Shown here: positions 1-64,000 of the stretch, one piece after another | Position numbering within the stretch: the first letter of the stretch is position 1 | Layout: every line of letters begins with the position of its first letter | DNA from: Faecousia sp. | GTDB taxonomy: Bacteria > Bacillota > Clostridia > Oscillospirales > Oscillospiraceae | Assembly (NCBI GenBank): GCA_045587865.1 | Contig: JAZNDD010000180.1 | Coordinates: 6,353 to 70,352 of the forward strand | Direction: 5' to 3' | Length of the DNA stretch: 64,000 nucleotides | The notes under the pieces: generated by a model | The model's input: the letters and a program-made list of their open reading frames with translations, nothing else | What the model was told of the DNA's origin: nothing | The model's database searches: none | Translations under genes and position numbers: made by a program

Positions 1-576
1 GGAGTGATCGTCGTCCAGCATTCTTTGCATATAGGCAATGACATCCAGTTCCGGGAACATATACGGTGCCGGAATGTGGGTGCAGTCGGTCAGGCTTACG
101 CCAGCGGCATCCCGGGCGTATGCCTCGGTTGTCATAGACAAAGAGCCCAGTGTCATACCGTGGAAACAGCCCATAAATGCCCACACATTGGAACGGCCTG
201 TCACCTTACGAGCCAATTTCAGTGCCGCTTCCACAGCATTCGTACCCGTAGGACCACAGCACATTACCCGGTAATCCATACCGCGGGGCTTGAGGATTTC
301 CTCCTGCAAGGTATCCAGGAATTCCCGCTTGGCAGGGGTATACATATCCATACCGTGAAGAATTCCATCTGCCTGCAGGTACTCAATCAACTTATTGCGG
401 ATGTAATCATTGTTATGACCGTAATTGAGCGCACCGGCGCCGCAGAAAAAATCAATATAACCGTTGCCATCCTCATCGTACATCATAGCGCCTTTGCCCT
501 TAGTAAACACTGCAGGGAAATTGCGGCAATAGGAACGAACGGAGGATTCGTATTGTTCAAAAGCAGAAGTATTCAT
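1..576 (-). CDS. ectB: Diaminobutyrate--2-oxoglutarate transaminase (EctB/Dat-like class III PLP aminotransferase); 5' part, runs off the window
   Basis: Not in the ORF track. Manual translation from ATG 576 (RBS GGAG at 583-586): MNTSAFEQYESSVRSYCRNFPAVFTKGKGAMMYDEDGNGYIDFFCGAGALNYGHNN...GPTGTNAVEAALKLARK...FHGMTLG. ESxVRSYCR and GAGALNYGHN are typical of EctB/Dat. Confidence 0.85.
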   Translation of the reverse strand, partial: MNTSAFEQYESSVRSYCRNFPAVFTKGKGAMMYDEDGNGYIDFFCGAGALNYGHNNDYIRNKLIEYLQADGILHGMDMYTPAKREFLDTLQEEILKPRGMDYRVMCCGPTGTNAVEAALKLARKVTGRSNVWAFMGCFHGMTLGSLSMTTEAYARDAAGVSLTDCTHIPAPYMFPELDVIAYMQRMLDDDHS

Positions 577-747
577 ATTAGACTCCTTTTCTATGCTTTC
601 TCATTTTCATTCAGATGCCGGAACCATCGAACAGAATATTCCGGCAATTTCATTACATAAAGCACTATCTTTTAACATTCTAACACAAAATGCAAAAAAA
701 AGATATAGGAAAATTATTTTTTCGTAAACTTTCCTTTCGCATAGAAA

Positions 748-770
748 TCCCCCGGTATTAGTACCGGGGA
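748..770 (-). terminator. Probable intrinsic terminator after gtrA
   Basis: CCCCGGTA-TTAG-TACCGGGG hairpin just past the stop at 775. Confidence 0.6.
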
Positions 771-774
771 ATCT

Positions 775-1197
775 TCATTTTTTGAATGCAAATAATTTAC
801 TGCCAATATAATTCAGAAGTGCGGCAGTAAAACTGATGATCAATTTCATAATGTTTCCATCAAAGGACAGTATATCAACCATCACGAAGAGAAATGCCGT
901 CTCCAATAAACCGGATGTAATACGGCACACGCTGAATTTCCAAAATTCCGGAAAGACTATCTGCGCAGACCAATCATTACTTTTGAATACAAATGCCTTG
1001 TTGGTTAAAAACGCAAATAAAACAGCATTTGCCCAAGCAATCACGTTGCTAACGGTTGCAGAAAAATGCAGAAAGTTGTGAAGAGGGATATAAACCAGGT
1101 AATCTACGAAAGAAGTCAAGATGCCAAAGAAAATATATACAAAAAAAGCCTTATGCCGCAAATAAAAGGACTTTATTTTTTTCATTAGCAAATTCAC
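775..1197 (-). CDS. GtrA-family flippase-like membrane protein
   Basis: About 140 aa, 4 hydrophobic segments, FFGILTSFVDY...SNVIAW...FAFLTNKAFVF pattern. Confidence 0.85.
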   Translation of the reverse strand: MNLLMKKIKSFYLRHKAFFVYIFFGILTSFVDYLVYIPLHNFLHFSATVSNVIAWANAVLFAFLTNKAFVFKSNDWSAQIVFPEFWKFSVCRITSGLLETAFLFVMVDILSFDGNIMKLIISFTAALLNYIGSKLFAFKK

Positions 1198-1206
1198 CTC
1201 TATTTC

Positions 1207-1836
1207 TTAAAAACCCAGTGTCTCCCCTACCAGAATAAACTTAATTCTTCCTGCAGGACGGCAATGGCGCGTGATCAGGATTTGATTACAAATGCAACTA
1301 GCACTTTTGCAATCACTGCAAGTTGCTGTATGGCTGCAGGGAACATCCAGCATAAACCGCTGCTGATTCAGCGGTGCAGCAACGGTTCTTGCCCGTTGTA
1401 CTGCCGCCTCCAAAGTGGCACATACTTTGTTCATACCTGCAATTACAATGACAGACTTCGGCCCGTATGTGATCGCTGCAACTCGGTTTCCAGTGCCGTC
1501 AATGTTCACCATCTGACCGTCGATACTCAGAGCATTTGCACCGGTCAAAAATACATCCGCGTGCAAGCAATCCATCATTGCAGCATCTCTGTCTTCATGG
1601 GCGTCCCGGTCGATCGCCTTAAAATTTCCAGACTTCACTGCGTCAATAAGCCCGATCTGCTGGGCAGAAATCGCTCCGCCCCAGCCAACACTGGAACCTT
1701 CCGGTATCAGCGAAAGTCCCTTCTCCAGTGCCTCAGAGCAGGTATTGCAGTAATAAGCATCAAAATGCCGGGATTGTAAATTCTTTACAAGAAGTTTACC
1801 CTGCTTTTCATAGAACAATTCCAGTTCGGTAGCCAT
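1207..1836 (-). CDS. LUD-domain (LutC/YkgG-like) lactate utilisation protein
   Basis: GWGG, FLTGANA...NIDGTGNRVAA...GMNKV motifs and Cys-rich C-terminus; start moved to MATELE (RBS GGAAGGGG). Confidence 0.8.
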   Translation of the reverse strand: MATELELFYEKQGKLLVKNLQSRHFDAYYCNTCSEALEKGLSLIPEGSSVGWGGAISAQQIGLIDAVKSGNFKAIDRDAHEDRDAAMMDCLHADVFLTGANALSIDGQMVNIDGTGNRVAAITYGPKSVIVIAGMNKVCATLEAAVQRARTVAAPLNQQRFMLDVPCSHTATCSDCKSASCICNQILITRHCRPAGRIKFILVGETLGF

Positions 1837-1858
1837 AGGTTTGCCCCTTCCTATTAAA

Positions 1859-3142
1859 TCACTTAGCCAGCAATTTTTCAAGCGCAGCCAGTTTCAGGCA
1901 AGTGCAGAACACATCCATTGCTTTTTCCAATTCCGCAACCGGCGGCAGACTGGGTGCGATACGGATATTGCTATCGTCCGGGTCCTTGCCGTAAGGATAA
2001 GATGCGCCTGCAGGTGTCATTTCCACGCCGGCCTGCTTGCACAGTTCCAGTGCCCGCTTTGCAGTTCCGGGCATCGTATACAGACTAATGAAATAACCGC
2101 CTTTGGGCTGATTCCAGTGAGCAAATCCACAGGGATCAATTTCCTTGGTAAGCGCATCGGCAACTGCCTTGAATTTCGGTGCCATAAATGCTGCGTGCTG
2201 TTTCATTATCTCAATGGTATGTGCCTTATCCTTCAGAAAACGAACGTGTCTAAGTTGATTGACCTTATCCTGAGAAATGGTCTGTACAGAGAAAAGTTTT
2301 GTGAAATACGCAATATTCGCTTCCGAACTTGCCATCACAGAAAAGCCTGCGCCAGCAAAGGTGATCTTGGAAGTAGATGCAAATTCATAAACCATATCCG
2401 GATTTCCGGCTTCGGCACACAGACCGATAATATCCGGGAACGGCACATATTCTCCTTCAAACTCGTGGACACAGTATGCATTGTCCCACATAATTGCAAA
2501 ATCTGGAGCCGCTGGTTTCAGGTTTGCAAAACGATTGATTACAGAATCAGAATAAATGATCCCATCCGGATTGGAGTATTTGGGAACACACCAGATGCCC
2601 TTAACCTGAGGATCTTTTACCAATTCTTCCACCAGATCCATATCCGGACCCTCAGATGTCATAGGAACTGTAATCAGTTCTGCACCAAAAAATTCAGTCA
2701 CACGGAAATGCCGGTCATATCCGGGGCTGGGACACAGGAATTTGACGCATTCCTCTTTGCACCAGGGGCGGGGGCTGCGGAGAAGACCGTGGGTGTATGC
2801 CCGGGAGATCACATCAAACATAAAATTCAAACTGGATGAACCGCCAATAAAGGTCTGTTCCGGCGTGCAACCCAGAACATCTGCCCAGTAACGGCGCGCA
2901 CAGGGAATGCCTGAAAGTTCGCCATAATTACGCACATCGATTCCCTCGTCAATACAATCTTCAGGAGAAGAAAGCACATTCAAAAGCCCGCTAACCATAT
3001 CCAGTTGCAATTTTGCAGGTTTACCACGAGCCATATTCAATTTCAATCCTTCAGTCTTGCATATATCATAATGGGAACTGACTGTCTTATATGCCTGCTC
3101 CAGCGCTTCCCTAGACATCAAAGAATACTCACACATTCTCAT
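1859..3142 (-). CDS. PLP-dependent aminotransferase, class I/II fold (Rv3722c-like aspartate aminotransferase type)
   Basis: LNMARGKP, PGYDRHF, VPKYSNPDG, WDNAY, STSKITFAG motifs. Confidence 0.85.
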   Translation of the reverse strand: MRMCEYSLMSREALEQAYKTVSSHYDICKTEGLKLNMARGKPAKLQLDMVSGLLNVLSSPEDCIDEGIDVRNYGELSGIPCARRYWADVLGCTPEQTFIGGSSSLNFMFDVISRAYTHGLLRSPRPWCKEECVKFLCPSPGYDRHFRVTEFFGAELITVPMTSEGPDMDLVEELVKDPQVKGIWCVPKYSNPDGIIYSDSVINRFANLKPAAPDFAIMWDNAYCVHEFEGEYVPFPDIIGLCAEAGNPDMVYEFASTSKITFAGAGFSVMASSEANIAYFTKLFSVQTISQDKVNQLRHVRFLKDKAHTIEIMKQHAAFMAPKFKAVADALTKEIDPCGFAHWNQPKGGYFISLYTMPGTAKRALELCKQAGVEMTPAGASYPYGKDPDDSNIRIAPSLPPVAELEKAMDVFCTCLKLAALEKLLAK

Positions 3143-3304
3143 TCATCCTCTCATTTTCTAATTAATGACATTAGATATACTATACACCTGATTACACACA
3201 AACGCAATAGGTAAAATGAATAATTATTTTTAAATCTTGCAAGGCTTAACTATTCATCATTTTGTATAACCTTTGATCTTTTTAGAATATTTATCATTCT
3301 GTAC

Positions 3305-3333
3305 TTGCATTTTTTCCGATTATCGCATAGAAT
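3305..3333 (+). promoter_or_regulatory. sigma-A-type promoter of the GS-III gene
   Basis: TTGCAT-N17-TAGAAT. Confidence 0.6.
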
Positions 3334-3372
3334 TTATCTTGAGATGTTATTAGCAAGAAAGGAAGCATTGCA

Positions 3373-5457
3373 ATGAATGTGATTAAAAATGTCCCGGAGA
3401 TTTTTGGCAGTGATGTATTCAACGAAACGGTTATGCAGCAGCGTCTCGCGCCCGAAATTTATAACTCCTGGAAGCAATGCATAGAAACCAATACGCCTTT
3501 GGATCTTTCTGTAGCAAACAAAATTGCCGAAGCGATGAAAGTTTGGGCAATTGAGAAAGGCGCAACCCATTATACGCACTGGTTCCAGCCAATGACAGGC
3601 ATTACCGCAGAAAAACACGACTCTTTTATCACACCGGCAAAAGACGGCACTGTGATTATGGAATTTACCGGCAAATCCCTTGTGTGCGGTGAGCCGGATG
3701 CCTCCTCTTTCCCCAATGGCGGCTTGCGTGCCACTTTTGAAGCAAGAGGCTATACCGCCTGGGATCCCACTGCCTTTGCCTTTGTTCGGGACGGAAGTTT
3801 ATACATACCCACCTGTTTCTTCTCCTACACCGGCGCCGCCCTGGATATGAAAACACCTCTGCTGCGTTCTATCGATGAAGTATCCAGAGAAGCTGTGCGT
3901 ATTCTCAGACTGTTTGGAGACAACGAAACCACGCGGGTAGATGCCTGCGTGGGTGCAGAACAGGAGTATTTTCTCCTGCCCCGGGATATGTATGCCCAGA
4001 GGGAAGATCTCCGCCTGACCGGCAGAACTTTGTTTGGCGCATTGCCTCCCAAAGGTCAGGAATTGGATGACCACTACTTTGGCACGATCCGCAACCGGGT
4101 AAGTCAGTTTATGAAGGATCTGGATGAGCAACTTTGGCGTCTTGGTATCCTTTCTAAAACCAAACACAATGAGGCAGCCCCCTGTCAGCACGAACTTGCG
4201 CCCATTTACTCCAGCGCAAACAGTGCCTGCGATGCAAACCAACTGACGATGCAGGTTATGAAAAAATGTGCTGCAAAACACAATTTGGTCTGCCTGCTGC
4301 ACGAAAAACCCTTCAAGGGCGTTAACGGCTCCGGCAAGCACAATAACTGGTCCCTTGCCACCGATACCGGAAGAAATCTTTTCAGCCCCGGCAAGACCCC
4401 CAGACAGAATGCACAGTTTTTACTTTTCCTGGCTGCATTTATTAAGGGTGTGGATGAGTATCAGGACTTCCTGCGCTGCACCGTGGCTACCGCCGGAAAT
4501 GATCACCGTCTGGGCGCACACGAAGCGCCTCCGGCTATTGTTTCTATTTTCCTGGGTGACGAACTGACTGCAGTTGTGGAGTCGATCATCAACAGTACCG
4601 ACTATAAGGATCCGAAGAAAACATATATGCGGATCGGTGTAGATGTCCTTCCCTCTATTCCGAAGGATACAACTGACAGAAACCGCACCTCTCCCCTGGC
4701 GTTTACCGGCAACAAGTTCGAGTTCCGTATGTTAGGTTCTTCCCAGTCTATTGCAGACCCAAATGTTGCACTTAATACCATTATGGCAGAAGAACTGGGA
4801 AAATTTGCAGATAGACTGGAAAAAGCAGAAAACTTTGACGAAGCACTGCATAAACTGGTATCCGAAGCATTTACACAGCATCAGCGCATTATCTTCAACG
4901 GAAACGGTTATTCTCAGGAATGGAAGGATGAAGCCGCACGCCGTGGCCTAAGCAATCATTCCACTGCAGCAAAGAGCCTCCCCTCTTATATTTCCCCAAA
5001 AAATATTGAACTTGTGAAAAAACACAAGATTTTCACTGAAGCAGAACTTCTTGCCCGTCACGAAATTCATATGGAATCCTACTGCAAGATCATTAACATT
5101 GAAGCGCTCACAAGTGTGGATATGGTACTGCATCAGATCTTACCTGCTGCACTTGCTTATTCCAAAGCGCTTTCTGACGGAATCATCAGCAAGACTGCTG
5201 CAGGTATCTCCTGCAAGGCAGATACTGAACTTGCAAAGCGCCTCTCCAAGTCCTGTGACTGTCTGTATGACAATTGTGAAAAACTGCGGACAGATCTGAC
5301 TGCAGTCCCCAAAAATTTGGACGACGCTGTGGCATATTACCACGATGTGATCGTGTCCGGTATGGAAAGGGTGCGTCAGGATGCAGATCTTCTGGAACAA
5401 CTGACGGATAAATCCTACTGGCCTTATCCCACATATTCTGATCTTTTATTCTATTAA
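3373..5457 (+). CDS. glnA: Glutamine synthetase type III
   Basis: 694 aa; GATHYTHWFQP, GEPDASSFP, EQEYFL, LHEKPF.GVNGSGKHNNWS, DRNRTSP.AFTGNKFEFR. Confidence 0.95.
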   Translation: MNVIKNVPEIFGSDVFNETVMQQRLAPEIYNSWKQCIETNTPLDLSVANKIAEAMKVWAIEKGATHYTHWFQPMTGITAEKHDSFITPAKDGTVIMEFTGKSLVCGEPDASSFPNGGLRATFEARGYTAWDPTAFAFVRDGSLYIPTCFFSYTGAALDMKTPLLRSIDEVSREAVRILRLFGDNETTRVDACVGAEQEYFLLPRDMYAQREDLRLTGRTLFGALPPKGQELDDHYFGTIRNRVSQFMKDLDEQLWRLGILSKTKHNEAAPCQHELAPIYSSANSACDANQLTMQVMKKCAAKHNLVCLLHEKPFKGVNGSGKHNNWSLATDTGRNLFSPGKTPRQNAQFLLFLAAFIKGVDEYQDFLRCTVATAGNDHRLGAHEAPPAIVSIFLGDELTAVVESIINSTDYKDPKKTYMRIGVDVLPSIPKDTTDRNRTSPLAFTGNKFEFRMLGSSQSIADPNVALNTIMAEELGKFADRLEKAENFDEALHKLVSEAFTQHQRIIFNGNGYSQEWKDEAARRGLSNHSTAAKSLPSYISPKNIELVKKHKIFTEAELLARHEIHMESYCKIINIEALTSVDMVLHQILPAALAYSKALSDGIISKTAAGISCKADTELAKRLSKSCDCLYDNCEKLRTDLTAVPKNLDDAVAYYHDVIVSGMERVRQDADLLEQLTDKSYWPYPTYSDLLFY

Positions 5458-5460
5458 CCG

Positions 5461-5494
5461 TTATGGGCGTGCTCAGAAAAGAGCACGCCCATAA
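5461..5494. terminator. Bidirectional terminator between convergent glnA and dut
   Basis: 14-bp perfect stem TTATGGGCGTGCTC/GAGCACGCCCATAA. Confidence 0.85.
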
Positions 5495-5503
5495 ATGATA
5501 CGA

Positions 5504-5947
5504 TTATTTACTGCCGGTCGAGCCAAAACCTCCCGCAGCCCGGCTTGTTTCCGTCAGATCATCACATTCGGAAAACTCCGGTGTCAAAACCGGTGTCACC
5601 ACCAATTGGGCGATTCTCTCGCCGTTTGTAACCGTCTGGGCCTGAGCAGAGTGATTGTGAAGCACAACCATAAACTCACCCCGATAGTCGCTGTCCACAA
5701 CACCGACTTTATTGGCAGGGGCTAGACCCCGCTTACAGGCAAGACCGCTGCGGGCGTAAATCAAACCTGCGTATCCTTTCGGGATCTCCATTGCCAGTCC
5801 TGTGGGAATGAACACGCTCTCCCCTTTTCCTATTACCACATCAGCATCCAGACAGGCATATAAATCCGCGCCTGCGGCTTCCAAGGAACCGTAAGTAGGC
5901 AATATTGCATTTGCTCTTAACTTCTTAACGCGAATGGTTGGTTTCAT
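5504..5947 (-). CDS. dut: dUTPase
   Basis: AAGADL, ARSGLA, GVVDSDYRGE, RAAGGFGSTG; ATGA overlap with nrdG stop supports start at 5947. Confidence 0.95.
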   Translation of the reverse strand: MKPTIRVKKLRANAILPTYGSLEAAGADLYACLDADVVIGKGESVFIPTGLAMEIPKGYAGLIYARSGLACKRGLAPANKVGVVDSDYRGEFMVVLHNHSAQAQTVTNGERIAQLVVTPVLTPEFSECDDLTETSRAAGGFGSTGSK

Positions 5948-6492
5948 TTTAATTCCCTCCCGTTTCCTTGCCAATCCTCCCACAGGACGATGGCATTATT
6001 CTTAAGTGTTGCCGGCACATTGATCAGCCTCTGGTTGGAAGAACCCCGAAATCGCAGGGATAAATCCTTCTTTTCCAAAATAAACGGGCCGTCGACCAGC
6101 ACATCCAGATAACTTAAATACTCTTTCGTAATCTCCCAGGGACCAAGTTTTCCGGACAGAATATCCCGGTCCATCAGATAGCCGGAAAAAGCCCAAATGG
6201 ATTTTTCCGGATATTTCTTTTTCACCTGACGCAAAAGTTCCAGCACCGGGGGCTGATTTTCCGGTTCAAAGGGTTCACCCCCAAGAATAGTCAGTCCTTT
6301 CACATGATTGGGGGAAAGCATCGTAAGAATACTGTCAATGGTTTCCTGAGTAAAGGGTTCTCCATATTGGAAATCCCAGGCTACCTCATTGAAACAGCCC
6401 TTGCATCGATGGGTACAGCCGGAAACAAACAGGCTGACACGCACCCCTGGTCCATTTGCTATATCACAATTTTTTATCGCAGCGTAATGCAT
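5944..6492 (-). CDS. nrdG: Anaerobic ribonucleotide reductase activating protein (radical SAM)
   Basis: NGPGVRVSLFVSGCTHRCKGCFN, LGGEP, FRGSSNQR. Confidence 0.95.
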   Translation of the reverse strand: MHYAAIKNCDIANGPGVRVSLFVSGCTHRCKGCFNEVAWDFQYGEPFTQETIDSILTMLSPNHVKGLTILGGEPFEPENQPPVLELLRQVKKKYPEKSIWAFSGYLMDRDILSGKLGPWEITKEYLSYLDVLVDGPFILEKKDLSLRFRGSSNQRLINVPATLKNNAIVLWEDWQGNGRELK

Positions 6493-6507
6493 GATACGCC
6501 CTCCAAT

Positions 6508-7422
6508 TTACTTCTTTCGGTATCCCAAAAGTTCAAACCATGAAAATGTTAAAGGCCAGACAATTCCGGCGGCAATCACCGTAAGGAAATAACGGACCGC
6601 CCTTCCTGCATATTCTCCCACAAGGGAATTGAGAATTTCTTTTGTTCCGCCTCTAACTGCCAGCACCAGCACCAGGCCACCTGCAATTTTAAGGATCTGT
6701 ATCCACCAAACGCCGTTGGTGCGAAATTTCAGCCATTTTGTATCTACAAAATATACAACAATCACACCAAGCACAGCGCCTAAAAGGGTATATGCATTTT
6801 CTGTTCCGGATACAAGATTGGAGAGAATAATATTTTCCGGGAAGGAATACAGTTCCACAAACAGTAAATACCCCACAGACAGCAAAGCCATACCTGCCAA
6901 AACAAACGGAATGTTTTTGCCATCCCGCCCCATCACGATCGGGTGAAGCAATACGATCAGCAAAACTGCAATTGCTGCCGCAGCGATCACGTCCCGAGGA
7001 GTATGAACGCCAATATACATCCGGGAAAAAGGAACCAAAATTGCAAGGATAATACATCCTATCCGCAATAACTTATTCTTTGTTGTATACGCAATGCTTC
7101 CAAATGTACCCACAGAACTTTGGGTGTGGCCACTGGGAAAACTATAACCGCCAGCGCCATCTTTGGCATTTCCCACCACTGTAAAATGCTCATCCAGATC
7201 CCAGGGGCGCGGAACCCGAAACCAAAGTTTCATAAACTGATTAAGAATTGTTCCGGCAAAGCCTACGGACATCAAATAATATCCCCGCCGCTTGTCCACA
7301 CACCAGAACATAATCAGTGCAATCACTAAAAAAGCACTTTCATCTCCAAGTTGTGTGATCAGCAGCATAAATTCATTGATAATCGGCACGCGAATACCTT
7401 CCAGCCAATGTAAAAATTCCAT
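6508..7422 (-). CDS. PAP2-family membrane phosphatase
   Basis: K...RVPRP, SFPSGH, SRMYIGVHTPRD motifs plus extra C-terminal TM helices; start moved to MEFLHW. Confidence 0.9.
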   Translation of the reverse strand: MEFLHWLEGIRVPIINEFMLLITQLGDESAFLVIALIMFWCVDKRRGYYLMSVGFAGTILNQFMKLWFRVPRPWDLDEHFTVVGNAKDGAGGYSFPSGHTQSSVGTFGSIAYTTKNKLLRIGCIILAILVPFSRMYIGVHTPRDVIAAAAIAVLLIVLLHPIVMGRDGKNIPFVLAGMALLSVGYLLFVELYSFPENIILSNLVSGTENAYTLLGAVLGVIVVYFVDTKWLKFRTNGVWWIQILKIAGGLVLVLAVRGGTKEILNSLVGEYAGRAVRYFLTVIAAGIVWPLTFSWFELLGYRKK

Positions 7423-7554
7423 CCATATCCCTCCGTTTTCCTTCCTATTATACAGCGGTAAATCTGAAATGTAAAGAATTCCATAGGATTTCATCTTGCC
7501 ATTTTATCTGTTGGGGACTATAATAGAAAAACAAAGTTGAAATGAGGTGTCCTT

Positions 7555-8340
7555 ATGTTTTCCAGTGAAAAACGGTGTGTGCTCAAAAACAATCAGTTAG
7601 CAGAAGTGATCTGCCAACTGCGTTTTCCCGATATTTTAATAATCAATGAAAAAGAGCCTGCCCAGTTTCAGGAATTGATCCGGGATGATTTTCCCCAGTA
7701 TTCCTCCCGCAAAGAAACGCCGGTTCCGAAAATTGTGGGAACACCGGGCAATTTCTCCGTAAGCAATCAGCCGGCAGGAATCAATTATCAGTTTACTTCT
7801 GCAGACGGTGTCTGGCGGGTAAACTTAACCAGTACTTTTATCAGTCTTGCCTGCACCTGCTACACTTGCTGGGAAGAATTTGCCAAGCATTTGGACAAAC
7901 CCCTGGCGTCCTTTATTCAGGTCTATAAACCTGCTTTCTTTTCAAGAGTTGGCTTGCGCTATTTGAATTTTATTTCCAGAAAAAAACTTTTGCTGGAAGG
8001 TACACCTTTTTCCGATCTTTTCCAAAGTCCTTATCTGGGTTTACTGGCCGATGAGGATATTCCGGAGCATACTGCATCCCGCAACAGTGTGGATGCTGAA
8101 CTGTCCATCCCCGGTGGCTGCCGCATCAAGATCCACGCAGGCCCCGGTATGGTGAAAATCAACGGACAGCAAGATGACGAAGTACGCTATATTTTTGATC
8201 AGGATCTATTTATGAACGGAAATATTCCGGTAAACATTTCTGCCGGTGCACTGCAAACTTTACACAGCCAGGCTTATTCTGTTTTCAGGGGCGCAATTAC
8301 GGATACACTATATGAAGCAATGGATCCGAAAGAAATCTAA
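7555..8340 (+). CDS. TIGR04255-family protein (unknown function)
   Basis: N-terminal L.EVICQLRFP, later RVGLRYLN and FDQD motifs; promoter TTGCCA-N17-TATAAT at 7496-7524. Confidence 0.6.
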   Translation: MFSSEKRCVLKNNQLAEVICQLRFPDILIINEKEPAQFQELIRDDFPQYSSRKETPVPKIVGTPGNFSVSNQPAGINYQFTSADGVWRVNLTSTFISLACTCYTCWEEFAKHLDKPLASFIQVYKPAFFSRVGLRYLNFISRKKLLLEGTPFSDLFQSPYLGLLADEDIPEHTASRNSVDAELSIPGGCRIKIHAGPGMVKINGQQDDEVRYIFDQDLFMNGNIPVNISAGALQTLHSQAYSVFRGAITDTLYEAMDPKEI

Positions 8341-8354
8341 ACTGGAGGTAGTTT

Positions 8355-9083
8355 ATGCCCTATTTATATTACTATGGCTTTGACTGGACCTACTTGATTC
8401 TTGTACTCCCCTGCTTTATTCTTTCCATTTGGGCCAGTGCCCGTGTTAACAGCACATTCCGGCGCTATTCCGAGCAATTATCTGTCCGGCACATCACCGG
8501 CGCGCAAGCCGCACAACAAGTTCTGGCAGCCAACGGTGTGAATGCTGTCAAGATTGAAAAGGTAGCCGGAAATCTGACTGATCACTACGATCCCAAAGCC
8601 AATGTAATCCGACTTTCTGAAAATGTTTACGACAGCACATCCACCGCAGCGATCGGTGTTGCCTGTCACGAAGCAGGTCACGCAGTGCAATATGCACACA
8701 GTTATGGTCCAATTAAACTGCGTGCCGCCATCATTCCTGTTACAAATTTCGGTTCAAAACTTGCACTGCCCCTGATCCTTCTTGGCGTTTTGCTGTCCGC
8801 GCGAATTGGTGGCTCCTATGCTCTTGTGTATCTGGGAATTGCCTGCTTTGGTCTTTCCCTGATTTTTCAGTTAATCACCCTTCCTGTGGAATTTAATGCA
8901 AGCCGCCGCGCCCTTGCATCCATCCGTGACTCGAACATCTTAACGGGTGAAGAGATTCAGGGAGCAGAAAAAACCTTATCTGCCGCCGCACTGACTTATG
9001 TTGCGGCCACAGCCGTTTCTGCAGCACAACTTTTAAGACTGCTTCTAATTTTCGGCGGACGAAGCAAAAATAACAGACGATAA
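8355..9083 (+). CDS. YugP-like neutral zinc metallopeptidase
   Basis: LTDHYDP, HEAGHAVQ, TLPVEFNASRRA, AAALTYVAA. Confidence 0.9.
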   Translation: MPYLYYYGFDWTYLILVLPCFILSIWASARVNSTFRRYSEQLSVRHITGAQAAQQVLAANGVNAVKIEKVAGNLTDHYDPKANVIRLSENVYDSTSTAAIGVACHEAGHAVQYAHSYGPIKLRAAIIPVTNFGSKLALPLILLGVLLSARIGGSYALVYLGIACFGLSLIFQLITLPVEFNASRRALASIRDSNILTGEEIQGAEKTLSAAALTYVAATAVSAAQLLRLLLIFGGRSKNNRR

Positions 9084-9088
9084 TTATG

Positions 9089-9543
9089 GTACAGGGGGAC
9101 GATTCTGCTGTCCCCTGAAGAAAACGAAAATCCTCAAGAATAACAACCAATTTGGCGGGGAGTGCATCACGCGCTCCCCGCCATCTTATATTCGTTTCTC
9201 TTGTAGGAAATGACCTATGTGTCGTTCCATTTCATTGGATACTTCGGAACGGCACACATCGTCCCCTACGGTAAACCATCGGTCTTATGCGTAAGGGCGG
9301 ATTGAGGTACAACCGCCCTTTGAAAGCCATCAATATGGGGATGGCCTTTAGGGACGATGTGGGCATCGTCCCCTACGAGAGATTTCGTACCTTCCTGTCA
9401 TTGCGAGAAGCCGACAGGCGACCTGGCAATCTCCTGTTATAACGCACACTTTTCCAATCCACGCCGTAGGGATGGTTATCAACCGCCCGTCAAAATTCTT
9501 CGTTACCGGAAAGGTACATCTGGTGGCAGATTGCCGCCCCTAC
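9089..9543. repeat. Cluster of REP/BIME-like palindromes from at least 4 families
   Basis: GTAG/GTAA-headed palindromes at 9203-9228/9246-9269, 9291-9320, 9349-9376, 9466-9488/9522-9543; GGCGGGGAG..CTCCCCGCC at 9151-9189; GTCATTGCGA..GGCAATCTCCTG at 9397-9447; ACAGGGGGACGATTCT at about 9091. Confidence 0.75.
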
Positions 9544-9574
9544 ACAAACGACCGGAATGATTATCTGGATACTC

Positions 9575-9602
9575 TTGACTATGGAAACAGATATGGTATA
9601 AA
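9575..9602 (+). promoter_or_regulatory. sigma-A-type promoter reading into the 9.66-10.33 kb cassette
   Basis: TTGACT-N16-TATAAA with TGn extended -10. Confidence 0.55.
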
Positions 9603-9661
9603 ATATAAAAAAGGAATATGAAAGAAGGAGCCAACAGAACCGCCTCCTTGTCCTCCCGATC

Positions 9662-9799
9662 GATATTATTAAGAGGAATAAGCAGCTTTCAAAAATAAGA
9701 ATATATAATGGTCAAGTAATAAATGTTGGGTCAGGAAAGCATATTAGTCGCGGACCTGATTATGATCCGAATAAGTTTTATTGTTATGTTGAGTTATAG
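9662..9799 (+). pseudogene. Start-less 45-codon ORF remnant (possible orphan toxin C-terminal tip)
   Basis: DIIKRNKQLSKIRIYNGQVINVGSGKHISRGPDYDPNKFYCYVEL*; the frame is open back to 9602 with no ATG, and its stop overlaps the RBS of the next gene. Confidence 0.4.
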
Positions 9800-9810
9800 A
9801 GGTGAGAATC

Positions 9811-10332
9811 GTGATAATCACACGCGACAAAGAATACAAAGAAATGTTTGTTGTGTATTCAGTCTGTGCAGCGGGTATATTGGGTTGTTTTATATTTGGA
9901 CTTAATAAATCATTTGTTTTTGTGTTGCTCCTTATCCCTGTATATTTCTTTATGGCATTATATCTGATTTCTTATGGCCGTACTTTTGTTCTGAATGAAT
10001 ATGGATGCACTGTTCACTTTTGGAAATATAAGAAGTTGTACACTTGGGATCAACTGAAAACAAAGCGAATTGAGAAATACAATTCGAGACCCTTAATTAA
10101 TGGCACATACCGCGGCTATTATTTGACCGAAGCCATCTTTTGCTTCCGTAAAATTCGAAAGCCAAAGTTTATTCGTCCTAGTACATATTCAATTATTCAT
10201 CCATTTTCCTGTATTTATATTAACTTTAATCCCACTCCAGAAAACTGGAAACGAGGACGACACTATGAAGTTGATGAAATGGAATTTCGTGAGAAAATGA
10301 AGCAGTGGGGTGTAGAATTAGAGGAAAGGTAG
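9811..10332 (+). CDS. AT-rich hypothetical membrane protein (2 N-terminal TM helices plus soluble domain); possible immunity-like protein
   Basis: ORF track 9802; GTG at 9811 follows RBS AGAGGTG better; clearly lower GC than flanking genes. Confidence 0.75.
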   Translation: MIITRDKEYKEMFVVYSVCAAGILGCFIFGLNKSFVFVLLLIPVYFFMALYLISYGRTFVLNEYGCTVHFWKYKKLYTWDQLKTKRIEKYNSRPLINGTYRGYYLTEAIFCFRKIRKPKFIRPSTYSIIHPFSCIYINFNPTPENWKRGRHYEVDEMEFREKMKQWGVELEER

Positions 10333-10351
10333 CACGGAAAGACACGAAAAA

Positions 10352-10575
10352 ACAGGGGACGGTTCTCTGTCTTGACAGGGTATTCCATCCGGGGACAAGT
10401 GGACGGTTCTCTTCTCTCCTGAGGAAAAAGACAACTTCCAATCATAATAAACCACTTTGGCGGGGAACGCATCACGCGCTCCCCGCCATCTTTACATTCT
10501 CCGTCATTGCGAAACCTGTATAGGGGGCGGGTTTTCCGTCCCGTTTCATTGTGGCAATCTCCTGCTACAACGCAC
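10352..10575. repeat. Second REP-like cluster
   Basis: Two GGACGGTTCTCT-family copies (about 10352-10372 and 10391-10418), a copy of the 9151 palindrome at 10456-10494, and a GTCATTGCGA...GGCAATCTCCTG copy at 10503-10575. Confidence 0.7.
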
Positions 10576-10591
10576 AATGGCAGATTCATTA

Positions 10592-11350
10592 TTAAAATTT
10601 TTCTTGTGCACCGGAAATGAATGCTTTTGTTTTTTCGCTTTTGGGGTTATCGAAAATCTGATCCGGCGTTCCGATCTCCTCGATCACACCGTCTGCCATA
10701 TAGATCACCACATCTGCAACACTTCTGGCAAATTCCATTTCGTGGGTCACAACGATCATCGTATTATCCTTGTTTTTCAGTCCACGGATAACACGCAGCA
10801 CTTCTCCGGTCAGTTCCGGGTCAAGGGCACTGGTAGGCTCGTCAAAACACAGCACTTCCGGATTCATCGCCAAAGCCCGGGCAATGGCAACCCTCTGCTG
10901 CTGACCGCCGGAAAGTTGGAATGGATAACTATTCAGTTTCTCAGAAAGACCTACCCGATCCAAAAGCATTTTTGCATTATTTTCAATTTGCGCTGCAGTG
11001 CCTTTTTTCAGAAGTGTGGGTGCAAGTGTGACATTTTGCAGGACTGTGTACTGGGGAAACAAATTAAAATTCTGGAAAACCAATCCAAAATGCAGCCGGT
11101 TTTGACGGATGGTTTCATAATTGGCTTTCGAAGGATCCTGTGCATCAAAAAGCATCTGATTCTTAATGAGTATCTGCCCTTCATCCGGTGTTTCCAAAAA
11201 GTTCAGGCAACGCAAAAGTGTCGTCTTGCCACTGCCGGAAGAACCGATAATCGCAAGGACCTGACCTTTCTCCAAAGAAAAGTGAATCCCCTTCAGAACC
11301 TCCACCTTGCCGAAGTTCTTTTTAATATTTTTAACTTCCAATAATGCCAT
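10592..11350 (-). CDS. Polar amino-acid ABC transporter ATP-binding protein (GlnQ-like)
   Basis: GSSGSGKT, LSGGQQQRVAIARALAM, DEPTSALDPE. Confidence 0.95.
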   Translation of the reverse strand: MALLEVKNIKKNFGKVEVLKGIHFSLEKGQVLAIIGSSGSGKTTLLRCLNFLETPDEGQILIKNQMLFDAQDPSKANYETIRQNRLHFGLVFQNFNLFPQYTVLQNVTLAPTLLKKGTAAQIENNAKMLLDRVGLSEKLNSYPFQLSGGQQQRVAIARALAMNPEVLCFDEPTSALDPELTGEVLRVIRGLKNKDNTMIVVTHEMEFARSVADVVIYMADGVIEEIGTPDQIFDNPKSEKTKAFISGAQEKF

Positions 11351-11353
11351 ACT

Positions 11354-12049
11354 CTAACTCCTGAAATAACTGAGTTTCTTCTCGAGGCGTCCCAGCAAGA
11401 TGGTGAGGATACCCACAAAAATCAGGTAAAATACGCCGGTATAGAAAAGCGGCCAGACCATAGCCTTTGTGGCTGCCAGTTCTTTTGCCTGTTTTATGAT
11501 CTCACTGACGATAATGCAGTTAGCCAATGCAGTATCTTTAATCAAGGTAATGATTTCATTGGACATCGGCGGCACGATCCGCTGGATGACCTGCTTGAGA
11601 ACGATCCTGCGGAAAATCTGGGATTTGGTAAGACCAAGCACATAACCAGCCTCATACTGACCCTTGGAAATACTCTCAATGCCGCCCCGGTAGATCTCAG
11701 AGAAATAGCAGGCATAGTTCAGGGTAAATGCAATTAGCACCGCCGTAACACGCCCTGCGTCCCGGATGCCGTACTCAAGATACATAAACCTATCCAGTTT
11801 GCCGAATATCTGATTATCGAACAAAAGACCCGGGACATAATAAATAATGAAGATCTGGAGCATCAGCGGTACACCTCTGACGATCCAAACAACAACTTTT
11901 GATATCCCCTTGACGATCTTAAACCGGCTCATAGAGCAAAAGGCAATAGGCAAACCAAGCGGTGCGCCGCAAAGCAGCGTCACCGCAAAGATTAGCAGAG
12001 ATATCCAAAAGCCGTCCAATAGATATAAGGTAACATCTAAAAACGACAT
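11354..12049 (-). CDS. Polar amino-acid ABC transporter permease
   Basis: RGVPLMLQ, YFSEIYRGGI..I.KGQYEA (EAA loop), LIKDT. Confidence 0.95.
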   Translation of the reverse strand: MSFLDVTLYLLDGFWISLLIFAVTLLCGAPLGLPIAFCSMSRFKIVKGISKVVVWIVRGVPLMLQIFIIYYVPGLLFDNQIFGKLDRFMYLEYGIRDAGRVTAVLIAFTLNYACYFSEIYRGGIESISKGQYEAGYVLGLTKSQIFRRIVLKQVIQRIVPPMSNEIITLIKDTALANCIIVSEIIKQAKELAATKAMVWPLFYTGVFYLIFVGILTILLGRLEKKLSYFRS

Positions 12050-12070
12050 TTCTGAACTCCTAAGTTTATA

Positions 12071-12976
12071 TTACATCTGATCAGAGAAGTCAGTAATTGC
12101 AGTGTTGGAAACACCGTACTGTTCAGCCAGTTTTGCAATTGTGCCGTCAGCCGCCAGTCTTACCAGTTCTGCATTAACCTGAGCAGTCAAATCGCTGCCC
12201 TTCTTAAAGCCGATTGCGTAGTATTCCACATCGCTGGAAAGGTCTTCTACAGTCTCCAGATCTGCGTAGTCACCCTTGCCAACATAACTCTTTGCCAGTT
12301 GTGCGTCCAGAACTGCGTAGTCCACATTACCGGACAGGACTTCTGTCAGGCACTCAGTCTGCTTCAAGCACTTTGTCAGAACGATGTTCTCATCGATACC
12401 AACAGCATAACTTTCACCGGCAGAACCGCCTTCTACGGCTGCAAACTTGCCCTTCATATCATCGATTGTCTTAATCTCAGAACCCTTCTTAACAACGACG
12501 ACCTGACGGTTTTCCATATAGTTGTAGGAGAAATCAACCTTGTCAGCACGGGCGATGCCGTCGTCGTCAGCCGTATTGCAGGTAAAGCCGTTCCACACAC
12601 AGTCGATGGTACCGGAATTCAGGTCGGTATACTTAGCGCTCCAGTCGATTTCCTGGAAGATAACCTGGTAACCCAGATTGCCGAATACAGCCTTAGCAAG
12701 ATCTGTATCGAAACCAACAAATTCGTTATTTTCATCATAGTAGTTCATAGGCTCATAGATGGTATAGCCAACAACGATTGTCTTGCCATCAGAAGTCTGT
12801 TCATCCTTTGCATCCTCCGTTGCATCGCTGGCTGCAGAACCTGCAGTTGTGTCTGCAACATCGCTTAGTGCATCAGAGCCGGTTGTTCCTGCGGTATCAA
12901 CATCCTTGTTGCCGCAGCCTGCAAAGCAAGCAACCAGCATTAAAACTGCCAAAATCATTGCTACTAACTTTTTCAT
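12071..12976 (-). CDS. Amino-acid ABC substrate-binding lipoprotein (SBP family 3)
   Basis: Lipobox FAGC; GFDTDLA, IDW, NGFT motifs; promoter TTTACA-N17-TATAAT at 13024-13052. Confidence 0.9.
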   Translation of the reverse strand: MKKLVAMILAVLMLVACFAGCGNKDVDTAGTTGSDALSDVADTTAGSAASDATEDAKDEQTSDGKTIVVGYTIYEPMNYYDENNEFVGFDTDLAKAVFGNLGYQVIFQEIDWSAKYTDLNSGTIDCVWNGFTCNTADDDGIARADKVDFSYNYMENRQVVVVKKGSEIKTIDDMKGKFAAVEGGSAGESYAVGIDENIVLTKCLKQTECLTEVLSGNVDYAVLDAQLAKSYVGKGDYADLETVEDLSSDVEYYAIGFKKGSDLTAQVNAELVRLAADGTIAKLAEQYGVSNTAITDFSDQM

Positions 12977-13161
12977 AATCAATTTTCCTTTCATTGTACC
13001 CGTAGGTTTGTTTGGATGACCGTATTATACTTCATTGTGCTAAAGTTGTAAAGGGCTAAATACACGAAATTTTCATATTTGGATAATGTTACAATTACTG
13101 CTGACTTTCACGGGTCTGTTTCATAGAAAGAGACAAGATTTATCTCATAGTAGGCCAAATC

Positions 13162-13190
13162 TTGACAATTTGGTATATTTTTTGTATACT
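13162..13190 (+). promoter_or_regulatory. sigma-A promoter of the AbrB-like/ynbB/EamA/thioesterase operon
   Basis: TTGACA-N17-TATACT. Confidence 0.8.
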
Positions 13191-13233
13191 TACCACTGTG
13201 TGAAAAGTATGAAAAGTATGAAAGGAGGTCCTT

Positions 13234-13473
13234 ATGGCCGGAGGAAAACATATACTCGGTAAACAAAAAACCCAAAGGGTTTTCGGTACTGCCAAAGTGG
13301 GTGACCGTGGGCAGATCGTGATACCGAAAGAAGCCAGAGAGATGTTCCGCATTCGTCCTGGGGATACACTTTTGATCGTTGGTGAAGAAGAGAAGGGTCT
13401 GATCGTCTCCAGACCGGAGGTACTGCGGGAATTGGCAGACCAAATCTTTGACAGTGGAAGAAATGAGGATTGA
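13234..13473 (+). CDS. AbrB/MazE/SpoVT-family DNA-binding protein
   Basis: KVGDRGQIVIPKEAREMFRIRPGD. Confidence 0.9.
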   Translation: MAGGKHILGKQKTQRVFGTAKVGDRGQIVIPKEAREMFRIRPGDTLLIVGEEEKGLIVSRPEVLRELADQIFDSGRNED

Positions 13474-13477
13474 TACG

Positions 13478-14761
13478 ATGAACGAACTACTGGAACTATA
13501 CAATACAATGGGCATCTCCCCTGCTGTGTATGCATATGGTGAAAAAGCATTGACAGCACTGAAGGAACGCTTTGACAGGATCGATCAGATTGCAGAACAC
13601 AATCAGGCAAAAGTAATCGCCGCAATGCAGAAAAACCGGGTATCTGCTGCCTGCTTTGCCGCAACTACCGGATATGGCTACGATGATGTAGGCCGAGATA
13701 ATCTGGAAAAAGTTTATGCCGATGTATTCCATACAGAAGCTGCACTGGTAAGACCCCAGATCACCTGCGGTACACACGCACTGACCGTTGCCCTTTCTGC
13801 AAACCTTCTGCCAGGAGACGAACTTTTAAGCCCTGTAGGTCTGCCCTACGATACATTGCAGGAAGTTATTGGCATCCGTCCAAGCGCCTGCTCTCTGGCA
13901 GAATACGGCGTAACGTATCGGCAGGTTGATCTGCTACCTGACGGCACTTTTGATTACGACGGCATTCGTGCCGCAATCAATGAAAAAACAAAACTGGTGA
14001 CCATCCAGCGCTCCAAAGGTTATGCAACCCGCCCCACCTTCTCTGTGAAACAAATTGGTGAGCTGATCGCTTTCTGCAAATCTGTCAAGCCGGATGTACT
14101 GGTTATGGTGGACAACTGCTACGGTGAATTTGTGGAAACGATCGAGCCGTCTGATGTGGGTGCTGATATGACCGTGGGTTCTTTAATTAAAAATCCCGGC
14201 GGTGGACTTGCTCCCATTGGCGGTTATATCTGCGGTACCGAAGCCTGCGTCAGCCGCTGTGCATACCGCCTGTCTGCGCCTGGTCTGGGTCAGGAAGTCG
14301 GTGCAAATCTGGGCTTGATGACAAGCCTCTATCAGGGATTTTTCCTTGCTCCCACTGTGGTTGCCGGTGCTGAAAAAGGTGCGATCTTCGCTGCAAATCT
14401 CTATGAACCCTTAGGTTTTAAGTGCGTACCTAATGCCACAGAAAGTCGTCATGACATTATTCAGGCTGTGGAACTGGGCAGTGAGGAAGGAATGATCGCT
14501 TTCTGCAAGGGAATTCAGGCGGCGGCGCCTGTAGACGCCTATGCCACTCCAATGCCATGGGATATGCCCGGTTATAACGATAAAGTCATTATGGCTGCCG
14601 GTGCTTTTGTGCAAGGCTCATCCATTGAACTTTCCGCGGATGGACCGATTCGCCCGCCCTATGCAGTCTATTTTCAGGGTGGCCTGACTTGGTGTCACGC
14701 CAAGATGGGTATTCTGATGAGCCTGCAAAAAATGGTGGATGCAGGTTTAATTACATTATAA
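13478..14761 (+). CDS. YnbB-like methionine gamma-lyase family PLP enzyme (aluminium-resistance family)
   Basis: TTGYGYDD.GRD, GTHAL, IQRSKGY, DNCYGEF, GSLIKNPGGG, GSSIELSADGP. Confidence 0.9.
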   Translation: MNELLELYNTMGISPAVYAYGEKALTALKERFDRIDQIAEHNQAKVIAAMQKNRVSAACFAATTGYGYDDVGRDNLEKVYADVFHTEAALVRPQITCGTHALTVALSANLLPGDELLSPVGLPYDTLQEVIGIRPSACSLAEYGVTYRQVDLLPDGTFDYDGIRAAINEKTKLVTIQRSKGYATRPTFSVKQIGELIAFCKSVKPDVLVMVDNCYGEFVETIEPSDVGADMTVGSLIKNPGGGLAPIGGYICGTEACVSRCAYRLSAPGLGQEVGANLGLMTSLYQGFFLAPTVVAGAEKGAIFAANLYEPLGFKCVPNATESRHDIIQAVELGSEEGMIAFCKGIQAAAPVDAYATPMPWDMPGYNDKVIMAAGAFVQGSSIELSADGPIRPPYAVYFQGGLTWCHAKMGILMSLQKMVDAGLITL

Positions 14762-14779
14762 AAACAGAGAGGTAGAATT

Positions 14780-15688
14780 ATGAATTGGTTTTGGTTTGCA
14801 ATTGTAGCACTATTGTGTTGGTCCGGATCTGATTTCTTTTCAAAGATTGGCTGTCGGGAAAAGCAGGATAAATACAGTCAGTTTAAGATGGTTACTGCTG
14901 TCGGTATGGTAATGGGTATTCACGCCATTATAGAGATTATAAACGGTGTGGATATTTCCTGGGATGTTATCATTACTTATCTGCCTGTTTCGCTGCTGTA
15001 TATTGGTTCCATGGTACTTGGTTATGTGGGACTGCGGTACATTGAACTGTCCATTTCTTCCCCGATCTGTAATGCATCCGGTGCACTGGTTGCGATTATT
15101 GCCATTATTACCGGCACTGCCGGAACAATGGACTGGCCGCAGTATCTGGCAGTTGGACTTGCCTGTGCAGGTGTGATTGGCCTTGGTTTTGTGGAGGCTG
15201 GCGAAGATGATCAATTGCGTGCAGCCCGTCAAAGTAAGTCTAATTACAAATATGCAAAATCCTGGCTTGCCCTGGCGCTTCCCATCGCTTATTGTTTGCT
15301 GGATGCAGCCGGTACTTTTGCAGATGCACTTGTTCTGGAAAAACTGAATGAAGACTCTGCAAACGTTGCTTATGAATTAACATTCTTTGCTGCAGGTATA
15401 TTCTGTTTTGTATATACCGTACTCATTAAGCAGCAACCCCTTATTGCCAAGACAGAACGTCCCAAGTACATTGGTGCAATTTTTGAAACAGCCGGTCAAT
15501 TTGCATATATTTACGCATTGGCTGACACCGATCATGTGGCATTGTCTGCGCCGATCATCTCCTCCTACTGTATGGCATCCGTATTGTGGAGCAGAATTTT
15601 CCTGAAAGAAAAACTCAGTTGGAAGCACTATATTTGCATATTTGTAACATTCGCCGGCATTCTGATTATGGGCATTTACGATATGTAA
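14780..15688 (+). CDS. EamA/DMT-family transporter
   Basis: About 10 hydrophobic helices in two repeats; C-terminal FLKEKLSW. Confidence 0.8.
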   Translation: MNWFWFAIVALLCWSGSDFFSKIGCREKQDKYSQFKMVTAVGMVMGIHAIIEIINGVDISWDVIITYLPVSLLYIGSMVLGYVGLRYIELSISSPICNASGALVAIIAIITGTAGTMDWPQYLAVGLACAGVIGLGFVEAGEDDQLRAARQSKSNYKYAKSWLALALPIAYCLLDAAGTFADALVLEKLNEDSANVAYELTFFAAGIFCFVYTVLIKQQPLIAKTERPKYIGAIFETAGQFAYIYALADTDHVALSAPIISSYCMASVLWSRIFLKEKLSWKHYICIFVTFAGILIMGIYDM

Positions 15689-15700
15689 GGAGAAGACAAT

Positions 15701-16087
15701 ATGGAAATCACAATTGGTATGAAGGGTGAAGTAACCACCCTTGTGGAAAGAGAAGACACAGCACAGGAAGTTGGTTCCGGCAGTCTGCTGGTTTATGCCA
15801 CCCCTTGTATGGTAGCACTGATGGAAGGCGCTGCCTGTGAAGCCATTGCAGTTGCATTGCCGGAAGAAAAGACATCTGTTGGCATTGCACTGAACATTTC
15901 CCATTTGGCCGCTACTCCCGTTGGTTTGGAAGTTCGTGCAGAAGCAGAAGTCACCGAGGTTGACGGCAATACAATCACCTTTCAGGTGACGGCCTATGAC
16001 GAAACCGGCAAGATCGGCGAAGGCACACATAAGCGTGCAGTGGTCACTGCACAACGGTTTCTCGATAAGGTATATGCAAAATTATAA
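15701..16087 (+). CDS. Hotdog-fold thioesterase (FlK-like)
   Basis: VYATPCMVALME.A, TSVG..LNISHLAATPVG, IGEGTHKR. Confidence 0.9.
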   Translation: MEITIGMKGEVTTLVEREDTAQEVGSGSLLVYATPCMVALMEGAACEAIAVALPEEKTSVGIALNISHLAATPVGLEVRAEAEVTEVDGNTITFQVTAYDETGKIGEGTHKRAVVTAQRFLDKVYAKL

Positions 16088-16098
16088 ATTTGATTATC

Positions 16099-16280
16099 GG
16101 GATTGCCGCGCACTTTTAGGGCTCGCAATGACAATTAGGCACAATAAATATTTGTAGGGAACGGCCTGTGTGCCGTTCCAAAGATACCCCGATCAAGCGG
16201 AACGCCACGCAGGGCGTTCCCTACGGTGACAATGGAAACTTATGTGTAAAATCAGGGCGCGTGCAATGCACGCGCCCTTA
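16099..16280. repeat. Third REP-like cluster downstream of the BspA-like gene
   Basis: GTCATTGCGA-family copy on - strand (16099-16132); GTAGGGAACGG pair (16154-16179/16199-16224); palindrome AGGGCGCGTGCAATGCACGCGCCCT (16254-16280). Confidence 0.75.
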
Positions 16281-16285
16281 ACATT

Positions 16286-18697
16286 TTATGGATTAAATTG
16301 CGACATAAAGTTTTTCAGCATTACCGCACATTCTGCACGGGTGGCGTTACCCAGAGGGTCCAGCCGCATATCAGAAATATCTGCACCTGCAGTTCCCTTG
16401 CCGCCCAGGATCTTGTTAGTAACTGCCCAGTCCATCGCTTCTTTTGCATAGTCGGAAACTTTGTTTCCGTCTGCAAATCCGGCGCTTTTTCCGGCTTCTG
16501 CCTCCAGGGAATAACCCTTCATCTGAGCATAGCGGTAGAGCATCACTGCCAGATCTTGACGGGTGATCTTCATTCCCACGCCGAACTTGCCGTTGCCCAT
16601 TCCCATTACAACCCGGGATTCATTTGCCCAGAGTACTGCATCTTTGTACCAGTCGTTCTTTACATCCGGGAACTTGTTTTCAATGGTTACTTCCGGTCTT
16701 CCCTCTGCATTGTAAAGTACCTGAACAAACTCTTCTCTGGTTAAGTGACTGTTGGGATCGAACTTAATGTTTCCACTTGCGTCCGTTCCCTTGCCGGTCA
16801 TCAGGTTCTTTTCGTAAGCATAGCTTACTGCACTATATTGCCAGCTCGCCTTACTCACATCGGCAAATATGTTTCCCGCTTCCTCTGCGGCATATTTCCA
16901 CTGGGTCAATAGTAGCGTCGAATTATAGTTTCCTATATCTATATTATTTCTATCCTGTTCCGTTCCTCCATAGATAACGGTCTGTAACCGATAAAAGCCA
17001 GCGAACGCACTATCACCTATGCTGGTCACACTGTCCGGGATGGTGATGTTCGTTAGGCTGGTGCAGCGACGGAACGCATTATCGCCTATGCTGGTCACTC
17101 CATCCGGGATGGTGATGCTCTGCAGGAGGACGCAATCTTCGAATGACTTATAGCCAATAATTCTCGTGCTACTATGAATAGTAACAGTGGAGATAGCTAC
17201 TGATGTAGTGTCTGCTAGATAAAGATAAGGATTTTCTGGGTTTCCTAAGTATAACGCATTGCTATATTTTGTATAGTTCAGGCTACTGCAGCCAGAGAAC
17301 GCGTCATTATCAATGCTGGTCACACTGTCCGGAATTACAATTTCTTCCAATTGACTTTTACAAACGACCATCTTGGATGTTACAGTTTTCGAGCCCTCGG
17401 CAATGATCAATTTTGTTATTGGGCAATTGCTGAACGCATTATCGCCTATGCTGGTCACACTATCCGGGATAGTGATGCTTGTCAGGATATCACAATTAGA
17501 GAACGCATAATTGCCAATGGTGGTCACTCCATCCGGGATGGTGATGCTCGTTAGGCTGGTGCAACCAGAGAACATAAAACTGCCTATGCTGGTCACACTA
17601 TCCGGGATGGTGATGCTCGTCAGGCTGGTGCAACCAGAGAACATAGAACTGCCTATGCTGGTCACACTATCCGGGATGGTGATGCTCGTTAGGCTGGTGC
17701 AACCAGAGAACATAGAACTGCCTATGCTGGTCACACTATCCGGGATAGTGATGCTTGTCAGGATATCACAATAAGAGAACGCATATTCGCCAATGCTGGT
17801 AACACTATCCGGGATAGTGATGCTTGTCAGGCTATCACAACTAGAGAACGCAGATTTGCCAATGGTGGTCACTCCATCCGGGATGGTGATGCTTGTCAAA
17901 CTGCTGCAGTTATAGAACGCACTATCACCTATGCTGGTCACTCCATCCGGAATTGTGATGCCTTGCAGGCTAGTGCAGTCAGCGAATAAGCCATTGGCAA
18001 TAGTATTTATTCTGTCAGGAATGGTGACATTTTGAAGGCTGATGCAGCACTCAAACGCATAATAGCCAATGCTGGTCACACTATCCGGGATCGTAATGCT
18101 TTGCAGGCTAGTGCATAATTGGAATGCTTCATTGCCAATGGTGGTTAAGCCGTCTCCGATCGTAATTCTCTGCAGACTGGTGCAGCAATAGAACGCATTA
18201 TCGCCTATGCTGGTCACACTATCCGGGATAGTGATGCTTGTCAGGATATCACAATTAGAGAACGCATAATTGCCAATGGTGGTTAAGCCGTCTCCGATCG
18301 TAATTCTCTGCAGACTGGTGCAGTAATAGAATGCATAATCGCCTATGCTGGTCACTCCATCCGGGATGGTGATGCTTATCAAACTGCTGCAGTAATAGAA
18401 CGCAGTACTGCCTATGCTGGTAACACTGTCTGGGATCGTGATGCTCGTTAGGCTGGTGCAGTACTTAAACGCATTATTGCCAATTCTGGTGACACGCTTG
18501 CCGTTATAGATCGCAGGAATTAGCAGGTCACCAGTGGCATAAGTACGGCAATCTGCCACATAATAACTCTTGCCGTCAGCATTTAACTGAAATGTCAGGT
18601 CGCTTGTGCTTGCTGCTTGCGCAGATGTAGGGAATGCCAACAGGCACAGTACCGCTACAAAAACTGCCAGCAAATAGGTCTTTATATGCCCTTTCAT
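16286..18697 (-). CDS. Secreted BspA-type leucine-rich repeat (LRR_5) surface protein with three C-terminal SLH domains
   Basis: Signal peptide; about 18-20 repeats of C.SL.SITIPD(S/G)VT.IG..AF; SLH motifs F.DV..W, TREEF, ITRQDLAVMLYRY, ATRAECA. Confidence 0.92.
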   Translation of the reverse strand: MKGHIKTYLLAVFVAVLCLLAFPTSAQAASTSDLTFQLNADGKSYYVADCRTYATGDLLIPAIYNGKRVTRIGNNAFKYCTSLTSITIPDSVTSIGSTAFYYCSSLISITIPDGVTSIGDYAFYYCTSLQRITIGDGLTTIGNYAFSNCDILTSITIPDSVTSIGDNAFYCCTSLQRITIGDGLTTIGNEAFQLCTSLQSITIPDSVTSIGYYAFECCISLQNVTIPDRINTIANGLFADCTSLQGITIPDGVTSIGDSAFYNCSSLTSITIPDGVTTIGKSAFSSCDSLTSITIPDSVTSIGEYAFSYCDILTSITIPDSVTSIGSSMFSGCTSLTSITIPDSVTSIGSSMFSGCTSLTSITIPDSVTSIGSFMFSGCTSLTSITIPDGVTTIGNYAFSNCDILTSITIPDSVTSIGDNAFSNCPITKLIIAEGSKTVTSKMVVCKSQLEEIVIPDSVTSIDNDAFSGCSSLNYTKYSNALYLGNPENPYLYLADTTSVAISTVTIHSSTRIIGYKSFEDCVLLQSITIPDGVTSIGDNAFRRCTSLTNITIPDSVTSIGDSAFAGFYRLQTVIYGGTEQDRNNIDIGNYNSTLLLTQWKYAAEEAGNIFADVSKASWQYSAVSYAYEKNLMTGKGTDASGNIKFDPNSHLTREEFVQVLYNAEGRPEVTIENKFPDVKNDWYKDAVLWANESRVVMGMGNGKFGVGMKITRQDLAVMLYRYAQMKGYSLEAEAGKSAGFADGNKVSDYAKEAMDWAVTNKILGGKGTAGADISDMRLDPLGNATRAECAVMLKNFMSQFNP
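17531..17737. repeat. Three near-identical 69-bp LRR-coding tandem repeats
   Basis: ATCCGGGATGGTGATGCTCG recurs at 17531, 17600 and 17669. Confidence 0.9.
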
Positions 18698-18713
18698 TTT
18701 TACCTCTCCTTAA

Positions 18714-18746
18714 AATAAAGTGTGCGGCTACCGAAGCAGCCGCACA
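18714..18746 (-). terminator. Intrinsic terminator in the leader of the BspA-like gene
   Basis: - strand TGTGCGGCTGC-TTCG-GTAGCCGCACA-CTTTATTTT, immediately before RBS GGAGAGG. Confidence 0.7.
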
Positions 18747-18767
18747 AAAACGCAAACTCCGATAGTC

Positions 18768-18908
18768 GCCAAACTAAGTCAATATAAGAGCATTACTGCA
18801 ATTATGCTGATGGAATTTGCATTTTATCAAATTCACAGCACAATAACAAATGGGTATAGTAATCCCATGGATAAAATGCTCACAATTTTAATATTAACTT
18901 AGTTTGGC
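18768..18908. promoter_or_regulatory. Promoter segment flanked by 18-bp inverted repeats (candidate invertible switch)
   Basis: GCCAAACTAAGTCAATAT (18768-18785) and ATATTAACTTAGTTTGGC (18891-18908), 17/18 match; inside are TTGTTA-N17-TAAAAT (-) and TTCACA-N17-TATAGT (+). Confidence 0.55.
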
Positions 18909-19017
18909 ACACCTAGTTTACTACAGTTTTTGATTAAATTCAATATGACATTCCAAAATTTATAATTAACGCCAACAGCGGCGTAGATAATCTTTCCAAA
19001 ATTCTTATAGCAATAAA

Positions 19018-19044
19018 GGAACGGCACACAGGCCGTTCCCTACA
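19018..19044. repeat. REP-like copy, exact reverse complement of 16153-16179
   Basis: GGAACGGCACACAGGCCGTTCCCTACA. Confidence 0.85.
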
Positions 19045-19062
19045 TTCAATATCTTCAGTTTA

Positions 19063-19662
19063 TTACATTTCTTGTCTGCCTTCAAGGGCGCGGGAGAGAG
19101 TTACTTCATCGGCATATTCCAATTGACTGCCCACTGGCACACCATAGGCAAGGCGTGTAACCTTCACTTCCATCGGTCGCAACAGTCGGGAAATATACAT
19201 AGCAGTAGCTTCCCCTTCCGTATCCGGATTGGTCGCCATAATCACTTCACGCACATCTCCGGCACTAACTCTTTGCAGGAGTTCTTTAATACGGATATCA
19301 TCCTGCGTCACACGGTCAAGCGGAGAAATTACACCGTGCAGCACATGGTAAAGACCACCAAATTCACGGCTGCGCTCCATTGCGATCACATCCTTCGGCT
19401 CTGCAACCACACAGATGACGCCTCTGTCACGCATCGGATCTTCACAAATCGGACAAACTTCCCGATCCGTCAGGTTCTGACAAACAGGACATGTATGAAC
19501 TGTTTTCTTAGCCTGAATAATTGCATCTGCAAAGTCCTGTGCCTCGTTATCCGACAACCCCAAGACATGGAAAGCCAGCCGCTGGGCTGTCTTCCCGCCA
19601 ATGCCGGGAAGTCTTGCAAACTGATCAGACAGTTCCTGTAAAGCAGCGGGAAAATACTGCAT
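19063..19662 (-). CDS. recR: Recombination protein RecR
   Basis: LPGIGGKTAQRLA, C4 zinc finger, YHVLHG.ISP, ATNP..EGEATA, G..LEYAD. Confidence 0.97.
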   Translation of the reverse strand: MQYFPAALQELSDQFARLPGIGGKTAQRLAFHVLGLSDNEAQDFADAIIQAKKTVHTCPVCQNLTDREVCPICEDPMRDRGVICVVAEPKDVIAMERSREFGGLYHVLHGVISPLDRVTQDDIRIKELLQRVSAGDVREVIMATNPDTEGEATAMYISRLLRPMEVKVTRLAYGVPVGSQLEYADEVTLSRALEGRQEM

Positions 19663-19671
19663 ACTGCCTCC

Positions 19672-20016
19672 TTAGAACAAACCGCCCAGATTCAAACCAC
19701 CGGTCATCTGAGACATACTGTTGGCTGCATCCGATTCTGCAGCACGCATAGCCTCATTAACGGCAGCAATGACCATATCCTGAAGCATTTCCACATCATC
19801 CGGATCCACTGCCTCGGGATTGATCTCCAGAGAAACAATCTCATGCTTACCGTTTACTTCTGCTTTTACCATACCGCCGCCTGTGGTGGCCGTATAAGTC
19901 TTGCGCTCCATTTCTTCCTGCATACGGAGCATATCCTGCTGCATTTTCTGAACCTGCTTCATCATTGCAGCCTGATTCATTCCACCGGGCATACCCCGAA
20001 ATCCACCTTTTGCCAT
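19672..20016 (-). CDS. YbaB/EbfC nucleoid-associated protein
   Basis: GGGMVKAEVNG, DVEMLQDMVIAAVNEA; canonical dnaX-ybaB-recR order. Confidence 0.95.
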   Translation of the reverse strand: MAKGGFRGMPGGMNQAAMMKQVQKMQQDMLRMQEEMERKTYTATTGGGMVKAEVNGKHEIVSLEINPEAVDPDDVEMLQDMVIAAVNEAMRAAESDAANSMSQMTGGLNLGGLF

Positions 20017-20030
20017 TATACATTCTCCTA

Positions 20031-21632
20031 TTACTTTATATTCACAATATCAGAGTGATCTCTGCCAAACTGCAAAAGTTGTTCCATTTGAGAACTTTTT
20101 GCAGCACTGCTGTTTCTATCCTCTGCCACAACACATATCTTGCGGCCAACTCTGGCAGATGCCTTATTTTCGATCAGTTCCAGAACTTCCGGTTTGTTGA
20201 TCATATCCTTAATAAAGGGCGCTGAGCACATAAGCACCAACTTATCTCCACGCAAAACGCCTTGAACGGGAGCATTGGCAGATGTGGCAAAGAAACCCAT
20301 CAGAGGGGGTTTCAGTTCATTTCGAACCTCAGCAGCAATGTCTGTCCAAAATCCCACTGGCGTTTCTACCGTTTCTGTCTGCGCAAACTCAGGGGGTGCA
20401 TCAGAATCATCTGGGGCAGGAGGTCTCTCCTCTTCTTCAGTCTGCTGCACTTCCGCCACCGCTGTTTTCTGAACGGTAATGTCTCCACTTCTTATCTGAT
20501 TTTCAAGGCGCGTCAGACGGGCGTTGAGGGCTTCTGCATTCAATTCCAGTTCCGGCTGGCACATAGAAACAATACAAAGTTCTGTATCCATCCGACGGCT
20601 GGTACTTCTGGTAAATCCTGCAGCCGTTTGCTGGATCAGGCTCATCATCCGCACCAGTTCACCGCTGGAAAACCGGTCTGCAAGAGACAAAACTTCCCCA
20701 TCCGATGCCACACCGGAAAGCAATGTAATTCCCTCTTTTGGAGCTGTTTTAATAATCATAAGATCCCGGGTCAAGCAGGAAAGTTCATCCAGCAAAGCGC
20801 CCATATCTTTTCCATCTGCATAGAAGCGATTCACAAGGGAAAGGGCTGCGCTGGTATTGTGGTCTGCAATATATTGCATCAGTTTGCCACATTCCTGGAT
20901 ACCGGCAATACCCAGACAGGCATACACCCGCTCGGCAGTAAGTTCGCCGGTTGTTGCAGATGCACACTGGTCAAGCAAACTCAAGCCGTCACGCAGACCG
21001 CCGTCAGCCATACGGGCAAGCACTCTTGCTGCAGAGTCATCCAGATCAATATTTTCCTGATAAGCAACATACTGAAGTCTTGCCGCAATGTCTTCCTGTC
21101 CAATACGACGGAAGGAAAATCGCTGGCATCTGGATAAAATAGTAGCAGGAACTTTATGCAGTTCCGTAGTTGCCAGAATGAACAGCAGGTGCTCCGGCGG
21201 TTCTTCAATAATCTTTAAAAGGGCATTAAATGCCGAAAGGGACAGCATATGCACCTCATCGATGATATACACCCGCATTTTCACCTGAGATGGTGAGTAA
21301 ATGGCGTCATCCCGCAGATCACGAATGTTATCTACACCATTATTGGAGGCCGCGTCGATTTCCAGAACATCCATACAAGAACCATCGTCAATGGCACGAC
21401 AAGATGCGCAACGATTACAGGGATTGCCATTTTGCAGATCGGTACAGTTTACTGCCTTTGCCAGTATTTTCGCGCTACTGGTCTTACCCGTTCCCCGAGA
21501 ACCGGTAAACAAATAGGCGTGGCTGAGTTTTCCGGTCAGCAACTGATTTTTCAGCGTCTGGGTAACTGCCCCCTGACCGACCAAGTCATCAAATGTCTGA
21601 GGCCTGTATTTTCTGTATAATGCCTGATACAT
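20031..21632 (-). CDS. dnaX: DNA polymerase III subunit gamma/tau
   Basis: MYQALYRKYRPQTF, GSRGTGKTS, EIDAASNNGVD, IIDEVHML, SRCQRF. Confidence 0.97.
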   Translation of the reverse strand: MYQALYRKYRPQTFDDLVGQGAVTQTLKNQLLTGKLSHAYLFTGSRGTGKTSSAKILAKAVNCTDLQNGNPCNRCASCRAIDDGSCMDVLEIDAASNNGVDNIRDLRDDAIYSPSQVKMRVYIIDEVHMLSLSAFNALLKIIEEPPEHLLFILATTELHKVPATILSRCQRFSFRRIGQEDIAARLQYVAYQENIDLDDSAARVLARMADGGLRDGLSLLDQCASATTGELTAERVYACLGIAGIQECGKLMQYIADHNTSAALSLVNRFYADGKDMGALLDELSCLTRDLMIIKTAPKEGITLLSGVASDGEVLSLADRFSSGELVRMMSLIQQTAAGFTRSTSRRMDTELCIVSMCQPELELNAEALNARLTRLENQIRSGDITVQKTAVAEVQQTEEEERPPAPDDSDAPPEFAQTETVETPVGFWTDIAAEVRNELKPPLMGFFATSANAPVQGVLRGDKLVLMCSAPFIKDMINKPEVLELIENKASARVGRKICVVAEDRNSSAAKSSQMEQLLQFGRDHSDIVNIK

Positions 21633-21664
21633 CGGAATCCTCCTTCCTCAAGGATAGTTTAACG

Positions 21665-21964
21665 ACCGGCTCATAACAAGATCGCACACCCACATTTGAA
21701 CAAACCAAACACCCGGTTTCCTTGCAGCCAGCTCGGGAACGGCAATCCTACGGCACACGGGAAGATCCGCTTAATGCTGCTTGGTTCCCCACCTGACATG
21801 GTTCACGGGATCCCGTTGCGCAGGACCGTTCCTTCAACACCGCTTGCAAAGGCCAGACAGTACTCAAGTTTATCCGGGTGTGGGAATTCATCCCTGCTGT
21901 AGCGGATTGCAGGTAACAGGGCACCGCTATCTCCCCGACTAGTGCGACCTTGTTATGAGCCGGT
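21665..21964 (-). ncRNA. ffs: Large bacterial SRP RNA (scRNA, Alu plus S domain); exact ends uncertain
   Basis: - strand GTGAACCATGTCAGG-TGG-GGAA-CCA-AGCAGC helix 8; Alu-like GGTGCCCTGTTACCTGCAATCCGCTACAGCAGG; 23-bp terminal helix; canonical position upstream of dnaX. Confidence 0.92.
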
Positions 21965-21984
21965 CTGCTCATAACAGGTAATTT

Positions 21985-22206
21985 TTAGTTCAATTTGGAA
22001 TCGATAAAATCGGCCAGTTCCTGGAAGTTTGTGATCTTCTGATCTTCCAGATCCAATTCTACGCCCAGTTCATTTTCCAGATCCATAATCATCTCAACGA
22101 TGTCCAAGGAGTCAATACCCAGGCTCTCAAAAGTACTATCCGGAGAAATCTCAGAAGGATCCAATTCCAGTTGCTGTGCAGCATAAGTAACCAATTTTTC
22201 GTACAT
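21985..22206 (-). CDS. acpP: Acyl carrier protein
   Basis: LGIDSLDIVE phosphopantetheine site, acidic; RBS GGAGG; promoter TTGACA-N17-TAAAAT at 22247-22275. Confidence 0.92.
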   Translation of the reverse strand: MYEKLVTYAAQQLELDPSEISPDSTFESLGIDSLDIVEMIMDLENELGVELDLEDQKITNFQELADFIDSKLN

Positions 22207-22271
22207 AGTCATTACCTCCATATTGTATCGTTTTGACACTCATTGTATTTTAGTATATACATTTTATTTTG

Positions 22272-23492
22272 TCAATATTTTTTCACAGCCATACCGGATG
22301 CATACGCCGTTGCCCAGGCGATCTGCAAATTAAAGCCGCCGGTATAGGCATCGCAATCAATAATTTCACCGGCAAAGTATAATCCCTTTTTAAGTTTTGA
22401 TTCCATTGTTTTTGGATTGATTTCCGAAACCTTAACACCACCGGAAGTAATGATCGCTTCCTTCACCGGTCGCTTGCCGGATATTTGCACAGGAAATGCT
22501 TTAAAAAGTGTGATCATCGCCCGGCGCTGTTCTTTTTTCAGCGAATTTGCCTGCAGTTGCGCAGATATATTTAGTTTTCTGAGAACAACCGGAATCATTG
22601 ACCGGGGCAAAAGATCTGTAAGCGCATTTTCCATCGTTCTGTTTTTATACTGCTCCAGATCCCGCAACAGACGGTCATTTAGTTTTCCTTCGTCCAGTGC
22701 CGGTTTCAGGTCGATATGCAGATAGCACCCTTCCCCTTTCAGGTGGGCACTGGCACTGAGCACAGTGGGTCCGGAAACACCAAAATGGGTGAAAAGCAAT
22801 TCCCCAAAATCCTTATACAGAAGTTTTCCTTTTCCGCTAAAGAGTTTCACGCCCACATTTCGCAGGCTAAGTCCCTGCATATCCAGACAGTCCGTTCCTT
22901 CTGTTTCCAGGGGAACCAAAGAACCTTCCGGAGGAACAATTGTGTGTCCCAGAGCCTGCGCCATTGCATACCCGTCACCAGTGGAACCGGTTGCAGGATA
23001 GGATACACCCCCGGTGGCAAGAATGACCCATTGGGCATCATACTGTTGATCGGCTAAAACGCCGGTCACCTGCTCACCGTCAGAGAGTATTTTACGGACC
23101 CGCTCATTACGGACAGTAACACCCGCTTGGTGGATTTGTCTTTGCAGGCAGTCAAGAACAGAAACAGAGCGATCACTTACTGGAAAAACACGATTCCCCC
23201 GCTCCGTTTTCAGTGGGCAACCATTTTGTTCAAACAATGCCATTGTGCGCTCCGGAGGAAACGTCTCCATTGCACTATAGAGAAATCTACCGTTTCTTGG
23301 GATGTTCTGTAAAACCTCTTGGGCTGTGCAATTATTTGTTACATTGCAGCGACCTTTGCCGGTAATCAGAAGTTTCTTTCCAAGCCGATCGTTAGCTTCC
23401 AGCAAAAGTACCCGATTATTCTGCCGTGCTGCGGTAATTGCTGCAAGCATACCTGCCGGGCCACCGCCGATCACGATTCCATCGTACATCAT
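22272..23492 (-). CDS. HI0933/BaiN-family flavoprotein
   Basis: GGGPAG, GKKLLITGKGRCNVTN, ATGGVSYP.TGSTGDG, TGGFNLQ.A. Confidence 0.93.
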   Translation of the reverse strand: MMYDGIVIGGGPAGMLAAITAARQNNRVLLLEANDRLGKKLLITGKGRCNVTNNCTAQEVLQNIPRNGRFLYSAMETFPPERTMALFEQNGCPLKTERGNRVFPVSDRSVSVLDCLQRQIHQAGVTVRNERVRKILSDGEQVTGVLADQQYDAQWVILATGGVSYPATGSTGDGYAMAQALGHTIVPPEGSLVPLETEGTDCLDMQGLSLRNVGVKLFSGKGKLLYKDFGELLFTHFGVSGPTVLSASAHLKGEGCYLHIDLKPALDEGKLNDRLLRDLEQYKNRTMENALTDLLPRSMIPVVLRKLNISAQLQANSLKKEQRRAMITLFKAFPVQISGKRPVKEAIITSGGVKVSEINPKTMESKLKKGLYFAGEIIDCDAYTGGFNLQIAWATAYASGMAVKKY

Positions 23493-24358
23493 AGATCCAC
23501 TTCCTGTGTATCGTATACCTTATATTCTTCCCATACCCGTTCAAGGGTATCAAAATTCTTTTCCAATTCCTCTTTCCGTCCGGATGCCAATGCAACCAGA
23601 AGCGCATTAACAAGGCTCAGGGGGGCTACCAGAGAGTCCACAAGGGACACCATATCACTCTTTGCAACCAACACATAATCGCTATTTTGGGCAAGAGGGG
23701 AAAGATTGCTGTTCGTCAAGCCAATCACCGATGCGCCCACACTCCGGCAATACTGAACACCTTTCACTGTTGCGGTAGAGTATCTGGGGAAACTAAATGC
23801 AATTACCACATCTCCGGCTTCAATGCTTACCAGTTTTTCAAACATTTCACTGCCACCGGAAGTGGTAACAACGTGAACATTGTCAAACATATAATCCAGG
23901 TAATATCCCATAAAATTTGCAAGTGCGGCGGCAGAGCGCACACCCAACAAAAAAATCCGTTTTGCTTTCAGCACCGCTTCCACCGCATTGTGGAAATTTT
24001 CCCGGCTGACCGTTTCGTTAGTCTGCCGCAGTTTTTCCATATCCCCGTGCAGAACCATTGATATCACATCCTGATCACCCAGACGGTCATTGGTAACGCC
24101 AATGCGCTGAACGGAAGTAAGGCGGTTTAAAACCATTTCCTGCATTGCTTTTTGCATACTGGGGTAGCCATCATAGCCCAATTCCGTGGCAAATCGAACA
24201 ACCGTGGATTCTGACACATTGACTGTATTTCCCAGACGGCTGGCAGTCATAAAGGCCGCTTTATCGTAGTATTCTGTAATATAGTCCGCAATTCGGCGCT
24301 GCCCTTTGGAAAATTCACCGGATTTGGATTTTAAAATGGAAAGAATATCGTCCCGCAT
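23489..24358 (-). CDS. MurR/RpiR-family transcriptional regulator
   Basis: N-terminal HTH (VSESTVVRFA..LGY.GY) plus SIS domain (SFPRYS). Confidence 0.92.
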   Translation of the reverse strand: MRDDILSILKSKSGEFSKGQRRIADYITEYYDKAAFMTASRLGNTVNVSESTVVRFATELGYDGYPSMQKAMQEMVLNRLTSVQRIGVTNDRLGDQDVISMVLHGDMEKLRQTNETVSRENFHNAVEAVLKAKRIFLLGVRSAAALANFMGYYLDYMFDNVHVVTTSGGSEMFEKLVSIEAGDVVIAFSFPRYSTATVKGVQYCRSVGASVIGLTNSNLSPLAQNSDYVLVAKSDMVSLVDSLVAPLSLVNALLVALASGRKEELEKNFDTLERVWEEYKVYDTQEVDL

Positions 24359-24406
24359 AATACCCTCCAAATGATTAGCATACTGTTAGAAATATCATAA
24401 CAAAAC

Positions 24407-24436
24407 CGCCCCTCTTTTGCAAGTAAAAGAGGGGCG
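24407..24436 (-). terminator. Terminator after rluB
   Basis: 12-bp stem CGCCCCTCTTTT/AAAAGAGGGGCG. Confidence 0.7.
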
Positions 24437-24447
24437 TATTGCAAAAA

Positions 24448-25158
24448 TTATTTTCTTAGAGCATTCACTTCATCATCTGTTAAGTACCGCCAATGACCCC
24501 TTTTCAGGCTTCCCAATACAACACTGCCCTCGCGAACCCGAATTAAGCGAACAACATCCATTCCCGCAAGGGCACACATTTTGCGCACCTGACGGTTTCT
24601 GCCTTCGTGGATAATAATTTCCAGATTTGCTTTTCCCGTTTCATCCGGCTTCTTTAGCACTTTGACATTCGGTGTGGCAATGGTATGGCCATCAATCATC
24701 GCGGGCTTTTCAAGAGTTCTCAATCCTTCTTCCGTAAATCCTCTGACGACTACCTGATAAGCCTTCTGAATTTTGTGTTTCGGGTGCATCAGGTGATTGG
24801 CAAAATCCCCGTCATTTGTAAATAAAAGCAGACCTTCAGAATCCATATCCAGTCGTCCGACAGGATAAACACGTGTACCGCAATTCTCCACTAACTGTGC
24901 CGCATTGGGACGGCCTTTTTCATCAGACAGGGTCGTCACATATCCTCTGGGCTTATGGAGCATCAGATATATTGGCTTTTCGGCGGACGGAAGGGGTTTT
25001 CCGTCCACACAAATTACATCCAGATCCGGATCTGCCTGTTCTCCCAGTAAGCAAACACGACCGTTACAGGTAACTCTGCCGGCAGTGATCCATTCTTCTG
25101 CCTGTCTGCGGGAAGCCAGACCTCTGGCTGATATGATTTTTTGTAATCGTTCTTTCAT
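24448..25158 (-). CDS. rluB: rRNA pseudouridine synthase (RluB-like)
   Basis: S4 domain ERLQKIIS..G.ASRR; KPRGYVTT; VGRLDMDSEGLL; EGRNRQVRKM. Confidence 0.9.
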   Translation of the reverse strand: MKERLQKIISARGLASRRQAEEWITAGRVTCNGRVCLLGEQADPDLDVICVDGKPLPSAEKPIYLMLHKPRGYVTTLSDEKGRPNAAQLVENCGTRVYPVGRLDMDSEGLLLFTNDGDFANHLMHPKHKIQKAYQVVVRGFTEEGLRTLEKPAMIDGHTIATPNVKVLKKPDETGKANLEIIIHEGRNRQVRKMCALAGMDVVRLIRVREGSVVLGSLKRGHWRYLTDDEVNALRK

Positions 25159-26258
25159 AGTTCTCCTCTGATCCATAAACGAAACTTTTCCATTGCCGAC
25201 TTTTCCGGTTCGGGGATCTGCTCAATCGTATCCCCGAAAATCAGCGGGATCTTTCCAATCACCTTATCTCCAAGGCAAACATAGGCAAATCCAGCCTCCT
25301 GCCCCTGAACCACCGGTGCATACACAAAACCCGGTCCGGAGCGTATGATCTGCGGATCTTCTGTTTGCGTAAGTGCATACGCAAAGTCCTCTGCTGCAAG
25401 CAATGCAACTGAGCCGCATTGACCGCCTGCGATCTGTAAATTTCCCAGGCAATCACCCTGGCTGACAATTTTACAAACCTGGTAGTCTGAAAATCCCTGT
25501 TCCAGCAGAGTCTTATGATCCTGCCAATCATTGGGATCATTCATAGTTACTGCAATCAGTCTGCGTCCCTGTCTGGTAGCGCTGGATACCAGTATGCGCC
25601 CGGATGCTTTTGTATACCCGGTTTTCACCCCGTCAGCACCTTCCACTTGCCACAAAAGACGGTTGTGATTTCGCAAAGTTCTGTCTTTGATATTCACAGT
25701 TTTTGTAGACACTGTCTGGGCAAAAATGGGGTTTTCCATTGCATACGCCGCCAGTACAGCCATATCTTTTGCTGTGGAATAATGTCCCGGTGCATCCAGT
25801 CCATTGGGATTTACAAAATGGGTATTGTCCATACCAAGGCGGTGGGCTTTGTCATTCATCATTTCTGCAAAACCTTCCACAGTACCGCCGCAATAGATTG
25901 CCAGTGCCACTGCAGCATCATTGCCGCTGTGGAGCATCAGTCCGTACAGCAGGTCCTGAACGGTAAGAATTTCTCCCTCCTTCAGGTAGATGGACGACCC
26001 TTCAATGCCCACCGCTTCTTTGGGAATGCGAACTCTGTCCAGTACATTGGTTTGCTCGCAAACCACAAGGGCAGTCATTATCTTAGTGGTACTTGCAATC
26101 AAACTCTGGTGACCGGCATTTTTCTCATAAATCACCCGTCCGGTCTGCGCATCCAGCAATATGGCACTTTCTGCAGAAATTGCCTTACAGGGAAAAACCA
26201 GGATGGCAGCAAGCAATGCTGCTGACATCCCGGCGAGTATCCTTTTCATATTCATCAC
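25155..26258 (-). CDS. D-alanyl-D-alanine carboxypeptidase (S11, DacB-like)
   Basis: SxxK (ASTTK), SxN (SGND), KTG motifs and a signal peptide. Confidence 0.93.
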   Translation of the reverse strand: MMNMKRILAGMSAALLAAILVFPCKAISAESAILLDAQTGRVIYEKNAGHQSLIASTTKIMTALVVCEQTNVLDRVRIPKEAVGIEGSSIYLKEGEILTVQDLLYGLMLHSGNDAAVALAIYCGGTVEGFAEMMNDKAHRLGMDNTHFVNPNGLDAPGHYSTAKDMAVLAAYAMENPIFAQTVSTKTVNIKDRTLRNHNRLLWQVEGADGVKTGYTKASGRILVSSATRQGRRLIAVTMNDPNDWQDHKTLLEQGFSDYQVCKIVSQGDCLGNLQIAGGQCGSVALLAAEDFAYALTQTEDPQIIRSGPGFVYAPVVQGQEAGFAYVCLGDKVIGKIPLIFGDTIEQIPEPEKSAMEKFRLWIRGEL

Positions 26259-26289
26259 CTGTGGCTAGTTTTGCACACAGGCAGAAGAT

Positions 26290-26691
26290 TTATTCAGACT
26301 TTTCCTCTTTATTCTGCGTTCTGGATTCAATAAAATCAGCAATCTTATCCAGCGTATCCGGAATCATTTCCACGATACGGTCTGCTGTGGTGCTGGCAGG
26401 AACTGCCATCGGAACAACCCGGACATTTCCTTCTTTGATCACCAAAAATGCCACAGGAGAAACCTTTACACCGGCTGCGACACCGCCGCCAAAGGGATTT
26501 TCTGCAGACTTCTGGTTCTTTGTGGTAAAATCTGAACCGCCGCCGCCAAGACCCACACTGATTCTGGAAATGGGGATAATGGTTACGCCGTCATCTGTTG
26601 TGATCGGCTCACCAACAACAGAGTTGGCATCTACCAACTGACGAATCTTTGCAATGGTATTTTCAAGCATATCAGGAAGTTTGTGGCTCAT
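26290..26691 (-). CDS. ytfJ: GerW/YtfJ-family sporulation protein
   Basis: VDANSVVGEPI, GLGGGGSDF, FGGG..AGV..SPVAFLVI. Confidence 0.9.
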   Translation of the reverse strand: MSHKLPDMLENTIAKIRQLVDANSVVGEPITTDDGVTIIPISRISVGLGGGGSDFTTKNQKSAENPFGGGVAAGVKVSPVAFLVIKEGNVRVVPMAVPASTTADRIVEMIPDTLDKIADFIESRTQNKEEKSE

Positions 26692-26726
26692 ATTTCATAC
26701 CGCCTTTTCATAAAATGTGTACTAAA

Positions 26727-27314
26727 TCAGCCTTCAACATTGGCTGACTCTTCAATTTTCATCTGATCCGGGTCTTCCGCTACAACCGGTTCGCCCAAAT
26801 CAACCTTATCGATGGCAGGCAGTTCCTCCAAAGAACTCAGCCCAAATGTTCGCAGGAAATCCGCGGTGGTCCGATACAAAATAGGCCTTCCCGGTACATT
26901 AAGCCGTCCAGCATCTTCAATCAGGCTCTTATTCAAAAGGGCAGAAATGGAATAAGAACTGTCTACACCACGAATTTGCTCAACCATCGCCTTTGTTGCC
27001 GGCTGATAGTATGCAATAATCGTCAGCGCCTCCAACTGGGAGGAGGACAGTTTCGGAGGTTTGCGGGTCTCCAATGCCTTTGTGATATAATCAGCCATTT
27101 CACCGGAAGAAACCATCTGGTAGCCCTTATCCAGACGCAGGATGCGAATACCTCTGCGGTTAAATGCAAGTTCATCAGCCAGTGCATCTGTGGCTGCAAT
27201 AACATCTGCTTCGTCCACTTCAAAAGTCATCGCAAGACGGGCTATGTCCACAGGCTCACCGGCTGCAAACAAGACCGCTTCGATTGCCCTTTGTAATTCA
27301 TTTTGTTCCATCAT
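26727..27314 (-). CDS. scpB: SMC-associated protein ScpB
   Basis: IEAVLFAAGEP, LEALTIIAYYQP.T, GRP.LY.TT..FL..FGL. Confidence 0.95.
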   Translation of the reverse strand: MMEQNELQRAIEAVLFAAGEPVDIARLAMTFEVDEADVIAATDALADELAFNRRGIRILRLDKGYQMVSSGEMADYITKALETRKPPKLSSSQLEALTIIAYYQPATKAMVEQIRGVDSSYSISALLNKSLIEDAGRLNVPGRPILYRTTADFLRTFGLSSLEELPAIDKVDLGEPVVAEDPDQMKIEESANVEG

Positions 27315-28102
27315 TCACTCTCCTGTCCCTCCGGCTCTTGTAGCAGGCGGATATTGGGATTTTCTCCGGAAATATCGTCTTCCAAACATACGGAATTTGT
27401 TTTGCACAAATCCAGAATTGCCAAAAATGTGGCAACGATCTCACTGCGGGTGCGGCTTCCCTTAAACAAATTCTTAAGGCGCTCAATGCCACGCAGGATC
27501 AGTCTGCGAACCACTTCTTTGGCCTTGCGGGAGACGGGATAGGGTTCTTTTCCTACAATGCCCTTGAAGTTGACCGTAGGAGGTGGCAGGCGGCGTTGAT
27601 TGCGCTCGGAAATTTCGTCCAGTGCCAACAGCAGGTCCTCCGGTTCGTGTTTATAGCGATATGTGGTGTCCCGACGCAAAGGCTCTGGCTGTTTCACGAA
27701 AATGCCTCTGCCGATCTCGTTGCGGGGCTCCAGGGCAGTGATTGCGATCCGAATCTGTTCTATGGCTTCTTTGCGCTGCCGTTCGATCAGGGACTGACGG
27801 AGCAAATCCAGTTCCGTTTCTGCCTCTGCCTGCTCTGCGGCAGATAAGAGCATTTTCGTCTTGATAAGCATCAGGTGGGATGCCATTGTAATAAATTCAC
27901 TGGCGATCTCCATATCCAGGCGCCTCATCTCATCCAGATATGCAAGGTACTGCTCCAGAATCGCAGTAATGGAAACATCCTGTATCTCTATTTTATTTTT
28001 ACTTAGCAATAAGAAAATAACATCCAGCGGGCCTTCAAAATCCTCCATAACCTCACCGCGGGTACGGACGATGCCCTCAAGACGGTATTGCGGTTCTCCC
28101 AT
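27311..28102 (-). CDS. scpA: Kleisin ScpA
   Basis: FEGPLD..L.L, ASEF..MAS.L..IKT.MLL, VATFLAILDL. Confidence 0.95.
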   Translation of the reverse strand: MGEPQYRLEGIVRTRGEVMEDFEGPLDVIFLLLSKNKIEIQDVSITAILEQYLAYLDEMRRLDMEIASEFITMASHLMLIKTKMLLSAAEQAEAETELDLLRQSLIERQRKEAIEQIRIAITALEPRNEIGRGIFVKQPEPLRRDTTYRYKHEPEDLLLALDEISERNQRRLPPPTVNFKGIVGKEPYPVSRKAKEVVRRLILRGIERLKNLFKGSRTRSEIVATFLAILDLCKTNSVCLEDDISGENPNIRLLQEPEGQESE

Positions 28103-28274
28103 AACAATTCCTCATACAAATATTTACAGACATTATAACATTTATTCCCCATCAGCGCAAGCACTAAAAATCCCGGCACGCAAACTTGCAGGAAACTTTG
28201 ATTTTATAGAAAAATTTGCTTTTTTCGACAAAATGTGCTATAAATAAAATATATTATGTTTGGAGGGATGACCG

Positions 28275-28634
28275 ATGGCGAAACGCAACAATCGTTATAA
28301 GGAAATGGAACGGTATATGACTTATGCACTGCTTGCAGATGCAGTACTGTTTGTGCTGTATTTGATCTTCGCCGGTTGCGGTGTAATTTGGCTGAAAGTT
28401 GTTCTGGCTATCCTTGCAATTTGCCTGTCCGGCGTATGTCTTGGCTATTTGTATCTTTCCAAAGAACTTTTGCGTCAAAGAAGTTTGTGGATGACCGCTT
28501 GTGCCGGCGCTGTTTTGGCGTGTGTTCTGTTTTCCCTGATTTTGAACTTTCCCAGCCCCAACAAGTATAAAACTGATAAGATTGAAGACAGTTCTGCAAG
28601 CACCGTGATCGAAACTGTTAATTTTCTCTATTAA
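28275..28634 (+). CDS. Hypothetical membrane protein (3 TM)
   Basis: RBS GGAGG, own promoter region, and terminator hairpin at 28651-28683. Confidence 0.8.
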   Translation: MAKRNNRYKEMERYMTYALLADAVLFVLYLIFAGCGVIWLKVVLAILAICLSGVCLGYLYLSKELLRQRSLWMTACAGAVLACVLFSLILNFPSPNKYKTDKIEDSSASTVIETVNFLY

Positions 28635-28689
28635 AAACATACAGATGCAAAAAGGTACCGCGGAATCATTCTGCGGTACCTTTCATTTT

Positions 28690-29559
28690 TTATTGGCGTA
28701 AAGACAGACCTATTTTTTCACCGTATCTGACGATTGTCTCAATATTTTCATTGGAGTTTTTCAAAATATCCTCATCAATTTGTACCGTATCGGCCTTTAT
28801 TAGCAGAACGACGGTTGATCCGCCAAATTGGAAATAGCCTTTCTCCTGCCCACGCATCACAAATGCCCTGCCGTGGTGATTGACGATTTTTCCTACAAGC
28901 ATCGCACCAACTTCCATCATAACAACATCGTCAAAATAGTCACTGTGAAGTATGCTGTATTCACGGCTATTCTCTTTATATATTGGAAAATAATCATTCG
29001 CGATAGGATTGACAGTATGAAGAAATCCGGGAATATAAATATTTTCCTCTTTGTTTCCATCTGCTATATAACAGTATCGGTGATAGTCGTCAACTGTCAA
29101 ACGAAAGATCAACGCGTATCCACCTTCATAGGTAGCGGCAAGTTTCTCGTCCCGCAGAAGCGAAGCAACTGTGTATTCTGTGTTTTTTAGTTGAAAACGG
29201 TTACCCTCCATAACGGGAAGCACTGTCAATTTGCTGTCACACGGGCTGATCAGATGCCGGGGATCTGTATCGATCTGTCTGACCTCAGGACAAATTTTAC
29301 GGGAAAAGAACGCATTGTAACTGCCATATTCTATGGCCTCAAACTGACTCATATCAATACTGTGCTTGCGTATAAAAGACTTGATAAAAATGCGTGACGC
29401 TTTGGAAGAAAGAAACTTTCCCACAAGTTTGGAGATACCCGGTTTGGTTATTAACTTTAGCAAGAATCTTCCCAGCACACTTCTATAAAGCCAACTTAAA
29501 GTTCTGTCCTGATTACTTTGTGTAGTAATCAAAACATTGTCACGGGTTTTCTGCTTCAT
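28690..29559 (-). CDS. psd: Phosphatidylserine decarboxylase proenzyme
   Basis: SPCD, FRL...DYHR.C, EVGA..VG.I, KGYFQFGGST self-cleavage motif. Confidence 0.93.
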   Translation of the reverse strand: MKQKTRDNVLITTQSNQDRTLSWLYRSVLGRFLLKLITKPGISKLVGKFLSSKASRIFIKSFIRKHSIDMSQFEAIEYGSYNAFFSRKICPEVRQIDTDPRHLISPCDSKLTVLPVMEGNRFQLKNTEYTVASLLRDEKLAATYEGGYALIFRLTVDDYHRYCYIADGNKEENIYIPGFLHTVNPIANDYFPIYKENSREYSILHSDYFDDVVMMEVGAMLVGKIVNHHGRAFVMRGQEKGYFQFGGSTVVLLIKADTVQIDEDILKNSNENIETIVRYGEKIGLSLRQ

Positions 29560-30253
29560 ATAACCCCTCAATTAGTTCACCAACAACTTGATCGGACTCA
29601 TCCTCAGGTTGGGGAATTCTAAATTTGGTATAGGCATAAATGCCGCCAATTGTAACTGCCACAGCAGAAATTATGATAATAATTGTCTTCAAACCTGGCT
29701 TGGGCAAAGGAAAGTCAAGAACAAACAGAAAGCCAACTACTGCTAAAATAAAATGGAGCAAAATCAAAAAAGCAAGATCCGGGAGAATAAACTGCAGCCA
29801 AAATACCACCGGGAGAATGAATGAGATAGAGGTAACAGGCAAACCGTGATACACCTTATTACAGCCATCTTCAGTCTCCTGACGATTTCCTTCCAACACA
29901 TTGAAGTAAGCAAGACGGATAACTGCACAGATGCAGTAGAAAAACACAATCGTCAAGCCTAAAATTCCCCGGACACCAAGGAGATAACAGATCAGTGCAG
30001 GAAACGCACCGAAACAAATTACATCACATAAAGAATCCAGTTGAATACCAAAGTTTCTTTCATCCTTTGTGCGGTTTTTCTTTGTGCGGGCAACGCGCCC
30101 ATCAAAGGCATCACAGATACCGGAAAAAGCAAGACACAAAATGGCAACCATATAATCACCGTGAAATGCTTTGGTTATGCCAAAAACCGAGGAAATCAGA
30201 CTTAAATATGTAAGGATCACCGTATAATCGTAGAAACCAATCAATCGAATCAT
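29540..30253 (-). CDS. pssA: CDP-alcohol phosphatidyltransferase (phosphatidylserine synthase)
   Basis: CDAFDGRVAR...FGIQLDSLCD; RLAYFN; coupled to psd; promoter TTGACA-N17-TATTAT. Confidence 0.88.
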   Translation of the reverse strand: MIRLIGFYDYTVILTYLSLISSVFGITKAFHGDYMVAILCLAFSGICDAFDGRVARTKKNRTKDERNFGIQLDSLCDVICFGAFPALICYLLGVRGILGLTIVFFYCICAVIRLAYFNVLEGNRQETEDGCNKVYHGLPVTSISFILPVVFWLQFILPDLAFLILLHFILAVVGFLFVLDFPLPKPGLKTIIIIISAVAVTIGGIYAYTKFRIPQPEDESDQVVGELIEGLYEAENP

Positions 30254-30451
30254 ATTATCTGCCTTTCTATCTATTGTTGCAAAGGATGCAATGATGGTCT
30301 TTAATGTACTTTTAAGATATAATACCGCAAATAAACAAGAATGTCAATTTTCATTTGAACATTCACAGCATACAACCCTTAACCGGGGAAATATTTCCTA
30401 TTTAATGCTTGCATTTTACTTTAACCTATGTTAAAATAATTCTAATATTGC

Positions 30452-30700
30452 AAAGGCAGAGATTGGGCTGTCTTGTGCCAAAAAATGTGTTTTCAGAGAA
30501 AGCGGGATGGTGGGATCCGCTTACACCGGGTACAAGGCCTTCTCCCATGAGCTGTGGCCTGAATTTATAGTAGGGCTAACCGGTTGACCCCGTTAACGGT
30601 CAAAGGTGTATTTGCACCAAAAGCTGCGCCGACAGGCGAATTGCGGGTGGTACCGCGGAGGAAACTTCGTCCCGATTTTGGGGATGAGGTTTATTTTTTT
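30452..30700 (+). promoter_or_regulatory. Phe T-box riboswitch
   Basis: GA motif and AG bulge, TTC specifier at 30540-30542, T-box GGGTGGTACCGCGG at 30645-30658, terminator with T-run; promoter TTGCAT-N17-TAAAAT at 30409-30437. Confidence 0.93.
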
Positions 30701-30724
30701 GTATTTTTGCAAAGGAGATATAAA

Positions 30725-31768
30725 ATGAAAGAACAGTTAGAGCAAATCAAACAGCAAGCACTGTGCGCACTGGATGCGGCAAGCACACCTGCCCAGCTGG
30801 AAGAACTGCGTGTTCGTTATCTGGGCAAGAAAGGTGAACTGACTGCTGTTTTGAAGCAGATGGGTAGTCTGTCTGCCGACGAACGCCCGGTTATGGGTCA
30901 GGTAGCAAACTCTGTACGTGCTATTATTGAAGAAAAGTTGGAAGCACGCAAGGCAGAAATCGGTGCGGCTGTGCTGGAAGCCAAACTGGCAAGCGAAGCC
31001 ATCGATGTGACCATCCCCGGTGAAAGTGTTACTATGGGCCACGAGCATCCGATGAATCAGGTTCTGCAGCAAATCAAGGACATTTTTGTGGGTATGGGCT
31101 ACCAGATCGTGGACGGTCCGGAAATCGAACTGGCCGACTATAACTTTACCCGTCTGAACATTGAAGAAGGTCACCCCTCCCGAGACCGGTCTGACACCTT
31201 CTATTTTGACGACGAGGACAAGGTGCTTCTGCGCACCCAGACCAGTCCTATGCAGATCCGCTATATGGAAAACCACAAGCCCCCTCTGTGTATGCTGGCA
31301 CCCGGCCGTGTGTTCCGCAAGGACGAGGCGGATGCTACCCACTCTCCTATGTTCCATCAAATCGAAGGTCTGGTAGTTGCTGAGAACATCACGATGGGCG
31401 ACCTGAAGGGCGCGCTGATCACCATTATGCACAAGATCTACGGTCACGATGCCAATGTCCGTTTCCGTCCCCATCACTTCCCCTTCACAGAGCCCAGCTG
31501 CGAAATGGATATGCAATGCCATAAGTGCCACGGTACCGGCGAAGTGGGCGGACAAGTATGCTCCACCTGTCACGGAGAAGGCTGGATTGAACTGTTGGGA
31601 GCCGGTATGGTGCATCCCGAGGTTCTGCGCAATTGTGGGATCGATCCCGACAAATATTCTGGCTTTGCCTTTGGCATTGGCCTGGAGCGGACCGCTATGG
31701 GCCGCCTGAAAATCAATGACCTGCGTCTGATCTTTGATAACGACGCCCGGTTCTTAAACCAGTTCTAA
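30725..31768 (+). CDS. pheS: Phenylalanyl-tRNA synthetase alpha subunit
   Basis: LLRTQTSPMQ, PGRVFR.D, HSPMFHQIEGL, FRPHHFPFTEPS, GFAFG.GLER. Confidence 0.98.
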   Translation: MKEQLEQIKQQALCALDAASTPAQLEELRVRYLGKKGELTAVLKQMGSLSADERPVMGQVANSVRAIIEEKLEARKAEIGAAVLEAKLASEAIDVTIPGESVTMGHEHPMNQVLQQIKDIFVGMGYQIVDGPEIELADYNFTRLNIEEGHPSRDRSDTFYFDDEDKVLLRTQTSPMQIRYMENHKPPLCMLAPGRVFRKDEADATHSPMFHQIEGLVVAENITMGDLKGALITIMHKIYGHDANVRFRPHHFPFTEPSCEMDMQCHKCHGTGEVGGQVCSTCHGEGWIELLGAGMVHPEVLRNCGIDPDKYSGFAFGIGLERTAMGRLKINDLRLIFDNDARFLNQF

Positions 31769-31781
31769 GGAGGCACTGAGG

Positions 31782-34166
31782 ATGAAACTGAACAGAAAAT
31801 GGATCAACGAGGAATTTGTGGATCTTAGCAGTGTTTCCGACAAGGAATATGTAGATAAGCTGACTGTATTCGGTCAAAAGGTAGAAACCTATGAGCGACT
31901 GGATGCCGAGATCCGGAATGTTGTGGTAGGCAAGGTCCTTTCCATTGTCCGTCACGAGAATTCCGATCATATGTGGGTCTGCCAGATTGATGTGGGTCAG
32001 GAAGAACCGGTGCAGATCGTTACCGGCGCGCAAAATGTGAAGGAAGGGGATCTTGTTCCCGCCGCACTGCACAATTCCTGGCTGCCCGGCGGCATTCACA
32101 TCACGAAGGGCAAACTGCGCGGTGTTGCCTCCAACGGTATGCTCTGCTCCCTGAAGGAGCTGGACCTGACTGTTGGTGACTTCCCCTATGCCATTGAGGA
32201 CGGCATTTGGATCATTGAAGAGGACTGCAAGCCCGGTGACGACATCAACACTGTGATCGGCAACGACGACACTGTAGTTGATTTTGAGATCACCAACAAC
32301 CGCCCGGACTGCTACTCTATTATCGGTCTGGCGAGAGAGTCTGCCGCTGCCTTCGGTCTGCCGATGAAGCACCACGATCCCGTTGTTAAGGGCAGTGATG
32401 CCGGTTCTATGTACGATATGCTGGATGTGGAAGTACCTGCAGAAAACCTTTGCAACCGCTACACTGCGCGTATGGTAGCCAATGTGAAGATCGGTCCTTC
32501 TCCCAAATGGCTGCGTCAGCGTTTGCGGGCAAACGGTGTTCGTCCCATCAACAACATTGTGGATATTACCAACTATGTTATGCTGGAGTACGGTCAGCCG
32601 ATGCACGCCTTCGATTACCGCTATGTTTCTTCCGGCAAGATCGTTGTCCGGGAAGCTGAGGCTGGCGAAACACTGACCACACTGGATGGCAATGTGCGCA
32701 ATCTGAAGCCCGGTATGCTTGTGATCGCCGATGAGGACCGTGCCATCGGTCTTGCAGGCATTATGGGTGGCGAAAACTCTGAGATTATGGAAGACACCCA
32801 GACTGTGGTATTTGAATCTGCAAACTTTGACGGCACTTCCATCCGTCAAACCGCTCTGGCGCTGGGTATGCGTACTGACGCCTCCGGCAAGTTTGAAAAA
32901 CATTTGGATCCGATGATGACTGTACCTGCAGTCAACCGCGCTTGCGAATTGGTTGAACTTTTGCAATGCGGCGATGTTATGGACGGCACCATTGATGTGA
33001 TCAATTATGTGCCTCAGTCCAAGACAGTTATGCTGGAACCTGAGAAGATCAATGCACTGCTGGGTACAAACATTTCCAGAGAAGATATGGTAACGTATCT
33101 GAAATTGCTGGAAGTTCCTGTGGAAGGTGATCAGATCCTTGTTCCTTCCTGGCGTCCCGACCTGAACCTGATGGCAGATATTGCTGAGGAAGTGGGTCGT
33201 TCCTACGGCTACAACGAGATCCCCACCACCGATTTCAAGACCTCTACACAGGGTGGCTATTCTCCTGTGATGAAGCTGGAGGCAAAAGCAGGCAGTCTCT
33301 GCCGTAGTCTCGGCTACAGCGAGATCATTACCTATTCCTTTGTTTCTCCTGCTATTTTTGACCAGATCCGTCTTCCGGAAAATTCCCCCCTGCGTAACAC
33401 ATTGAAGATTCAGAATCCTCTTGGCGAGGACACCTCTGTGATGCGTACCACTGCCCTGCCCTCTATGCTGGATATTCTTTCCCGCAATAATAATTACCAC
33501 AACAAGAATGTAAAGCTTTATGAGATCGCAAAGATCTATCTGCCGGTTGCCGGACAGATCCTTCCGGAAGAGCCGAAGATCCTGGTTCTGGGCAGCTATG
33601 GTGAAGGCGTAAACTTCTTCACTCTGAAGGGTCAGGTAGAGGCAATCTTTAGCAATCTGCGCATAAAGAAAGCCAGTTACGCCGCCGTTACCGACAACCC
33701 CAGTTATCATCCCGGTCGCTGTGCAAAGATTACCATTGACGGTGTGGATGTGGGCTTTATGGGTCAAATTCATCCGCTGGTCGCCAAAAACTACGGCATA
33801 GAGGGTGAAGTATACTGTGCTGAAATCAACTTTACGAAACTCTTTGATCTTCAACTTCCGGAAGTGACCTATGTTCCCCTTCCCAAATATCCCACTGTTT
33901 CCAGAGACCTTTCCATCGTTTGCGATGAATCCATCACGGTAGCACAGGCAGAAGAAGTTATTTGTGCATCTGCCGGAAAACTTCTGCGGAACATTCGTCT
34001 GTTTGACATTTACAGAGGCACCGGTGTTCCCGATGGCAAGAAGAGTTTGGCCTTCTCCCTGGAACTGCGTGCAGATGACCGCACTTTGACCGATGCGGAT
34101 TCTGAAAAGGTTACTGCAAATGTGCTTGCTGCTCTGGGTGAAAAACTGGGTGCAACCCTCCGTTAA
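31782..34166 (+). CDS. pheT: Phenylalanyl-tRNA synthetase beta subunit
   Basis: 794 aa; [35 protein letters not shown]-terminus. Confidence 0.98.
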
Positions 34167-34258
34167 CTACCAAATTTTATATTTTTTCTGACAAAAGTCT
34201 TTACACCTCAGAAAATTTGGGATATAATAAACTTAATATTCGAAAGGAGGTCGTTCCA

Positions 34259-34516
34259 ATGCCGGAAAACGCCCAAAACACTATTAAATTTACCGTACCC
34301 AGTGATGATAAGGATAATATGCGTCTTGTGCTTCGCACTGTGTTCGACGCTCTGAACGAAAAGGGCTATAATCCCATCAACCAGATCGTCGGCTATCTGC
34401 TTACAGAAGATCCCACATATATCACCAATTACAACAATGCTCGCAGTATGATCTGCAAGATTGACCGGGATGAACTTCTGCAAGAACTGGTTCGGTTCTA
34501 TCTGTTTGAAAAATGA
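34259..34516 (+). CDS. IreB/ReoM (UPF0297) family regulatory phosphoprotein
   Basis: [39 protein letters not shown]. Confidence 0.93.
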
Positions 34517-34579
34517 TAACCCCGCCGGGAGGCTTTGCCACCGCAAAAGCCTCCCGATTTCATATTTCAGGAGGTCTAT

Positions 34580-34870
34580 ATGTCTGAAAATCTCAACGGT
34601 CTGATTTACAAGGGCCATCCGCTAATGCGAAAAGATAATCTGATTTACTACGGCTCTATGGCCGACAGTCACATTGTTATGCTCCAGATCCTGGAAACAA
34701 AGACTGTAAACGATACTCAAATTGCCACCCGAGTTTCCGTTCAGTTGCAACTGACCGATCCCACCGCTAAAAGCCGAGACCGTGTAGTCAAGAAAGGCGA
34801 AAAAGCAGGTCTTTACACCGCACTGGATTTCGGCTGTGTATGGCTGGAAAGAGCATTGGCTGGTAAATAA
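34580..34870 (+). CDS. Hypothetical protein (96 aa)
   Basis: RBS GGAGG; host-like codon usage; terminator hairpin at 34877-34903. Confidence 0.8.
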   Translation: MSENLNGLIYKGHPLMRKDNLIYYGSMADSHIVMLQILETKTVNDTQIATRVSVQLQLTDPTAKSRDRVVKKGEKAGLYTALDFGCVWLERALAGK

Positions 34871-34909
34871 TTCAGTAAGTGCAGCACATTTTGTGCTGCA
34901 CTTATTTTG

Positions 34910-34938
34910 TTATAAAGAGTCAATTCCGGCACATACTA
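34910..34938 (+). promoter_or_regulatory. Forespore sigma (sigG/sigF)-type promoter of spoVAD
   Basis: TTATA-N17-CATACTA. Confidence 0.6.
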
Positions 34939-34962
34939 GCAAAAAGCAAAGAAGGTGTTATC

Positions 34963-35976
34963 GTGACAAGTCAAAAAAAGGGCAAGCAGAGTTTCATTCT
35001 TTCTGTGCCTCCTGTGATCACCGCCTGGGCTAGTGTTGCCGGAAAAAAAGAATCGGAAGGGCCCCTGAAAACCTACTTCGACATTGTAGAAAGGGACTCC
35101 TATTTTGGGCAAAAGACCTGGGAACAGGCAGAAAAGCAAATGCAGGCATTGGCCCTGAATAAACTTGCGGAAAAAGCAAATATGTCCACGCGGGATTTTG
35201 GGCTGGTATTTAGCGGTGACCTGCTTAATCAGTGTATCGGCTCTTCCTTTTCCCTTAGAAATATGAACATTCCACATTTGGGACTGTATGGAGCCTGTTC
35301 CACAATGGCAGAAAGTCTTTTAATGGCAGCAATGGCGGTGGGAGGCGGTTTTTTTGATCAGGTTGTTGCAATGACATCTTCCCATTTTGCCTCCTCAGAG
35401 CGGCAATACCGCTTTCCGCTGGGATACGGCGGTCAGCGCACACCGACTGCTCAATGGACTGTCACAGGTTCCGGGGCTGCATTGGTTTCAAACACAGGCA
35501 AAGGTCCAAAAATTACCGCTTGCACCGTTGGAACGGTGACGGATTTGGGGATCAAAGACGCAAATAATATGGGTGCGGCGATGGCACCGGCCGCTCTGTC
35601 TACCATCCGGGCGCATTTCGAAGATCTGAAAGTAAGTGCCGACGACTACGACCTGATCGTAACCGGCGATCTGGGACAATTGGGTAAAGAAGTCCTCCTG
35701 TCACTGGCACAGCGGGAGGGTTTGGGCATCGGCGGCAAGTTAGCAGACTGTGGTACTCTGGTTTTCGATGTGCTGGAACAGGATGTTCATTCCGGCGGTT
35801 CCGGGTGTGGTTGCAGTGCCATCACTCTGTGTGGGTATCTTCTTAACAAACTCAAACTAAGAAAAATGAAAAAAATACTATTCTGCGGTACCGGTGCATT
35901 GCTTTCCCCCACTTCTACTCAGCAAGGTCTGCCCATTCCCGGTGTTTGTCACGCAGTATCTATAACAGGAGGTTAA
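34963..35976 (+). CDS. spoVAD: Stage V sporulation protein AD
   Basis: GKKESEGPL, TWEQAE, GDLLNQC, GLYGACST, HFASSERQYR.P..YG.QR, SGGSGCGCSA; GTG start at 34963 is inferred. Confidence 0.95.
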   Translation: MTSQKKGKQSFILSVPPVITAWASVAGKKESEGPLKTYFDIVERDSYFGQKTWEQAEKQMQALALNKLAEKANMSTRDFGLVFSGDLLNQCIGSSFSLRNMNIPHLGLYGACSTMAESLLMAAMAVGGGFFDQVVAMTSSHFASSERQYRFPLGYGGQRTPTAQWTVTGSGAALVSNTGKGPKITACTVGTVTDLGIKDANNMGAAMAPAALSTIRAHFEDLKVSADDYDLIVTGDLGQLGKEVLLSLAQREGLGIGGKLADCGTLVFDVLEQDVHSGGSGCGCSAITLCGYLLNKLKLRKMKKILFCGTGALLSPTSTQQGLPIPGVCHAVSITGG

Positions 35977-35979
35977 CAA

Positions 35980-36336
35980 ATGGACTATTTGAAAGCCTTT
36001 TTGATTGGAGGAATCCTTTGTCTGATTGGACAAATTCTCATTGACAAAACCAAACTCACTCCTGCAAGAATTTTGGTTAGTTATGTGGTCGCAGGTGTAT
36101 TTTTAGGAGCAATCGGTGTTTATGAAGCCCTTGTAGAATTTGCAGGTGCAGGAGCAACCGTACCTTTGACAGGTTTTGGATATAATCTGGCAAAGGGTGT
36201 TCGGGAAGCCGTGGACGAACAGGGGTTTCTTGGCGTGCTGATTGGCGGCATTAAAGCCACTGCCGGCGGTATCACTGCCGCAATCACTGCCGGACTGGTT
36301 GTCAGTCTTATTTTTAAGGCGAAGGATAAATCCTGA
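35980..36336 (+). CDS. spoVAE: Stage V sporulation protein AE (SpoVAC/AE family)
   Basis: AFLIGG.LC.IGQILID.TKLTPA.ILV, GAGATVPLTGFG. Confidence 0.9.
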   Translation: MDYLKAFLIGGILCLIGQILIDKTKLTPARILVSYVVAGVFLGAIGVYEALVEFAGAGATVPLTGFGYNLAKGVREAVDEQGFLGVLIGGIKATAGGITAAITAGLVVSLIFKAKDKS

Positions 36337-36352
36337 TAATTTGGGCAATCTA
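36324..36352 (+). promoter_or_regulatory. Putative sigG/sigF-type promoter of the N/Q microprotein
   Basis: GGATA-N17-CAATCTA, same geometry as the other sporulation promoters in the window. Confidence 0.45.
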
Positions 36353-36395
36353 ATTTCAGCGGCAAGACCGCAGGAATTACAGGAGGATTGCAAAT

Positions 36396-36539
36396 ATGAA
36401 TAACCAGAACAAAAATCAGAATAACAACCAGAACCAGAATAACAACCAGAACAAGAATCAGAACCAGAACAACAACCAGAATCAGAACCAGAACAACAAC
36501 CAGAATCAGAACCAGAACAACAACCAGAACCGCTACTAA
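36396..36539 (+). CDS. 47-aa Asn/Gln-rich microprotein (absent from the ORF track)
   Basis: RBS AGGAGG; MNNQNKNQNNNQNQNNNQNKNQNQNNNQNQNQNNNQNQNQNNNQNRY*; synonymous AAT/AAC and AAA/AAG variation. Confidence 0.75.
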   Translation: MNNQNKNQNNNQNQNNNQNKNQNQNNNQNQNQNNNQNQNQNNNQNRY

Positions 36540-36545
36540 TTGCAA

Positions 36546-36575
36546 AAGGGCGTGGTGCATTCACACCACGCCCTT
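36546..36575. terminator. Terminator between the N/Q ORF and addA
   Basis: 12-bp stem AAGGGCGTGGTG/CACCACGCCCTT. Confidence 0.8.
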
Positions 36576-36578
36576 CGT

Positions 36579-39500
36579 CTACTTAATTGACACAAAACGA
36601 TTTAACCGGAAGAAATATAGCTGTGCTGATTTTACGGGCTTTTCATAGATCCGCTCCAGCGCATCCGAATACACCCGCACCTGACTGCGGTACTGTTCTG
36701 CCACTTTGTCAATGGAATCCTCAGTAACAAAATTTGTCTTATAATCAATTGCGGTAATCCCATCCGGCTCTATCAGCGCACAGTCAACAACGCCCTGCAA
36801 CAACACTTGCTCGTCTTTCATACCGGGCGCATAATTGGATCCATCGTCCAAAATAGAGAACTTAAATTCCCGGATTACATTCTGACTTGTACGCAGTTTT
36901 TCTCCCAGTTCTGTCCGGAAAAAGGAAAGGATCTGCTGAGGATTGATCAGTTTTGACTGCGCATCTGTGAGCAATCCTTGCGTTTTTAATCGTTGGATCT
37001 CATTGTAAATCCCTGTTTCATCGCAACAGCAGTCGTAACGGATATGCTGCATCAGAATATGGTGGGCATTTCCGTATTCCAGCCCTCTGTTAATTTCCTT
37101 CGCAAAGGACGGCTTTCGGAATGTCACCAAACCATGGTGCTGGGGTGTGTTTTCTGCGGCTTCCTGATCTTTCATTCTGCCCTTCAACTGGGTCGCAGTC
37201 TGTTTAGACGGAGTCTGCGTTGCCAAGATGTGAGCATATACAAAAGAAAGATCTTTTCTGAGCCTTTCAACGGTCTGTGGGGATACGCCCTCCGGTGTAA
37301 ACTCCCCTTCTGATGCCCCGGAAATCGTGTTTTCTGCCGCTACTACCTTTATCAGCCACAACGGCTCACGAAGGGATGCATAAGGCGGATGTCCACCCAA
37401 ATTAAAAAATTCTCCTGCCTCTGTTCGGCTCATTGCCGTTTGAATGACCCATTCTCCCGGACAACCGACTTCGCCGGTCAACAGTTCTTTATCGGAAATC
37501 TGGGATCGCTGTACAATATCCTGCAGATCCTCTTCTAAGTTTTTCACTGCATAAGTCATAATCAGGCGGTCCCTGGCCCGGGTCATTGCCACATACAAAA
37601 CACGCATTTCTTCACTAATGCTGTCCGTAATGGTTTTCGCAGCAATTGCCCGCTTGGCAATAGACGGATAACGAATGCGCTGTCTGTTTTCCACACAATT
37701 AAGACCAAGTCCCAGATCCCGGTCACACAACACCTGCTCGCGAACACTTTCCTGATTGAAATTGCGGGAAAGTCCACAAAGAAACACCACAGGAAATTCA
37801 AGACCCTTTGATTTATGTATACTCATAATGGATACATATCCGGGAAGTTGATTTTCCGTTTCGATTTTCAGGCCTTTTTCGCACATTACATCCAAATGCT
37901 CCAGCAGTTGACCCAGATCCCGACCTCCACCAGCATTATAGTTTGATACATATTGGCAGAAGGTTTGCAAATTCTCTGTGCGCTCCGCGCCGTCCTCCAG
38001 TGCGGAATAAAGCGTATCCAATCCGGTAAGCAGGAATATTTTCTCCAACAGTTCAGGCACATGCTTCATTCCTGCATCCATACGAAGTTGATCCAGAATA
38101 TCACAAAACTTCTTTGCCTTTGGAACACTATGCAAAGCAAAATACAGATTATGATTGCGGTCAGAACTGCGGATTGCCGCCATATCGTCAGCCGTAAAGC
38201 CGAACAAACGACTCATCAACACAGCTGCAAGGGGTATATCTTGCAAGGGATTGGCAATCACCTTCAGGATAGACCACAGCAGTGCCACCTCTTCCGTTTG
38301 CAGCAAGTCTTTACTGCCGCTGGCAATGCAGGCAATCCCCCTTCTTTCCAAGGCATAGCGAAAATAATGACCAACAGAATTATGTGCACGCAATAAAATC
38401 ACAATATCTTCCGGGCGAATCGGGCGCAGGACATTGCCGTTGCGAATCATATGAGTGCCGTCTAACAATTCCTCAATTCGTTGTGCCGCAAAATCTGCCT
38501 CCTCTGGATAGGTATCAGACTGAACCTCAATTCCATACAGTTCCACTGCCGTTTCATTCAGCGAAATATGGGCAACGCCCTCACGGAGCATTTCTTCATC
38601 CCCATACACAAGACCGCCAACCCGCTTAGACATACATTGGGAAAACACATCGTTCACTGCCTGGATCACTTCGTCTCCGGAACGGAAGTTCTTGCTAAGC
38701 AGCACCTTTCTCCCCTGTCCGCTTTTGGCGTCAATCGCAGGCACATACTCATTGTACTTTTTGATGAAGATCCCCGGATCTGCTTCCCGGAACTGATAGA
38801 TCGACTGTTTCACATCGCCAACCATAAAACAATTTTGCCGTTTAGCGGTTAATGCACCGAAAATCGCATCCTGCACTCCATTGGTATCCTGATACTCGTC
38901 AACCATAACTTCCCGGAAGCGGGAACCGATTTCTACTGCCGCAGATGTGGGGGTGGACCTGTTTTTTCCCAAAAGCAGATCCAGCATTTTATGTTCCAGA
39001 TCTCCAAAATCCAATAGACGGCGGCTGCGTTTTAACTTATCGTAAGTCTGATCAAATTTTCTGACAAGGCTCACAAGTCCTCTGGCCGCAACTGCAACAT
39101 TCTGTAAATCCGTCAGCACTTGTTTGCTGTTGTCTGTAAAACTGTCCAGGCGTTTAGCCAGTCCTTTTTTACAGGCGTTTCTTACTGCTTTGATCTGCTC
39201 ATTGAGTTCCGGATCTGTGCATTTTTTATTAAAGGAAAGTGTGCCAAATTTATAATCCTTGCGGGCAACAATTTCCTCCCAGGTGCGGCTTTCACGCAGA
39301 TAGATCAGTTGCGCTAAGTTATCCTCCAGAATGGCCAGCGGTTTTTCCATACCACCGGAAGCAACTGCTCTTTGCACACATTCTTTAAACGCCCGGATAT
39401 TCATATCCAAATATCTGTGCAGATCTTGAATCAAATACGCGCCCCAGACCGTCTGAGAAGCATCCTCAAGCCCGTTTGTATCCACAGACGAAACACACCA

Positions 39501-40085
39501 GGACAGCCATTCTTCCGGATTAAGATGGCACTTGGAACTGTGATAGACCTTCATCAGGATCTGGGGGATCTGGCGGTCATCTCTGCCCAAGCCCTGGGTA
39601 TCCACAAAAGCACGAAAATCTGCGTCCTGATCTGCCTGCTCATAGGCTTCATCCAGCATCTGTTCCATCGCCTGGATTTGCAGTTGCATACATTCTTTTT
39701 CGTCTCCCACACGAAAATCTGTGGAAAGATCCAGGCGATATGCGTACTCTCGCAATACATCTGCACAGAAAGAATGGACTGTTGAGATCTTCGCCAGATA
39801 CAGGCGCTGGATCTGTTGATGCAAATGGCGGTTATTGGGTTGCTGGGCGATTTTTTCCGTCAGTTTTGCAGCAATCTTACCCCGCAATTCCGCCGCTGCA
39901 GCCTTTGTAAATGTAATAATCAGAAATTCATCCAGATTGGCAGGATCATTGGGATCCATAACATAACTAAGTAAGCGATCCACCAAAACTTTTGTTTTAC
40001 CGGAACCGGCTGCCGCAGAAACCAGGAGTTTGCCGCCCCTGTCCTCAACTGCTTGTCTTTGTTCTTTTGTTAATTCTTCAGCCAC
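36579..40085 (-). CDS. addA: ATP-dependent helicase/nuclease subunit A
   Basis: AAAGSGKT, TFTKAAA.E, VDEYQD, VGDVKQSIY.FR, MSIHKSKGLEF, YVAMTRA, C-terminal RecB-type nuclease (GVVD..DYKT). Confidence 0.96.
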   Translation of the reverse strand: MAEELTKEQRQAVEDRGGKLLVSAAAGSGKTKVLVDRLLSYVMDPNDPANLDEFLIITFTKAAAAELRGKIAAKLTEKIAQQPNNRHLHQQIQRLYLAKISTVHSFCADVLREYAYRLDLSTDFRVGDEKECMQLQIQAMEQMLDEAYEQADQDADFRAFVDTQGLGRDDRQIPQILMKVYHSSKCHLNPEEWLSWCVSSVDTNGLEDASQTVWGAYLIQDLHRYLDMNIRAFKECVQRAVASGGMEKPLAILEDNLAQLIYLRESRTWEEIVARKDYKFGTLSFNKKCTDPELNEQIKAVRNACKKGLAKRLDSFTDNSKQVLTDLQNVAVAARGLVSLVRKFDQTYDKLKRSRRLLDFGDLEHKMLDLLLGKNRSTPTSAAVEIGSRFREVMVDEYQDTNGVQDAIFGALTAKRQNCFMVGDVKQSIYQFREADPGIFIKKYNEYVPAIDAKSGQGRKVLLSKNFRSGDEVIQAVNDVFSQCMSKRVGGLVYGDEEMLREGVAHISLNETAVELYGIEVQSDTYPEEADFAAQRIEELLDGTHMIRNGNVLRPIRPEDIVILLRAHNSVGHYFRYALERRGIACIASGSKDLLQTEEVALLWSILKVIANPLQDIPLAAVLMSRLFGFTADDMAAIRSSDRNHNLYFALHSVPKAKKFCDILDQLRMDAGMKHVPELLEKIFLLTGLDTLYSALEDGAERTENLQTFCQYVSNYNAGGGRDLGQLLEHLDVMCEKGLKIETENQLPGYVSIMSIHKSKGLEFPVVFLCGLSRNFNQESVREQVLCDRDLGLGLNCVENRQRIRYPSIAKRAIAAKTITDSISEEMRVLYVAMTRARDRLIMTYAVKNLEEDLQDIVQRSQISDKELLTGEVGCPGEWVIQTAMSRTEAGEFFNLGGHPPYASLREPLWLIKVVAAENTISGASEGEFTPEGVSPQTVERLRKDLSFVYAHILATQTPSKQTATQLKGRMKDQEAAENTPQHHGLVTFRKPSFAKEINRGLEYGNAHHILMQHIRYDCCCDETGIYNEIQRLKTQGLLTDAQSKLINPQQILSFFRTELGEKLRTSQNVIREFKFSILDDGSNYAPGMKDEQVLLQGVVDCALIEPDGITAIDYKTNFVTEDSIDKVAEQYRSQVRVYSDALERIYEKPVKSAQLYFFRLNRFVSIK

Positions 40086-43000
40086 GGTCGCTCATCTCCT
40101 TTTCCACTTCCTTCCAGAACCAGTCTGCGGTCATTGCTTTATAATTTCTCCGCCCATCCACTTCATTCTTATGGCAAACTTCTCCAAAGGGGCAGAACGT
40201 ACAGGCATTATGACTGCTTCCCCTTGTATATGGATTTGGTTTGACTGCACCGGATGCGATCTCATCAACCATTTTTCCAAGGAGACGGAACAAATACGCC
40301 TTTAACTGGGCAAACTGTTCCCTGGATGCAATATCTCCGGAAATAACACCCTCTTTATTCCGGGAATAAGAAAGGCGTTTGGGTTTATCCCCCGGCTCCA
40401 TTGCCTGAAGCACATCTTCATCAGAAAGTAGCAGACCTTTTCGCTTCCATTCCTTTTCTCTGGCGATCTCCGCTTCTTCATCTGTCATAACGCCCTTTGC
40501 GGTAATCATTGGCACACGGGCAGGAAAATACTGCACACCGGCAGGTGTGGGAGAATCTCCCAACAAGTCTTCCCCGTTGTCCTGCAATGCAAATAAATAC
40601 AAAAGCATCTGCAGTCCCAGTCCGTTGAACACATCACAATAGTCAAAGTCTTTCTTTCCGGTTTTATAGTCAACGACCCGGAAATAATTTTGACCATCTT
40701 CCTGCCACACATCCACCCGATCCACATACCCCCGCAGTCGTGCCTGCATATCCTGACCGGATATCTCCACTGCCTGCAACTGACCGCCGTCACCGAATTT
40801 AATTTCGTAACCGATCGGCACAAACCGGGACAACTGAAGTTCCTGCCAAAGTTCCTGCACGACCATTTCCAGTTCCTGACCGTTTCTATTAAACAGGTAA
40901 CCTATGCGCTGACTGTCCAGTTCCGAAAACCGTTCCTGGGCATATTCCCGGGCGTACTTAGCTGAAATGTCCAGCGTCTGTTCCATGGAGACATTCTTAA
41001 ATCCGCCCAATTCACTTATTTCCCGACCGGTCTTTTCCAGCACTGCATGGACAAAGGAACCAAATTCTGCCGGGTCTACGGATGCACTTTTCCTCTCTTT
41101 CAGGCGCAGGCCATATTGGAGAAAATAGGAAAACCGGCACTCTGCCAATCGGTCCACCTGAGATGCAGAAAGGTAGAGCTTTGATCCATAGAGTTTTTGA
41201 ATATTCTCCCTGTCCACAGTACCAAATTCATAATTTTTCTTTTCCTGAATTTCCGTATACTGGTTCTTTAAGCCCAGATCAATGGCAGAACCTTCATCGC
41301 AGTATCCAGCAAGAAATGCGGCTGCTTCCCATTTATCTGCCCGGGCTGCACCCAGAATATGGTCGATCTGCGCTTCCCTGCCCGCCAACTGGCGCAGGCG
41401 GCGGAAAAGGAATGAAGGCTGACCGGGGGGACAAGACACTGTAATCGACTTCCTGGCGCCGCAGAACACACCGTAAATTTCTGCAAATTCTGCCTGAATA
41501 CCTTCTAAAGAACCGCCTGTCAGAGGAACGCCCATCTGACGCAGTTGAATTCGCTCCCGATCTGTCAGAACACCGGTGGTGCCGGTATAACCCGGCATAG
41601 CGCCTTCCAGCACCCCTAAAACAATCAGGTGGTCTGATTGCTGACAGCGCATTGCACTCACAGGACCTACCATTACAGAATCCAGTACCGTTGGGATCGT
41701 ACCCACATCATACTGACTCAAAAGGAGTCTTAACAGTCTTGTAAAGGTCTCCGCGTCCCAGACAGTCTGACCCAAGATATCATACATCTGTTCCAGTGCT
41801 GTCAGCAGAATTTCCCAAAGTTGACCCAAGACCTGTGCATTTTCCATTTCGCCGGATGCTTCCAGTTTTCCGGAAAGTTCAGATAACCTCTGGGCAAGAT
41901 TGATTCGATCCAGAAATGCGTATAGCGCCTGAACCTGTTGCCGTAAATCTTTGGCATCGTGGAAATCCTTCTGCAACTGACCTAACGGTGCTATTGCTAA
42001 TTCCCTGGCGCTATTGAGTTCAGCAAGGGAATGAATTGCCTCGTCTGTCCATTTACCGCCCAATTCCTCCGGATGATTTGTCCAGGGCTGAAGATAGCGG
42101 TTGCCTCTGATATTCCAGAGGATTCCATAGTTTTCCAGACGATCGCACATATCCAGCTCCAGCGGGGAAAGCATCGATTTCATATACCGAACCACATCCC
42201 GCTGCTCAAAGCCACCCAGGGCGGCATCCATTGCAGACAGCACAGTGGTAATAACCGGTCGCTCCAGAATGTTCTCTGTTCCCGACAGGTAGACTGGGAT
42301 TTTACAACGCTCAAACACTGTCCGTATCGCACTGCGGTAAGTATTCATATTGGAACAGACCACACTGATTTGACGGTAGCGAACACCACTGCGAACCAAT
42401 GACAAAATCTCATCGGCAGCGGCAACACACTCCTGATATACAGAATCGGCACTGTAAACCCGCAAAGGGATTTGTGGCTGGGGCGTAATATTCCCCTGAA
42501 ACAGCAACGAATGCACTGTTCTAACCGGTGTATTCATAGGCTCAACAGGACTTAATTCCACCGCAACACCAAAATCCTTTGCAAAACGAATTAGTTCTGC
42601 TGCAGTCTCGCCCGCTTTTTCAAATCCAGGCAGTGATGAACCGGGTGTATCGCAGTTTACACTAATGATAACATTGGGAGAATTCAGAATAAAATGCTTT
42701 AGAATTTCCGTATGCTGACGGGTAAAATCCGGAAAACCATCTATGTAAAATGTATGGTTTTCCGCAAAATCACTATCTTCCAGTTGATCTAAAAGCCAGG
42801 TCATCTGATCTCTGGGATCCCGTTTTCCCTGCAAACACAGTGCATCGTAACTTTCCAGAAGGAGTGCCAATTCTTCCAGTTTTTGGGCAAAACTACCCTC
42901 TGTTTTCTTAGAAGCAAGCATCAAATCGTCTGCAGTAATGCAACAACGCTTCCATTCATCCACTGCGTCAACAAGGCTGGTAAGAAATTCCGGTTTTGTT

Positions 43001-43332
43001 GCCACAGATGCATAGGCTTTTAACTGGCCGTGAAGATTTCTTGCCGCCGCTGCCATTGCGGCAACGCGCCCGCCATTATCCAGACAAGGCTGGATACCGC
43101 GACCAGCCGCACTCATCACTCTGCCCACCAGGCGCGAGAAGGAAAGCACTTCCGCAAAACGACTGGCAGTATCCCCCGCTGCAGCGCAAAGTCTGCGCTC
43201 CGTATCATGACTGATTAGTTCCGGAACCATTAAAATCCGCCCACCCTGCTGGCAGTGAACATCCTGTGCGATCCTATTAAGAAGTACATCACGGTTTGCC
43301 ACCCAGTCAGTGCCGTATACCAGTGTTAGCAT
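40078..43332 (-). CDS. addB: ATP-dependent helicase/nuclease subunit B
   Basis: Paired with addA; IDGF.DFT, LSAS..D...CRF, G.VDRVD, DYKTG, LQ..LY, C..C..C Fe-S staple. Confidence 0.92.
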   Translation of the reverse strand: MLTLVYGTDWVANRDVLLNRIAQDVHCQQGGRILMVPELISHDTERRLCAAAGDTASRFAEVLSFSRLVGRVMSAAGRGIQPCLDNGGRVAAMAAAARNLHGQLKAYASVATKPEFLTSLVDAVDEWKRCCITADDLMLASKKTEGSFAQKLEELALLLESYDALCLQGKRDPRDQMTWLLDQLEDSDFAENHTFYIDGFPDFTRQHTEILKHFILNSPNVIISVNCDTPGSSLPGFEKAGETAAELIRFAKDFGVAVELSPVEPMNTPVRTVHSLLFQGNITPQPQIPLRVYSADSVYQECVAAADEILSLVRSGVRYRQISVVCSNMNTYRSAIRTVFERCKIPVYLSGTENILERPVITTVLSAMDAALGGFEQRDVVRYMKSMLSPLELDMCDRLENYGILWNIRGNRYLQPWTNHPEELGGKWTDEAIHSLAELNSARELAIAPLGQLQKDFHDAKDLRQQVQALYAFLDRINLAQRLSELSGKLEASGEMENAQVLGQLWEILLTALEQMYDILGQTVWDAETFTRLLRLLLSQYDVGTIPTVLDSVMVGPVSAMRCQQSDHLIVLGVLEGAMPGYTGTTGVLTDRERIQLRQMGVPLTGGSLEGIQAEFAEIYGVFCGARKSITVSCPPGQPSFLFRRLRQLAGREAQIDHILGAARADKWEAAAFLAGYCDEGSAIDLGLKNQYTEIQEKKNYEFGTVDRENIQKLYGSKLYLSASQVDRLAECRFSYFLQYGLRLKERKSASVDPAEFGSFVHAVLEKTGREISELGGFKNVSMEQTLDISAKYAREYAQERFSELDSQRIGYLFNRNGQELEMVVQELWQELQLSRFVPIGYEIKFGDGGQLQAVEISGQDMQARLRGYVDRVDVWQEDGQNYFRVVDYKTGKKDFDYCDVFNGLGLQMLLYLFALQDNGEDLLGDSPTPAGVQYFPARVPMITAKGVMTDEEAEIAREKEWKRKGLLLSDEDVLQAMEPGDKPKRLSYSRNKEGVISGDIASREQFAQLKAYLFRLLGKMVDEIASGAVKPNPYTRGSSHNACTFCPFGEVCHKNEVDGRRNYKAMTADWFWKEVEKEMSDRG

Positions 43333-43396
43333 TTGTGTTCCTCCTGTGTTTCTTTCTGCTTCTTATACTAACACAGATTCTGTCCGAAAAACAGGT

Positions 43397-44002
43397 CTAT
43401 TGAAAAATTTTTTCTACTTTACCAATCAAATCCAGAAAGAAGAAACGAACCTGGTATTCTTTTTCCTCTGCAAGGGTATTTACCAGTGGATCCGAAAATC
43501 CGGAAGATACTGCAGTATCAGAAAATTCATCTGTTGTGGCAGGCATACAAAGAGTTGGAAATGCAACGCACCACCAATTCTTCCCTTCCCCTGCGCCGAT
43601 CTGGACCCGAAGGGAATCATAAACACCGGAAGGCAGTGAAAATGTATCATACTCCCGCTTGTCAAATTCTTCCCGCGTCAATTTTACGGTTGCAGTTACT
43701 TTTTGACCCAGATCTTTTAATACCTGATTTGCCTTATCTTCCAGATTGTGGAGATTTTCGCTGATATACTGCCAGGCATCTTCTTTGTTCGTAATTTTCT
43801 CCATTGCAGGCTCTAAATAGGATACAATGGCATCCTTGACTTTCAGTTTGACCTCCTGGTCTTCCTGAGAGTCAGAGTTTGCCACAATATGCATACGGAT
43901 CAAGTTGTTCTTCAGTTGTGCATTGTCCGACAATAGACCTGTGGAATAGATCAGAAAATATGCAATTGCGGCAATGCAGCCCCATTTCAGGATTTTTCTC
44001 AT
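43397..44002 (-). CDS. spoIIR: Stage II sporulation protein R
   Basis: IRMHIVANSDS..DQ.VKLKVKD, LPSG.Y.SL...IG.G.GKNWWCV.FP.LC; promoter GTATA-N18-CATACTG at 44032-44061. Confidence 0.95.
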   Translation of the reverse strand: MRKILKWGCIAAIAYFLIYSTGLLSDNAQLKNNLIRMHIVANSDSQEDQEVKLKVKDAIVSYLEPAMEKITNKEDAWQYISENLHNLEDKANQVLKDLGQKVTATVKLTREEFDKREYDTFSLPSGVYDSLRVQIGAGEGKNWWCVAFPTLCMPATTDEFSDTAVSSGFSDPLVNTLAEEKEYQVRFFFLDLIGKVEKIFQ

Positions 44003-44055
44003 AAAAAACACCGTCCTTACTGAACTACTATCAGTATGGACGGTATTTGGCATAT

Positions 44056-44913
44056 TTATACAGGCTTTGCAATAAATACATCCGGATAGTTATCCTTGAG
44101 CATACTACAAATGACCGCTGCAAATTCAAAGTCCGGCACTATGGCAAACACCGCAGAACCAGATCCCGTCATTTGGTAGGCCACTGCACCATAACTATTG
44201 AAAATTGATTTAATATAGTTTAGTTCCAGATGTTCTTCCGTTACCACCGGATCGAAAACATTGAAAATGTTTTCTGCAATTTTTCCCAGATCTCCGGCAA
44301 GCAAAGCGCTTTCCATTGCCTGGTGATCCGGTCTTTTTGCAATCTGCGTCTGATCTAACTTCCGGTACAGTTCCGGTGTGGAAGAAGAAAAATTCGGCTT
44401 GCAAACCACAAAACAGCAATCCGGCAAGTCCGGCAGTTTTCGAAGTCGTTCTCCCCTGCCTTCTGCCATCGCAGTGCCGCAAAGCGTGCAGAAAGGCACA
44501 TCGCTACCCACCAGAGCGCCCAATTCTGCCAATGCCATAATGGATAAAGGTTCACCGTAATGGCGGTTTAATGCCCGCAGAACGGCTGCAGCATCGGCAC
44601 TGCCACCGCCCAAGCCCGCCTCTGAGGGAATTCTTTTTGTGATCCGGATCTCCAGTCCGTTGGGGTCTTTTTTGACGGTGTCAAAAAAAACCTTCGCTGC
44701 TTTCCAGGCAAGATTTCGCTCATCTGTAGGTATGCCTTCTTTATCACAACGCAGTACCCAGGGTTTGCCTGTATCCAGATCGATTTCAATATCATCACGG
44801 ATAGAAATTGTTTGCATAACGCTTTTCAGATCGTGATATCCGTCCGGGCGTTTGCCCAGCACATCCAGCGTCAAATTAACCTTTGCATAGGCACCTTCAT
44901 ATAGTGTAACCAT
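44056..44913 (-). CDS. ispE: 4-diphosphocytidyl-2C-methyl-D-erythritol kinase
   Basis: AKVNLTLDV...RPDGYH, KRIP..AGLGGGSADAA, GSDVPF, MTGSGS. Confidence 0.96.
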   Translation of the reverse strand: MVTLYEGAYAKVNLTLDVLGKRPDGYHDLKSVMQTISIRDDIEIDLDTGKPWVLRCDKEGIPTDERNLAWKAAKVFFDTVKKDPNGLEIRITKRIPSEAGLGGGSADAAAVLRALNRHYGEPLSIMALAELGALVGSDVPFCTLCGTAMAEGRGERLRKLPDLPDCCFVVCKPNFSSSTPELYRKLDQTQIAKRPDHQAMESALLAGDLGKIAENIFNVFDPVVTEEHLELNYIKSIFNSYGAVAYQMTGSGSAVFAIVPDFEFAAVICSMLKDNYPDVFIAKPV

Positions 44914-44987
44914 TATTTTTTCCTTCCGGTATTTATTATTAGTTTAAATTATTATAACGAATGATGGCTGTTTTTGCAACCTGCAAT

Positions 44988-45016
44988 GTATATTTCTTCT
45001 TCAAGCAGACATACTA
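44988..45016 (+). promoter_or_regulatory. sigG/sigF-type promoter of the DUF378 gene
   Basis: GTATA-N17-CATACTA. Confidence 0.65.
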
Positions 45017-45090
45017 GCAATATCCAGTAAACGGTGAACATACACGCATGGATCGTGTATTGTTTATCGGCATTTTATGGAGGTGTAATT

Positions 45091-45300
45091 ATGGACACAT
45101 TGGCACTCATTCTCTCGATCATTGGCTCAATCAACTGGGGTCTTGTGGGTATTTTCCAATTTGATCTGGTGGCGTGGATCTTTGGCGGACAGGACGCAGT
45201 AATCAGCCGAATCATCTATTCAGTGATTGCACTGGCAGGTCTGTGGTGTATCAGTCTGCTGTTTCGCAAAAAGAACGACTGCTGTATCGACAGCGAATAA
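45091..45300 (+). CDS. DUF378-family small membrane protein
   Basis: IIGSINWGLVGIFQFDLVA.IFG...SRIIY; terminator hairpin at 45307-45339. Confidence 0.9.
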   Translation: MDTLALILSIIGSINWGLVGIFQFDLVAWIFGGQDAVISRIIYSVIALAGLWCISLLFRKKNDCCIDSE

Positions 45301-45348
45301 GCAACGCAGCGGCAGAACCACGGAAAGGTTCTGCCGCTGTTATGTTAC

Positions 45349-46608
45349 TTAAGGAACACGAACAATGCAGGTATAGGTTTGTCCATTATAGGTAGCCGTG
45401 ACTTTTACGGTACCGGATTTCAGGGCAGTGACTGTACCGTTGGAAACCGAACACACAGAACTGTCACTAACAGACCATATCGCACCAGAGACTGCCTTAT
45501 CATTTTCGTCCACAAGACTCAAAGTAAATCCATCTCCCACAGGCAGTGTTACATCCGAAGCATTTCCTCCGAACAAGTTCTTCAGGTGATAGTTACCGCT
45601 GGTAGATGAATTTCCTCCATCTTCAGAGGTGCCGCCACCGTCTTCGTATACACCACCGCTACCGCTGACACCGGAGTCACCGGATGTTTCAAAATCGCAA
45701 CGAATGATACAACTGACCTTCTGCTCCTTATACTCACCGTAGACGGTTGTCGTACCGCCACCTACAGCCGTTACCTTGCCGTTTTCAATAGTCGCAACAG
45801 ATTCATTATCGGAAGACCATTTGATCTGTGTGGGGCTGAGGCTTCCGCTATAGATCATCCAGGTGTCTCCCTTATTGCCAAATGTAATATCCTTCCGGTT
45901 GAGTACAAATTCTTCCTCAGGGACTGTGGTTTCTTCCGGAACGGTTGTTTCCTCCGTTGGCAGGTTAAATGTACATTCTACCGTACAAACAACCGTTTTT
46001 TCACCGCAGGTAACTGTCACGATTGCCTGGCCGGGACCTACTGCGGTTACTTTGCCCTTTGCATCCACCTTTGCAACGGTTTCATCACTGCTGGTAAATG
46101 TGACCGGATCGGTCGTATTTGCAGGATTTGTCTGGGCAGCGATCATCCAGGCCGCGCCTTCTTTATCCAATGTGATCAGATCGGCTTCCAATTTCAGGGA
46201 ACTACAAGGTATGCGAACTGGCTGTGTATCTATCACAGACTGTGCAGGAGCGGTGTTTTGGGGATTTGTTTCATTCGTATTTCCCCCAGTCGGCAACAAC
46301 AAGCGAATGAGAATATAAGCAACAACAGCAACAATTGCCAAAAACAGAATAATTGCTGTGATTACCAATCCTCTGTTGCTGTTCTTATCGTCATTGCCAC
46401 CAACAGCAACCTGTGCGCCGCCGCGCTTTTTTACATTGGATTTTGAAAAACGACCGCCCTTTACATAAGTATAGCCACCATTATCATTTCCCTTTTGATT
46501 GCCGGAAACACTATGTGCATTACCGGGGCGCACACATCCGCAAATGGGACATTGCACTGTAGTGTCCGGATAAGATGTACCGCAAACCTCACAAATAATC
46601 TTACTCAT
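45349..46608 (-). CDS. Membrane protein: N-terminal zinc ribbon, one TM, Thr/Pro linker, extracellular Ig-like (Big_2) repeats
   Basis: C..C..C..C at the N-terminus; three W/F.SSD..VA.V..G.VTA..G...V motifs. Confidence 0.85.
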   Translation of the reverse strand: MSKIICEVCGTSYPDTTVQCPICGCVRPGNAHSVSGNQKGNDNGGYTYVKGGRFSKSNVKKRGGAQVAVGGNDDKNSNRGLVITAIILFLAIVAVVAYILIRLLLPTGGNTNETNPQNTAPAQSVIDTQPVRIPCSSLKLEADLITLDKEGAAWMIAAQTNPANTTDPVTFTSSDETVAKVDAKGKVTAVGPGQAIVTVTCGEKTVVCTVECTFNLPTEETTVPEETTVPEEEFVLNRKDITFGNKGDTWMIYSGSLSPTQIKWSSDNESVATIENGKVTAVGGGTTTVYGEYKEQKVSCIIRCDFETSGDSGVSGSGGVYEDGGGTSEDGGNSSTSGNYHLKNLFGGNASDVTLPVGDGFTLSLVDENDKAVSGAIWSVSDSSVCSVSNGTVTALKSGTVKVTATYNGQTYTCIVRVP

Positions 46609-46754
46609 ATTGCCCTCCTGTCCGGTATGGAACATTGAACCACACCTTTTTGCTAATTATAGCATTTTCTGATGAATAAAACAACCATAAAGATGTTGCT
46701 TTTTTTGAAAATATATTTTATGATATATAGGAATGTAAAAAGGAGGCGATTTGT

Positions 46755-49706
46755 ATGTCAGAACCGAAACTGATTTCGCCAATGCTCGATCATTTTGCAA
46801 TGGGAGACCCCATTAGCGATCATCACGGTGTTCGCTGCTGTCCTGCAATGAAAAACGATTCGGACGACAAATACATAGTTAAAATTATTTCTATTCCATC
46901 TTCCCAGACCCAGTTGGATGCGCTGCTTTTGACCGGCGCTTATCCGGATGCTGAGTCTGCTTTGGCGTATTTTAAGACCCTGGCTGATGAAACCGTTGCG
47001 GAAGTAAAAACTCTGCAGAAACTTTCTGAACTGGAAGGCTTTGTTTCCTACGAAGACTTGCAGGTCGTTCCTATGGACGATCAGACCGGCTACGATGTTT
47101 ATTTGCTTAGTCCCTACCGTCGTACACTGACAAAGCATTTTGTACGCAATCCTATGACACACCTGGGTGCAATCAATCTGGGTCTGGACCTGTGTGCTGC
47201 GCTTGCTGTGTGTCGCCGTTCCGGCTATCTTTGTATTGACCTGAAGCCCAACAATATTTTTGTAACCACTGAGCAAAATTTCAAAATCGGTGATGTGGGT
47301 TTTGTGCGTCTGGATGGGCTGAAATATGCATCCCTGCCGGATAAATACCGCAGTGCTTATACCGCACCGGAAATCGCAGATGCATTTTCTTCTCTGAATG
47401 ACAAATTGGATGTATATGCTTTGGGTCTGATCCTGTATCAGGCATACAACAATGGCGAACTTCCCTTCACCGGCGATACCGCACCCAACGAAGTTTTTGC
47501 CGCCCCGATGTTTGCAGATTATGAAATGTCGGAAATTATTCTCAAGGCCTGTGCCCCCGACCCTGCAGACCGTTGGCAGGATCCTGTGGAAATGGGACAG
47601 GCTTTGGTGGGTTATATGCAGCGAAACGGTGCAAACGATACCCCCATTGTCCCCCCTCTACCCGTAATCAAAGATGTGGAAATCCCCGAAATTGAAACTG
47701 CTGAAGAACCGGTTGATGCAATAGAACCGGTAGAAACAGAAGAAATCGAGGAAACTTCAGAACCTGAAGTGGAAATACCTGCTCAGACGGAAGATGTACC
47801 TTCCGAGTCTGAGACCGTTTACCAGGAAGATCCGGACGGAAATCTCTCTTTCCTGGAAAGTCTCGAATCTAACGATATCGAATTAGAACAGGAAGATACC
47901 GAAATTTCCTACGAGACCCTTTCTGATGAAACTTCTCAGATTCTTGCACAGGCAGATGAACTGGCCGACCTTTCCGTTCCCGAGCCTGTGGTTGCACCGG
48001 AACCGGTTGAGATCGTCATTCCGGAGCCGGAAGTTCCCGAAGTGATCGAGCCCTCTGATGCAGATGTGGACATCACCGAAGAACCGGAAGAAGTCATTGA
48101 ATCAGAAGAAGAAACAGACGAGGATCAGGATGATTCTGTGGAAACACCCCAGCAGGAGCCTAAGGAAAAGAAGAAGTCTTCCGGCAAATGGCTTCGTGTA
48201 GTGATTCCGGTACTGATTGCCCTTGCTCTTTTGGCAGGTGGTGTTTATTACTACATCAATTACTACCTCCAGCCTATTGAATCCGTGGTCACAAGCGGTA
48301 ACGAGGATGAACTGACCGTCTATGTAAATTCCCATATTGACGAGAGCAAGCTCACCGTTATCTGTGCCGATGCATACGGCAATCAAATTCCCGCACCTGT
48401 ATCCGATGGCAAAGCCGTATTTACCAATTTGATTCCGGACACCGGATACAACATCTATGTGCAGATCGATGGTTTTCACAAGCTGACCGGACAGACATCC
48501 ACTTCTTACTCCACCCCGGTTCAAACCACCGTGGTGCAGTTCACTGCAGTAACCGGTTCTGAAGACGGCAGTGTGATTTTGAGTTTTACTGTCGATGGCA
48601 AGGATACAGAGAACTGGACGATTACCTATCGTGCTGAAGGCGAAGAAGAACAAAGCGTTTCTTTCTCAGCCCATACGGTCACATTAACAAACCTGTCTGT
48701 TGGTAAAGAATACACATTCACACTGTCTGCTGATGCAGATCTCTATCTGACAGGCATTGAGGAAATCACCTACACGGCAAGCAATCTTGTTTTTGCAGAG
48801 AATTTGCAGGTAAACAGTTGCGTAGACAACAAACTAACCGCCACCTGGTCTGCACCGGCTGATACAACCATTGACAGCTGGACCGTTCGTTGTTACAACA
48901 ATGCTGACTACAACGAGACGCTTATCACGCCGGACACCTCGGCAGTATTTGAAAATTTGGACCATACAAACGCTTTCACCGTGGAAGTTGTTGCAGCGGG
49001 TATGAGTGTCAGTCAGCGGGTCTATGTGCCTGAAAATTCCGTAACGGTCACCAACCTGAAGGCAGACAGTGTTACCGCTTCTGGAATCAACTTAAGTTGG
49101 AACACAAGTCAGGACATTCCCGAAAGTGGCTGGGTCCTGCACTATCAAGTGGAAGGAACAGATATTAAATCCACTGTTAACTGCACCAAAAATTCCGCGC
49201 AGATTTCCCCTGTAATTCCCGGTTGTGCTTACAATATTTCCCTGCAGGACAGCAGTGGAAATGTGCTCCTGGGCGGTCAAATCCATTGCGACATTCCGGA
49301 AGCAACGGATTTTACCGGCACTTATAATTCTGAGCGGGTTAACCGTTCTAATCTGAATTTCCGTATGTGTCACGCTACCAACTGGTCTAATGGCCGATAT
49401 CCCAATGCAGAGTATGCCACGACCTTCACTGCCAGCCAGGATGCTGCCTTCATCGTTCGTCTCGGCACAAGCACAACCAGCAGAAGAGCCACCTCTTCCA
49501 CATCCGTTTCCTATGTAATTCGGGATGCCAGTGGAAAGGTTATAAGCATTGCTGGTCAGTCTTACTCCTGGACACAACTGTGGAACAGTCTGGGCTACTG
49601 CAAACTGGATATCCCCAACATGCCGGATACTGCGGGTAATTACACAATCAGCATCTACTTTAACGGTATGCTGGCAAACGAACAAACCTTTACCATCACA
49701 ACATAA
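46755..49706 (+). CDS. Atypical Hanks-type Ser/Thr kinase, acidic linker, TM, FN3-like extracellular repeats
   Basis: YIVK, DLKPNN, IGDVG, TAPE, LDVYALGLILY; TM at about aa 478-500; repeated W...Y.V beta modules. Confidence 0.85.
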   Translation: MSEPKLISPMLDHFAMGDPISDHHGVRCCPAMKNDSDDKYIVKIISIPSSQTQLDALLLTGAYPDAESALAYFKTLADETVAEVKTLQKLSELEGFVSYEDLQVVPMDDQTGYDVYLLSPYRRTLTKHFVRNPMTHLGAINLGLDLCAALAVCRRSGYLCIDLKPNNIFVTTEQNFKIGDVGFVRLDGLKYASLPDKYRSAYTAPEIADAFSSLNDKLDVYALGLILYQAYNNGELPFTGDTAPNEVFAAPMFADYEMSEIILKACAPDPADRWQDPVEMGQALVGYMQRNGANDTPIVPPLPVIKDVEIPEIETAEEPVDAIEPVETEEIEETSEPEVEIPAQTEDVPSESETVYQEDPDGNLSFLESLESNDIELEQEDTEISYETLSDETSQILAQADELADLSVPEPVVAPEPVEIVIPEPEVPEVIEPSDADVDITEEPEEVIESEEETDEDQDDSVETPQQEPKEKKKSSGKWLRVVIPVLIALALLAGGVYYYINYYLQPIESVVTSGNEDELTVYVNSHIDESKLTVICADAYGNQIPAPVSDGKAVFTNLIPDTGYNIYVQIDGFHKLTGQTSTSYSTPVQTTVVQFTAVTGSEDGSVILSFTVDGKDTENWTITYRAEGEEEQSVSFSAHTVTLTNLSVGKEYTFTLSADADLYLTGIEEITYTASNLVFAENLQVNSCVDNKLTATWSAPADTTIDSWTVRCYNNADYNETLITPDTSAVFENLDHTNAFTVEVVAAGMSVSQRVYVPENSVTVTNLKADSVTASGINLSWNTSQDIPESGWVLHYQVEGTDIKSTVNCTKNSAQISPVIPGCAYNISLQDSSGNVLLGGQIHCDIPEATDFTGTYNSERVNRSNLNFRMCHATNWSNGRYPNAEYATTFTASQDAAFIVRLGTSTTSRRATSSTSVSYVIRDASGKVISIAGQSYSWTQLWNSLGYCKLDIPNMPDTAGNYTISIYFNGMLANEQTFTITT

Positions 49707-49732
49707 TGATACGCAAGGGAGGACGGTTGCGG

Positions 49733-50548
49733 ATGCGTTTTTTTAACTATGTTTCTGACAATCTATTCGTTTCCCACAACACATCAAACCGTACTCTCCC
49801 CTTTGTTCCTCATACGCATCGGTATTGGGAAATCATCCTTGTAAAATCCGGTGATATCAGTTACATTGTGGACAACAAGATTTACAAAGTCGGTAAAGAT
49901 ACATTGCTGATTACCAGACCTTCTGTGATCCATTCCATCTCTTTTAACGCCATCGAACCCTACGAACGTTATCGGATCCATTTCGATGGATCAATTATAC
50001 CGGAGGATCTTCTGGAACAAATCCCTGAAGACTTGGATGTGCTTGATCTGAAGGATAGTCCATTGACCAACAGCCTCTTTGAAAAAATGCGCTTTTACTG
50101 CGATGCATTTGATACACAATCATCGCAAGTTCTGATGCAAAACACAATTCAGGAACTCATATATCACATTCTCTACGCAGCCAAATCCCTGACGCAGATC
50201 AAGTCTATGACAAAACAGACCACGATTGCAAAAGCGACGGAATATATCAATGCGCATATTACAGATCGGCTGATTATCGACAAAGTGGCGGCCCAACTGT
50301 TTATTACAAGAAGTCACTTATATCATCTGTTTGTAAAGCATTTGAATACAACGCCAAAAAAATATATTGTTCGCAAAAAGCTGCTGCTTGCTCAGCGGGA
50401 TCTGAGAATGGGATATAAACCAATTGAAGCTTGTTCCAGATGCGGTTTTTCAGATTACTCCACCTTCTATCGGGATTACAAAAATTTCTTTGGGTATCCC
50501 CCCTCCAGCGAGAGCAAAGTTCCCCTCTACCGTTCTGTAGATCCATAA
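49733..50548 (+). CDS. AraC-family transcriptional regulator (cupin plus HTH)
   Basis: PHTHRYWEI, HLYHLF.K, CGFSDYSTFYR.YK..FG; start inferred. Confidence 0.9.
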   Translation: MRFFNYVSDNLFVSHNTSNRTLPFVPHTHRYWEIILVKSGDISYIVDNKIYKVGKDTLLITRPSVIHSISFNAIEPYERYRIHFDGSIIPEDLLEQIPEDLDVLDLKDSPLTNSLFEKMRFYCDAFDTQSSQVLMQNTIQELIYHILYAAKSLTQIKSMTKQTTIAKATEYINAHITDRLIIDKVAAQLFITRSHLYHLFVKHLNTTPKKYIVRKKLLLAQRDLRMGYKPIEACSRCGFSDYSTFYRDYKNFFGYPPSSESKVPLYRSVDP

Positions 50549-50553
50549 CAAAT

Positions 50554-50598
50554 AAAACCTCCGGCTATGGCGCAAGAACTGCCCAAGCCGGAGGTTTT
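50554..50598. terminator. Bidirectional terminator
   Basis: AAAACCTCCGGCT...AGCCGGAGGTTTT. Confidence 0.75.
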
Positions 50599-50600
50599 CA

Positions 50601-51842
50601 TTATTTTTTATCGTTTTGTGAATTTTTGCGTTTCTTTCTATTAAATTTCAATCGCTCTCGGAAAGGTGAACGCAAATCGGGAGATTGGGGCGTCAATTTT
50701 TCAGCAGGAATATCTGTTTCTCCCAGGCGATTATTTGCATAGTCCCGGAGCAAGGTATATACAACAGAAGCCACAGGAATCATCAAAAACATACCGGCAA
50801 TACCCATCAATCTGGCGCCCACTGCAACTGAAAACAGCACCCACATACCTGGCAATCCAATGGAAGATCCCACAACTCTGGGGTAAATCAGATTGTTTTC
50901 AATCTGCTGAATCACCAGGAACATTGCAATAAACCAAATTGCTTGGATCGGATCATTAACCATTATTAAAAATGCACCAACGAAACAACCAATAAAAGAG
51001 CCAACAACCGGTATAAATGCTGTCACTGCAACCAGAACGCTAACAAGAGGTATATAAGGCATACGGAAGATTGCCATTACAATGGCGAACATACTGCCTA
51101 ATATGCATACTTCAACGCACTGACCAGACAGGAAATTGGAAAAAGTAGAATTGGAAAGCCGGAAAATATGGACAATATAGTCAGCATTTTTTTCGGACAG
51201 GAAGGAATACAGAAGTCTTCTTCCCTGTCGGGCAAGGTTTTCTTTCTGATACAGAGAATACACGGCAAATACCAACGCGATCACAACATTTACAAGCGCA
51301 TTGGTAACACTTCCAATTGCAGAGACCGCACCGGCAATAATCGAAGAAAACCGATTTCCCAAAACCGAGGCTCCCTGTTGCAGGAGGCTTGCCCAATCCA
51401 GTTTCTCCATATCTGTATTATTGATGATCCACTGTTCAATATCCGGATTTTTTGCGAGGAATTCCTTAGTGTTGGTACTCATATTTCCTGCAAAATTCTG
51501 CAAAGAAGGAATTAAGGAATCAATGGTCTTTGCAAGCTGCGGGATCAGCAACAAACAGACCACAGCTAAAATCAGCAAAAATGCGACCAAGGTCAAAAGA
51601 ATTGCAAAGGTTCGGCGAAGTTTGAGCCTCTTCACACCTTTTAGTTGATTCTCAATCGCCCGCATTGGCACATTAAATACAAAAGCGATTGCCGCACCGG
51701 ATATAAAAGGCGACAACACATTTTTGATCATTTGGAAAACATTATTTGTACTACCCGTTCCCTTAAATAACCAGAGCAGAACAAACAGCACTGCAGCTGC
51801 AAGGAGCACATTTTTCAATGTCTTCTTGTTTGATTCAAGCAT
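50601..51842 (-). CDS. AI-2E (PerM/UPF0118) family transporter
   Basis: PFISG..IAF..N.P, FLSGQ, IPVVG..IG, QQIENN.I.PRVVG.SIGLP. Confidence 0.92.
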   Translation of the reverse strand: MLESNKKTLKNVLLAAAVLFVLLWLFKGTGSTNNVFQMIKNVLSPFISGAAIAFVFNVPMRAIENQLKGVKRLKLRRTFAILLTLVAFLLILAVVCLLLIPQLAKTIDSLIPSLQNFAGNMSTNTKEFLAKNPDIEQWIINNTDMEKLDWASLLQQGASVLGNRFSSIIAGAVSAIGSVTNALVNVVIALVFAVYSLYQKENLARQGRRLLYSFLSEKNADYIVHIFRLSNSTFSNFLSGQCVEVCILGSMFAIVMAIFRMPYIPLVSVLVAVTAFIPVVGSFIGCFVGAFLIMVNDPIQAIWFIAMFLVIQQIENNLIYPRVVGSSIGLPGMWVLFSVAVGARLMGIAGMFLMIPVASVVYTLLRDYANNRLGETDIPAEKLTPQSPDLRSPFRERLKFNRKKRKNSQNDKK

Positions 51843-52007
51843 AATTCAGCCTCCTCTCTAAATTGCGACTTTTTCATTATTTTACTAATGATTTGTCTAC
51901 CTGTCAAGTAAAGCATTTATTAACTCCTTTAATTTTGTGGACAGACATAATCCCCTCTCCGCCTTCATAAATTTTTCTTGGCAGCAAACAGCATCGGAGG
52001 GGAAATT

Positions 52008-52262
52008 ATGGCTGATACGATCGAGAAAAGAGCCTGCCAACTGGCTGTCTATATCATTGAAACCGGAGCAACCGTCCGGACAGCCGCACAGCATTTTGGC
52101 ATTTCTAAATCAACGGTACATAAGGATCTTTCCCAGAGACTGAAACAATACAACAAACTGCTGTATCTGCAAGCACGGCAGGTTTTAGAAAAAAACAAAG
52201 CACAGCGTCACATTCGTGGTGGTTTGGCCACACGCAGGAAATACGAACAACGAAAAAAATAA
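52008..52262 (+). CDS. spoIIID: Sporulation transcription factor SpoIIID
   Basis: IIETGATVRTAA..FGISKSTVHKDL..RL, NK..RHIRGG.AT; terminator at 52265-52292. Confidence 0.97.
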   Translation: MADTIEKRACQLAVYIIETGATVRTAAQHFGISKSTVHKDLSQRLKQYNKLLYLQARQVLEKNKAQRHIRGGLATRRKYEQRKK

Positions 52263-52298
52263 GCAATCGTCCGACCAGTCGGTCGGACGATTTTCCCA

Positions 52299-52403
52299 TT
52301 AAAGGTCGTCAGCATCCTGCACAGGTGTTTCCATTTCGTCCTCAGGACGACCGGTGTAACTGCCCTGTGGGTCAGTCTGAATGATTTTTTTCTTCTTTTC
52401 CAT
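52299..52403 (-). CDS. 34-aa hypothetical peptide MEKKKKIIQTDPQGSYTGRPEDEMETPVQDADDL
   Basis: RBS AGGAGG; promoter GAATA-N17-CAAACTA at 52424-52452. Confidence 0.75.
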   Translation of the reverse strand: MEKKKKIIQTDPQGSYTGRPEDEMETPVQDADDL

Positions 52404-52506
52404 CAGAAAGCCTCCTTTTAGGATAGTTTGGCACCATAAAACGACTTTATTCTCATTGCTTTTTTTCTGCTTTCGTGATATACTCCTCCTGACAGGAGGG
52501 TGGAAA

Positions 52507-52989
52507 ATGTTTGAAATCACACTGATTTGTATGGGTAAATTAAAGGAAACATTTTATATCAACGCGGCAAATGAGTATGAAAAAAGAATGAAGGGTTTTT
52601 GCAGTTTTCGCCTTCTGGAACTGCCGGAAGTCCGTCTTCCCGAAAATCCCACCCCCGCACAGATTTCTGCCGGTCTCGAAAAAGAGTCTGAATTGATTCT
52701 TGGAAAAATTCCAAAAGGCGCCTGGTTTTGCACATTGACACCGGAAGGAAAAATGCTGTCATCTGAACAACTTGCCGGGAAACTGAAAGACATCAAACTA
52801 TCCGGAAAAAGCAGTGCCTGTTTTTTAATTGGATCTTCTTTTGGTATCCACAAGAAAATAAAGGATCTTGCAGACTTTCAACTCTCTATGAGCCCTATGA
52901 CATTCCCCCACCATTTGGCAAGAATTATGGTTCTGGAACAGTTATACCGCGCTGAAGCAATTCAGGCAGGTACAAAATATCACAAATAA
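52507..52989 (+). CDS. rlmH: 23S rRNA m3-psi-1915 methyltransferase
   Basis: MGKLKE, EGK..SSE, FLIGSS.G, MTFPH.LAR.MVLEQLYRA..YHK. Confidence 0.96.
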   Translation: MFEITLICMGKLKETFYINAANEYEKRMKGFCSFRLLELPEVRLPENPTPAQISAGLEKESELILGKIPKGAWFCTLTPEGKMLSSEQLAGKLKDIKLSGKSSACFLIGSSFGIHKKIKDLADFQLSMSPMTFPHHLARIMVLEQLYRAEAIQAGTKYHK

Positions 52990-52990
52990 A

Positions 52991-53044
52991 AGGCGCACAT
53001 TGGCGTGATGCTCCAAACGGAGTATCTTTCCAACGTGTGCCTTT
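52991..53044. terminator. Long hairpin between convergent rlmH and rsmE
   Basis: AAGGCGCACATTGG...CCAACGTGTGCCTT with inner stem GATGCTCC/GGAGTATC. Confidence 0.7.
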
Positions 53045-53049
53045 TATTA

Positions 53050-53781
53050 TTAAAACTCTCCTGTGTGATACATTACTGCGGAAAGAGCGCAAAGTGGCGC
53101 TGTTTCACAGCGCAGGATGCGATTTCCCAAAGTGCAGATCTCCATTCCTGCTTGTCTGGCTTTCTCTACTTCAACCTTTTCCAAGCCACCTTCCGGGCCG
53201 GTGAGAAGACTGACAGAATGATATGCACCTGTTTCCAGTGCCATCCGGAGGGTTGTTGCGTGTTCATTTTCATAAAACAGAATTGCTTTATCCGCCTGTA
53301 TTGCCCGGGAAATTGCCTCATTGAAACTTCCCAGGGTAATCACCTGTGGAATATGTCCTCTACCGGACTGTTCGCTGGCGGATGCAGCAATTTTTTGCCA
53401 CCGTTCCTGTTTCTTCTGCAAACTTTTCGCATCCGGACGGGAAACGCATCGGGCAGAGGGAAATGCTACGATTTCGTATGCGCCCAATTCCGTTGCCTTC
53501 TGGATCACATGCTCCAGTTTATCCGCCTTGGGAAATGCCATATATATGCTGACATTGACAGCAGGCTCGGAGGATGATTTTTGTACGTTGCCTACCACAA
53601 GACTGATCTGTCCGGGACTTACATCACTGATCGTACAAATACACTCTCTGCCTTCCCCATCACAGACCATTACCTGCTCACCATTTTTCAGGCGCAGTAC
53701 TTTTGCGTGGGCGGCATTCTCACCGGTCAGAACCATAAAATCGCTGCTAAATTCTACCGGAGACACAAAAAATCGGGTCAT
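53050..53781 (-). CDS. rsmE: 16S rRNA m3U1498 methyltransferase
   Basis: H..VLRL, K.DKLE.VIQKATELG, ASEQSGR, GPEGG, LG.RILRCETA. Confidence 0.96.
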   Translation of the reverse strand: MTRFFVSPVEFSSDFMVLTGENAAHAKVLRLKNGEQVMVCDGEGRECICTISDVSPGQISLVVGNVQKSSSEPAVNVSIYMAFPKADKLEHVIQKATELGAYEIVAFPSARCVSRPDAKSLQKKQERWQKIAASASEQSGRGHIPQVITLGSFNEAISRAIQADKAILFYENEHATTLRMALETGAYHSVSLLTGPEGGLEKVEVEKARQAGMEICTLGNRILRCETAPLCALSAVMYHTGEF

Positions 53782-53843
53782 ATTGGTGCTCCCTTTCTCT
53801 TACATTTTTCGGGTAAATATTCCTGTATATGATCATCATTCAA

Positions 53844-53880
53844 AAAGACCTGATTTGCCAGATAGACAAATCAGGTCTTT
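53844..53880 (-). terminator. Terminator after tRNA-Leu
   Basis: AAAGACCTGATTTG/CAAATCAGGTCTTT stem. Confidence 0.75.
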
Positions 53881-53884
53881 TGCT

Positions 53885-53967
53885 TGGTGCGAGAGATGGG
53901 ACTCGAACCCACACGGCGAAACCACACGCACCTCAAACGTGCTTGTCTACCATTCCAACACTCTCGC
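53885..53967 (-). tRNA. tRNA-Leu(GAG)
   Basis: GCGAGAG acceptor stem, D-loop GGAATGGTAGAC, anticodon arm CACGT-TTGAGGT-GCGTG, long variable arm, GGTTCGAGTCC, encoded CCA; promoter TTGACA-N17-TATAAT upstream. Confidence 0.97.
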
Positions 53968-54118
53968 AAGTGCGCCTAAGTATTATAACCCCCTGTTTGC
54001 TGTTTGTCAATCACTTTTTATTTTCGTTTTAAACGGAGCCCCAGAGAGTGAACGGGGCATTTCTTGACTTTGTTCTATTTGTAGGATAAAATGAATTTAC
54101 TAACTTGAAAGGAGATGG

Positions 54119-55531
54119 ATGAAGATGAAAGAAAAGAAACCACTTTTGATTGCTGCCGCTGCAATTGTGGTTATTTTGATTGCCGCTTGTCTTATTTTCG
54201 GTAATAAGCAAAATCAGGCCGATACAGCTGCTCCTACCCTTGATCCGGTCTCTCTCTATTCACAGGCGATAGAAAACATTCAATCTTCAAAAAAGATCTC
54301 CTATTATGTTGCTACTGAACAGATTACCGCTGCAGAAGGTCAGGAATTTACCCGTGTTTCTCACCAGCGGCTGAACATTCAAAACCCCGGGGAAGAGGCA
54401 ATGCAACTGTCATTGGTAGAAGTGCAGGATTTTGGTGCACTTTCTGTTACCCTTTCGGAGTATTATAAAAACGGAAGGGGATATTTAAGTATCGGGGAAA
54501 ACGGCTTTACTTCCCCGGTTTCCGGCGATGAATTTATCCGACGCTATGCTCCGGCAGATTGCTTTGACCATACACTATATAAAGATATTCAGTATGTTAC
54601 CATTGGCGGCAACACCGTTATTTTCTTCCGTCAGCCCAGCGCTGCAGAAGATTGGTCACTTCCTTCAGATGCAGTTTTTTCCGATGCATCCGGCTATGCC
54701 ATACTCAATACAGAGGGTGTTCTAAAAGAGAGTGTTTATACGGTCTCTTATGAAATCGGCACTGCAAAAATCACCAAAAATACGAAAATTCTAATGACCG
54801 GTCGTTTTGATCTGACTTTCCCTGAAAACACTGAAGATTATATATCTATTGAGCACTTTGATGCACCAATACTTCTGGAACAAGCCTGCGGTTATCTTCT
54901 GCAGGCAGAAACCGTAAACAGTAGCGCACAAACCAACATCCACTGCCAGACATTTTCCATTCACCGCACCCAGAAATCCAGCCTCACAATGTGTGGATCA
55001 GGGAAAGATCTTTATGCTTCTGTGGATGTACAAATCGATCAGATCAACCAAAGCCGTGGTGGTGAAGCAACCCACATTCGCCAGATCGAAACTTTCAAAA
55101 ACGGAACATACAGCATTTGTGTGGATGGCACGCCGCAACCAGGAAACCAAGCCATTGACGCTTCAGCAATGCGTTCCTACTGCGGGGATATGCTGGTTGG
55201 AAACATTTTGCTTCCAAAGCACATTGCCGGTGTTACTGCAGAAGAAACAGATAGCACATTAAAATTCACTTTCCAGGCTTCAAAAGGCCTTGCAGAAGCA
55301 ATATGTTCCGATATTTGCAACACCTTATACAACGATTCGGAAGTATTGCACGCGCTTTCCTCTGATTATGAAACACAATCTATTCAGTGTTATTTGACTT
55401 TAGACAAATACACCGGGCTGCCCCTGTCCTTTTCTTCAGAATACAGTGCATCCCACACCATAGAAGAAATTTCCTATCAATTGGAAAGTAAAACAGAGCA
55501 AAGTTATCAATATGCAAAAACATCCGGGTAA
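54119..55531 (+). CDS. Membrane-anchored hypothetical protein with two similar extracellular halves
   Basis: N-terminal signal anchor; 470 aa; own promoter TTGACT-N17-TAAAAT. Confidence 0.8.
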   Translation: MKMKEKKPLLIAAAAIVVILIAACLIFGNKQNQADTAAPTLDPVSLYSQAIENIQSSKKISYYVATEQITAAEGQEFTRVSHQRLNIQNPGEEAMQLSLVEVQDFGALSVTLSEYYKNGRGYLSIGENGFTSPVSGDEFIRRYAPADCFDHTLYKDIQYVTIGGNTVIFFRQPSAAEDWSLPSDAVFSDASGYAILNTEGVLKESVYTVSYEIGTAKITKNTKILMTGRFDLTFPENTEDYISIEHFDAPILLEQACGYLLQAETVNSSAQTNIHCQTFSIHRTQKSSLTMCGSGKDLYASVDVQIDQINQSRGGEATHIRQIETFKNGTYSICVDGTPQPGNQAIDASAMRSYCGDMLVGNILLPKHIAGVTAEETDSTLKFTFQASKGLAEAICSDICNTLYNDSEVLHALSSDYETQSIQCYLTLDKYTGLPLSFSSEYSASHTIEEISYQLESKTEQSYQYAKTSG

Positions 55532-55559
55532 GGGCAGCGTAGCCCAACCCCGGGTGTTT

Positions 55560-56270
55560 TTATATTTCGCTAAGTTTTTTTGCCAGTTGCTGTGTAACCT
55601 TAGCACAGCGCTCTGCTGCAGCCGCCTCAAAGGTGGGATAGTCCATATGGGCAGAACCGTCTGCTTTATCCGATATTGCCCGAATGATTACAAAAGGCAC
55701 CTGATTTCTCCAAGCTGCGTGTGCAACTGCACAACCTTCCATTTCTGTACAGATCGCCTGGGTATCTGCAATGATCTGATCCTTATGGGATTTATCCGCA
55801 ACGAATTGGTCGCCGCTGGCAACTGTTCCAATATGGGCGTGATCCGGATACACCTGTTGTGCAGCCTCCATTGCGTAATTCACCAGTAACAGATCCGCAG
55901 GAAATGCCAGCACATCCATTCCCGGGACCTGACCAACACAGTATGCAGGATTGAGAATATGACAAGTGAAATCGTGATACATTGCATCCCGACTGATTAC
56001 AAAATCCCCAATATCCAAATCATTACACAATGAACCTGCCACACCGGTATTGACCAGATGGGTCACGCCAAACAGATCGCATAAGATCTGAACACACAAC
56101 GCAGCATTGACCTTTCCTACACCGCATTGCACCACAACCACCGGCAGATTTTCCAGTGTTCCCTGATAGAAAACCATTGATGCCTTTTGGGTAATTTCCA
56201 GATCCTGCAGTTTCTCTTTCAGGGTCTGCACCTCTACTTCCATTGCGCCGATTATACCAAGTTTTTTCAT
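55560..56270 (-). CDS. mtnN: MTA/SAH nucleosidase
   Basis: LGIIGAM..E, CGVGKVNAA, NTGVAG, SGDQFV, EME..AVA, RAISDKAD. Confidence 0.96.
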   Translation of the reverse strand: MKKLGIIGAMEVEVQTLKEKLQDLEITQKASMVFYQGTLENLPVVVVQCGVGKVNAALCVQILCDLFGVTHLVNTGVAGSLCNDLDIGDFVISRDAMYHDFTCHILNPAYCVGQVPGMDVLAFPADLLLVNYAMEAAQQVYPDHAHIGTVASGDQFVADKSHKDQIIADTQAICTEMEGCAVAHAAWRNQVPFVIIRAISDKADGSAHMDYPTFEAAAAERCAKVTQQLAKKLSEI

Positions 56271-56279
56271 ATAGACTCC

Positions 56280-56756
56280 TTACTCCGGATAAACAAGCCG
56301 GGTACCCTCTATGGTCTCCAGCAGTGACGCATAGCGTCTGCCCCAGTAATTTGCCATAGGAAGATTCATATCCAGATAGTTACCGCAATCTTTAGCCGTT
56401 GCGCCGGGTATTTCATCGGAATAATTTGCTATGAACCGGAAACAATCTGTCACCAGTTTCAATACATCCCGGGAAGTATAGTCCCCTGTTAAAAGCAAAT
56501 AAAAACCGGTGCGGCAACCCATTGGGCCAAAGTAGAGGACTTTATCTTTCCATTGGGGCTCATTGCGTAAATATGTTGCTGCCAGATGTTCCATCGTATG
56601 GATCTCTCCGGTGTTCATTACCGGTTCTGCATTGGGATCGGTTATCCGCAGGTCAAAAGTAGTAACCGTTTGATCGCCCACCGGATCCTTACGGGAAACA
56701 TACAGACCCGGCTGCAACAAATTATGATCAATGGTGAAACTTGTAATTTTTTCCAT
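56280..56756 (-). CDS. luxS: S-ribosylhomocysteine lyase
   Basis: SFTIDH, HTMEH (HxxEH), GPMGCRTGFY, CGNY. Confidence 0.97.
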   Translation of the reverse strand: MEKITSFTIDHNLLQPGLYVSRKDPVGDQTVTTFDLRITDPNAEPVMNTGEIHTMEHLAATYLRNEPQWKDKVLYFGPMGCRTGFYLLLTGDYTSRDVLKLVTDCFRFIANYSDEIPGATAKDCGNYLDMNLPMANYWGRRYASLLETIEGTRLVYPE

Positions 56757-56890
56757 ATTCTCTCCTGATTCTTTGTTTTTTATCATTATAACCCAAAGAT
56801 TTGCGTTTCGCAATACCTGTAATTATTCTTGCTTTTTTCCGGCAATAAGGATATAATGAATATACAAGTTGCGAAAGGTGGTTTTGCGAA

Positions 56891-58324
56891 ATGGATGAAC
56901 AATTTAATCAGCCTTCCCGTCAAGTCACTCCCAGACGCAGAAAGCGCTCTAAAGTACAAATATTCAAGGAATCTTACTTACCCCTTGTGATTGCCGTTGT
57001 GGCAATTATTATGATTCTGATCTTTATAATCGGCTCGATCGTCCGAGGCGTACAGAAGAAACGATATAACGAAGCCTCCAGCATTGCCGCCTCCATTGCA
57101 CTGGAAGAAGAGCAGGCACGGCTTTCTGCAGAATCTCAGCGTCTTTTGACGGAAGCAGAACAACTGTTTAATGCATACGATTATCAGGGCGCAGTGAATG
57201 TTTTGAACAGTTTTTCCGGGGATATGAGTCAGTACCCTGCCATCGGGCAAGCGCTTTCAGATTATGAAGCAAAAATTGATTCTTTGGTTGCCTGGGATGA
57301 TCCCAGTAAGGTAGTCAATCTTTCCTTCCAAATGCTGATGGCTGATCCCATGCAATCCTTTACCCATAATACGTACGGCACAGCATTTAACCGGAACTAT
57401 GTTTCCACAATTGAATTCAGCAGAATTCTTGAGGAACTTTACCGCAATGGTTATGTACTGGTCCGTATGAGCGATTTGTATGCCACATCCGACGCAAACG
57501 GCACTGTATCCTACGCGCCCAAGACCTTGTATCTGCCCGAAGGCAAAAAACCCCTGCTGCTCACCCAAACCAATGTAAACTATAATATTTACATTGTTGA
57601 CGGCGACGGAGATAAACTCCCGGATAAAGATGGCGCAGGTTTTGCCTGCAAACTGGTTCTTGACAGTGACGGCAGTGTGACTTGTCAGCGCATTGACCGC
57701 AGCGGTCAGACAATTACAGGTAATTTTGATCTTGTACCTATTTTGGATGATTTTGTGCAGACACATCCGGATTTCTCCTATAAGGGTGCGAAGGCTGTGC
57801 TTGCCCTGACCGGTTATAACGGTCTGTTTGGCTACCGCACCAACTCCGGTGCCGAAGAAGATTTCGGTCTGGATGCCTACAACCAGGCTGTGGGCGATGC
57901 CATTCAAGTGGCTGCAGCCCTGCGAAACAGTGGATATGAATTGGCCTGCTACACATACGAAAATGTTCCCTACGGCCAGCGGGATGCTGCATCAATGGAA
58001 GCAGACCTGAACAAGTGGCTCAGTGAGTGTCTGCCCATACTGGGTCAAGTCGATACAATGGTGTTTGCACAACAATCCGACATCACCAACACCGATGTAT
58101 ACTCCGGTGAGAAGTTTAACACCCTGCAAAACGCGGGATTCCGGTATTATCTGGGCTTCTGTGAGGATGGCAATCCCTGGTCGATCATCGGCGAGAACTA
58201 CATCCGTCACGGCAGAATTCTGGTCAGCGGCTCCAATATGGACCACAACAGTCAGTGGTTTCGTGGTCTATTTGATCCGGAGTATGTACTGGATCGGGAT
58301 ACCCGCGGCGACATTCCTTACTAA
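56891..58324 (+). CDS. Membrane-anchored protein with a polysaccharide-deacetylase-like (NodB-type) domain
   Basis: Basic N-terminus, TM, coiled coil, then P.GKKPL.L, D.VP.LD.F...HPDFSY.GAK...ALTGY.G.FGYRT. Confidence 0.65.
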   Translation: MDEQFNQPSRQVTPRRRKRSKVQIFKESYLPLVIAVVAIIMILIFIIGSIVRGVQKKRYNEASSIAASIALEEEQARLSAESQRLLTEAEQLFNAYDYQGAVNVLNSFSGDMSQYPAIGQALSDYEAKIDSLVAWDDPSKVVNLSFQMLMADPMQSFTHNTYGTAFNRNYVSTIEFSRILEELYRNGYVLVRMSDLYATSDANGTVSYAPKTLYLPEGKKPLLLTQTNVNYNIYIVDGDGDKLPDKDGAGFACKLVLDSDGSVTCQRIDRSGQTITGNFDLVPILDDFVQTHPDFSYKGAKAVLALTGYNGLFGYRTNSGAEEDFGLDAYNQAVGDAIQVAAALRNSGYELACYTYENVPYGQRDAASMEADLNKWLSECLPILGQVDTMVFAQQSDITNTDVYSGEKFNTLQNAGFRYYLGFCEDGNPWSIIGENYIRHGRILVSGSNMDHNSQWFRGLFDPEYVLDRDTRGDIPY

Positions 58325-58335
58325 GCAGGTGCCGT

Positions 58336-58548
58336 ATGGAATTAAAACCTGGAAAATATCGCCATTTTAAGGGCAACGAATACCTGTTGATCGGCGTTGC
58401 CAATCACTCGGAAACACTGGAACCAATGGTCGTTTACAAGGCACTTTACGGCGATCAGTCCCTTTGGGTTCGTCCTGCAAAGATGTGGGATGAGATTGTG
58501 GAAAAAGATGGCTATTGCGGACCGCGGTTCTGCTATATCGACGAATAA
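58336..58548 (+). CDS. DUF1653-family protein
   Basis: GKYRHFKGNEY...A.HSET.E..VVYKALYG...WVRP..M. Confidence 0.92.
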   Translation: MELKPGKYRHFKGNEYLLIGVANHSETLEPMVVYKALYGDQSLWVRPAKMWDEIVEKDGYCGPRFCYIDE

Positions 58549-58586
58549 AAAAATTGCGTACTGTTTTTTACAGTACGCAATTTTTT
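58547..58586. terminator. Bidirectional terminator
   Basis: AAAAAATTGCGTACTG/CAGTACGCAATTTTTT. Confidence 0.85.
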
Positions 58587-60547
58587 CACTTTCCTCTCAA
58601 TTCAATGATCTGGTCGCGCAGAATGGCAGCATACTCGTATTCCATCATTCTTGCTGCTTCCTTCATCTGCTTTTCCAGACGGGCGATTTCCTTCTCCCGT
58701 TCTGCCTTTGTCATCTTCACACCGCTTCTTCCCTTTCGTTCTGCAGTGGAAGAAGATATTTCGATTAGGTCGCGAACGGATTTCATAATCGTCTTTGGTA
58801 CGATGCCATTTGCCTGATTGTATGCATCCTGAATCTGGCGTCTGCGTTTGGTTTCTTGGATTGCAGAAGCCATAGAGGGTGTAATATTGTCTGCATACAT
58901 CACCACAAGTCCCCGGGCGTTTCTGGCAGCACGGCCTATAGTCTGGATCAGGCTAGTCTCAGAACGAAGGAAACCTTCTTTATCCGCATCCAAAATAGCA
59001 ACCAGACTCACTTCCGGAAGGTCCAGTCCTTCCCGGAGCAAATTAATACCTACAAGCACATCAAATTTTGCCATACGCAGATCCCGTATGATCTCCATCC
59101 GTTCCATTGCACCAATATCGGAATGCATATACCGCACACGAATTCCGGCTTTCTGCAAATACACTGTCAAGTCCTCTGCCATCTTCTTGGTCAGCGTTGT
59201 GACCAAAACCCGTTCTTCATTTGCCGCTCGCTGGTTGATTTCCCTTATCAGGTCATCTATCTGCCCTTCAATGGGTCTTACCTCCACTTTGGGATCTAAA
59301 AGGCCTGTGGGACGAATAACTTGCTCCACTGTCTGTGCAGACCGCATCTGCTCATATTCTGCAGGCGTAGCAGAAACATATACCACCTGATTGAGTTTCG
59401 AGTCAAACTCCTCAAAGTTCAAGGGACGGTTATCGTAGGCAGACGGCAAACGGAAACCGTAATTTACAAGGGCATCCTTACGGCTTCTGTCGCCGGCATA
59501 CATTGCGCGGCACTGGGGGATCGTTACATGGCTTTCATCCACAAAAAGCAGAAAATCATCCGGGAAGTAATCCAGCAGTGTGGTAGGCGGTGTGCCCGGG
59601 GCTCTGCCCTGAATGACCCGGGAATAGTTCTCAATACCGGTGCAAAAACCGATCTCTGTAAGCATTTCCAGATCATAGGCTGTGCGCTGGGCAATTCGCT
59701 GGGCTTCCAACAGTTTATCCTGCTGTCTGAAAAACGCCACCTGTGCATCACATTCTCTTCGGATTTCTGCCATTGCCCGTTCCAATTTTTCCCGACTGGC
59801 TACATAGTGGCTGGCAGGATAAATGGCAATATGGTCAATATACCGTTCCACCATACCAGACACTGCGTTAATCTCGCTGATCCGGTCAACTTCATCCCCA
59901 AAAAATTCCACCCGTATCGCCCGTCCTGTCCAGTAAGCAGGGTAAACTTCCAATGTGTCGCCCCGAACACGGAATTTATTACGGGAAAAATCCACATCGT
60001 TTCGCTCATAGCGAATTTCTGTAAGTTTTCTGAGAATATCGTCCAAAGGGCGCTGCTGGCCTACCCGCAGGGAGATGACCATACTCTTGTAGTCGATGGG
60101 GTCACCCAGTCCGTATAAGCAACTTACAGAAGATACAACAATTACATCTGTGCGCTCAAACAGTGCTGATGTGGCACTGTGTCGCAGACGGTCAATTTCC
60201 TCATTGACAGCGGAGTCTTTTTCGATATAGGTATCCGTATGGGCTATATAGGCTTCCGGCTGATAGTAATCGTAATAAGATACAAAATATTCAACTGCAT
60301 TATTGGGGAAGAATTCTCGAAATTCACTGCACAATTGGGCTGCAAGGGTTTTATTGTGTGCCAGCACAAGGGTGGGTCTGTTAATATTGGCTATCACATT
60401 TGCCATTGTAAAGGTCTTACCGGAACCGGTTACGCCCAATAACACCTGCTCTTTCAATCCATTTTGGATGCCTTGTGTCAGTTTTTGAATTGCCTCCGGC
60501 TGGTCACCGGTCGGCTTGTAGGGCGCTTTTAATTCAAATCGGTCCAT
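58586..60547 (-). CDS. uvrB: Excinuclease ABC subunit B
   Basis: [62 protein letters not shown] domain. Confidence 0.98.
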
Positions 60548-60558
60548 TTTCAGTCTCC

Positions 60559-61458
60559 TCACGGATTGCAGCATTTGGCGGCTTCATACCCCTGACGGAT
60601 AACATCTTCCCTGTCGCCGGCGAACAGATCCCGGTTGCTATCTTTAACATCTTGTGCCTGGGTGCAATCTGCCTTGTGGAATTTGCGGGAACTCGTATTT
60701 AAAATATATTCTGCTTCTGCCTGCTCACCGGATGTGGTTTGCGTCTGGAGTTTTCCATTGCTGCTACTGTTTCCCGTTTTATAGTCAATGGTCACACCGG
60801 GTTGATTATTATAGACATATACATTAAAACAGATTCCTCCCCCGTTATCTTCAATGGACCAGGCCTCCATCTGAACGCCCCGGGCAACCAATTCATCCTC
60901 TGAAAATATCGGTGTAACCCGGTAGAGGACGTGGTGGTCAGTTTCTTTAATATAGTCTGCCACCATATTTTCAAAAGGCAGCATTCCCTCCACATTGCAA
61001 TAGCGGGTTCCGGTAATTAAGTTCAGTTCATTGGCATTTTCCCCGGTCAGTTGATAACCGATCAAATGGCAACGGTTATACAGACTTCCCCCGTCCACAA
61101 AATCATATTGTGCCTGGACCCAGCCGGAAGGTTTCACAGAACTGATACTCTCCCGTGCATCACTGGGCATCAAATCCCGTCCAAGACAAGCCATTGCGTG
61201 ACCGCATCTGCCTAAGGAATCCAGTTGAGAATAATATTCATAGGAATTTTTCGTAACATCATCTTCTGTAAATTCCGGTTGATTGTCATTAAGAACCACA
61301 TAAGGCTCCTGAGAAAATTCCGGAATATCGTCAAGGGAAACACTATATTCCCTTTTGGGCAACAACCGATCGCCAAAGAAAGTTATCACTAAGGCGATTG
61401 CAATCAGGGAAATTATAAATGACCAGGGACTTTTTTTCTCATTGTACGCTCTTCTCAT
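60559..61458 (-). CDS. Membrane-anchored DNA/RNA non-specific endonuclease with a C-terminal Ada-like metal-binding module
   Basis: [38 protein letters not shown]. Confidence 0.88.
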
Positions 61459-61862
61459 AATTCATACACCTCTTGGGTTATGCAAGGATGGGAATTGCCG
61501 GCAAAGTCCATCGTACTGACTATTTTTTTCCCGGACAAAAAGTCTTCCGGTAGTTTTACATCAGAAGGATAGTTTCGGTTCCAGCGATAAATTATCAGTG
61601 TGCTTGCCTTTGATAGGACTTTTGGTATATCTGAATTTTCCACGAAGCAAAACTCATCTTCTCCCATTTCCTCCAGAAAATTCTCACTCATACGGATATT
61701 GAATGTATTCCGGGGAAAGATGGATGCAGAATATCTATTCATCCAAAGAGTCTTTCCTCCGCAATGCTCCAAAATACGGTCACAAAGGCTGCTGTCCCGA
61801 CTTAAGCGCCGGTTGTTGAAAAGCAAACCGTTTTTATCGTCCAAACATATAAATACTGTCAT
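61455..61862 (-). CDS. Hypothetical protein
   Basis: CLDD..G..FN.RR.SRD, WNR.YP.D, FAG.SH..IT.EVY; translationally coupled in the radC-uvrB operon. Confidence 0.75.
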   Translation of the reverse strand: MTVFICLDDKNGLLFNNRRLSRDSSLCDRILEHCGGKTLWMNRYSASIFPRNTFNIRMSENFLEEMGEDEFCFVENSDIPKVLSKASTLIIYRWNRNYPSDVKLPEDFLSGKKIVSTMDFAGNSHPCITQEVYEL

Positions 61863-62566
61863 TGGTTTTCTCCAGACTCTATCATATTCCGAAAAGAATA
61901 GCCACGGGATTGAATAATGGAAACAAAATCCACATCTGAAAATACCAGGTGGTCTGCCAATGCGATCTCCACAGACTCAAGGGCTTTTACAAGTCTCTGG
62001 GTCGTCTGAATATCTTCACCGGAAGGGATCGCCAAACCGCTGGGGTGATTATGGGCAAGCACCACAGTGGTTGCATTTGCATTGATCGCCGTTTCTACAA
62101 TCTTTCGGATAGAAATGCTGGCAGAATTTACACTGCCCTCGCCAATCATTTTGCAGCACAAAACCTTACCTTTGGCATCCAAACAAAGCAGATATACAAC
62201 TTCCACCGATTTGCCCACAAAATAAGGCTGTAAATACTCTGCACATTCCCGCACACTTGAAAGCAGTTTCAGGCTATTATTCTTTGAAATTCCATAATAT
62301 CCCCAGGCAGATTTGAGCAGCGACAGAAATACTGCGATATTTTCCCCCACGCCGGAAACTTCCATCAGTTCCATCGGTGTAGCATCCAAAACTGCATCAA
62401 ATGATTTGAAATGTTCCAAAAGGCGATATGCCAACGGATTGGTATCCTTACGAGGCACGCAATAGAACAAAAGCAGTTCCAGGGCGTGTTTTTCGTCAAA
62501 ATTATCCAGTCCCTCTTTTAGAAACCGCTCCTTTAATCTTTGGCGATGACCGTTATGCATCGACAT
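61859..62566 (-). CDS. radC: RadC (HhH plus JAB/MPN domain)
   Basis: H.GHRQRL, ELLELLL, HhH (V.GVG), AHNHPSG...PS.ED...T, DH. Confidence 0.93.
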   Translation of the reverse strand: MSMHNGHRQRLKERFLKEGLDNFDEKHALELLLFYCVPRKDTNPLAYRLLEHFKSFDAVLDATPMELMEVSGVGENIAVFLSLLKSAWGYYGISKNNSLKLLSSVRECAEYLQPYFVGKSVEVVYLLCLDAKGKVLCCKMIGEGSVNSASISIRKIVETAINANATTVVLAHNHPSGLAIPSGEDIQTTQRLVKALESVEIALADHLVFSDVDFVSIIQSRGYSFRNMIESGENQ

Positions 62567-62669
62567 ATTTTCACCTCATTCGTGGATTTATCTTGCTATT
62601 TTTCATAAAATTCGTTAGAATAGATAAAAGAAGTTTTTTCTTGAACCCTGCGCCATAAGGAGGAAGAAT

Positions 62670-63716
62670 ATGGATCAAGAAAATATGGTCCGTTCCTTTC
62701 TGGAACTGATTGAACGCCCTGCGTTCTGTGTGTGCGACGGAATTGTTGTGCAAGTCAATCAGGCTGCCCGCCAAAAATTACTGGATGTGGGCACAAAGGT
62801 TTCTGATCTGCTTGCAGAGCATAAAACCGCATACGCAAATTTCCAGGGAGAAACACTGACACTCACCACCGTTATTTCCGGGGTTGCCCACAAGGCACAA
62901 GTCACTAAAATTGGAAATGCCGATATATTTGTGCTGGAAAACGATGATCCCCAGTTGCGGGCAATTGCACTGGCTGCTCAGCATTTGCGAAATCCCTTAA
63001 ACAGTGTCATCACTGTTTCAGAACTACTCTCCTGCGACGACTCAAAATATATGAGTCAATTGCAGCGTGGACTGCATCGCCTTCACCGGATCGTTTGCAA
63101 TATGTCTGACTCTTATCGCTATCAGCAAGACGGTGCATCTCATATGGAAGCCACCGATATTCCCAGTGTGATCAACGAATCTATGGAAGCCATCCGCACC
63201 CATTTGGAAAGTTGCGGTATTGAAGTGCAATACTCCGGCCTAAACACTTCTGTTTACGGTCTTGCAGATCGGGAAATGCTGGAGCGGGCAATTTACAATC
63301 TGGTTTCCAATGCGGTTAAGTTTATGATGCCTGAGAGCAAACTCACTGCAAAACTGACACAAACTGAATCACAATTTAGTTTCACATTGCAGACAACTAC
63401 TGAATCCCACAGTAGCCCGGGCATCTTCAAACGCTATCAGCGCCAGCCCGGTGTGGAAGACGGCCGGCACGGTCTTGGTCTTGGTATGCCGCTGGTTCGT
63501 GCGGTTGCCGCCGCCCACGGAGGAACGGTTCTGATTGATCATCCCGGTGAACAAGTCACCAGAATCACAATGACCATTTCCGTAATGGAATCTTCGGAGA
63601 ATGTGGTTCGCAGTACCGTCCGCCTTCCTGTAAGCAACTATGCAGGAGACCGGGATCGGGGACTTCTGGAACTATCCGAGATTCTGCCTGCTGATGCCTA
63701 TCAAAATATGGACTGA
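62670..63716 (+). CDS. Cytoplasmic histidine-kinase-like protein with degenerate H and G1 boxes
   Basis: QHLRNPL (H-box position), N box NLVSNAVKF, G2 GLGLGMPLV...HGG; no TM; terminator at 63722-63746. Confidence 0.8.
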   Translation: MDQENMVRSFLELIERPAFCVCDGIVVQVNQAARQKLLDVGTKVSDLLAEHKTAYANFQGETLTLTTVISGVAHKAQVTKIGNADIFVLENDDPQLRAIALAAQHLRNPLNSVITVSELLSCDDSKYMSQLQRGLHRLHRIVCNMSDSYRYQQDGASHMEATDIPSVINESMEAIRTHLESCGIEVQYSGLNTSVYGLADREMLERAIYNLVSNAVKFMMPESKLTAKLTQTESQFSFTLQTTTESHSSPGIFKRYQRQPGVEDGRHGLGLGMPLVRAVAAAHGGTVLIDHPGEQVTRITMTISVMESSENVVRSTVRLPVSNYAGDRDRGLLELSEILPADAYQNMD

Positions 63717-63754
63717 GAACATCCCCGGCCCGGAAACGGCCGGGGATCTCTTAA

Positions 63755-64000
63755 TTATAAATACCGCTTCAAATACATTCCGGTGTAACTACCCTGTGTG
63801 GCAGATACTTCTTCCGGTGTTCCGGATGCTACCACATAACCGCCACCGTCGCCGCCCTCCGGACCAAGGTCGATAATGTGGTCAGCTGTTTTAATCACAT
63901 CCAGATTGTGCTCAATCACAACCACTGAATTACCTGCATCCACAAGTTGCTGCAGCACATTGATCAGTTTATGCACATCTGCTGCGTGGAGTCCTGTGGT
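63755..64000 (-). CDS. uvrA: Excinuclease ABC subunit A, 3' end (partial)
   Basis: [43 protein letters not shown]. Confidence 0.95.

Follow-up and report, generated by a model that had tools for sequence, protein, structure and literature searches.

What is encoded directly behind spoVAE in this Faecousia genome, and what might its product do in the spore? In the window (the whole 64,000-nucleotide stretch of DNA that we analysed), the forward strand carries an ORF of 47 codons at 36396..36539 encoding MNNQNKNQNNNQNQNNNQNKNQNQNNNQNQNQNNNQNQNQNNNQNRY, with orthologues in syntenic genomes of the genus and at further loci. By reading of the window sequence and the ORF list, its ATG lies at 36396 and its TAA at 36537-36539. 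A preliminary description of the locus had given the microprotein 28 Asn and 14 Gln among 47 residues, with Asn at every odd position from 3 to 45, and these values were confirmed from the sequence together with the ORF coordinates; N+Q amounts to 89%. Even positions are taken by Q, N or K, with R at position 46. The peptide draws on six residue types (M, N, Q, K, R and Y); Glu is absent, and Met1 and Tyr47 are the sole hydrophobic residues. The predicted mass is ~5.71 kDa with Met retained, the nitrogen content is 2.0 N atoms per residue, and the expected tryptic peptides are MNNQNK, NQNNNQNQNNNQNK and NQNQNNNQNQNQNNNQNQNQNNNQNR. The codons are AAC 21, AAT 7, CAG 14, AAA 1, AAG 1, CGC 1 and TAC 1, giving AAC 75% and CAG 100% in the gene versus 48% and 77% genome-wide. 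An in-frame tandem repeat on the same strand (36402..36531; in Tandem Repeats Finder, 5.4 copies of a 24-nt period with 84% matches, next to periods of 12 and 18) reproduced the 24-nt unit described earlier, and the AGGAGG and the 12-bp terminator stem were likewise present as described. AlphaFold (AF2) returned no secondary structure or fold (pLDDT 55, pTM 0.14), in agreement with the earlier view that the peptide has essentially no globular domain.

If selection acts on the protein, then its frame should survive changes in repeat length. Among same-genus genomes reached through spoVAE alone, a hydrophilic ORF of 27-60 aa with a Shine-Dalgarno sequence and an ATG occupies the corresponding site, frame included, in 24 of 24, and lies 50-62 nt downstream of the spoVAE stop; such recurrence goes well beyond chance. 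A pattern scan added more than 100 further species and recovered at least 119 loci, 108 of which are N/Q peptides of 25-60 aa, 97 of them directly after spoVAE. Across 123 unique family ORFs (median length 39 aa), the dominant repeat periods are multiples of 3 in every case; the peptides begin MNNQN[KQ], and 112 of the 123 end in Arg. Within codons 2-6, variation reaches 0.37 at third codon positions but 0.03 at second ones. These results bear out the earlier proposals of a complete stand-alone gene and of selection on the protein, and the search for syntenic spoVAE-[N/Q ORF] loci that the preliminary description had suggested found the ORF in all 24 genus genomes reached. Frameshifting changes of repeat length, which it had named as an argument against a gene, were not what we found. 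Its statement that the repeat is prone to length change holds between species and not within the sister species, where the DNA of the locus is identical in all 8 assemblies.

We weighed these data against the idea that the ORF encodes no functional protein, the alternatives being a spurious frame within microsatellite-like repeat DNA, a regulatory leader peptide or attenuator, and an RNA, structured or abundant, that codes only incidentally. A run of (AAC CAG)n is free of stops in several frames, which makes an open frame weak evidence by itself; the antisense strand likewise has open frames of 146 and 153 aa, gene callers often pick the antisense ORF, and HMMER-based searches came back empty. 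Nevertheless, the frame, the Met-Asn-Asn-Gln-Asn start and the Arg-stop end are kept in more than 120 species despite the length changes, variation is biased to third positions, a consensus Shine-Dalgarno sequence sits at a fixed distance, there is no same-strand downstream gene to attenuate, and Rfam gives no match at the locus, so that we hold a non-coding origin to be extremely improbable. A search of Rfam 15 over 35500-37500 returned only two chance-level matches (E 0.45 and 0.96), neither of them inside the locus. A leader-peptide attenuator was rejected, as the next gene, addA, lies on the opposite strand and ends at 36579; the antisense 146-aa and 153-aa ORFs were rejected because they lack a Shine-Dalgarno sequence, start inside the terminator and overlap spoVAE. 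Its conservation marks the ORF as a genuine coding gene, under protein-level selection and belonging to a lineage-specific family.

Annotation captures this family erratically. In the sister species the microprotein ORF is called in 3 of 8 assemblies, and a spurious antisense ORF of 122 aa is called in the other 5, so the gene is "hidden", as the preliminary description put it, in most of these assemblies and plainly annotated in the rest. Neither Pfam nor NCBIfam contains a family for the window peptide or for the 8 family members tested, low-bias ones included; an hmmscan of the window peptide and 6 relatives returned 0 families at E up to 10. A phmmer-type protein search of 5.8 billion clusters scored 0 of 1479 word-sharing candidates, and a 71-member profile found 0 matches among 1.84 billion representatives; such empty HMMER-type searches say little, because composition-bias correction probably removes sequences of this kind. 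Six family peptides had no exact match in a 15-billion-protein collection. Family ORFs of 43 and 37 aa are nonetheless called as genes in some assemblies, and therefore absence from that collection is no proof that an ORF goes uncalled. A metagenome contig scan found 0 strain-level variants of the window species, and an exact SpoVAE look-up for that species matched no record; strains were compared in the sister species instead.

The family is narrowly distributed. The spoVAE 3' flank could be read in 18 other genomes of the same taxonomic family, and in 17 of them no ORF follows spoVAE; at the level of the order, the microprotein family was found in 3 of 300 genomes. It is therefore not a general requirement of spores. 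A class-level scan with the pattern (NQ)3N hit 1 of 400 genomes, a figure that is weak on absence, since the pattern misses the window gene too. In Paenibacillus, the pattern scan picked up a YfhD-like protein (PF14151), which has only the MNNQNQNQ start in common with the family. On this sampling of genomes, the family is at home in the genus Faecousia (Oscillospiraceae), and a handful of members come from other Clostridia of the gut and rumen.

Within the family, composition is held more tightly than pattern. The 123 ORFs average N 49%, Q 29% and 1.4% hydrophobic residues, with a mean N+Q of 78% and individual members ranging from about 45% to 92%. Lys or Arg recurs every 6-14 residues, and the net charge is about +3. 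The repeat unit varies among relatives between (NQ)n, (NNQ)n, (NNNQ)n, (NSNQ)n and (NENR)n, and the strict Asn-at-odd-positions periodicity of the window peptide is not kept. Low-N/Q members (L003, L022, L025) resemble ordinary hydrophilic peptides, and the closest homologue outside the genus (L166) is an ordinary Q/K/S/A-rich peptide. Such freely drifting repeat patterns and N/Q purity argue against a specific structure and favour a bulk compositional role rather than a defined cross-beta architecture. A DNA-binding basic peptide was rejected, as charge is not conserved and some members carry NENR repeats. A RiPP or bacteriocin precursor was also rejected: there is no leader/core architecture, there are no modification genes, and the neighbours are only SpoVA and AddAB.

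Two spore genes precede the microprotein gene. On the forward strand, spoVAD (34963..35976; 337 aa from GTG 34963; Pfam PF07451, E 1e-140; a 337-aa product is also called in relatives) is followed by spoVAE, of the SpoVAC/SpoVAEB family (35980..36336; Pfam PF03862, E 2e-37). An intrinsic terminator (34877-34910) directly precedes a forespore-type operon promoter read from the sequence, TTATA-N17-CATACTA (34910..34938, + strand), whose CATACTA is a perfect sigmaG-type -10. In C. difficile, spoVA operons and all SASP genes are sigmaG-dependent (PMC3789822). The organism belongs to an uncultured MAG lineage and presumably sporulates; its genome encodes Spo0A, SpoIVA and an alpha/beta SASP (C42:3386-3562, E 1e-27).

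The preliminary description had also proposed a sporulation-type promoter for the microprotein gene itself, and a forespore sigmaF/sigmaG-like motif is indeed kept across the family with fixed spacing. In the window, the -35 element GGATA (36324..36328, + strand) sits within the spoVAE codons AAG GAT AAA, part of the K-D-K-S-stop end of that gene, and the -10 element GGG-CAATCTA (36343..36352, + strand; CAATCTA at 36346-36352) follows after 17 nt. Of 108 loci, 93 have the arrangement GGATA-N17-YAWNCTA together with a GGG ahead of the -10; among 97 scored loci, the GGATA -35 is present in 91 and the 17-nt spacer in 93. In an alignment of 92 sequences, the synonymous third positions G24, T27 and A30 within the -35 are invariant or at least 90% conserved, although genome-wide usage is 55% for AAG and 63% for GAT, and G44, A47 and T51 of the -10 region are invariant. 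In two loci that carry an 11-nt insertion, GAATG stands as a new -35, again at N17. Non-syntenic members in other lineages show GnATA-N17/18-nAnnnTA in 8 of 10 cases (for example, GAATA-N17-CATAATA). A conserved G upstream of the -10 is a sigmaF-type trait in C. difficile (PMC3789822). The alpha/beta SASP promoter of the genome, a weak control, shares a -10 (GGCAATGCTA) and a structured 5' UTR, with no clear -35, and a genome-wide regex scan for forespore promoters was too noisy for enrichment, with a DUF378 gene and a YetF-like gene as anecdotal positives. Taken together, motifs and operon context suggest that the microprotein is expressed in the forespore.

The rest of the transcription unit is compact. 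A stem-loop, GCGG-CAAGA-CCGC (36359..36371, + strand), lies at or near the predicted 5' end of the transcript and folds at -10.8 kcal/mol in the window; a hairpin of at least 4 bp is found in 107 of 118 loci, most commonly starting 5 nt after the -10, with 79% of cells paired across loci and double changes in 17 cells. The Shine-Dalgarno sequence AGGAGG (36381..36386, + strand) is 9 nt ahead of the ATG, and its GGAGG is near-invariant in the 92 aligned sequences. Downstream, a GC-rich hairpin of 12 bp (36546..36575, both strands; arms 36546-36557 and 36564-36575) is common to the microprotein gene and the convergent addA, whose stop is at 36579, and no co-oriented gene lies downstream of the microprotein. 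Its folding energy is -23.2 kcal/mol (z -5.3) on the + strand and -26.6 kcal/mol (z -6.0) on the - strand. A consensus terminator scan called no terminator at this stem, because the + strand is nearly without a U-tract 3' of it; the U-rich tail is on the - strand, where it serves addA. The hairpin is predicted to act as a bidirectional terminator or a 3' stabiliser.

As the gene lies on the same strand immediately after spoVAE at 97 of 108 loci and in all 24 genus genomes, with no terminator between, its product could belong to the SpoVA dipicolinate channel as an accessory subunit or a regulator, binding or plugging the complex. We regard this as highly unlikely. At least 10 members in other lineages stand alone, away from spoVA, and the gene is equipped with a promoter of its own and with signals suited to high expression. 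Length and repeat unit drift freely, unlike those of a specific binding partner, and SpoVA works without the microprotein in the 17 genomes of the taxonomic family in which no ORF follows spoVAE (of 18 read). The synteny is more simply explained by the -35 embedded in the last spoVAE codons.

Collectively, our data are most consistent with a model, in which we place reasonable though far from full confidence, of a lineage-specific, SASP-like forespore protein that serves as an amide-rich reserve or matrix. Transcription would probably come from two sources, the gene's own sigmaF/sigmaG-type promoter, its -35 apparently built out of the last spoVAE codons, and read-through from the spoVAD-spoVAE operon. 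The mRNA would begin with the small GC stem-loop, a putative 5' stabiliser, continue with the consensus Shine-Dalgarno sequence and end in the strong hairpin, a layout that suggests a stable, heavily translated message like those of SASP genes. In the spore core, the product would most likely build up as a SASP-like protein that does not bind DNA, acting as a compact reserve of amide nitrogen and amino acids, as a hydrophilic filler of the dehydrated core, or as both, and would be degraded at germination. Its abundance, core location and storage or matrix function are thus features that the model predicts. In function it would resemble the gamma-type SASP of Bacillus without being related to it.

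Comparison with known small spore proteins is consistent with this SASP-like reading and sets the microprotein apart from each of them. Minor and gamma-type SASPs are small, lineage-restricted and sigmaG-driven, and the gamma-type protein SspE is absent from clostridial genomes (PMC3533761), which, with the lack of Pfam and NCBIfam matches, upholds the earlier remark that this type is not reported from Clostridia. The gamma-type model PF04259 did not match the window peptide or 6 relatives at E up to 10, nor anything in the microprotein's own genome at E up to 1, and a B. subtilis control was positive. Like SspE of the Bacillales, the microprotein is small, predicted to be forespore-made, non-globular, Gln/Asn-rich and internally repetitive, and it is lineage-restricted, highly variable between species and encoded by a monocistronic gene with a strong ribosome-binding site and a terminator; an amino-acid reserve is the one known role of SspE. 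Unlike SspE, it occurs in Clostridia, is half the size or less, shows no detectable sequence relationship and reaches 78-89% N+Q, against a much lower share in SspE. The alpha/beta-type model (PF00269), which describes a DNA-binding, helix-turn-helix-like fold, did not match the window peptide, and 8 family members matched none of the Pfam or NCBIfam models for the minor SASPs (SspH/I/K/L/M/N/O/P, Tlp) and YfhD. The Bacillus minor SASPs (SspH-P, Tlp) and YfhD-like proteins are hydrophilic peptides of 30-70 aa, sigmaG/sigmaF-driven and narrowly, patchily distributed; the family, with its predicted forespore promoter, resembles them, but near-homopolymeric N/Q arising by in-frame repeat expansion is unprecedented among them. 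The microprotein probably represents a type of small spore protein that has not been described before.

Several observations sit less easily with a SASP-like reserve. The promoter was assigned by motif matching alone, and the family is nearly confined to one genus plus scattered lineages. GPR cleaves gamma-type SASPs at a Glu-containing pentapeptide. This motif is not present in the window peptide, as expected from its lack of Glu and of hydrophobic residues other than the two terminal ones, and no GPR gene (PF03418) was found in the 90.6%-complete MAG. Moreover, long runs of Asn and Gln are prone to aggregation and deamidation, which is awkward for a freely soluble reserve.

Aggregation could instead be the point. 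The preliminary description had drawn a parallel with prions, and the peptide might be a functional amyloid, prion-like or gel-forming polymer. Its chains would self-assemble through polar-zipper hydrogen bonds, as cross-beta fibrils or as a hydrogel, in the core or the integuments of the spore, and the resulting physical state would itself be the function. Such a polymer would also be compatible with a storage role. The extreme composition of the window peptide, the high N+Q family-wide and the absence of a competing fold in the AF2 model all fit it. So do two clostridial precedents: GerG of C. difficile carries Asn-rich repeats that form gels spontaneously in vitro (PMC5241399), and N/Q-rich prion-like domains occur in Clostridia, as in C. 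botulinum Rho (PMC4703818). GerG is, like the microprotein, clostridial and spore-associated, with an Asn-rich low-complexity repeat of variable copy number. It differs in being far larger, with flanking functional regions and Met- and Pro-rich GMPNNMSNNMNSNM repeats, and in acting on the incorporation of mother-cell-made Csp proteases, whereas the microprotein has a forespore-type promoter and consists of the repeat alone, which is Gln-rich; furthermore, the GerG repeats are dispensable for GerG function (PMC5241399). With the prion domains of Sup35/Ure2 and C. botulinum Rho, the microprotein has extreme Asn/Gln bias and predicted disorder in common, and at its C-terminal end the window peptide has a Tyr preceded by an N/Q stretch that recalls Sup35. 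Unlike them, it is free-standing (47 codons of repeat only; 25-60 aa in the family), with no attached functional domain for a prion switch to control, is regularly broken by Lys or Arg and does not conserve its register. Typical prion-forming domains are longer than these peptides, whose shortness thus speaks against an amyloid. The same is true of the basic residues every 6-14 positions with the resulting net charge, and of N/Q purity that falls to 45-55% in some members and gives way to a Q/K/S/A-rich sequence in the closest homologue outside the genus. On balance, we consider a dedicated amyloid or gel unlikely.

A bolder and distinctly unlikely variant would join the two ideas: a spore core packed with a near-pure Asn/Gln polymer, forming an amide-hydrogen-bonded reversible gel, glass or amyloid-like matrix that helps to immobilise and protect the dehydrated core and, at germination, is dissolved and consumed as an amide-nitrogen reserve. 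Such a polymer would have evolved by in-frame repeat expansion from a small hydrophilic forespore protein, with its promoter recruited from the last spoVAE codons. If this holds, a bacterium would be making a functional 'polar zipper' as a stand-alone product that lacks any globular part.

Clostridia are thought to be poor in SASP types, with the alpha/beta type, little else and no gamma-type reserve protein. To judge from the locus described here, one or more very species-rich lineages of the gut appear to possess a forespore microprotein of their own, extreme in composition. Small low-complexity genes like this one also form a class that annotation pipelines overlook or supplant with spurious antisense ORFs. 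If the microprotein is abundant in spores, then it would bear on the origin of small genes, through a promoter drawn from upstream terminal codons and in-frame repeat expansion, on the functional use of free-standing N/Q polymers by bacteria, and on nitrogen storage and the organisation of the dehydrated core in the spores of gut anaerobes.

The 47-codon ORF (ATG 36396, TAA 36537-36539) lies on the forward strand between spoVAE, identified by profile match (Pfam SpoVAC_SpoVAEB, E 2e-37; 3' end 36336), and the convergent addA, which ends at 36579 by ORF reading and profile match. Upstream of spoVAE is spoVAD (PF07451, E 1e-140, profile match); spoVAC does not adjoin spoVAD-spoVAE in Faecousia. 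Preceded by AGGAGG at 36381-36386, the ORF encodes MNNQNKNQNNNQNQNNNQNKNQNQNNNQNQNQNNNQNQNQNNNQNRY, using AAC 21 times, CAG 14 times, AAT seven times and AAA, AAG, CGC and TAC once each, and holds a 24-nt unit in 5.4 copies (Tandem Repeats Finder). On its 3' side is a GC-rich 12-bp hairpin (36546-36575; dG -23.2 kcal/mol, z -5.3). The U-tract that follows is weak on the + strand, which is why a simple terminator scan missed the hairpin, and stronger on the - strand; both converging genes probably share this hairpin. The preliminary description of the locus was thus accurate in its SD, start, length, stop, repeat and hairpin. The locus is single-copy: among ORFs 20-90 aa long in the 1.97-Mb MAG, no other combines an SD with an N+Q content of 40% or more; the same scan returned one more ORF, of 25 aa and 44% N+Q, with a TTG start and no SD. 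Elsewhere in the window, between ireB and spoVAD, we observed a 96-aa ORF (MSENLNGLIYKGHPLMRKDN…, 34580-34870) with its own SD, a strong terminator (34877-34910) and no Pfam match; in relatives, a gene of 96 aa is called at the matching position.

As (AAC CAG)n is stop-free in several frames and antisense ORFs of 146 and 153 aa are also present, openness alone is uninformative, and conservation is the test. Relatives were gathered through SpoVAE alone, with no assumption about the small ORF. An SD-ATG ORF of 27-60 aa, 50-62 nt past the spoVAE stop, was found in 24/24 same-genus genomes and at none of the six loci drawn from the order's other families. Scanning 185,579 species genomes for GGAGG-N5-10-ATG AAY AAY CAR AAY MAR AAY yielded at least 119 loci; among the matches listed, 108 specify an N/Q peptide 25-60 aa long, almost all of them in MAGs labelled Faecousia, Oscillospiraceae or Clostridia; 97 of the 108 lie directly 3' of spoVAE. 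The 123 unique family ORFs average N 49%, Q 29%, S, R and K about 5% each, and hydrophobic residues 1.4%; they begin MNNQN[KQ], and 112 end in Arg. Both ends hold one frame while the middle differs in length, and in every ORF the dominant internal repeat has a period divisible by 3. Across codons 2-6 of the unbiased 24-genome set, variation is 0.37 at third versus 0.03 at second positions. Loss of frame through repeat slippage, which the preliminary description had raised as grounds for doubt, was not seen: none of the 11 non-family pattern matches listed is a frameshifted copy, and the termini stay in frame. The repeat had also been thought prone to length change. Lengths do differ between species, but eight independent metagenome assemblies of a sister species share one and the same ORF at the DNA level, so the repeat is not hypervariable over short timescales. 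On these comparisons we conclude that the microprotein gene is real, a stand-alone gene with conserved frame, termini and SD-ATG; that the ORF is non-coding or spurious is very unlikely.

Public calls for the sister species place an antisense 122-aa ORF in lieu of the 43-aa N/Q gene in 5/8 assemblies (L157, L158, L161-L163). It overlaps the spoVAE 3' end, and its 146- and 153-aa counterparts in the window occupy 36103-36564 on the - strand. Considered as a gene, the antisense ORF was rejected as spurious, an annotation artefact of the stop-free repeat.

An alignment of 92 regions upstream of family ORFs revealed four conserved blocks: a -35, a -10, a 5' stem-loop and the SD (GGAGG, 8-10 nt upstream of the ATG). 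The -35 element falls within AAGGATAAATC, the last spoVAE codons (K-D-K-S). In the alignment, AAG, GAT and AAA keep their synonymous third positions without exception or in at least 90% of sequences, against genome-wide usage of 55% for AAG and 63% for GAT, whereas the third position of the following Ser codon varies freely; DNA-level constraint thus lies atop the coding constraint. The -10, GGG-[C/T]A[A/T]N-CTA, stands exactly 17 nt past the -35 in 93 of the 97 scored loci among the matches listed. In B. subtilis, the sigmaG consensus is GHATR-N17/18-CATnHTA and the sigmaF consensus GYATR-N15-GGnnAnnnTA; by these B. subtilis standards the pair reads as sigmaG-type and, with the GG counted, also as sigmaF-type. 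As sigmaF and sigmaG promoters are very similar in C. difficile, where the sigmaF type is set apart by a conserved G 5' of the -10 (PMC3789822), we infer a forespore-type promoter without choosing the sigma factor.

Three controls support promoter function. In two Faecousia-type loci, L043 (5407-5504) and L110 (5708-5805), an 11-nt insertion right 3' of the spoVAE stop destroys the GGATA register, and a new -35-like GAATG stands exactly 17 nt upstream of the -10, a natural spacing experiment. Family members of other lineages, away from spoVA, carry GnATA-N17/18-nAnnnTA in 8/10 cases among the matches listed, such as GAATA-N17-CATAATA (L152, L153) and GTATA-N18-CATAATA (L100). Finally, the window's spoVAD promoter is TTATA-N17-CATACTA, immediately 3' of a terminator. 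We also observed a 69-aa DUF378 membrane-protein gene (ATG 45091, within 44988-45300; PF04070, E 4e-26) whose upstream promoter, GTATA-N17-CATACTA (44988-45016), is a textbook example of the forespore type; this small gene, too, is probably expressed in the forespore.

The 5' stem-loop (GCGG-loop-CCGC, 36359-36371) begins about 5 nt past the -10, as a GC stem-loop does in 107/118 loci among the matches listed. Its covariation is modest but real, with 79% of cells paired and 17 double-change cells, a level reached by 2/500 shuffles; the stem-loop, lying at the predicted +1, may stabilise the transcript's 5' end. With no terminator between spoVAE and the ORF, read-through from the spoVA operon, which is sigmaG-dependent in C. 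difficile (PMC3789822), is also likely. Since its genome encodes Spo0A, SpoIVA and one alpha/beta SASP (small acid-soluble spore protein), the host looks like an endospore former. The germination protease GPR (PF03418), SpoVAC and a second SpoVAC-type paralogue were not found in the 90.6%-complete MAG, while relatives hold two SpoVAC/AEb-type genes; the missing GPR and second SpoVAC-type gene may reflect this incompleteness or real loss.

A slightly relaxed N-terminal pattern matched 92/201 Faecousia species genomes (reversed control, 0), a lower bound because it recovers 17/24 proven carriers, and only 3/300 genomes that span 149 further genera within the order. Another 20 genomes were checked, 18 from the same family and two from a different one within the order; 19 of these 20 have spoVAE, one on a contig that ends there with its flank unreadable. 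The promoter-hairpin-SD arrangement appeared in only one of the 20, the closest (L166, contig G264:C87; SpoVAE 77% identical). Its peptide, cut by the contig end, is ordinary hydrophilic and Q/K/S/A-rich (MDKQNKKTNQQQDSQKAGQQARLKAEAASANSQ… / MDKQNKKTNQQQDSQKAGQQARLKAEAASANSQKDTQSKSHAKGQL…), a likely ancestral form of the N/Q microprotein. Together with low-N/Q members within Faecousia (L003, L022, L025), this makes the N/Q-only state look derived. In-frame repeat expansion would have produced it, with units differing species by species (NQ, NNQ, NNNQ, NSNQ, NENR). The pattern scan also matched two Bacilli genes beginning MNNQNQN…, in Paenibacillus taihuensis (L078) and Peribacillus psychrosaccharolyticus (L074). 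One product is a small sporulation protein of the YfhD-like kind (PF14151, E 1.6e-8), and the second, of 111 aa, looks CotF-like; the common N-terminus is probably coincidental.

No Pfam or NCBIfam model matched the window peptide or its low-bias relatives, including SASP_gamma, alpha/beta SASP, minor SASPs and YfhD; the genome has no PF04259 gene, and our literature search turned up no account of peptides like these. In function, gamma-type SASP comes closest; Galperin et al. report SspE missing from all clostridial genomes and minor SASPs narrowly distributed (PMC3533761). The nearest clostridial precedent for Asn-rich low-complexity spore sequence is GerG, whose repeats form a gel in vitro, yet are dispensable (PMC5241399).

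Direct calculation gives the peptide a mass of about 5.7 kDa, a net charge near +3 and 94 nitrogen atoms in 47 residues (2.0 per residue). AlphaFold2 (71-sequence alignment) gave pLDDT 55, pTM 0.14 and no secondary structure, predicting that a globular fold is absent. AAC and CAG are favoured relative to the genome, consistent with high expression and equally with repeat homogenisation. Across the family, repeat register, length and N/Q purity drift freely, which disfavours a sequence-specific structure or partner. This drift makes a SpoVA accessory improbable and counts against the amyloid of the preliminary description, which as a strict architecture is unlikely, if somewhat less so; generic N/Q self-association is still physically plausible. 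We favour, with moderate confidence, a forespore-expressed, SASP-like microprotein acting by bulk composition, which would supply an amide-rich reserve and/or a hydrophilic matrix of the spore core. Its reading as a forespore microprotein is well supported, with forespore expression predicted from promoter motifs, and storage or matrix function is plausible; the microprotein would then be a variant within the SASP kind.
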